Source: Nemertoderma westbladi
Lineage: Eukaryota > Animalia > Xenacoelomorpha
Assembly (NCBI GenBank): GCA_032718475.1
Contig: JAUCBJ010006021.1
Span: 1 to 47,150, forward strand
DNA: 47,150 nucleotides
Direction of reading: 5' to 3'
Of this stretch, positions 1 through 47,150 are shown in pieces (within the stretch, counting starts at the first letter, position 1; each line of letters begins with the position of its first letter). A program made the position numbers and the translations under genes. The notes beneath the pieces are model-generated. The model was not told the origin of the DNA, made no database searches, and was given only the letters and a program-made list of their open reading frames with translations.

Positions 1-441
1 AGTAGGCCTACAGCAGTATGCAGTAGCAGTAATAGGCCTATAGAACCTACCCTACCACCTACCGGCTGACCGCAGGCAGCAGGACGACCCAGACGACCGG
101 TGCGGTGCCGTACAACACTGGCTGACTGGTGCTTACTGCTTAGATCGTGGCTTTTCCAGAAGGTAATATATCCCGATCGGGATATGTCAGGTCAGTGAAT
201 GTACATAACTGTCATTTACTACTGTATATTCTACTCTACTATGTAAAACTACAGTATTAGAGTAGGTATATTTCTGTATTTGGCTGTTTGGTGTTTGGAA
301 AACTAGAATGTCAATAAATATTATTAGAATGTGAAGTGAAGTCTGCACTGCTAACCAACTAAATCCACCTAAAAAAAACGTGAAGAAAATGAAACCAGGA
401 TGACAATGGCAGAATGGTAATGCATTCTGCCATTCGCCGAT

Positions 442-950
442 CAGTCGGTGAGAAGTCAAAAATTGGACTTCAAGTCCAATTTTAGACTTTAAGTCCAATT
501 TTGGACTCCAAAGTCCAATATTGGACTTTAGTACAACTCCAAGTGTACCCATGCTGCCATACTGTATATCGGTATTTAAATCAAAACTGCATCCCGTATC
601 ACAAAACATGTTCATGTTCAATTACCGGCACAACAGATTATTCAGTGTCATGCGCGAATCGGCAGTCGGTGAGAAGTCAAAAATTGGACTTGAGTCCAAA
701 ATTGGACTTCGACTCCAGTTCAAGTCCAAAATTGGACTTCTGTGAGTCCAATATTGGACTTCAAATCAGCCAATTGTTCCAGGGCCTTGGGTAATAGGAT
801 CGGGCGGGATTTTTTTTCTTTAATCGAAAATATATCAAAAAATAAGAGTTTTGAACAGGGGGACCTGAAATTCACCAGGGGGAACGTTTTTTATAAGGCT
901 TTGAATTTTTACAAAAGTCCAATATTGGACTTTAAGTCCAATTTTGGACG
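442..950. repeat. Array of short palindromic motifs (AAGTCCAA..TTGGACTT), probably subterminal repeats of a non-autonomous DNA transposon
   Basis: Repeated AGTCCAA(a/t)(a/t)TTGGACT palindromes at ~460-530, ~675-760 and ~915-948. CAGTCGGTGAGAAGTCAAAAATTGGACTT occurs twice (442, 663). Confidence 0.6.
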
Positions 951-1942
951 TGACATTGAGAATCGAACTTAAAGGTACATGAAGCATGACAGATGAGAGA
1001 CAGCCAGACAGCTGTTAAGTTATGGAAAGTTACCTTTGCAGCTCTGTATGCAGGTATGTATCTTCAGTGTACTGACTGTACTGTACTTAGAATATAATGG
1101 TACATTCTAGCATTCTAGGTACTTTGTACTTTACTTTTAGCATATTGTTTAGTTCACAATTTACATTCATGTTATGTCTAACCTTACAGACTGACAGACA
1201 GCCTTATGTACCCAGGACTTTATAGTTTATAGTGTCTTTAGGACTAGATTAGGTTATGCTCCAACAAATATTTAATTACAAATTATATTTGGTGGATACT
1301 GGTAGCAATGCCAGGTTAGCCAACTGCAGCTGCTGCTAAGGCTAACTACAATACAAGCTACGATTTCGTCTAAGGCTATGGGAGGCCTATCAGAAAGAAA
1401 TACTACAAGTTGATGCTACCACCATCTCTTCTAATTTTTCCATACAACAGGAAGGGTATTATAAAACAGTTGGATAACAGGATAATGAAATGGGATTAGT
1501 AACTGATTAACGCGTTGGCGTCTCCACATAATAAATACAGAAGTAACAAGTAACACACGTCATAATCATAAACCAATTGAGGGAAAGGAACATATTACAG
1601 AGGCAGGCTTTTCTAACTAAAACAATAAACGGCCACTTTTGACTTTACCAATTGAAGGAGCCCTATAACCTCACCACATACTACTACTACAATCGGCATG
1701 ATTCATTGCAGCTGCATTATATATAGCAGTATAGGCCCTATTATGTATTAAGAATGCTGTGCCGGCTTGTTGACAAAAGTTCGCCTCCACAACTCCCTTA
1801 CACTCTTACAGCCTTATCACCCATGACATTTGCTAGATCATCCGCATCTTCAAGGCCAGTGTCCTTTTAAGACAGTAAGAAAGATGCGTCTCAAGAAAGT
1901 CATGGGCTGTCCACCATGCTTATTCACTCCATGGGGTGCACT

Positions 1943-2105
1943 GGCTGGTCCTCACGGCTTAAAGCGATGTCCTGCAAAGCGGAGGCGGCTTTGTTCTAGT
2001 GTCAAGCTTGGGGGAACCAATGACTGAATGAGACACCTCCAACTCCAATGTTATATAGTGTCTGGTTGGAGATGCAGAGATGTGTGCATTGTACTTGACA
2101 CAGTG
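1943..2105 (+). repeat. Dispersed repeat, homologous to 37232-37360
   Basis: Shared GGCTGGTCCTCAC..AAAGCGGAGGCGGCTTTGT..AACCAATGA..CAATGTTATATAGTG..TGTGTGCATTGTACTTGACACA(G/A)TG, with indels. Confidence 0.75.
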
Positions 2106-3168
2106 CTGCAGTGAAGTGAACCTAATCAAAACAATTAGTCTGTAGTCTGTAGTCAATAAACATTAACTCAATAACATAATAGGTTACAGTTTACAGTTAG
2201 TCTTATTTTTGCCATACCGTACGAAAATACCACAGGTATGGCAGTATGGGTATGAATGAACTATACAGCTATAAATCAACTACGCTACCGCGGTATACAC
2301 CGCTAAGGCAGTAAGGCTACTGCAAAGCTATACCACTACCGCAAAAAGTAACCACTAATGTCTGACTGTACGTGTGCGATCCCTGTTTATAATACATATA
2401 ATAATTAATTTGATCATTAAAATAATGTTGCATTTTAATTATGTAATAGCCTATATATGTACTGATATGGTCTGCCGGTAGGCTAGGGCAGGACAGCCGA
2501 ACGTAATCAGGATCGAATGTAACATAGTTATTTCGTATCGAACGTAACTGCAATTATGTTACATTGGATCCTATAACTATGTTACATTCGATCTACAAAT
2601 TACTAAGCTCGAATGTAACATTGCCATTTACAAATTTAAAGGAGCAGGTTACAGAGGCGTGTTGGGGGAACCAAAACAATAAACGAAAGTTTAACAGATG
2701 TTACAAGTAGGGTTCAACAGAAGGCACTTTATGGCAGTCAGGGAGATCATCAATTTTGGGGTTACCCCAAATTTCGAATTCTGGTAATAGACTGTCGAAA
2801 ATTGGGGTTTTTTGTTCAAATTTGAGGTATTTTTAGGCTCATAATATCGAGTGTTGCTGCGACTTAGGGAAACTGTTGGAGCAACTTCTACTTTTAATAT
2901 GTTAAAATATAATGTAAAATAAGAACTTTTATCGATGCAATAAAATATTTCACCGATGCAAACATGGTTTTATTGGGGGCAAAAATTGAAATTTGAGGTT
3001 AAACCTCAAATTTGAGACTAAACCTCAAATTTCGCCAGTCTTTACAACATCACCAGCCTGCTAGCAGTAGGGTGTAGCAGTAGGCTTTGCTGCTTAGCAG
3101 CTTAGTGCTTATAGAGCATGGTGAGAATGGGTGACCTGACCAGTGTAACCTGTGACATGACATGTATG

Positions 3169-4069
3169 CCAGGTTGGAATTCATGCATGAGTGCGCAGGT
3201 ACGCTTTGTTGTTTTGAAATCACCGCGCACCTGAAATTGGCTCGTCGCGCACCTCATCATATGTCATAATCCAAACAAAATCGCGCAGCTCATGTCATGC
3301 ATATCTCAAAAAATCGCACAGTTCATAAGAACAATTTTACATTCCTATTTTACAAGTTTGAGCGTTTTAAGCTTATCTTTACGTCTGTCTGTCTGTACGT
3401 TGAATCTAGGCTTACATAATAAATGTAATGTTTGCAACATCAAAATTGTTAATATTAAAAAATATTTTTTTAATCCACTACTATGGTGGCCCATCGGGCT
3501 CACTGCTTTTATAACAGAAAATATTATTTTAGATTACAAACAAAACATGTACCGGTAATTTCAAAAAAACGAATATTGAAATAGGTACCAGTCTGCCAAT
3601 AATACTTTGTATAGGCCTACCAAACAATTAGGCTTAAACATACAGTTGGCTTATAATTAAGTCATACTTATAATACATTGTTACTTTCTGACTTTACCTG
3701 TTTACTAAGTAACATCGGCATAGCATAGACCTAATAACAATACAACAATAGAGTACTGTAGTTAAAATAAATAGACAAATTCAGCTCCGGTTGCCGGTAT
3801 TACAGTATTATGGTGAAGTGATTTGACTGTTTGAAGAATTGGAAATGAGAAACTAATGCGAGCGTAGAGAGCGAAATTTTTTTGTGTATTTTCGTGATTT
3901 CAATTAATTTGTGGTGCGCATCAGAGGCAGAGCTGCGCGCTGAGGCGCAACGCGCACCTGTCTCACACCCGAACGCGCACCTGTCTCACCCAAACGCGCA
4001 ACGCGCATCTGGTTTGCGGTCATTCGCGCAGGTACGCGTCCGAGTTTTGCAGCATGAATTCCAACCTGG
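3169..4069. mobile_element. hAT MITE (901 bp)
   Basis: TIR CCAGGTTGGAATTCATGC. 8-bp TSD CATGTATG (3161-3168, 4070-4077). GCGCA subterminal motifs. Confidence 0.9.
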
Positions 4070-4789
4070 CATGTATGCAGGGTAGGCAAAACCTTACAGC
4101 ACAGCAACTTACAGTCAATAACTTTAATGATTGTTAACTCCCTTAGTGATTGGTGATAAAAATGCAGAAGACTAGACAGCTAGAGAAATTCGCTATCCGT
4201 ACAGCTTTACTGTTGGTAAGAAGAATAGTAGACCAAATTCTCACTGTTGCGAGATTCAAGCTCACACAGCTGCACAGTCACAGACACAGGAAGGCCTACT
4301 ATATCTTGTAGATGTTGAATCAATTCCAGAATTTGGAAGTTTACATATTCTGGCATTCATCGGTTCTGTTCATCATTCATATCACACATCTTCGGAAAGA
4401 AATATGGGTTTCTGGTTGTTGATGTCCTCTTGAAAACTTTGTATATCAAATGAAGCCATTCCTCTCCTGACAGCCTGAAGACTGATGTAATATTCGCCTT
4501 CCCTAGCTCTATCTGTCAATTGGAATACTGTACCATCATTCTTCCACAGATTGGAGCCCATTTCTAGACAAATGTTGCCGTAAAGGTTGATGTGGTTTAT
4601 ACAATATATGTGGACTTGATTATTTTGTTAGTTATTCTATACGACTGGAGACTCTAAAGTTGGAACCACTCCCTCCCTACTGCAGTATACATCAATTAAA
4701 GTTCAATTTGATAATGTGCTTTAAACTTATACCGGTATGTAAAGATCTAAACCTGATCCTCCATTACAACAATGTGCAACATCCTCGCA

Positions 4790-5045
4790 GACTATTTTAA
4801 TACCCCAGCCAGACATCCAATGCAATCATGACCTGGTCATATATATAAAATTATGAAGCAAAGGCCATGACCCGCCCATCTGCCCATGTCTGCATGTTCC
4901 ATACATCACCTATTCTTTATCAGGGTCATTAACATATGGAACATGCTGGACCTGGAACACAGTAGAAACATCATCATCACTAATCGCTATTCTTTTAAAC
5001 AGTCTTTAGACTCTGCTTTCTTATCAAGACATCTGAAATGTTTTA
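4790..5045 (+). mobile_element. CR1/L2-type LINE ORF2 3' fragment (degenerate)
   Basis: Translation HLFFIRVINIWNML...YSFKQSLDSAFL matches the CR1-clade C-terminal FFSxRVxNxWNxL...SFKxxLD motif. A frameshifted DL..YKIM lies upstream. Confidence 0.7.
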
Positions 5046-5321
5046 GAAATCTAAGTGACTGTTTGTTTATACTATACATACATACATACATCCTTTTAAA
5101 TTGACCTTATGAGGAACCAGAATCATTTATAACTTGGGCAAAAAGTATAACCTTTTTCACTAACCTATTCTCGAGGCTTTATCTCATCTCTGGAGTACAC
5201 CTTGCAGGCACTAAAGTTGCATTGCAATAGTGTGTTGGGATGGATTTTTCTCAAATTTCGATCAATAATTTTGATCAACACATTCAATGAAATTTTAGAA
5301 ATTCCACCAAAAATATTTTGG

Positions 5322-5576
5322 CACTTGTGTCAAATCAAATAGGTGACCCTCCTAATCTGCTAATCCTGAAATTACCAGCTAATCCTGAAATTTAGTGCAG
5401 GTGATATCAATATTCCTAACTCTTGTTTATTGTTTTTTGATTACTTTCAACTCACCTCTGTAACCTGCTCCTTTGCTAACCCTGTAACCGGGCACTAGTG
5501 AAAGTGACTTTAGTTTCTAGGTGATTTCAGGATTAGCAGATTACGAGCTAGCAGGGTCCCCTATTTGACACAAGTG
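5322..5576. mobile_element. Small inverted-repeat MITE-like element
   Basis: Ends CACTTGTGTCAAAT..AGGTGACCCT / AGGGTCCCCTATTTGACACAAGTG. Inner TAATCTGCTAATCCTGAAAT inverted pair. No TSD resolved. Confidence 0.55.
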
Positions 5577-6832
5577 ACAATGTTTTATTTTACTTTTTTT
5601 TACCAGGAGAAAAAGTAAAATCAATGCAAAATTATGGCTCTATGGTACATTATTATGTGGCAATATTATTGCAGGTTGCTGTGTTGCCGACTTTGCAAAA
5701 GCTGTGCCCAACAAAAAGTTACAATATTCAGATAATATGGGGACAACGTTTTCCCTACCAGTAGGGAAAAAAAGTAAGCCTACTACTTTTTCTCCCGATT
5801 TTAGGGCATATTCAAGCAAAAAAGTAACAATATAAAAATATAAGTCTTTAGGCTCTATACTTCGTTTTATATGCCTACCATCTGATCATACCACCCCACT
5901 GCACCCCTACCCAGTAGCCTTTTTAAGTATAAGCATTTTTAAACTAATACTGAATATGTTTTAAATATTATATTTCACAATCACAACACTCAGACACTAG
6001 GCCTACATCAGTTTATTTTTTTACATTTGCAATACAGTAACAAACTAACAACTACTGAACTAGGCCAACTATGACTTCTGTCTGTATCTGACTATGCTGC
6101 TATGAAATTCAAATTTGGGGTAAAACTCAAATTTAGAGAATTAACCTAACCTTGTATTAAATTTGAGGTAATTCCAAAATTGGGTCTATAATTTGAAATT
6201 TGAGGTATTCTCAAATTTGATGATCTCCCTGACTGTATGGAGCCGAACCGAACCGAACCGAAGCAGGGCCAACTTCGGGCCGAACCGAACCGAATCTGAA
6301 CCGAAGTTCTGAAATTTAGCAAGTTATGGTCATAAATTCGTATTTACGTCACTATACTGGCTGACTGGCAGTGGCAGACTGGTACCTAATTGGTCTGTGG
6401 ACTTAGCGAGAAAGCTATGATTAATTAAAAAAATAAGTACTACAAAATAAAATGGCAATATTTACATTACTGTACATTACTAACCTAAACTACTGTATAC
6501 TTACTTTATGCATGCACTTACTGTATATGCAGTATGCACCACATTTTCACCCGTAGTAAGCCGTACAGTAGTAACATCAAATTTAAAAAACCTCACTAAA
6601 AGTACAGGTAGTCTTTCCGTCTTTGTAATACTATTTATATGAGATAGTAGGTATATTTGGTATTATGTATCAAAGTTATGATTAATTAAAAATTAGGTAC
6701 TACAAAGTAAAATTGCAAAATTTAGCCTAACCTAAACTACTATATAATTAAGCTAATTTTGAAACTACCCAAGTAACCTGTAAACAATTACAAAAATAAT
6801 GCCATTTAAATGGAAGTTCAGTCCAAAATTAA

Positions 6833-8781
6833 GGGTGTAAACGTTAAGCAGACAGTGGTGCAGATTGCAGAAACCTGGTGCGGCCAGTGGTGCAGACACT
6901 GGTGCAGACAGTGGTGCAGCGTGCAGACAGTGGTGCAGCGTGCAGACAGTGGTGCAGACACCTGGTGCGGACAGTGGTGCAGACAGTGGTGCAGACAGTG
7001 GTGCAGACAGTGGTGCAGACAGTGGTGCAGACAGTGGTGCAGACCCTTGTGCAGACCCTTGTGCAGACAGTGGTGCAGACATTGGTGCAGACAGACGTGC
7101 CGACACTGGTGCAGACAGTGGTTCAGACACTTGTGCAGACAGTGGTGCAGACACCTGGTGAAAATACTGAAATACCAGAGTACCACAAAACACAATACCA
7201 CCAGGCACTATTATATTATATTTTATCATAGACTTTATTATCTACAAATATGCGAGTAACTACTGAAAGGTTCTACATGAAGTAGGGAGGACGTATGTAG
7301 TACAAGCTGACAAGTCGAGGTGCGTGCGGGTGAATGTGCCCTGATTACAAATAATTATAAGAGGTGTGTACGAAAGTAATTAAGTGCAGACTGCACCAGG
7401 TGCCTGCACCACTGTCTGCTCCACTGCCTACACCAGTGTCTGCACCACTGTCTGCCCCAGTGTCTGCACCCCTGTCTGCACCAGTGTCTGCACCACTATC
7501 TGCACCACTGTCTGCACCACCGTCTGCACCACTGTCTGCACCACTGACTGCACCACTGTCTGCACCAGTGTCTGACCACTGTCTGCACCCAGGTTGGAAT
7601 TTATGTAGAGTTTGCTCAACATGTGTGGCGCGGATTAAGGATCCTGGCGCGTAGTGACAGGGGCGTGTGGCGCGGATTAAGGATCTTGGCGCGTAGTGAC
7701 AGGGGCGTGTGGCGCGCATTGAGGATCCTGGCGGTCCTGGCGCGAATATGGATGTAGGGTGTAGGGTTAGGTTGGGACAGTAGGAGGTAGCGTAGCAGTG
7801 CACTAGCAACACATCCCACTCTACGGCTCTATCTGTCTATTTGAAATTATTCCATAGGTTTAAAAAGATTGAAAAATGTCCGCTCGCTTCGCTCGCGTTT
7901 ATACTGTAAATCTACTCTTAGTACTGTCTGGCTGTGGACAAATGGAAACGGACAGATTGCGCATGACCATTAAAAACATGACTTATTGTTTCAAAAGTTT
8001 TTCAATTGTCAGATTCTTCAAACCAATAAAACCATGAAAGCCTGCATGATTCAGCAGAATTTCCGTGCTCGCTACGCTCGCAATTTACCGGTAATGACAT
8101 CTGCATTTCTGCATTTGAAAACAGTCGGATTGCCTACTTTAAATGCTGAAATGTTAAAATTTTCGTGCTCGCTACGCTCGCATCTTCATCACATCTGCAT
8201 TTAAAAACAGTCAGTTGACGTTGACCTACTACTACTACTACTACTACAACTACAGCACTATCTGACTATTACTGTCAGACTGTATTTATGTTAACATAAT
8301 TGGAAAATTTCCTTGCTCGCTACGCTCGCATTTTAATGTTAACATACTGCAGTACTGTAGGGCTACAGAATTCAGGAATTATAAACTGATAAATTATTAC
8401 AATTAAGCAATTACTGCAAAATTTCATAGTCAATTGTTGGCTTGGCGCGCATTAGATATCATGGCTGGCGCGATTTTCGTTTAACCAGAACGCGTGTGGC
8501 GCGCTTTTTGTCAGTATTCCATATAGGGTCTGCACCAGTGTCTGCAACACTGTCTGCACCAGTGTCTGCAACACTGTCTGCACCAGTGTCTGCAGCACTG
8601 TCTGCACCAGGTGTCTGCACCAGTGTCTGCACCACTCTGCACTACTGTCTGCACCAGTGCGTGCATCACTGTCTGCACCAGGTGTCTGCACCACTGTCTG
8701 CATCTCTGTCTGCACCACTGTCTGCATCTCAGTCTGCACCACTGTCTGCTCTGCACCAGTGTCTGCTTAACGTTTACACTC
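6833..8781. mobile_element. Foldback/MULE-like element whose TIR arms are 12-bp minisatellites (GTGGTGCAGACA)n
   Basis: Termini G(G/A)GTGTAAACGTTAAGCAGAC inverted. Flanks CAAAATTAA / CAAAACTAA (9-bp TSD, 1 mismatch). Left arm 6850-7160; inverted right arm 7390-7588 plus 8528-8766. Confidence 0.8.
7589..8527. mobile_element. hAT-like MITE inserted in the minisatellite arm
   Basis: Left end CCAGGTTGGAAT (as in 3169-4069); imperfect right end ATTCCATATAGG. GTCTGCAC on both sides (ambiguous within a repeat). Internal GCTCGCTACGCTCGC and TGGCGCG repeats. Confidence 0.6.
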
Positions 8782-9821
8782 CAAAACTAATTAGTACAAC
8801 CTGACAACGATGGACAGATTGATTAGTCTTACTGTCTTCTGGTCTTAGCTCAATCAGTCAATGTAATATTTGGAATATTTAGCAAAGTTTGCTCCGGGCT
8901 TCTGCAGTATCAATTGCAGAAGCCGAACCGAACCGAAATTGCCAAACTTCGGCCCGAACCGAACCGAAGCCGAAGCTTCTGTTGAGCCCTAGTTACAAGA
9001 TTATGCAGGTTACTTTTATTTAAAGGCTGAAAGGAGCAGGTTATAGAGGCGTGTTGGGGGAACCAAAACAATAAACGAAAGTTAACACATGTTACAAGAT
9101 TGCAGGTCACTTAATTGTGTCTTGGGTCTTTGTTTTGTACTCACCAACACCAAACTGTTTCTTCCTGTAAATAAACGAAGCATTTCATCGGTTAACTCCT
9201 GAAATCAAAACACAACTGAAATAAATGTATGGTACATTCGAGCTTAGTAATTTGTAGATCGAATGTAACATAGTTATAGGATCCAATGTAACATAATTGA
9301 GGTTACGTTCGATTCGTAAAAACTATGTTACATTCGATCCTGATTACGTTCGGTCTGTCACCCGCTAGGGCAGTACTGCAGTATGCAGTAGGGCAGTACT
9401 GCAGTAGGGCAGTACTGCAGTATGCAGTAGGGCAGTACGTCAGTATGGCCTACTGCTTTAATGTTGACTACTAAACAAACACGTCAGTTCAGCAGGTTCT
9501 GTTCAGCCCTGCATTTCAATTTGCGACAACGACAGGTGCACGGACAGACGGATCCGGCGCTATGTGCATGTGCAACGCCAGGCAGGCACCAGGCAATAAA
9601 GTGCTGTGTGTGCCGGGCTATGGCGTCTCAAAATTATCAAAATCATAACAATTACTTGTAAGTAATTGTTATGATTTTGATAATAATTATTATAGTTACT
9701 TTGAAATAATATAATACCAGTGTAGTGTAAATATGTATAACACTCAGGAAAATATTTAAATCACTTATGAAAATATTTAAATCACTCATGAAATATTTAA
9801 AAGATGTCGAATTATTATCAG

Positions 9822-10067
9822 ATTATTGCGGCAATAAATAATTGTTGCGGCAATAAATAATTGTTGCGTCAATAAATAATTATTGCGGCAATAAATAATT
9901 ATTGCGGAAATAAATAATTATTGCGGCAATAAATAATTATTGCGGCAATAAATAATTATTGCGGCAATAAATAATTATTGCGGCAATAAATAATTATTGC
10001 GGCAATAAATAATTATTGCGGCAATAAATAATTATTGCGGCAATACATAATTAATGCGGCAATAAAT
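9822..10067. repeat. 19-bp palindromic minisatellite (TATTGCGGCAATAAATAAT)n, about 12-13 copies
   Basis: Directly visible tandem units. Confidence 0.95.
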
Positions 10068-10068
10068 A

Positions 10069-10251
10069 TGGCCCTATGGGTTAAGGCGCCGCTCCTTTTT
10101 ACACTATTGGTAGCTGGTGCAGGTTCGAATTCAACATAAAGGCTATTATTATTTCGTTCAATCTTTGGAGGGTGGAGGGTCAAGGGAGCCAGCCTCAGTT
10201 TCACATTCACTTCACACCTGTGAGTGGTAACGAAAAGATTTCATTGGTTGC
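10069..10251 (+). mobile_element. Degenerate tRNA-derived SINE head; insertion site of the LTR element
   Basis: A-box-like TGGCCCTATGGGTTAAGGCG and B-box GGTTCGAATTC (10122-10132). No complete cloverleaf. Confidence 0.5.
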
Positions 10252-11497
10252 TGTAAAAGCTTTTGCGGGATATAACTGGCCCTTTTCTCCGCAATGTACT
10301 GTGTAAGGTGTTTTTAGAGGACATAACTAGCGATTTATCCGCTGTGTCTGCATATGTGCTTTAGCGGACATAAAAAGCCAGTTTTTCCCACAATGCGCTC
10401 AAATACTCTAAACTACCTAACTCAAATGACGCAATCTACCAACCTATTTGCTGTACGCCTATAGGCTCTTTGTTCTGTTCGATCAACCAATCAGAACAAT
10501 GATCCACCAATCAGAGCGATTTCGCCTTGTGTTGAATATGGGCTGCAAAAACCCGAATAGTTCGGCATTTAGACATTCGTGGAACCTACAGAATCTGGAA
10601 CTCGGCCAATGAGAGCTGTTTCTCTTTGTGTTGAAAGATACCTACAACAGCCCAGAGGGATCAGTTGTGTTGGTTTTCCCGAGCCTAGAAGACTGGCTTT
10701 GGAATCTCTGTTGTTTCAGACTTTAGCCCTACATTAGTAGGCTTAATTATAGAACGTATATCTGTTATCTTAACAAATCAATCATAACATAACATATCAT
10801 AACCATTCATACCTTAACATTTGTACTGCTATTTACTGTCGGTTATTCATTATATCAGTTGATGGAATATTATTATATTTGGAATACCGATAAATAATTA
10901 CAAAACCCTCAATCTTCTTGATATACTGAAGGTAAGAGAGACCGGTTACATATAACGATTGCGACTTACATTAAAGTGGTTTTGAAGTGAATCTAATGCT
11001 ATTTCATAGGCACTATATGTATTGGTTGTTGTTCTCTTTATATGTGACTAAAATTATTGAAGGTCGGCAGATCGGTGTGCAGCATTGTGCAGTATTGTGT
11101 ATGATTGTGACTGATAACAAAGCATCTCCTAAAGAATGCGCCATATACGTGAATCTATAGCCATCCCGTTGTGTCTAGTTTAAGTCATAACTCTGTTTAC
11201 ATATTTAGAGCGCCACGTCCTAAAGGAACTGTTAATATTTCCCGAAAGTGAATAATATTTGTCAGAGATTATATATATTACGATCAGTCGAATAATACAG
11301 TAGGCCTACACCGCAATAAGGTTAGGCTTCCGAATCCAGTCTCCCGGGTATATCCAGCGGGTGAATGGTCGCGCATAGACTGGCTTCGGCTAATGTAGTG
11401 TATCAAATACTCGTCATAGGCTAAAGTCGATTTATTATCTAGAAGACATCCAAATTTGGCAGGTTAAACTGCTAAAGGTCTGAAAGCGCGAACAATA
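10252..11497 (+). repeat. 5' LTR (portion matching the 3' LTR; true end may lie further right)
   Basis: 1246 bp aligning to 22182-23420 with about 7 substitutions and 3 indels by eye. Three CCAAT(C/G)AGA boxes at 10487, 10507 and ~10606. Confidence 0.92.
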
Positions 11498-13005
11498 ACA
11501 GATATAGCTTCTGGATTGCAGTAGGCAATAAAGCTGAAGTACCGGCCAACCGGTACCCAGTAGGCTTGACTACCTAACCACCCGGACCGGTACTTACAGC
11601 AGTACAGGTACAGCAGTATTATTCGATTTTGATAATTGTATACCGGTAGGCCCTAATATTTAATCAGGGACTGCAGCCCTGGTTTTTATTGGGATTTTAC
11701 TTATTTCTGTCAGTTTTATTTACTTGTAGGTTAATATTGAGCAGAAGACGTGTAAGCCTGCCCAGATTATACAGATAATTTGTAGGCTGGACTGTTGTCT
11801 GACTGTTGTTAAGTCTGAGGAGATTGTAGTGTGTGTAGAGCGTATGTCCGAAAAAGTACTAGTTAGGAAAGTAGGGGCTTCCAGTGCTGTGAGGTAAACC
11901 CCCTCGAAAGAATAAGTCGTCCTACTCGGTTAGAACGCATACTAACTAACCATTTCGGAGTCTGCATATACCGTATTTTGTTTAGGCTTGATAGTAGTCT
12001 GTCAGTATTTGGTCTGCATTTTGTTTGAGTAGTCTGTACGCGTAGCGTAATATTTATTAATCAGAGTTTATGCGATTATTCGCAACATTCATATCCCCAA
12101 GTTTATTCCTACAGTAATTGTGCTTGTTATATATACCGTTATAGTTAAATTAACCCCGGTACTACATCAGGGCTGCTTGGCGTAGGTAAAGACTGGTGAT
12201 TTTGTGCCCCGGTCACTCCAGCAGATACCGTGGTTCTTTTAGCTGTTCAAGTATTTTTAACTACTGATTATTGGTTGTATAAGTACTTGTACCTAATTTA
12301 GGGTTTAGTGTACAGTGCTTTCCGAAGGTAATTAGTGTGTAGGCAGTATATTTGTGTTGTAAAGTGGTTAATAGGCACGTTGGTTCTGGTAGACCGCGGT
12401 AATTAACTTCTAGGTAGGAACACTCCGTGATACATAACGTAGTACTTATAGCGATACGGCTATAAGTCGTCAGATGGTGATATTTTTCCTATCTGGACAA
12501 CGCAGTATATTTACTACTACTTATTATTTTCAAATACCGTAGTACCCTATCCGTTGTAATAACCAGACAATCTAACCCTTTGTTAGGCTGGTTTGTAGAC
12601 TTCTTATAAAATTACCCTAAAAATTCGTACGTGTAATTTTTGTGTTTATTTAGAGATTGTAATCTCACCCCGAATTGTACGTAATTTGTAGTATTAAGTA
12701 ACTTAGGTAAATTAGAATTATTTGTTTTAGTGTCCAACAAGTAGCACTTCACTGAGAGCGTACAGCTTCTGTGCGGTGACTCCTTCCCAGAAATAATACA
12801 TTTATTTCAAATATTGACAAAACCCATAAAACGGGTAGATATATTATAAATCAACTCAAACCGATTTATAAATAGTAGGCCTGTCATACAACAATTAGGT
12901 CCTAATATCAGTTGGACTACTGCTTAAATAACGGTAATCAAGCAAAGTAAAGTAACCAAGTAACCCCTAAAAGTCAGAAATTTAATTATTCTAAAATAAT
13001 TGACA

Positions 13006-13258
13006 TACTGGTATTTACGATAGGCTTATTATATTTATTTCTATAAATTTAGGCTGAAATTATATACCGGTATTCTGTAATTAATTCTAGTCCATAATTA
13101 TACTTATATATACTATAAGTGTAAGCTGTATACCGGTATTCACGATAGGCCTATTATATATTTATATATTTGTGCTGAAATTATATACCGGTATTCTGTG
13201 ACAAACCTAGTCTGTAATAATACTTATATATATACTATAAGTGTATACCGGTATTCTA
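13006..13258 (+). repeat. ~125-bp tandem duplication in the retroelement 5' leader
   Basis: ACGATAGGC.TATTATATTTAT..GCTGAAATTATATACCGGTATTCTGT..TACTATAAGTGTA repeated twice. Confidence 0.7.
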
Positions 13259-13390
13259 ATATATTGTATATATATCATGTTACATAGAGTAACGATATCG
13301 GTAATTAATTACTAGGCTAACAGTGATACTGAATTACTAGACTTGCTTTAACTGTAATATAGCAGTAGGCATTCAACTGTACAATCAAAC

Positions 13391-16300
13391 ATGTCTGACA
13401 CAAAACAAACACTGTCAGATAGTCTCTTAGAAAGTGCTAGAATGAGTGTTAGACAGGGTCTTAAAAAGATCGGGGACTCAGCTAAGAGTATAGAACGTCT
13501 GAGACCAAAGTCCAAGTCCCCTCCTACTGTAAGCAAGGTCATCCCTGCAGTAGTAGTGTCAGACCCTAGGCTAGTAATGATTCGATTAATGGTTCATTAC
13601 TGTAAGAATTGCTCGAGACTGGCTGGCTGACTGACTGACTGACTAATCTCTAGCCAAAACCACTCTAACGATTTTGATGAAATTTTCACAGCGGCTAGAT
13701 ACCGCGATTCTAAGGTCCCTGATATGTTCCGCTATTTCGTCCATGAGCCGTGGGCTCGAAAAATAGACATAAACGAAAAAACGCCATAGGCGCAATGGTA
13801 AAATAACACCAATGACAGCTGGTGTCCTCATGAAAAATGGCTTATGTAATGCATTTCTACACAAGGCTTAGTAATAAATCGATGAGGTTGCCAAGATTAT
13901 TATACTCAGTACACCTATACTGTTTGTATAGGCCACCACTCTCTGTCAAAGCAAACATTATTAACTGGTTGGTTTAGTTTGAAATCTAATATCGCCTCAG
14001 CTGAATTACTCTTCCCAATGCAATCTATGGGAATATCTCACTCTGCTAATGTAAGCTGAATGACTGTTACGTACACAGTGAGTTGGCTACGTTAATGCCA
14101 ACATTATTGCAAAATGTTTTATTGTTGGATTACTCTCTGTCAGTCACCCCTTCAGAACATTGTATAGGGAATTTACTTTAGTTTACTCTACTGTGCCATT
14201 CAGCTGAATGGATTTGAGCGATTGCCAAGTTACAGAGTTGGATCATTCTCTGACCATAGGCAAAGACATCAAATCTTTTTAAAAATATACTTTTTCCATG
14301 TTTTTTTTTCTGACCAAAAATTTCAAAAAAAATTTTTTCGTAGCCAGTACTGCCAATCGATTCGCCATCAAAAATAACGCAAAAAATTTTTTTTGCAAAA
14401 TTTTAAATTACTGTAAATTTTTGGCGACTGGGGGGGGGGGTCAATTTTTTTCGATCCGCTATAACTCCGGAACGCTTTGTCCAAATTCGATGGGGTTTTC
14501 ATTTTTCAACTTAATTCGATGTTTAAGGCTGGAGGAACACCAGATTGATTGGGCGAGAAGAAAGCGATCGACCAAGGATAGTTATGCGGGATATACACGG
14601 GAAGAACTGAAGTCTATTGTCGAGTCGCAATGGAACTTCCCCAGACCCGGACTCCCGTTTGACTTATCGGAAGCTGCCTGGGAAGACATACACAGGATGG
14701 GAGTGACAAAAGAAACCAGCGATCCAGCTGTGTGGAAGAGGTCAGCAGCCGGATACGTACAGGGATTCTTCTGCTCTATGGAGCGATTAGAGGAACAATT
14801 ATTTCGACAACCACAAGGACCTCAAGAGCAGGGAGAGCTGCTTTATCAAGTTAGAGAAAGAATTCTAAGAATCAGACTAATCTTATCTGCCTTTGAGGAG
14901 GCTTCGAAAAGAAAACAAGACACGTCGTTGCAAGTTGCCGTAAAGACTTGGTTTCAGCGGGTGAGTCTCCAAGTTCAAAGAACTGCCCCGTGGAAATCTC
15001 AGTTGGACGAGCGCTCAACCCATAGAGAATCAACAGACGCTACCTTTTCCCAAGTGGAAAGCGAAGCGACAGCAGAGAAACCGCATAAGAGGGATGCTAT
15101 TGACATCTATCTGTCAGACTATCAACGTTTTGTAGGTGATGAAGAGTTGAGGAGAAGGCTGGAGGGACTTAGCCCTAATAGTGAAGGAGCCAAGCTTGTG
15201 TTGGACGCAATCGATGCGGATATGAGAGCTGCGAACCAAGCTAAATTTGATGAACGCCTCCGCATCGCTAGAGTCCAAGAAGAACAAGTAAAGAAAAAAC
15301 GTATAGAAGACAGAAAGATAGCAGCAGCGGCAGCAGCAGAGGCAGAAGCAGAAAGAAAAGCAGCAGAATTAGATAGAAAAGCGGCAGAGGCAGCGGCAGA
15401 GGCAAAAGCGGCAGCGGCAGAGGCAAAAGCGGCAGCTGCAGCAGTAGAAGCGGAAAGAAAAGAGGCAGCGGCAGAGGCAAAAGCGGCAGCGGCAGAGGCA
15501 AAAGCGGCAGCTGCAGCAGTAGAAGCGGAAAGAAAAGTGGCAGCGACAGAGGTAAAAGCGGCAGCGGCAGAATCAGAAAGAAAAGCAGCAGAAGCGGAAA
15601 GAAAGCGAGCAGTGGCAGAAGCAGAACGAAGAGCATCTGAAGAGACCACCCAACTAGAGTTGGAAAATATTCACGAGAATCAAGACTGCATAAATAAACA
15701 GTTCATAGCTAGTCAAATGCAGATGATGAGTCGATCTACTCCCAAAAGACAGGGATATACATCATCTGAGGAAGGCGATACCACCGATACTGAAGGTGGA
15801 GGAAATAGATCTCGTCTCAGCAGACGTAGAAGAATGTCCCACCGTCAGAAATTGCCTGATTTGCCCCCAGCTGTTCGAAAACAACTAGCTAGCACAGACT
15901 TAGGTAGTACAGAACCCCTAGACCAAATTATTAAAATAGACAGACTCCCTACTATAGTAGATGAGCCTGAAATAATTAGGCCTGTTCTCGAAGCCACCCC
16001 TGCGGTGATAGAGACACCTGTACTCCCCGAACCTACCTCCAAATTCCCTTTGCATAGCACTAAGCTACCTGTGCCCAGCAGAACAGCCCATGAGACAGTT
16101 TATGTCCTGGACTCCGAGCGAAATATTAATGATTTGTCGCCCGTTGTCCCTCGTCCGCCCGCTACAACGTTGGCGGCTCCCGCTTCGGCGGTCGAGTGGG
16201 TGGATGAGAGACGGCGGGGGATGGATCTCCTGCTCGGGCAGATGCAGGATACTGTTAAGCAGTTCAAGGGCACAGTAAGGGAAAGTAGGTTAGAGTTGCA

Positions 16301-19226
16301 AGAAGTGCAGCAAAGTATCGCGTTAGAACGCGATAAATTAGTAAATACACAAAAGGGTATACCACCACCCCCTGTAACAATGTGTCAACCTGTTAGGTCT
16401 GAAGTATTTCATGCGCAAGGTGTGGAGCCTACACGCATCTATACTGCTAGCGAAGTGGAAACTCCTATAGTAAACCCTATTAAGGGTAATTATAAACCTG
16501 TTGACAATGATATTCCATATAGACTTGATAATAATCCGAGAAATTTATATACCGATAACTCGATATTAAATAACACGATGGCCCAAGAAAGTTTTACGCG
16601 TCAAATGGCTAGAACCGAAGCCCGTCAAGCGGTAAAGGTGGGAGAGATCGTCAAGTTCAATGGAGATGAGATGAAATGGTTACCTTTTAATGAATATTAC
16701 AAAGATAACGTACAGAACTCTGTGCTATCTAACGGAGAGAAACTTAGATTCCTTATCGAGTGCTTGGAAGGATCTCCCAAGTTAATGGCGTTAAAGTTTA
16801 TTGGACATCCAGATGGATTAAGACAAGTTTGGGAAACACTGAACATCAGGTATGGTAATAGGACTAACATAGCTAGGTATTTATATGCGAAATTAATGGC
16901 GCCCCGAAAGTTTCTTAGCAGTGGGATTATAGAGTTTTCCGACGAGATTCAGGAGATCTGTAGACAACTAGATTGGTTAGGTAAGTCTCATGAATACCAG
17001 AATTCTATGGTTGTAGGAGCCTTAGCATCTAATTTGCCCAAGGGCGGAGTAGGTACACGCTGGGACAAGACAGTGTTATATATGATGGAACAACAACGAA
17101 GAGATCCTACCATGGCTGATCTCATGTCATTCTTAGATGGAGAGGTAAAATTACAGCTCCTAAAGCAGTCCAGAGAGAAGACACCGGAAAATAAGGTAAG
17201 TGAGAAACCCGTTTCTAGGAGAAAGGTAATACCAGTGTGTTATACAGACGACGGCGAAAGCCAGGCTTCTCAAGACGAAGACAGCGGGAAAGACACTGAA
17301 AGATCTTACTATGACAACAAAGCGCCTAAAGACGTAAGTAAATTCAAGTCTCGAACCAATGACAGGAGAGAACAGGTAAGAAAAACTCCTCCTACGTCTC
17401 CTAAGAGAATTCATGTAAGAAAGCCCGAGGAAAGAACGAGTGTGCACAACGTTACCCAAAGTAAGGTAAGTAACATCAAACCAAAATGTGTGCTGTGCGA
17501 CGGGCCCCACCGTTTAAGTGCGTGTGATGAATTCCTAAAGAAATCATTAAAGGATAGACGGGAAGTCATGTGGGATAAGCGGTTGTGTTATAATTGCCTC
17601 AGACAAGGACACCAACGGCGAACCTGTTACTCCGACGCAAGGTGTGCGAAGTGCGGCGCAAAACATCATATCTTGTTGCACACTGAATTCGATCGAAACA
17701 GCCCGAGTCAGGTAAGTGAGTCCGAACTACATGTCCAATTCAGTGATGTGAACGACACTGACCAAAGTTCTGAGATGGAAGGATTCTATACGGACGAATT
17801 CTCCGACGAAAACGAATCCTGTTACCTGATAAATACCGCAGTGTATCGAGCACTTACGTATGAAAAGGACACCGACAGCGAGCTCCCCCTAACTACTTCT
17901 GACCGACAACCATCTTGGAAAGCACCAACTTCCAATGTAGGAATCCGAGAATTTCCAGTAGTACAGTTAAGGGTCCACGGACTTAAAAGGAGTTATACAG
18001 TGAACGCCCTCCTTGACTCCGGTAGCACAGGAACATTCATCGACAAAGAACTAGCCGAAGACATCTTTGCTGGACAACCCAAGTTCCGAACTAAGTTAAA
18101 CATGTCAGGAATTATGCAGGTTTGGAAATCTACAGTAATAACGGATTATTATGTAGGTGCGTTGTCCACCCCCCAGGATGAACTAGGAGAACACAGCATA
18201 AGGTCAGTAAAAATGGTGGCGATAAAGAACTTCGCTACCAGCCAAGTAGAACCTTATAACTGGGATGAGGACGATTCCACCCAGCAGCTTAATATACCTA
18301 GATTCAACACAGACTACCCTGGAGTGCAAATACTCATCGGCCAAAATGCGCATGAGGCGCTTGAGACATTGGAGAAACGGCCTGCTCAACCGCAACCACT
18401 ACAAGCCTATGCGGGAAGAACTAGAGTAGGTTGGTACCTTACTGGCCCTTCCCGTAGAACTCTCATAGAAAGGTTACCAAAAGAACGGGTATACCAAGTA
18501 AGTGAATGGGAAGCGGAGAGCAGTGAGGTAGACGACCCAACTGAGGGAACACCATACTCCTCAGATAATGACGATATTAACTCCAATGTAGATCAATGGA
18601 GACATTGCCCCGAGACGATTAATCTAGCCGACATCGCTTCCAGAGGAGCAACTCCTCAAGAACTGACAGATACTCCAGACTGGTTAGGTGGACCCGACTT
18701 CCTAAGTAAAGAAGATGAATGGCCTCCCCATCTTACCACGGCTGAGATTAGACAAGCCAAGGGAGCGGAGAAAGTCAAACCTAAAACCCGGACGAGTAAA
18801 TCAAGGTTATTTAAACCCGTGATAGATCTGTCTGTATTACACATTGCCAGGGACGACGCTGTGGATCTAAACTCCCCCACCGCGAACCGATCTGTTGTGG
18901 AGATCAGAGAGAGAGACTGGAGATCTGGAACACCAGACGTCTCGCCGGGACTCTCACCTCTCCTGCCGGGAGCGATGGACCACTATAGATCCTGGAATCG
19001 GCTTTGTAAGGCCGTCGTGTATTTGAAGCGATGTTTCTATCGTCACTATTCCAGGACGAAGAGGAAACCTGGAATTGTCTTCGAGACACAGCAGCTCAAT
19101 CGCCCAGTTGGTCGTTTATGTTTACTGGAAAGAGACCGAGAACTGTCCGGAAACTATGGAAGGCAAGATACTCTTCCCACGACCACCTCCCTAATCCAAC
19201 AAACATCTAGGGACTCCCCAACGTAA
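13391..19226 (+). CDS. gag: BEL/Pao Gag-protease-(RNase H C-tail) polyprotein, about 1625 aa after removing the 13573-14530 insertion; interrupted in this copy
   Basis: KFNGDEMKW..F..EKLRFL..CLEG..W..L..RYG (BEL Gag). CVLCDGPH..C, CYNCLRQGH..C and CAKCGAKHHILLH knuckles. ALLDSGS..ILIG..RTRVGW.LTGP protease. WRHCP..NLADIASRG..WLGGPDFL..EWP. The N-terminus MSDTKQ..DPR joins LEEHQ in frame. Confidence 0.85.
13573..14530 (+). mobile_element. 958-bp insertion in gag, Helentron/DINE-like non-autonomous sequence
   Basis: AGGCT duplicated at 13568-13572 and 14526-14530. (GACT)n microsatellite followed by AACGATTTTGATGAAATTTT. Removal restores the gag frame. Confidence 0.65.
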
Positions 19227-20744
19227 CAGCGTCTGGAGTGGGTGTGTGACTATATTATTTTATATTTGTTTTTATTATTTTATATTTATGTATATATTAT
19301 TATGTAATTTTATTATAATCGTTTTCTTGAATTTTATTTAGTAGAATGTTATTTTAGCGATTATTTAGTAGATTAGTGCAATGTATATTCGCGTTTATTA
19401 CTTAATTACTTATATATTATATATTTAGTGCGACGGCGAGAAATAATTATTTTCTCTTTCCTTACTGTCCGTATTACATTACAAATACGTAACTACAGTA
19501 AGATGAAATATCCGTACTTATTAAAGTACAATAAAGCTCCTACTATATTCAAGTATTATTGGTAAAGTAGAGTATTAGGAATGCAAAATTCAGATCCTCG
19601 TGTCTCGGCTAAACCAAGCTCTGGGTAGACCTTGGAAACGACTTGCCTCTTTGACCATCTGTAATTCTAGTCGATTAAGATATCGCGGCACCCATCGATA
19701 TACTTTAAAGACAAAATTCTAGAATCAGTGGTTAACGTCCCCAGACAAGTTCTGGAATAAACTGGTGCCCATCTTAAATATTAATTATTAATATTTACAA
19801 AATCTGTCAAATTTTTGATCTTTTAAAATTCTAGTCGATTAAGATATCGTAGCACTTACCGATATTCTTAAAAAGATCAATTTCCTAGAATCAAGGATCC
19901 CAGTCCCCAGACATGTTCTGGAATAAAATTGTGTCTATTTAATATTAAATAATAAAATTTACGGGAATAAATTTAAATTCATCTTTTAATGAATTTGATA
20001 AATTGTCATTTTTATACAATTTATAACATTCCCAAAATTCCATAAATTAATAGATCATGGGAGCGGAGATTCACCCTATTAAGTATATTAGTGTGCGAGA
20101 ATCTCCAATATATAGTCAATAGCCGATAAAATTCATAAAATCATATATAAAGAGAAATATTGACAATTAAAGAATTACTATTAAATAGCATCCCAGATCT
20201 GTATGCATGAGAATTACCCTAATTCTACCGCTAGCTTTCCATAATGTCACCATGGCAACAACCACGCTAGAATTAGAAGTGAGTTAAAAGAACAATAAAG
20301 CTTGCCCATTGAATAGCATAAGGAATAAATAGCACACTGCTAGTATCCCAGGATACCCAATAATAACGTGGCATTCTGGAAGGCACTGACTAACGGACAA
20401 ATGGCCCGAATGTGTGCGATTTGTGACAGTTGTGTGGAATTTGTGCGTTTATAGGTGAATGTTACTACTAAAGTGTGTTTACAGTAGCGAGTCGCAATTG
20501 TGAAAGTAGCCCTAACTCTCCAGTAAGAACCTGAAGTAAATCTAAGCCTTTGGGACGGACGGTGGAGTGACTCGCGCTGGTTGTTGTGGTCGTTGTGCAG
20601 CTACGACGTTGGCGATAGGCACATCGGCGAAAGTACACCAGCGCTGAGGATCTTGCGCTGTCCGGGGGCCGAGAGGGGTAGGCAGCGACGCCCGCTAGCC
20701 TAAATATAAACTCATTATAATATTGATAAACTCATATAGCAGAT

Positions 20745-22100
20745 ATGACTGAGTTGATAGAAGATGATCTTGGTATCAGGGAGCGATATACTCTACCTTT
20801 ACAAGCGTTTGTTGATAGCTTGATACGCGGCGACGCTGGTCCAACTACTACGGAGGACGATGGTCGTTATATCGAACCGCCAATGTCCCAGGAGCAACTT
20901 ACGCGTGAATTGGACTATAGAAAATTCACCGCTCGCTATACGCATCGTAATGGTATGTATATGGACTTCTTAACTACTAGTCATTCTATCGATTTACACG
21001 ATACGGACGATGTCGACACCGAAAGGGAAATGGTACTGTTTTGAGTATCCTACCCAGCGGAGTCGGAACGATAAACTGAAAATCGAATGTGAAAATTCTA
21101 TTCGAAATCGACTCGAAAGAGAAGACGTTAAAGAACCGGATAAACGCAGTAACTCTAACGTATATTTGGAATTCTTGAGAGAAACGTTGTAACACCGAAT
21201 AAATATCACCCGCGTTTCCCCTACAATACGTGCGTCTTTGGTATTATTGCGATGAATGCCCAAGACCCAACCAACAAACGGAAAGACATAAACATCCGCG
21301 GAGACGTTGCTTTAAACACAGTTTTACTCGCTATATTTACGGGAGTTTCGAGCGAAACTTGTTCGATGTATCACCTACGCTCGCTCGATTCAAACGATCC
21401 TTAAATAAACCTATGATCAGAGTTCCGGAATACTCGGTCAGACCTCCTCATTCCCTAGTTAGACCTCAGACTCTTGATCCTAATAGTATCACGGATCCTC
21501 CCGAACTGTACTCACTGTTCAAAGATCTAGTGTTACCCGAACAGTTAGTCGGTGGCACTCCGGTTGTGGACTCCCTAAATATTCACCCATCTTACTTAGT
21601 CGGATTGGGACGCGGACAGCTAATATCGCCATTCAACCGTATCATCGTCCCTGTTTAACCCGATACAACCTGTCACCGAGGCGGAGGAAAGAGTTGTACG
21701 AAACGCGTTGGACACTATTCGTCAAAAGATCGGAAAATGAACCTACAATTGTTTAGAGAAACGTAAATTGCAGCAGCAAGTCCAAGCGGTAAACGAATTA
21801 ATTTTATCTCAGTTCGATCAGGAAATTCAGAATCTCTAAGAAGATATCGAACTTGGACGACCCTATTCTCTGCAAGAGTTTTGGACGAACGCATCCAACG
21901 ATAAGCGGAGGAAAATCAGCTCGAGGAGAAGCATATCGAAATGGACGAGACATCGACCGTAACCCTAAACCTTCTGATGCAATTGTATTGCACCCTTCAC
22001 CCAGGAGTTACAGCCCTCCTAGTAAAGTGGCTCGCCCCAAAGAGAAAAGGACTCTTGCTAGCCTCAAAAACTGCGTAAACGCCGTCCGCGCAAGAAAGAC
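20745..22100 (+). pseudogene. Decayed accessory ORF region in the env-like position of the retroelement (unknown product)
   Basis: Consecutive ORFs in shifting frames (20745-21044, 21010-21192, 21203-21658, then fragments such as PVTEAEERVVRNALDTIRQKIG). Coding-like composition, unlike the AT-rich flanks. Confidence 0.4.
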
Positions 22101-22181
22101 TAGCTGTTTAGAGTATTTTTATATTTTAGAAACTGTGATTTTTTATATTTTATAGAATTAAATCCCATTTTCTGGGAGCGG

Positions 22182-23420
22182 TGTAAAAGCTTTTGCGGGA
22201 TATAACTGGCCCTTTTCTCCGCAATGTACTGTGTAAGGTGTTTTTAGAGGACATAACTAGCGATTTATCCGCTGTGTCTGCATGTGTGCTTTAGCGGACA
22301 TAAAAAGCCAGTTTTCCCACAATGCGCTCAAATACTCTAAACTACCTAACTCAAATGACGCAATCTACCAACCGATTTGCTGTACGCCTATAGGCTCTTT
22401 GTTCTGTTCGATCAACCAATCAGAACAATGATCCACCAATCAGAGCGATTTCGCCTTGTGTTGAATATGGGCTGCAAAAACCCGAATAGTTCGGCATTTA
22501 GACATTCGTGGAACCTACAGAATCTGGAACTCGGCCAATGAGAGCTGTTTCTCTTTGTGTTGAAAGATACCTACAACAGCCCAGAGGGATCAGTTGTGTT
22601 GGTTTTCCCGAGCCTAGAAGACCGGCTTTGGAATCTCTGTTGTTTCAGACTTTAGCCCTACATTAGTAGGCTTAATTATAGAACGTATATCTGTTATCTT
22701 AACTAATCATAACATAACATATCATAACCATTCATACCTTAACATTTGTACTGCTATTTACTGTCGGTTATTCATTATATCAGTTGATGGAATATTATTA
22801 TATTTGGAATACCGATAAATAATTACAAAACCCTCAATCTTCTTGATATACTGAAGGTAAGAGAGACCGGTTACATATAACGATTGCGACTTACATTAAA
22901 GTGGTTTTGAAGTGAATCTAATGCTATTTCATAGGCACTACATGTATTGGTTGTTGTTCTCTTTATATGTGACTAAAATTAGTGAAGGTCGGCAGATCGG
23001 TGTGCAGCATTGTGCAGTATTGTGTATGATTGTGACTGATAACAAAGCATCTCCTAAAGAATGCGCCATATACGTGAATCCATAGCCATCCCGTTGTGTC
23101 TAGTTTAAGTCATAACTCTGTTTACATATTTAGAGCGCCACGTCCTAAAGGAACTGTTAATATTTCCCGAAAGTGAATAATATTTGTCAGAGATTATATA
23201 TTACGATCAGTCGAATAATACAGTAGGCCTACACCGCAATAAGGTTAGGCTTCCGAATCCAGTCTCCCGGGTATATCCAGCGGGTGAATGGTCGCGCATA
23301 GACTGGCTTCGGCTAATGTAGTGTATCAAATACTCGTCATAGGCTAAAGTCGATTTATTATCTAGAAGACATCCAAATTTGGCAGGTTAAACTGCTAAAG
23401 GTCTGAAAGCGCGAACAATA
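22182..23420 (+). repeat. 3' LTR (apparently truncated at its right end)
   Basis: 1239 bp, ~99% identical to the 5' LTR. The match stops at GCGAACAATA; no TSD matching the left flank GTTGC. Confidence 0.9.
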
Positions 23421-23960
23421 TCTCTTCCCAGTGAATCCTATGGGAATATCTATAAGGTTTCTCACTGCTGTGTTAGGTGGTAGGCCAGCTGATTGAATTA
23501 TAAGCACAGGGTCCTTCAAATTTTTTATAGGTTAATAATAATAATGAGTGGGGAGGGACCCAGCTACACTACGTTTGTCTATGGACGGTCTTCTTATAGC
23601 GTCTAGCTATGCTGGCTTATTGCTTAGTTAATTAATTAATTAATAGGGCTGCCTTCGATGTATTCTAATAGGTCAGGCCCGCCCAAAGCCAACTCTATGT
23701 ATTCCATTTCCACAACTGTCAATGAATGTATATGAATGTATATAATACATATAATTTCGCGACAACATAATTTCAAAAAAACGAAATATTTCGAATACCA
23801 GACATAAGAATCGATCTGAAATTTTGTATCGCGATTATGAACCACCAAAGCAATGTTCTTGCAAAATTTCATAAGAAACGCCAGGCAGGAAGAGCCTGAA
23901 CCTGGATTATTATCAGTGAGTGAGTCAGTCAGTACGTCAGTGTTATATAACCTGAGATTT
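23421..23960 (-). mobile_element. DINE/Helentron-like non-autonomous fragment
   Basis: CTCTTCCCA.TG.AT.CTATGGGAATATCT shared with 14009-14038. Reverse-oriented (GTGA/GTCA)n microsatellite at 23915-23941 and AAAATTTCAT motif. Confidence 0.45.
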
Positions 23961-24273
23961 TTTCAGTAATCATCCCACTGTCGAGCAGGCTCCTAATTGT
24001 GCACTAAGAAGGCTCACCCTGACTGCGTGGCTCGTCCCACAGTTCTATAATTAAGTGGCGAAATAACGTTACGTTTTATCCTCTAACAAACATATTATGT
24101 AAAACGATTATTGTAATAAAATGTAGTATTCTATTATTATTATAATTATCAAATTTATAACAAACCTGTCTTTAGACTGGGTAGTTCTTGTCTCTTGCGT
24201 ACTCCCGGCGGTTGGGACTAGCTGGTTTCTGAGGCCTCAAAAATGTAACCCCAAAAAAAGAGATAGTAGACAG

Positions 24274-25681
24274 TAGGGCGGTGCGTTTTTTACTTTTTTT
24301 CGATTTCATTGTTCTACCGGTGCACAAAAGTTGCCAAATGGTAAAAAAATAAGGCAAAAAAAATTTCTTTAAATTTCGTCTATGTCTTCACGGATCCCAA
24401 GAGGGTTGAAATTTTGTGCCATCGCGATGCACCATAATGAAATTTATAACAATATAACACATTGATGAAAGATCAATGACTCAAAAAAGAACTTCCTGCA
24501 TGCATCAAATGTCATCAAATGGGTCCAAACTTAGTTAGATACCAAAATTTTAATTTTTGGATTAAGGGAAGTAGTGCCACAGGCACATGACCAGAACTTA
24601 CTCTTTGGCGCAAGTGATGATTATTCTCAATTTTGGTGATGGACAACTTTTAGTTCTCCTACGGCATTATTATTATGCTCATTAGAACCGCAATGACCGA
24701 TTTAGTGGGGGTAGACACCATCAAAATAAGCATAGAGCGAATAGTTCTTGAGATATTACAGAAAATGTTAAGTACGGCACAAGTCAACATTACTGCCTTG
24801 ATGATTTATAGACAAATACACAAAAATGTTACTTCTAATTATCTTAAGGCATCAAAAATAGACACATCACTGCAACAAATTGATTTAGTGTATACAGAGA
24901 CCTTCAAAATTAAAGAGTAGTGATTAATTCACTATAGTTTTTGTACAAAATGTGTGGAATGGGTCAACTCAATATCAAGTAGTAATTGGTGGATATAGTC
25001 TTGACATTTTGTAAAATAACTCAAGAACTAATGACTCTACTCTTATTTTGAAGGTGTCTTCACCCATTATATCGATCATTTCTGTGATGTGTCTATTCTT
25101 GATTCCTTGAGATAATTCAATATATCATTTATTGTGTATTTGTCCATATCACATCAAGGCGGTAATGTAGACTTGTGCCGTACTTCACATTTTCTGCGAT
25201 ATCTCAAGAACTATTCGCTCTACGTTTGTTTTGAAGGTGTCTACCCCCACTAAATCGGACATTGCGGTTCTAATGAGCATAATATGAATGCAGTAGGAGA
25301 ACTCAAAGTTGGCCATCGCGAAAATTGAGAATAATCATCACTTGCGCCAAATGGTAGGTTCTGGCCATGTGCCTGTGGCACTAGTTCCCTTGACCCAAAA
25401 ATTAAAATTTTGGTATCTAACTAAGTTTGGACCCATTTGATGACATTTGATGCATGCAGGAAGTTCTTTTTTGAGTCATTGATCTTTCATCAATGTGTTA
25501 TATTGTTATACATTTCATTATGGTGCATCGCGATGGCACAAAATTTCAACCCTCTTGGGATCCGTGAAGATATAGATGAAATTTAAAGAAATTTTTTTTG
25601 CCTTATTTTTTTACCATTTGGCAACTTTTGTGCACCGGTAGAACAATGAAATCGAAAAAAAGTAAAAAACGCACCGCCCTA
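24274..25681. mobile_element. hAT foldback element (1408 bp, almost entirely palindromic)
   Basis: TIR TAGGGCGGTGCG.. / ..CGCACCGCCCTA. 8-bp TSD GTAGACAG (24266-24273, 25682-25689). Arms ~670 bp. Confidence 0.92.
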
Positions 25682-26369
25682 GTAGACAGCTGGTACCGTA
25701 CAGGCTTGGAATCAGTAACTGTGGAACATACCGCATACTGTTACCGGTACAGCGGTACAGAGATTGTCTTAATCATAGTCAGAGTTAGTGCTGGTGAATG
25801 ATCTGATATTTATGGAGATTTTACGATTAACTACTGAACTATCTAATGACTGAACGACCAGATTACTCATATCATCGGATAAACCTGTCCAGCCTCGGAT
25901 CCCGGCACCTACCGTCCTGGCTGCCTGGAGGCTGGAGCGTATGATATATCGACAGATCAGTTCTCAGTTTCTATTTCAGTATTCACGTTATTCCGTATTC
26001 ATATGTTTCAACTTCGGATGGGCTATATCAGGGTGGACATTTCTGTATTTGGGCGACTTTCTGACTTTTAGTGGGCCAATCCAGGTGGATTATTTGGGCG
26101 ATTTTGCTGCTTGTGGGTGGGCCAATAGGGGTGGACTTTGGGTTGGGTTGGCATATACAGAGCGCATTTCATACACATTTCATAGTAAGGTAATTAATTA
26201 GATAGCCAGTGTCAATTCTCTTATTTAAAAGAGAACAGAAGGGCCCAGCATAACGACTGACTGGTCTGACCCGGGGACCAAGAACGTATTTCATCGTAAT
26301 TCAACGGAATTGCGGTTCGTCCCTTTCGGCGTTTTTTTATATTCCAACTTTCTAAACGGTTTCCTCCAT

Positions 26370-26900
26370 TGTAAAGGCTTTTGCGTAATCAGCCGGTTAT
26401 TTTCCCCGTAAAGTACTCTGTAGTTAGTTTACTAGGCATAAAAAGGCCGCGTCCTTACTGTACTGGTGTTTTAGAGGACATAATAGTAATTTCTTCTGTA
26501 GGTGTACTTTAGCGGACATAATCCGCAATTTTGTGACGCAATAAGCCGGATACTCTTGAAAACAGTGTGGCTACCATGACGACGGCTAACAGCTGATATT
26601 GCCACGTCGAACATTTCTTTGTTCTTTGTTCTCTCTTTGTTCGGTCGACCAATCAGAGCGTTTTTTGACTCTGTGTTGGAAGTTGGACAGAAACTCATGA
26701 ATTCAGTGTATATGTTTTGCCCAGAGCCTAAGAACACCGGCTTTTGGCACCTCCGTGTTTCAGTCTTTAGCTTAACATTAGTAGGCTTAATTATAGAACG
26801 TATATCTGTTATCAAATCAAATCATACCAAAACTCAGTTATCTCATTTAATCATAAATGCGACTATTTATCAATTAGTATCTACTGTAGTTGTTGAATAA
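26370..26900 (+). mobile_element. Diverged LTR of a related BEL family (solo or partial)
   Basis: Begins TGTAAAGGCTTTTGCG. Shares TTTTAGAGGACATAA, TTAGCGGACATAA, CCAATCAGAGCG and a 39-nt identical block with the main LTR. Confidence 0.8.
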
Positions 26901-26983
26901 TAAAGTTTGGAACGATTCGATTCGAAATATTCGCAAATAATCAACATTATGGAACGCGAAATTAAATACCCAAACTACACTTT

Positions 26984-27428
26984 CAGTGCCGGATTAACCT
27001 TAAGGCATATAAGGCACGTGCCTTAGGGCCAGCCGAAAATTCGGGCCATTTTTTCTCAGCGTGTCATTCCTGCGAAAAAAATATTTTTATCTGAAAATTC
27101 CACATTTTTTCTCACTAAATTTTGTAAAAAACAGAGCAAGTAAGTGCATCTTTCACCTACTTTCTATCACTAAATTTGTGATAGAAAGTGCAAAACTTCA
27201 AAATTTTATAGGCATAATATGCCGTTTAGGTAATGTGAAAATTCTTGATGAAAACTATTTTTGCAAAGTACTTATTATTAAAGTACTTATTATTTATTTT
27301 TCTCTATTTTTCCTTCGCAACATTTTCACAGTTTTTAGCAGCGTTTTCTTTTGAAAGGTTATTTTCGGGCCATTTTTGGAGATTACTAAAATGTGCCTTA
27401 GGGCCACGAGAGGCTTAATCCGGCACTG
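26984..27428. mobile_element. hAT MITE (445 bp)
   Basis: TIR CAGTGCCGGATTAA. 8-bp TSD TACACTTT (26976-26983, 27429-27436). Confidence 0.92.
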
Positions 27429-30400
27429 TACACTTTTACTTTTACTTCACAATTTCACTAGGTCTACTTATTGTCAATTGGAGTTTCGTATATTAATTAT
27501 ATTGTTAATTACAGTATTGTTCTATCGGTATTCAAGCAGTTAGTATAATGACATGCAGTACATCATTTATATATGTATACACTATGGCCTATTGTCATCG
27601 TTTTAATACTGTCATCAACTCAGGCTAAGGTCAATTGTAATGTAAAGGCTTTGTAGGTTTTGTATATCTGGGACGTTTACAACAGCTGTCGATTAAACAA
27701 ACAAAACCAGAAAACTGAACCAGGGTGCCAGCCGGGTACCAACGGCTGTTAGGTAGACTTAATGGAAGATTTTTACAAGGAGGCTTGTAAATGTACATTA
27801 TATTGGTTGCTCCGATGATTTTATTAGGCTAACTGAGGAGATTGTGTTAGGCATAAATAATTAGTGTTCTTTATTTTATTTATCTAATACAGAAAGCCAC
27901 CTCCACAGAATAAACTGCTCTTTTGGGCCGTTTCTCAGGTTGCGGATATGGATAAAATTTCACACATCATCGTAGTAATTGAGATTATGATTTGTTTGCC
28001 TAGGCGAATGTGTATTACATTAAAAGGGAGACAGTTTATTTTGTTGATGCAAGTCATTCTTGGTTTGCCAATCCCTTCTGTTTCTTGGAGTCTGTTTAAG
28101 ACAGGTTCGTTTAAAGCCATCTTGATGGCGTTCTAGTACCCCAAATATAAAGAGTAACCGATTCTCATACATAGATTCCGATTCCCGTACCAGATTTTCC
28201 ACAGAAACAGGTATGTCCTTAAAATAATATACAATTCCCACACACCCTCAACAACATCATTTATCAATCTTTATTATCCCTAAAGGTAAAATTAACACTT
28301 GAAAATCCTTCCCTTAATTATCCAGAGGTAGTAAATATAAGGGGGAACGAGCCTGAAGGAGGAGAAATGCCCCCAGTCCTCAATCTGGAAGTTGGAAGTC
28401 CGAACATAAGTAAATATATAAAATATTTTATCTGGAAGTTAGCAAGCCAACCAGTGGATCGGCCCACGATCTCAGCCACAGAATCCCAGTCCAGCATATG
28501 ACCTAGCCTGGGGGTGTCTGCAAAAATATATTAAATGCCTGTATAACAAATTCAAATCAACTCTCACTCACAATAGACCCAAGTACACTCTCTTGTACAT
28601 GTACAACTACCATCACCATCTACTACCATAGCAACAAACAACCTGATTCAACAACGACGCATCAAAACTCACTGGTGCAGCACAACCAGAGCAATATGGT
28701 AGGTAACCAATCCAAATCACATGCCTTCATGCGAGGTAATTCCATATTCAACACAACAGTTTAGCAGTGCAGAGCTAAAGATTAAAATCTCTGAATACTT
28801 AAAAATATATCTACAGTACTGATACACCTGCCCACAGTTACCACTTCAGGAGTCACTTAAGAGCCTGAAATCTAGAAAATGGCTATTATGCGATGTATTT
28901 GATGGCTTTCTTGGAATACTTCAATGTGCATTTCCGCACACAACATCTATATGCAGTCAATTCCGTGTTAAGGTATTGTAGGGTACCCTAACAATATTTA
29001 AAAAAAATTCGAAAATTTTTTCTTGAATATTTAAGATCACAATTTTTCGAAGATTACAGAAATCGGGATTTTATAGGAATAGGATACGCCTAAGAAAACC
29101 AAATGTCAGTCGGTCTGTTGGTCGGTCTGTCTGAAAAGTCTGACAAATCTGACAGACAGACCGACAGTCTAGATTTGGTCAAACTCAAAAACTGACATCA
29201 GAAATGAAATCACCGACCAGGAAAACCCCCAGATCGGAATTTTTAGACAGGTGGTGTACTTATTTATTATTTTCAACCCGTTTGAATAATCCCTCGTTTT
29301 ATAAAAAATGGCGGGAAGCTTTGAAAACTTTGAATGCCTTTTTCTTGAAAAGTAATATTTTGTGTTTTTTTAGACACTTTTCTGAGGAACTACTGGAAGA
29401 AATCTCAAGATAATTTCCGGAAATATTTACAACAACGATTGGCCTATGCATGACTAGAATTTTGATGTTTGGGTGCTTTCTTAAGAAGTTATTAAGAAAA
29501 CAGCTGTTGAAATTTCGATTTTTGGTCAAAAACTGGGCATTGTTTACAAAAATTGCTGTAAACAGGGTAGATCTTTTTACGGAACACAAGCGAACACAGC
29601 AGAACACACCAGCATTTCCAACAGAAAGATAAAATTGCACATAACGATTTGATATATCTTGTGAAGTTGTGTGAAGTCTACCATGCAGCCATGTGAAGTT
29701 TCCTGCACAGTTTGGGAAAGTACTCAGAATTGTGACGGGATCAGGGGATCCCGACCGGTTTTGGTTTATTTACGCGTCCCCGCCGTGCGAATGAAAGAGT
29801 TTATCGTTGTTGTAGTTCTTCCAATATTGTTAATGCAGTTCGATAATATGATATAGTATACGGCATAAGTCGAGATAACAGATAGCACAGTTGACCGGTA
29901 ATAATGCAATATGATGATATAACTGGTGACGGCGGTGACGGTGTTAAAGTGTCACCGTACTGCCCTGTGTGACTGAGATAACTGAACTGAGATGGATACT
30001 CACCGGTAATATATATTGGTTAGCTACATTACCTATGGCCATTGTACCTAGCGGATGCATTTCCTGGCTCTGATTGGCCAATAACCTAATTCTCGGCTCT
30101 CACCTCTGTGGGAGTGTCCCCCCCCCCCCCCCCCCCCCCCGCTGCTGGCACTTTCCTCTCCCGGAGGTTTAACCTCTGACCTCCCTTTGTGTGTGGCCCT
30201 TCGGGGTTTGTTGTCCCCGTTTATTGGGTGTGTGATACGAGGTTAATTGGGGATTAACCTCGTATCCCCAATATTGCTTAAAGGCGCCAATTCCCACTTT
30301 ATGGGGTTTGGTGAGGCGGAATTGAATCCGCTCACAAGAATCTCTAAGTAATCTCCCTCTCCAGGGGAAATTGGACGTAAATAACAGCTGATTACTCCAA

Positions 30401-31149
30401 AAAATAAAACTTTAACCTGTTCTATTGTGTTTAGTTTATTGTTTTGGTTAGCATAATGTGCCACTGTAACCTGTGCTCCTTTCCCTAAATTGAGAATTTA
30501 ACATTGAGGCGGGAGATTAATTCTCCAAGGCGGGTTTTGCGTTCAGTCCCCCCCCCCCCCCCCCCTGTCTCTAATTTTCTGGTTTATCTATAATCTGTAG
30601 CATTGTTGCTTACCCTATTCAATTTAATTAATGAAGATCCCGTTTCAGGGCCATTGATGTTTTATTTTATACTGTACTATTATATAATATACGGTAAATT
30701 ATAAACCCTCACAGCTCACAATGTATTTTCCCCTTAAAACGACCTTATTAACATAACAAATCAATGCTTCCACCAAAGCGTACTTTGTCATCTGTCCTAT
30801 GTATAGTTGGCCTTATTGGATAGATATCATTTTTGGATCGAAAAATTACTGCCAGAAACATATTCTCCATCATCGATTATCTCAAAAAGCATAATATACT
30901 GTAGTGAGTGTGAATGAATGGCCATTATGATTAATCTATATTTCTTTACACTACTGTAGCACTATGGTGGCCCATGGCTGCCACCTCTTGATAAAATATT
31001 TAAATAATAAATAAGTGGAAAAAATATCTTGAAAAAAAATAATTAAAATAAAATATCTTTAAAAAAATCTCAGTAAAAAATATCTTGGAAAAGAAAGGTA
31101 AAAAAATACTCACGAAAAAATTTCCATATAATATAAATACTGTTAAAGA

Positions 31150-31420
31150 AAAAAAAATACCCCACGTGGCCCAGGGCTGCCATCACCCCATCATCAGATA
31201 ACAGTTGGCCCATGGCTGCCATTAAAAAAACAAATAGTAAAAAATATAAAATACCCCCCTCGTGGCCCAGGGCTGCCACTGACCCAGAATCACTAATAGT
31301 ATTGGACCATGGCTGCCATTAAAAAACTACAGTAATAGTAAACAAATAAAATACCCCCTCGTGGCCCAGGGCTGCCACTGCCCCCAAGATCAGTAATACA
31401 TGGACCATGGCTGCCAGACT
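31150..31420 (+). repeat. ~80-100-bp tandem repeats (CGTGGCCCAGGGCTGCCA..CATGGCTGCCA), 3 copies
   Basis: Units at ~31165, ~31261 and ~31360. Confidence 0.75.
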
Positions 31421-32925
31421 ACTGTGGGGCAAGCCACGAAGTGAGTGAGCCTTAGCGTAGGGTTACCATTAATCAACCTGTGGGGCGAGCCACGAAGTGA
31501 GTGAGCCTTAGCGTAGTGGTACCATTAATCAACCTGTCGTTCTGTCGTTCTGTCGCGTCCAATTTTAAACGTTAATAACTCAGCCAATCTTTGATGAAAT
31601 CTATCCGGACTTGGTACACATGTTGTTTGGCAAATGTTTATAAATTTTTCAAGTTGAATTTTCGTGTGGCCTTCTTGAAGCTAAGATAATAGCACTTAAT
31701 TAGTTAATTAAATTGATTACTGTAAAAACACCGTTTTCAACCTGCCTTTTAAAGGAATTTAATTATTTTATAGTATAAGATTTAAATAATTATACTTAAA
31801 AGTTATATAGCTGTAATCCCCATACCCCATTACATAGTAGTTTTTAATTAGTTCACGTGATTTTCTTTAATAAATGTGTCTTTAATTGATCTAAACGTAA
31901 TTAAAACTTCACAATTATTGAGTACAAATTTAATCCTGCCCATTATTGGTTAATATAGTCTCTGTGGGGGTGTGGAGCAGCTACAGTAGCTGCTGGGAGT
32001 TTTTACTGTAGCTTAACCAGAGGGGAATTGTAATATACTGTATATTATTTAAATACCCATATTACTACTGTACATCGGCATACGATGTGTTGGCGTTGTA
32101 TCACACATCTCCACAATTTTCGAAACTTCGCATTGTGGGGCGAGACACGTAGTCGGCGAGCCTTGGCATACGGTTCATATAGGGCAAATGGGGCATGTCC
32201 GTCTGTCTGTGTGTCTGTCTGTCCGTTTGTTTGTCTGTCTGGTAAATCTTTGTTGAACGCGAATTTCTCGGCATCGCTGATTTGAAATTGAACCAAACTT
32301 GGTAGGTAAGTAGTAGAGGGAAAGTTTAGAAAATTTGTAAAGTTTGGTGAAAAATCATGCAGTCTGACGTCAGCTACGACAGATTATGTGGTTTTTAGAA
32401 AATGTTAAATTTCTCTTCATTTTCCAGAGCTGAAATTTTGGTTGCTTGTAGAGAATCATAAAGTCTATCTTCTACGAAAATGAAAAGTTAAGACATTTAA
32501 TTGGGGATCGGCTAGAGACTCCGAAGTAATGACATAGGCCTACCGGTACGGTACTGCTGTACTGTACAAGTACGAAATTGCAGAATAATAATTTGACACC
32601 ACCTAGCGGATTAATATATAATTGTATATTGATCGAATACATTTTATAGCATGGGGTATAGGGTCCGAGCCACGAAGTTGGCGGAGCCTTTGCGAACTGG
32701 CGCTATCTCTTAGGGGGGTAGGTCATATGGCAAATAGTTCATTCAATAATTGTACTGTATGTCATCATCGTCGCTACGATTTTGACTTACTTATATCTTC
32801 GTCGGATTTAAAGCTTTCGAGTCTAAAATTAGTAGGCATCAATAAGACCATAAGTTTTGTTATTAAGGGACTTCCAGACACCATCAAATCCTCAGTCTCT
32901 CGCTAGAGGGCTACATGTCTAGATA
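31421..32925 (+). mobile_element. Cluster of Helentron/DINE-like non-autonomous elements
   Basis: Head TGTGGGGCGAGCCACGAAGTGAG.GAGCCTT at 31423, 31479, 32134 and partially 32665. Followed by (GTCT/GTCG)n microsatellite and a (CC)AAACTTGGTA-like core. Confidence 0.55.
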
Positions 32926-34475
32926 TTATATATCCTCACATTTTCTTTGCTTTAAACCCGTTCTAGTCCATGTACTGTATGGACCATTGTACTAGACCAT
33001 AAGTAGGGGCCTATAGAGTTGTGTTAATAAGTACCCTATAGTGTACCAACAGAATTGGTATTAAAAATTGTTAAATGATTTAGACTCATTTCCGTTGCCC
33101 TGGAAACTAAATTGGTAATATGTAGTAGCGCATATATTAGTCAGGCCATAGTCATTTAGACTAAAGTTTGTTTTCACAAAATTTGGGGAAAATCTCACCA
33201 ATAATTACGTTGTTGCTACTGTATGTAAAAATCCCTGTTGCTAAGGAAAGAAGCATGGCATTGAAAGTGAACCGCATATTTTTTTTATAGATTTATTTGT
33301 TAATTCTAGCAAGATAATGTAGAATAAGAAAATTTGTGTGATGAATTGCGAATTAGTTTTTTGTTATCACCTATAATACAGTATTTCGCTAGATTGACTG
33401 GACTATTACACTGTAAACTATCTGTAAAGTTTAATCTGTAAACTTTCAGGTTTCCGGAATGCAACAGGTATCACTTTGCGGTATGCTATATGGGACAGAA
33501 CGCTGCAAAGTAATCACTAACTTATTAACAATAAACTTCTAGAACAAGTCACTCTATTTTGTCTTCTACGTTGTTAGAGTAGTAACTGGAATTAATTGCA
33601 TAAAAGGACATGAATTACATTAAGTGGTTGGCGACGTCTGTTTGTCATCTTAAATTTTGACTGACAAACTGGTAGATGGAAATACCGCGTTACTCGAGAA
33701 CTAAAATGAGATCTCTCCAACCGTTATGGTCATTAAATTCTGTATCAGATTAAATTAAAAAACAAAAAGTTGAAAAGGTTCAAATCGACGCAAATAACAG
33801 CACAAAAAACTAGAAAAAAATATAACTGTATAATCTGTGATATTTAATGTTTTCGTTGGAATAACGTGCCACTCTAACTTTCTATTCTTATTTGATAATT
33901 ACAAGATAATTATTAATTCGCCTAGCTTGGATTTGCGTAAAGTCCCCTTTAAGTTTACGCTGCCGCTCCTACAGAACAACCTGGCAGATTAGAAATTCTA
34001 TGTTTAATCCCCAATGCCGCGGCTGCTCTGTTATTAAGTAATGCTATCCATTCATTGATTATAAATATTCTAATTAAATTAATATCAATTCGTCCTATCA
34101 CACATTGAAATGTATCTATCTGATTGTTTCCTATTTCAGTTAGAAAGTCATTCTTTGTCTCCCCATAAATTAAATGAAAAACTAAAATAATTCGTCAATA
34201 GTCAATAAACTGTTTATTTTACGATCTATTAAGCATCCCAATTTACATGTAGCTACAATTTGAAAAATAATGTGACAGGAATATTTTTACTATTAAGGAA
34301 ATATTGCACCAAAATACTAATAATGAACTACTTGAAAAAACTACTGCAGAACCAAAATTCTAACATATTTAAATAAACAAAATTATAGACACAAGATTTA
34401 TGAAATATTATTTATTATAAATTAATTATATTATCTACTAGACTATCTGTAAAGTCTCTGCATTATTTAAGAGTT

Positions 34476-34796
34476 TTAGCAGCATTCGTGTATTTCTTCA
34501 TCGTCGCATCCTTCGTTTATACATTCTTCGGAGAGTGTGGACGCCCCACCACAACCTTCCGCTACTTCCTCTGTGTTGCATCCCTCGTGGCAGCATTCCT
34601 CCGAGAGAGATCTACGGCTCCGGCGTTTAAGGAAGGAGTCGGAATCGTTGCCGTCCTGGGTTTCCGCCGATCGCCTTCTCCTATTGCTGCAACATAAACC
34701 GCGACTGTGGTGATACAAGTCGTCTCTCCCGTAATGTTTACTGAGGCAAACTTCAACCAAAATACAAAACAAAACTACACACATTAAAGTTTTCAT
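34476..34796 (-). CDS. Insulin-like prepropeptide (106 aa) with two tandem A-chains
   Basis: Hydrophobic signal peptide (aa 1-19). B-like segment ending LCC. RRRR and KRRSRR convertase sites around a short C-peptide. A1 SLSEECCHEGCNTEEVAEGC (canonical CC-x3-C-x8-C); A2 TLSEECINEGCDDEEIHECC. Confidence 0.88.
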   Translation of the reverse strand: MKTLMCVVLFCILVEVCLSKHYGRDDLYHHSRGLCCSNRRRRSAETQDGNDSDSFLKRRSRRSLSEECCHEGCNTEEVAEGCGGASTLSEECINEGCDDEEIHECC

Positions 34797-34887
34797 AGTT
34801 CTGTAGTAGATTGTCAGTTAGTAGCAGAATTAGTGAATTTTGAGATGAATAATTAATGATATTCTGCAGAAAACAAATAACAGAGGC

Positions 34888-34926
34888 TAATGAGATAACG
34901 GCTGGCAAAAAGCAAACCAATTTATA
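34888..34926 (-). promoter_or_regulatory. Candidate core promoter of the insulin-like gene (TATA + Inr)
   Basis: Minus-strand TATAAA at 34926-34921 and TCATTA at 34893-34888. TACTAAC..CTACAG just before the ATG may be a 5'UTR splice acceptor. AATAAA signals downstream at 34416-34411 and 34218-34213. Confidence 0.4.
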
Positions 34927-35887
34927 CAGAGAGATCTGCATTGTGCAAAGGGCACACAGCTGATAGGCCACCCTTAGTTACACTTCTTTACCAATAAATA
35001 TCGGCGGACCGGTTCCTTCAAATGATTGGGCAGCTTTCACTGTTACCTCTTTCAAACGACATCACATTGATTGGTTGTTATTAGAATGTGATAATTAATA
35101 GAGTTTGTTATGTGGAGATGGATTAGATATTGCCTGTAATAATGTCGATGCTCTTGTCCCTGGTGATTTCGAGTGTCAAGTACTATGCAATCAATTAATA
35201 ATTGTGGCTATGGGTTCGAATGGAATTACAAGTAAACTAGTTTAAGTAATATAGTATTAATACAGTACAACATAATAATGCTCAGTTGTTACTTCAGAAA
35301 TAGCCCTTACTCTGTACCTCAGTACCTCACACCCCACAACAATATAATATTATACAGTAATTAGAATCTTACAAAAACGAATTGCGAATGTTCTAAAAAT
35401 ATAATTGATAAATCAAATATTACAGGCCCTAGCTGTTTATAATAATATTGTAATTAACCTCACAGGAGCTCGGTAAATATAATATCACGGGAATAATAGA
35501 AAAGTTATACTTTTTCCAAGTAGGCCTAATAAATAATTATTATCATTTTGTAAGAGATGTTGTTTTCTTTCAAAACCCCACTTTTGGGCCCATGTGAAGA
35601 TTTCCAGACTTTCTGCCGTTATATTTCACAGAAGGGCTGAATCTAACCAAAACAATAAACGAATTAGTATTTGTACAGGTTATAAGACAGAAATAAGCGC
35701 TATAAAACACTTAATAAAGGTAAATTAAAAAAAATAAAAAATCTTCATATATAAAATTCCAATAAAAAGTCGACCGAAAAGTGAAATCTTTGTATTCTTC
35801 ACATGGGCGCACTTTTGAATTAGAGGTTTACATGACAACTTTATAGGAAATTTGAAGTAAGTGAAGCACCAATGTCAAATTACTGCT

Positions 35888-36525
35888 ACTGTGAGGCGAG
35901 CCACGAAGAGGGCGAATCCTTAGTACTGTATATGGGTACCATTTAAGAGTTGTCTGTTTGTCGTCGTCTGCTGTCATCGTCGTCTATTTATAGATCGCTA
36001 ATAACATTCCTTGATGAAATTAAACCAACGTCAAAAATGAGAGAGTCTGTCAGTCGGTACCAGTAGTTTAAGACTTTTGATAAAAGTCGAAATAAGTCGG
36101 CCAATCATTGCTGAAATTAATCCAAACTTGGTACGTATGCAGTCCGTCATCCAATGACTATCGATTGACTGAAACATGCACTACTGTGGGGCGAGCCACG
36201 AAGTGAGCGAAGCTTTAGCATATGGGTGCCATTGGGGAGTTGTCTGTTGTCTGTCGTCGTCGCCTGTCGTCGTCGTCGTCGTAAATTTTAGATCGCTAAT
36301 AACTCGGTTATTCCTTGATGAAATTAAACGAAACTTAGAATGTATGTAGTCCGTCAAAAGTTTAGAAAGAATCTGAAGTTTGGTCAAGAACAAATGAACG
36401 CAACGAGGCACAAGAGGAGGACGAGTATTGTATTGAAGACTTCTGACTAACGGCAGACAACTCGTTAATGGTGCCCCCCATATGCTAAAGGCTTTGTTCA
36501 CTTCGTGCTGCGCGAAGGCCCCACG
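35888..36525 (+). mobile_element. Two more copies of the GCGAGCCACGAAG Helentron/DINE-like family
   Basis: Heads at 35888 and 36183 with (GTC)n microsatellite. The 36183 copy has an inverted copy of its head at 36466-36524. Confidence 0.6.
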
Positions 36526-37231
36526 AACGTGTACTGCATACTGGCATAGTTACCAATTTAGTTTCTGGAGCACTGAAATTTGTATAATAATTTCCTCATT
36601 CTTACAACCATTTTGACTGGTACAAAATGGAGGAAGCTTATTACTGTAACACTACTGTTCTTCCCTACAAACCCTTATTCCCCAAAAAATAATCAACCAT
36701 ATGATATTATCATTGTGATTTTAAACTAAAACAAATAAATTAATTACACTTAAATTCAATACAGCAATCCCTATATTATTATGTGAAAATCTTCGCTAAC
36801 ATTAATGGAAATTATTACATTTCCCTGCAGTGGAATTATTTTTTTTTTTGCATCAAACCTTACTGTTATTCGGTAATTTTTGTATATATTTCAAAATTTG
36901 AATAGTTACCGAAATATAGCTATTAATGTGTAACACGCCAATGTAAATATTAGGCCTACTCATTTCCCATTGAATCACAGCTTATTGTGAAATTAATTAA
37001 ATTATTCTGGAACATCACCAATTTACTACTAACTCTTTCCTACTGTTCCTTTTGTTTGGCTTGTGTTATGCAAATTTATGTAGAATTTCCATGAATAAAC
37101 ATACAGTATGATCCGCGAAATAACATTTTATAGACTTTTTTTGGGCATTAACAAGATAGAATCCAAAAAAATGTGGTTCAGATTGATTACACATCACTAA
37201 TGGTTTTTTTGCTAGATTGACGCGACTAACA

Positions 37232-37360
37232 GGCTGGTCCTCACTCGGCGAAAAAAATGTCCTGGAAAGCGGAGGCGGCTTTGTCCAGGCTTGGGGTAAC
37301 CAATGAGACAATGTTATATAGTGACTAGTTGGATATGTGTGCATTGTACTTGACACAATG
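37232..37360 (+). repeat. Dispersed repeat, homologous to 1943-2105
   Basis: See 1943-2105. Confidence 0.75.
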
Positions 37361-39689
37361 AACCCAACGTGTACTACGTTGCGACACAGACGACATTAAT
37401 GAAAAAAAAAATCTTTCACAATAGCTAGGCTTACTTCTTTTAATAATACTAGCTACCATAGAAAGATAATATTTTCGCACAATCTATAATGTGTTCTGGA
37501 ACATTTTTCAATTAGAAATATTTGTAAATTTTTTTAGTTGTTTTTAAAAAACACTAGCTAATCCAAAAATACTAAAAATACTAGCTATTATAGAAGGTCA
37601 TGCTACCATGCCCAAAAATTCAAAACAATATATTTTGGCCGCGTGATGTTCTAGAACTCTAATCCAATAATACCAGCTGCCATGCATTTAAAAAGTTTTT
37701 AAACATTACATACATTACTTACCCTTAACAATTACATACACTCAACATAACATTACATAACACAATTTTTGGCCGCGTGATATTCTCAAACATTAATAAA
37801 TGCCAAAAACTTATTTTGTTCTAAAATATTTAATTAAAATGACCGACATTTTTAAAAACCGCTTTTGTTCTAGAACCTTTAATTAAAATGACGGATATTT
37901 TAACAAGTTTGGAGATTGTTGTGAAAAGATCCTACTCTATTAACAACAATTAATTGATGTTCAAATCCATGCAATTAACGAAGCAATACATTTATACTGT
38001 AATTACAGATGATTTGACAGCTGAAGTGAAGTATAATAAGTGAAAGTTATTTATTCAATCGAATTTCAAGAGTCCTTCGACTCTTTACTTTTCTTAAAGT
38101 GTTCACTTGCAAGTGTTTATTTGATTTTATTCAAACCACCCATTATCTGAGCAACTACAGTAGGCCTGGCCCTGAATGCCTGAAGCACAGTCGTGGGCCA
38201 GGGGTGGCCAAAATACCCTAGAATGAAGTTTGTTTTAGTGGTTTTATTATTGAAACATATCCTATCTTGTAGCCCATAATTCGAAACCTAAGAAAAAATA
38301 TTTTTTTCTGAGGGGAAAAATTACAATTTTTCTATTTTTCACTCAAATTTTCAGTTTTTAGGAAACATTTCTTTAAAAAAACGTAATTTTTTAAAAATTG
38401 GACTACATTAAAATTTTTTTTAATGTTCTCCATGGCGAACTGATTCCAACTATGTGGTTTTTAGAGGTCCTCAGCGTAGTCTTCATGCTTCAAGTTTTCA
38501 TTTAAAATTTTTTTTTACAAAAATATTTCATTTTTCGTAATTAGGGAAGCCAGACTTTTCGAACTAATCCGACCGCACTGAAAAACATATCAGACATTCA
38601 ATTACAACGTTTGTACATCATGAATATGAAAAAAATTGCTCCTACTTGCCCCCCCCCCCCCCCCCCCCCCCCCTTCACATAAGGACCAATTCAAAAATTC
38701 CAGTTTTCAACATTTTTCTATTATTATTGCATACATGTAGTCTTATTAATGCAATAACACATCGAATTCCTATCACTACTCTGAATACTTTATTGACCAT
38801 GATCACTGATGGTTATAATGATACAAGCAACCACTCATCAATTCACTTACTAATGGGATTCTACTTCCGCTTAGTTGCTATTTGTGAGCAGTAATTGGCT
38901 GAAAATTTCAACAGCTCTCTAAGCTGATACTGGTTTTGGGCTTCCAGCATTAGGTCAGACAAAAAGCCAGTGGCACATATAGTATGCCACTTGGCTTGGG
39001 ATCCAATAAGACTCCAACATTCTGGTTTTTCGCTTCCAGCATTAGGTCAATCAAAAAGTCAAACTATGTCTCCCTGCAACACCTTTACGTCGTGGCAGAG
39101 CTTAATACTGAACATTTACTTTAGTTTACTAAGGTTGCAGGAAATTGTACCACTTTTATGGAACATCTCAAAATTAATAATAATTATAAATAAATAATAA
39201 TAATAACAAATAATAACAACTTTGAAAACCTATAAATACAGAAAATAGCACATTTCTATGAAGCTTTAGATTTTGATATTTTGTGCCATGCTAAACACAT
39301 GTGCCACATGCTAAAAGTGGCACCTATATGTGCCACTAGAGAATTCGAAACCGTTTGTAATCGAATCAGCACCTTTGAAATCTGTGACGGGATCCGAGTT
39401 GGCACAGGATCCCGACCGGTTTTTGGTCACTGGTCACTTCAGTGACCAGTTTGTAGCTAAACATTGAAACCAAAAATACAATTCAGACTCATACATTTTG
39501 AAGTTTTTCACCAATAATGGGCAGCACTAAGCAGCTGATAGATAATAATGAATGCCTTGAAATTTCTTGTTCCTCTGCCTAAATTGCAACAATACTGCAG
39601 TAACTAACTGGTAACAACTCAAATCACAATCACACTTTTTTTACTACTGTATTATAATACTGCATACTGTACAGCTGTATGATGCTGTG

Positions 39690-40763
39690 ATGGATTCGCT
39701 TTTGCTACAACCCCAAGACAGTTTCCGAGAAACCACGGTCGGTGTAGTTGGTTGCGATGACAACATCCCGCTATCAGAGGATCTTTTTACCGAGAACTCC
39801 CAACCGACGTCGCGTTTCCGTTGCGACATGTGCGACGCCGCTGGCAAATACACGTGTCCCCGGTGCGGCACCTACAGCTGCAGTCTGCGGTGCTGCGTGT
39901 CCCACAAATCCGTAGCGGGTTGCAGCGGTGTACGGGACGTGGCAGCGTACGTTACCGCTAAAACATTCTCCGACGCGCATCTGGTTCGAGATTACCGGTT
40001 CCTCGAGGACGTTACGCGGCACGTCGAAGCGACTTCGCGCTGGAAACTCCACCGCTGCACCGGAAGTCAACCTCGCCCTGAACACGTGGTACAACTGTGC
40101 AAAGCGGCCTACCGATCTGGCATTAAGTACCAATTAGCTAGCTACGGACTGCAGGTCAGATTCACTAATAAAACTATGTTCGACTTCAGAAGAAGGAAAA
40201 TTCTTTGGCAAATAGATTGGTTTTTCGTTTCAGCGGTAGGTGATCGCTGCCTCGTAAAACGAGATGTTAAAGTCCCGGAAAACGCCGTTATAAAAACTTT
40301 ACTCACTAAATATTTGGATAGAAATTCGTGTGAAGTTGAATTGAAGTACGATTTATCGCGTTACGACGATGAAGGGGGATTAGATTCAGTGGAAGTTTTA
40401 ATGATTGTCGATCATTTACAAACCCCTGATAAACAGTACCACCGACTCGATAAAGAAAAGTCTTTGCAGTTGAATCTGCGCGATAAAGTTGTTAACGAAT
40501 TTCCCAGGATAACTCTTGTGGTTCCTTCCGAGCTGCATAAGTTCCGATTGTTTCGCGAGAATGGATCGAATCCTTACCTCCCTCGCAAGGCGCCGAGTAA
40601 CGCCTGCCGCGGAGTCGGAATAACCGACAATGGAAGAGAGACAGCTAATAATTCGATTGACAAAACCGATCAGGGAATAGGTATTGATAACGAATTGTCT
40701 TCATGCGATGAACCACCAGAAGAACTTCCTATTAAATACAGACGAATTGATGATTCTGTGTGA
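39690..40763 (+). CDS. ZNHIT6: Box C/D snoRNA protein 1 / zinc finger HIT domain-containing protein 6 (357 aa)
   Basis: zf-HIT CDMC..KYTCPRC..YSCSLRC..HK..CSGVRD. DYRFLED, N.T.FD.R.K.I.W.I.W.F and SL..NL..K.V.EFP motifs typical of BCD1. First ATG is at 39690 (the ORF track starts at a GTG). Confidence 0.9.
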   Translation: MDSLLLQPQDSFRETTVGVVGCDDNIPLSEDLFTENSQPTSRFRCDMCDAAGKYTCPRCGTYSCSLRCCVSHKSVAGCSGVRDVAAYVTAKTFSDAHLVRDYRFLEDVTRHVEATSRWKLHRCTGSQPRPEHVVQLCKAAYRSGIKYQLASYGLQVRFTNKTMFDFRRRKILWQIDWFFVSAVGDRCLVKRDVKVPENAVIKTLLTKYLDRNSCEVELKYDLSRYDDEGGLDSVEVLMIVDHLQTPDKQYHRLDKEKSLQLNLRDKVVNEFPRITLVVPSELHKFRLFRENGSNPYLPRKAPSNACRGVGITDNGRETANNSIDKTDQGIGIDNELSSCDEPPEELPIKYRRIDDSV

Positions 40764-41444
40764 CTGAATTTTTATTACGGACTAGTGAGTTATTTTTACC
40801 CATCCAGCCCAGAGTACCACCCAAGTGCCGCAGCCTGGTGGTGTGTCTTGCCCTCATAACTCAAACCTAAAGGTATTATTGTTCTAAATAATAGTGAAAT
40901 TAACAAAATCTTGCTTTCCCTTTCGCCATGAAAAATAATTAAAAATAATAGTAATGAGTGTTAATGTATTACACCAATAATGCATGCTAGATGAGCATAG
41001 ATCATCATTTTAAAGAATTATATTTTATTTGGGCAATCTAATTACGAATATTGTTGGGAGAGAAGTGTCGATCGATTTTATTATGTTGAAAAATGTAAAA
41101 AGAGTTAATATAATATAAAATCAATAATGTTTTAATGTAATTGAGTTTTAATGTAATTGAATTAGTAATTTAGTAGCAATAAATAAAACAAAGGAAGGCA
41201 TTAGAGTGATTATACGGCAGGGTAATTGGTTTTAGTGAATTCGATTTTGTACAGTTTAAATTACCTACAGCACTTAGGACATTTATAATTATAATAATTA
41301 CATTATAATTTGCACCACAAAATAAAACTACTTAGTTTCTTTTGGACGGCGTCTAACTGTTCATAGACAGTAAGGAGTTGGCTGCGGCATGGGGGTCGCC
41401 GTGATTGGCGTGTAAGACCCCCAGTATGACGTCGTTCCCTACCT

Positions 41445-41680
41445 ACCTTACTCGCCTCCGCTTTGCAGGACATTGCTTTCGCCGTGAGGACCAGTCAGTG
41501 CATAATCTTGTACTTTGGCAGCCTCATGGAGTGAATAAGCATGGTGGACAGCCCATAACTTTCTTGAGACGCATCTTAAAGGACACTGGCCTTGAAGGTG
41601 CGGATGATCTAGCAAATGTCATGGGTGATAGGGAGTTATGGCGGAGCAATTTTGTTGATAAGCCGGCACAGCATTCTTAA
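41445..41680 (+). mobile_element. RTE/RTEX-clade LINE ORF2 3' fragment
   Basis: RLRFAGHCFR..LVLWQP.G..GGQP.TF..ILKDTGL..M.DRELWR, the characteristic RTE-type C-terminus. Confidence 0.8.
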
Positions 41681-43177
41681 AAATGCAGCTGCAATGCAGC
41701 ATGCCGATCCTAGTAGTAGTACCTTTTTGCACTTAGTTCTTACCTTACTGCACGATAGACGGTCGTTCCAACTCCCTGTAATCCCAAGACTCGTGGTCTC
41801 CCGCTAAGCGGCGCTGATAAACCTCTCCCACGGTTAGAACTTTCGTTGTGAGTTTCTTGAACGGCCGGCCGCGGTTCCTCTTCTTGAGTAAACCTGAGTA
41901 AATTAATTTAAATAATAAGTTAATTAATAAGTGAAGCCTTCTTATAGTAAGTCTAGCTCCGTTGTAATTATATACGGGATTATAATAAATAAATTACCTT
42001 TCTTGTAATCGGCTCCGATCCCGAAACACTTTATTATATTTGATTGCGAACGGCCATTAATTATGGTAATGCGTCGTCTCTATAATAAAGCAGATATTTT
42101 TTTATGAATAAACATTAAATTATTAATAAACTAAACTATAAATAAATAAAAACATTAAAACAGAACGAGTGATAATAATGATAATGAAAGAATAGGCCTA
42201 ATCAACTCAACTAAAATAATTCTATACTTAATGGTGGAGACAGAGCTAGTATATTGTCAGCAGCAGCGGCGCTCTATTACAAAGTTGAAGTAAAAAAATG
42301 TCTGGGACGAATGACCTCTGTCTTTTAAGTGAAACCGCGCACACCAATCCAATAACAAGACGGTCAATATATAATTCAACAAGCAAAGGCAATGTATGCA
42401 GAGTCGAGCTCAATAACATGTCCTTGTGTGTTGATTAGGCCTGGCGTGGTGTGTGGGTGGCCCTTGCCTGGGTTGGTTAGTTTCCATGGAAATATGTTCT
42501 AGAATATTAAATGATTTGCCTTGAGTGAACCAAACCAACCTCCCACACAATGCTGACGCATTGTATCCCAGCCGTCCAGCCCAGCCCGGCTGGCGCCTCC
42601 TACAACACAATGCAAGCAGCTCAGCTCAATATTGCTTGAAAATTCTCTTGTAAATATTTCCCCCATCAATAAATAATTACACTTGAAATGCACTATAGAG
42701 GGGTGGGGAGGTGTTAGCGATGTCGCCCGGTGATTCTGAGCGTTTTTGGTGATCATTTGCTTGAAATATATTTTTTAAGCTCTATCTCGTGGTGTCGGTT
42801 AGAACGCGCGAAAATGAAAATCGATGGTCATTTTTGAAAAAAATCGGAAGTTATTTGACAAAATTATGGCTAATTTTGGGAAGGGCTTTTGTGTTGGCAA
42901 TTTATTATTTAATACAATTGAATATTTGGCAGATGTTAAGTTCATGAACCCGGGCAATTAAATTTAAATGACAAGTTATTTCGGTAAATTGCGGGTAATT
43001 TTGGGAAGGGCTTTTGGAATGGAAATCAAATTTAAATGAAAGGTGTTCTTAGGATAATTTGAATTAATAACGAGTGCCCTACATAACGGCGCAGTGCACT
43101 TAATAACAAGCGCACTGCATGCAGTGCACTTAATGTTATATGCTGTATTTTATGCTATATGCTATACGCTAAGTTAT

Positions 43178-45962
43178 ATGTCATTTTGCCAAAATGTCAT
43201 TTTCAAGTTGACAGTTTGACATGTCATTTTGTCAAATGTCACTTCCAAATTGACAGTTTGACATGTCATTTTGTCAAATGTCACTTTAAAAATTGACATT
43301 TTGACATGTCATTTTGCCAAAATGTCACTTTCGAATTGACATTTTGACATGTCATTTTGCCAAAGTGTCAATGTGTCAATATGTCACTTTCAAATTGACA
43401 GTTTGACATGTCATTTTGCCAAATGTCACTTTGGAATTGACATTTTGGCATGACATTTTGCCAAAATGTCACTCATTTTGCCAAAATGTCACTTTCGAAT
43501 TGACATTTTGACATGTCATTTTGCCAAAATATCAATGTGTCAAAATGTCACTTTCAAATTGACAGTTTGACATGTCATTTTGTCAAATGTCACTTTCAAA
43601 TTGACATTTGACATGTCATTTTGCCAAAATGTCACTTTCGAATTGAAATTTTAACATGTCATTTTGCCAAAATGTCAATGTGTCAATATGTCACTATCAA
43701 ATTGACAGTTTGACATGTCATTTTGTCAAATGTCACTTTAAAATTGACATTTTGACATGTCATTTTGTCAAATGTCACTTTTAAATTGACATTTTGACAT
43801 GTAATTTTGCCAAAAAGTCACTTTCGAATTGACATTTTGACATGTCATTTTGCCAAAATGTCAATGTGTCAATATGTCACTTTCAAATTGACCGTTTGAC
43901 ATGTCATTTTGTCAAATGTCACTTTAAAAATGACATTTTGACATGTCATTTTGTCAAATGTCACTTTAAAAATGACATTTTGACATGTCATTTTGCCAAA
44001 ATATCACTTTCAAATTGACATTTTGACATGACATTTTGCCAAAATGTCACTCATTTTGCCAAAATGTCACTCATTTTGCCAAAATGTCACTCATTTTGCC
44101 AAAATGTCACTCATTTTGCCAAAATGTCACTTTCGAATTGACATGTTGACATGTCATTTTGCCAAAATATCAATGTGTCAAAATGTCACTTTCAAATTGA
44201 CAGTTTGACATGTCATTTTGCCAAAATGTCACTTTAAAATTGACATTTTGACATGTCATTTTGTCAAATGTCACTTTCAAATTGACATTTTGACTTGTCA
44301 TTTTGCCAAAATGTCACTTTCGAATAGACATTTTGACATGTCATTTTGCCAAAACGTCACTTTCGAATAGACATTTTGACATGTCATTTTGTCAAATGTC
44401 ACTTTAAAAATGACATTTTGACATGTCATTTTGTCAAATGTCACTTTAAAATTGACATTTTGACATGTCATTTTGTCAAATGTCACTTTTAAATTGACAT
44501 TTTGACATGTAATTTTGCCAAAATGTCACTCATTTTGCCAAAATGTCACTCATTTTGCCAAAATGTCACTCATTTTGCCAAAATGTCACTTTCAAATTGA
44601 CAGTTTGACATGTCATTTTGCCAAATGTCACTTTGGAATTGACATTTTGACATGTCATTTTGCCAAAATGTCACTTTCGAATTGACATTTTGACATGACA
44701 TTTTGCCAAAATGTCACTCATTTTGCCAAAATGTCACTTTCGAATTGACATTTTGACATGTCATTTTGCCAAAATATCAATGTGTCAAAATGTCACTTTC
44801 AAATTGACAGTTTGACATGTCATTTTGTCAAATGTCACTTCCAAATTGACAGTTTGACATGTCATTTTGTCAAATGTCACTTTCAAATTGACATTTGACA
44901 TGTCATTTTGCCAAAATGTCACTTTCGAATTGAAATTTTGACATGTCATTTTGCCAAAATGTCAATGTGTCAATATGTCACTATCAAATTGACAGGTTGA
45001 CATGTCATTTTGTCAAATGTCACTTTAAAATTGACATTTTGACATGTCATTTTGTCAAATGTCACTTTTAAATTGACATTTTGACATGTAATTTTGCCAA
45101 AATGTCACTTTCGAATTGACATTTTGACATGTCATTTTGCCAAAATGTCAATGTGTCAATATGTCACTTTCAAATTGACCGTTTGACATGTCATTTTGTC
45201 AAATGTCACTTTAAAAATGACATTTTGACACGTCATTTTGCCAAAATATCACTTTCAAATTGACATTTTGACATGACATTTTGCCAAAATGTCACTCATT
45301 TTGCCAAAATGTCACTCATTTTGCCAAAATGTCACTCATTTTGCCAAAATGTCACTTTCGAATTGACATGTTGACATGTCATTTTGCCAAAATATCAATG
45401 TGTCAAAATGTCACTTTCAAATTGACAGTTTGACATGTCATTTTGCCAAAATGTCACTTTAAAATTGACATTTTGACATGTCATTTTGTCAAATGTCACT
45501 TTCAAATTGACATTTTGACTTGTCATTTTGCCAAAATGTCACTTTCGAATAGACATTTTGACATGTCATTTTGCCAAAACGTCACTTTCGAATAGACATT
45601 TTGACATGTCATTTTGTCAAATGTCACTTTAAAAATTGACATTTTGACATGTCATTTTGCCAAAATGTCACTTTCGAATAGACACTTTGACATGTCATTT
45701 TGCCAAAATGACACTTTCGAATTGACATTTTGACATGTCATTTTGCCAAAATGTCAATATGTCACTTTCAAATTGACAGATTGACATGTCATTTTGCCAA
45801 AATGTCACTTTCGAATAGACATTTTGACATGTCATTTTGCCAAAATGTCACTTTCGAATTGCCATTTTGACATGTCATTTTGACAAAATGTCACTTTCGA
45901 ATTGACATGTCATTTTGCCAAAATCTCACTTTCGAATTGACATTTTGACATGTCATTTTTCC
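43178..45962. repeat. ~42-43-bp satellite built from palindromic TGACATGTCA / TTTTGCCAAAA modules, with a higher-order duplication
   Basis: Unit approx. TGACATTTTGACATGTCATTTTGCCAAAATGTCACTTTCGAAT, with interspersed 20-bp sub-units. Confidence 0.95.
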
Positions 45963-45969
45963 AATTTTC

Positions 45970-47150
45970 AAAAAGCAAACATAACTGTTACCAGTCCGTT
46001 TCTGTAACATTTTGAGAAAAGTTCACTTGTGATACTTCTTTTAGTGTTAAATTAACAGCAGATTCCAAATACAGTAACCGTTTTTACATATGATTTGTAG
46101 TTCTCGCGAAAAATGGGTTCAAACACAACATTTTTTGATATTTTACGAGATTTGATGCATTCTTTATTGAAAAAGTATACATAACTATTCCCAGTCCGTT
46201 TCTGTGAGATTTAGAGAAAAGTTCACTTGTGATACTTCTTTTAGTGTTAAATTAACAGCAGATTCCAAATACAGTAACCGTTTTTACATATGATTTGTAG
46301 TTCTCGCGATATTTGGGTTCAAACACAACGTTTTTTGATATTTTACGAAATTTAAGGTATTTTTTATTGAAAAAGCAGACATAACTTTTCCCAGTCCGTT
46401 TCTGTAACATTTAGAGAAAAATTCACTTGTGATACTTCTTTTAGTGTTAAATTAACAGCAGATTCCAAATACAGTAACCGTTTTTACATATAATTTGTAG
46501 TTCTCGCGATATTTGGGTTCAAACACAACGTTTTTTGATATTTTACGAAATTTAAGGTATTTTTTATTGAAAAAGCGAACATAACTTTTCTGAGTCCGTT
46601 TCTGTAACATTTAGAGAAAAGTTCACTTGTGATACTTCTTTTAGTGTTAAATTAACAGCAGATTCCAAATACAGTAACCGTTTTTACATATGATTTGTAG
46701 TTCTCGCGATATTTGGGTTCAAACACAACGTTTTTTGATATTTTACGAAATTTAAGGTATTTTTTATTGAAAAAGCAGACATAACTTTTCCCAGTCCGTT
46801 TCTGTAACATTTAGAGAAAAGTTCACTTGTGATACTTATTTTAGTGTTAAATTAACAGCAGATTCCAAATACAGTAACCGTTTTTACATATGATTTGTAG
46901 TTTTCGCGATATTTGGGTTCAAATACAACGTTTTTTGATATTTTACGAAATTTAATGTATTTTTTATTGAAAAAGCAGACATAACTTTTCCCAGTCCGTT
47001 TCTGTAACATTTAGTGAAAAGTTCACTTGTGATACTTTTTCTAGCGTGGAATTAGATGTAGATTCCAAATATGAAAACCGTTTTTAAATACCTTTTGTTG
47101 ATCTCGAGATATTGGTGTTTAAATACAGCAGCGTCTTTGACGTTTATTAA
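45970..47150. repeat. 200-bp tandem repeat, about 6 copies, running to the window end
   Basis: (G/A)TTCACTTGTGATAC recurs at 46021, 46221, 46421, 46621, 46821 and 47021. Confidence 0.95.

Follow-up and report, generated by a model that had tools for sequence, protein, structure and literature searches.

The window, a 47,150-nucleotide stretch of DNA, carries on its reverse strand an open reading frame at positions 34796-34476 that encodes a 106-residue protein, P0001. All 106 codons are open, with no internal stop. The predicted precursor begins with a likely signal peptide (residues 1 to 19; positions 34740-34796), assigned only from hydropathy, with 9-residue values of up to 3.4 across the strongly hydrophobic N-terminus; the structure model places a helix there. 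A degenerate B segment, K20 to N38 (34683-34739), follows and was recognized from its sequence and its alignment to the B segment of a related protein, P0002. It has no B7 cysteine and at its end carries an adjacent pair, C35-C36, read as B19 and B20. A predicted convertase site, RRRR (34671-34682), separates it from a 14-residue C-peptide with S-x-x-F-L at its end (34629-34670), and a second predicted convertase site, KRRSRR (34611-34628), leads into two 20-residue A units. The first unit, A1 (34551-34610), carries the full insulin signature CC-x3-C-x8-C, matches Pfam Insulin, and has two ExxxExC motifs. The second, A2 (34479-34538), has Ile in place of the A7 cysteine, an extra cysteine at A19 that gives it a terminal CC, and two ExxxExC motifs. 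Between them lies a GGAS linker without a basic site (34539-34550), in which Ser replaces Ala in one allele, and the stop codon (34476-34478) follows A2. The insulin-superfamily order of signal peptide, B, C, and A with basic cleavage sites is present, the signal being judged by hydropathy. After residue 19 the mature part has 10 cysteines, and the 44 residues of A1 plus A2 contain 12 Glu, 2 Asp, and 8 Cys but no Lys or Arg. Within the whole window, the pattern CC-x3-C-x7-9-C occurred only once in a plausible peptide gene. The first-pass annotation had described the same signal-like start, B segment, cleavage sites, 14-residue C-peptide, and two A units at these coordinates, with no basic site between the units, a canonical A1, an A2 with its second cysteine changed to Ile and a terminal CC gained, and 10 mature cysteines; translation and counting agree on every point.

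None of the 8 sequencing runs listed is recorded as RNA; of the six different runs that were aligned, two, X4 and X5, behave as cDNA. A TATAAA box (34921-34926) lies about 30 nt upstream of cDNA 5' ends at 34894 and 34896, which together with another at 34946 appear as loose ends in X5; the loose sequence matches a template-switch oligo. The 5' UTR (34797-34896) contains no upstream ATG. In the 3' UTR (34188-34475), AATAAA is located at 34218-34213, and untemplated T-runs in X4 mark poly(A) addition at 34195 and 34188, 18 and 25 nt past AATAAA, where the genome beyond has only 4 to 5 A per 20 nt. A 409-nt contig of X4 (34425-34833) covers the entire coding sequence with 0 differences and spans both A units, indicating that A2 is transcribed. 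No splice joints were found along the transcript in X5, and an AG-ending acceptor-like site near 34863 was rejected as a splice site, as cDNA contigs cross it unjoined. In the DNA runs X2 and X3, the depth over the gene equaled that of nearby unique sequence, and contigs extended into the upstream flank. The P0001 gene is real and expressed, which we hold to be nearly certain, and it is intron-free and transcribed without splicing. The first-pass annotation had proposed confirming the coding sequence from RNA, and the cDNA-like runs supply the transcript ends, the unjoined course, and the full coding sequence. It had also named loss of A2 by splicing, an extra B exon, and lack of expression as outcomes that would count against its reading; the aligned contigs contain none of these.

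The gene is surrounded by high-copy repeats. Two short elements with inverted arms, at 35585-35811 and 36197-36507, reach a depth of about 1e5 in the DNA runs, lie 0.7 to 1.6 kb upstream of the gene, and are likely miniature transposons. At 6765-8804, a short sequence repeated in tandem forms long arrays that are probably satellite DNA; both strands can be read as CRQW-like or SGAD-like ORFs. At 14298-19226 (forward strand), a single 1,642-residue ORF with a DUF1759 and an aspartyl-protease match belongs to what we take to be a Pao/BEL-type retrotransposon. No Pfam match to reverse transcriptase or integrase was found in this ORF, and the element is therefore likely to be internally deleted yet still in frame. 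Another intron-free gene, of the BCD1/zf-HIT family, is located at 39690-40763 (forward strand; Pfam E value, 8.5e-27); it is very divergent, and a word-indexed search with its ORF scored 0 of 960 candidates. Among 109 stop-to-stop ORFs, 58 had no informative Pfam match.

A1 and A2 are identical at 12 of 20 residues, a level reached by 0 of 100,000 shuffles. Their coding sequences have 22 differences in 60 nt, and for 6 of the 12 identical residues the codons are not the same. Because of these nucleotide and codon differences, the two units fit an old tandem duplication. An old, selected duplication was also the first-pass interpretation, and the 12/20 identity, the silent differences at 6 of 12 codons, and the retained Cys/Glu core bear it out. 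A second allele differs from the first at 14 positions in 926 nt, 4 of them in the coding sequence: 3 synonymous changes and the Ala-to-Ser change in the linker. The resulting pN/pS is 0.08 (P = 0.027 for the silent share), with the three synonymous changes sitting inside 7 bp and possibly a single event. The precursor is apparently under selection.

An intron-free gene with a degenerate B chain amid high-copy repeats could instead be a decaying or neutral duplicate, that is, a processed copy of an ordinary insulin-like peptide (ILP) gene whose odd cysteines have no function. The 0 orthologue contigs found in X7 and X8, two other organisms searched at 80% likeness, would suit such an origin, a result that is not proof of absence. 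However, we consider this explanation highly improbable, as the gene has its own TATA box and defined transcript ends, its frame is open in both alleles, the silent codon differences between the units leave the Cys/Glu core intact, the neighboring BCD1-family ORF is likewise intron-free, and a similar architecture occurs in the two proteins P0002 and L013 described below.

The relationship of P0001 to insulin was examined with several types of search. Pfam Insulin (PF00049) matched the whole of P0001 with an E value of 0.018 (16.5 bits), the stretch from B to A1 with an E value of 0.0046 (18.4 bits), and A1 alone with an E value of 0.031, and A2 alone had no Pfam match. P0001 falls below the gathering cut-off of this family (23 bits); full-length relatives with a single A chain score 20.9 to 25.7 bits. 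In an Atlas search, the best ten named matches were all of the insulin clan, with nematode insulin-like clusters at 0.82 to 0.87 among the matches listed, a result that serves as a lead only. In a profile-profile comparison, the four-sequence profile described below matched a profile of single-A acidic ILPs at 98.6% over 33 columns. A phmmer search of P0001 against PDB sequences gave 0 matches at an E value of ≤10, and a word-indexed search with P0001 alone scored 0 of 16 candidates. Two AlphaFold models were of low confidence (mean pLDDT, 52 and 51) and had two short helices in each A unit; a fold search with a low-confidence model found 0 of 48,161 chains at a Z score of ≥2, and a predicted complex of residues 20 to 49 with residues 63 to 106 scored 0.03, giving no usable answer. 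Taken from the sequence comparisons, P0001 is very probably of insulin-family origin and likely derives from the acidic-A-chain class of invertebrate ILPs.

By definition, a peptide of the insulin family has one B chain and one A chain, held by two interchain bonds. The two B cysteines, B7 and B19, that give these two bonds to one A chain are not both present in P0001, in which B7 is lost and there are two A units. The A-chain signature of the superfamily, given as CC-x3-C-x8-C in the accessible text of a 2025 review (PMC12702675), is found in A1 and is absent from A2, where the second cysteine is missing. Because P0001 departs from the family in B7, in the single A chain, and in the Pfam cut-off, it is an insulin-derived variant and not a canonical member of the insulin superfamily.

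The first-pass annotation held that YG replaces CG in the B segment. Codon 22 is indeed TAC (Tyr), and the first B cysteine is indeed absent. However, in the ungapped insulin register, in which B7 stands 12 residues before the first cysteine of the CC, G23 falls at B7 and L27 at B11; Ser occupies B15, and there is no cysteine 12 residues ahead of the CC. P0002 has Tyr at the position matching Y22, and in the accessible part of PMC6188537 Tyr directly precedes the first B cysteine in 9 of 23 Ascoparia peptides (counted by eye). Given the register, P0002, and the Ascoparia peptides, it is more likely that Y22 corresponds to B6 than to a replaced cysteine and that the lost B7 cysteine maps to G23.

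A full HMMER search with P0001 gave 5 matches at an E value of ≤0.001: 1 chance match, 1 ordinary acidic ILP (P0005), and 3 proteins with two tandem units. The chance match, P0004, is a bacterial HYR-repeat protein and was rejected as a relative. A four-sequence profile retrieved 11 proteins out of 239 candidates and, in metagenomes, 19 loci from 146 pattern matches. Eleven of these loci encode single canonical A chains, and one (L013) encodes a double-A precursor; L015 and L016 encode the same single unit without A7, and the remaining 5 belong to a high-GC family, mostly in bacterial context. P0005 and L017 each have one C-terminal A chain. P0002, an unannotated protein from a marine eukaryote catalogue, aligns to P0001 over 103 residues at 38% and has a B segment without B7, a terminal CC, and then two A units, with 9 mature cysteines. 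Outside the CC, only 3 of 15 residues of the two B segments are alike (shuffle P = 0.054). L013 (140-880) lies on a poly(A)-ended metagenome contig and encodes a 246-residue precursor with 14 cysteines that is extended at the N-terminus and contains a long C region; it has a B-like segment ending in CC plus two A units and has no Pfam match. A CC at the end of B together with two A units is thus not unique to P0001 and recurs in P0002 and L013. The HMMER and profile searches in this way found the other double-A-chain ILPs that the first-pass annotation had suggested looking for. Its description of P0001 as a candidate new ILP architecture holds in that no published doubled A chain was found, but the layout also occurs in these two unannotated sequences. 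The identity between units is 9 to 13 of 17 residues for nearly all pairs, bacterial units included; the units therefore carry no usable phylogenetic signal. P0001, P0002, and L013 may be independent duplications.

The ILPs L007, L017, L019, and P0005, which we take to be cnidarian-type acidic single-A ILPs, share with P0001 the A-chain core and the C-peptide motif of the acidic class, A-x-x-F-L, of which the S-x-x-F-L of P0001 is a reduced version. In L007 and L019, the B chain also contains a CC. In contrast to P0001, the cnidarian-type peptides have one A chain and keep B7. The B chains of the single-A acidic ILPs L007 (1342-1665) and L019 (6-365) end in CC-x3-C, an echo of the A-chain motif with a third cysteine that P0001 does not have, and this pattern suggests an extra disulfide within their B chains.

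The closest published sequences that we found are the single-A ILPs of the nemertodermatid Ascoparia sp., whose acidic A chains were described by Thiel et al. (2018; PMC6188537, of which part was accessible, as for the comparisons that follow). Like P0001, these peptides have the order signal-B-C-A, a short C-peptide often with F/Y-L before the basic residues, and acidic A chains of the EECC-x-EGC-x-x-EE type; the A chain of ILP-16 is identical to A1 at 15 of 20 residues by eye. The first-pass annotation had likened the acidic A chains to cnidarian-type ILPs, and the core is indeed shared, but the Ascoparia peptides are the closest found. Unlike P0001, the 31 xenacoelomorph ILPs listed in the accessible part of PMC6188537 have one A chain each, the usual first B cysteine, and no B-terminal CC. 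Internal repetition of chains is also seen in an insulin-family gene of Caenorhabditis elegans, INS-31, according to the accessible portions of bioRxiv 10.1101/336750 and PMC3967928; there the whole B+A pair is present in three repeats, whereas P0001 doubles only A, on one degenerate B. Extra disulfides are also found in ambulacrarian octinsulin and nematode beta-type ILPs. As described in the available text of Veenstra (2021; PMC8286064), octinsulin has eight cysteines, four bonds, and one A chain, and the same holds for the beta-type ILPs; P0001, in contrast, has ten cysteines and two A units and has lost B7. A search of the full-text literature, largely open-access and with some supplements outside its scope, found neither a doubled A chain nor an insulin-Gla relationship. 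A doubled A chain does not appear in the accessible text of PMC12702675, nor does either topic in that of PMC11521371 and PMC9545775.

Comparison of the double-unit proteins with a B chain (P0001, P0002, and L013) bears on how the chains may be bonded. All three have the B19-B20 CC and the A7 cysteine of unit 1. L013 has both B7 and the A7 cysteine of unit 2, whereas P0001 and P0002 have neither. This joint presence or absence of B7 and unit-2 A7 in the three proteins suggests that A2 is the true partner of B and that A1 is an extra unit tied to B20. Unit 1 has no A20 cysteine in P0002 and L013, and both proteins keep a late cysteine in or after unit 2. In P0001, C68-C73 and C92-C97 would form within the units, C35-C106 would be the normal insulin bond from B19 to A2, C36-C69 would join B20 to the second cysteine of A1, and C82-C105 would link the units; the B7-A7 bond would have been lost on both sides at once. 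That exactly this set of bonds forms is a tentative proposal, to which we assign somewhat less than an even chance; it pairs 10 of 10 cysteines in P0001 and 14 of 14 in L013 and leaves 1 of 9 free in P0002, and it is drawn from three sequences that are possibly independent duplications.

The first-pass annotation had made A1 the normal partner (C35-C82), with B20 holding A2 (C36-C106) and C69-C105 replacing the B7 bond, in a ligand that might be bivalent, antagonistic, or toxin-like. This wiring also pairs all 10 cysteines; in addition, the insulin signature is complete in A1, and no other unit matches Pfam Insulin by itself. The tail that follows the single A chain of Ascoparia ILP-7 in the accessible part of PMC6188537 resembles, by eye, the linker and the start of A2, and A2 as a later addition fits this resemblance. 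However, P0002 and L013 have no unit-1 A20 cysteine, so that B19 would be unpairable there, and B7 tracks unit-2 A7 in 3 of 3 proteins. We regard this wiring as unlikely. The five bonds and the anchoring of both A units by the CC of B are retained from the first-pass proposal, and the comparison with P0002 and L013 favors A2 as the partner of B.

Profile searches of the PDB gave an additional likeness. At an E value of ≤10, the double-unit profile matched 25 sequences, of which 18 were Gla-domain chains (best E value, 0.008) and 0 were insulins. P0002 alone had 11 matches, all to Gla chains (best E value, 0.059). A control profile of nine single-A ILPs also had 11 matches, 7 to insulin-family sequences and 4 to Gla precursors, and aligned its C-peptide motif with the prothrombin propeptide (E value, 0.44); a mixed profile ranked IGF-II first (E value, 0.012). 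Judged by the single-A control and the mixed profile, the Gla likeness is, as far as these profiles indicate, a property of the acidic ILP class, strongest in units without A7. The Gla domain, as in the PDB chains of prothrombin, factor X, protein C, and TMG2, resembles the acidic units in the core E-C-x4-C-x-x-E-E, and the profile matches also take in the F-L motif ahead of this core and, in the case of single-A ILPs, the propeptide. In contrast to the Gla domain, P0001 has a basic cleavage site where the N-terminal acidic loop of Gla aligns and has no aromatic C-terminal helix. Against a cut-off of 27 bits, Pfam Gla (PF00594) scored 7.3 to 9.6 bits for P0001 and 17 to 20 bits for the best relatives (maximum, 20.1), with all sequences tested below the cut-off. 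P0001 is not a Gla-domain protein by score.

ExxxExC with a short disulfide loop is typical of vitamin K-dependent proteins. Four of the 7 ExxxExC motifs in all six frames of the window lie in the 44-residue double unit of P0001; the propeptide-like motif is present only in the reduced form S-x-x-F-L. The gamma-carboxylase is conserved across animals, as stated in the accessible part of PMC3141003. Gamma-carboxylation of the Glu residues of P0001 is conceivable from these motifs, though doubtful.

Several of the retrieved sequences are animal-type peptides with no visible B chain and with A7 missing in every unit: P0003 (with its near-identical P0007), P0013, and L015 (622-879). The B-less appearance of P0013 and L015 may reflect incomplete sequences. 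Together with L016 (411-668), these sequences combine a Gla-propeptide-like stretch and no visible B chain with units lacking the A7 cysteine. They gave weak Pfam scores to Insulin, Gla, both, or neither, and are possible intermediates between the two families. An Atlas search with P0003 returned only a Gla-protein cluster, at 0.76, which is under the lead level.

These observations bear on what the P0001 peptide does. It may have left hormone signaling and now be made in quantity by exocrine or gland cells, as a mucus, adhesive, defensive, or prey-directed peptide with a Gla-like calcium- or membrane-binding unit and a relic B. Transcript abundance would agree with this: the summed contig depth in X5 was about 2e4 to 2.5e5 on the transcript, whereas it was about 20 for one contig in the flank and 0 upstream, and a nearly full P0001 transcript is among the 1,646 contigs that make up run X4. 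However, contig depth is a poor measure of expression, and the high abundance is only a hint. The 18 Gla chains matched by the double-unit profile with no insulin among them, the concentration of ExxxExC motifs, and the peptides without A7 or a visible B chain (of which P0013 and L015 are perhaps incomplete) point in the same direction, but the likeness is common to ordinary single-A acidic ILPs, the Pfam Gla score of P0001 is far from the cut-off, and the B-C-A layout, both convertase sites, and an even cysteine number are kept. A gland product is the leading alternative to a hormone but in our estimation a rather unlikely role.

We prefer to view the locus as an intact insulin-derived gene for a secreted, cleaved, five-disulfide signaling ligand of B plus double A, with a remodeled receptor face and an acidic calcium-binding surface, a model that as a whole we consider evenly balanced between right and wrong. 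P0001 would likely be secreted and cut at RRRR and KRRSRR, giving a 19-residue B chain and a 44-residue double A chain joined by five disulfides. That B stays bonded to the double A is fairly probable. The doubled unit, rich in Glu and free of Lys and Arg, would have an acidic surface, a likely site of calcium binding, and would bind more if some Glu residues were gamma-carboxylated. The peptide would be a candidate signaling ligand with an altered receptor face; insulin-type kinase receptors and relaxin-type G protein-coupled receptors are the candidate receptors, and action through one of them is an even prospect. A precursor with two A units and a concerted loss of B7 and A7, with at least two further examples among unannotated sequences, would show that the insulin scaffold can be rebuilt in a new way; P0001 is also a small peptide suited to direct disulfide and receptor tests.

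A broader reading joins the insulin and Gla observations. The acidic insulin A chain and the clotting Gla domain would share an ancestor, and the C-peptide of acidic ILPs would be a gamma-carboxylase propeptide. Loss of B7-A7, and then of B, would release the A unit to serve as a Gla module that binds calcium and can be stacked. P0001, with one full A unit, one Gla-like unit, and a shrinking B, would be a living intermediate, flanked by the B-less double-unit peptides of other marine animals and by a myxobacterial tandem-unit family. We judge this reading to be distinctly improbable. If the weak but recurrent Gla likeness did reflect common descent, it would explain where the Gla domain came from, and vitamin K-dependent modification would be expected of many invertebrate ILPs.

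The bacterial tandem-unit proteins comprise L001 (74-703), L002 (4680-5393), L003 (2695-3243), L006 (4787-5296), L012 (1956-2993), P0006, P0008 to P0012, and P0017. The family is apparently secreted, its loci have a GC content of 0.57 to 0.72, and a Myxococcaceae bacterium is the named source of one cluster member. No carboxylase gene was found beside the tandem-unit genes in the 39 ORFs scanned of 83. The proteins open with a tandem pair of Y-x-EEC-x-x-EGC-x-x-EE units at a spacing of 21 residues, which have the Glu/Cys core common to animal acidic A chains and weak Pfam Gla matches (best E value, 0.00075). Either transfer or convergence could account for the likeness between the bacterial and animal units.
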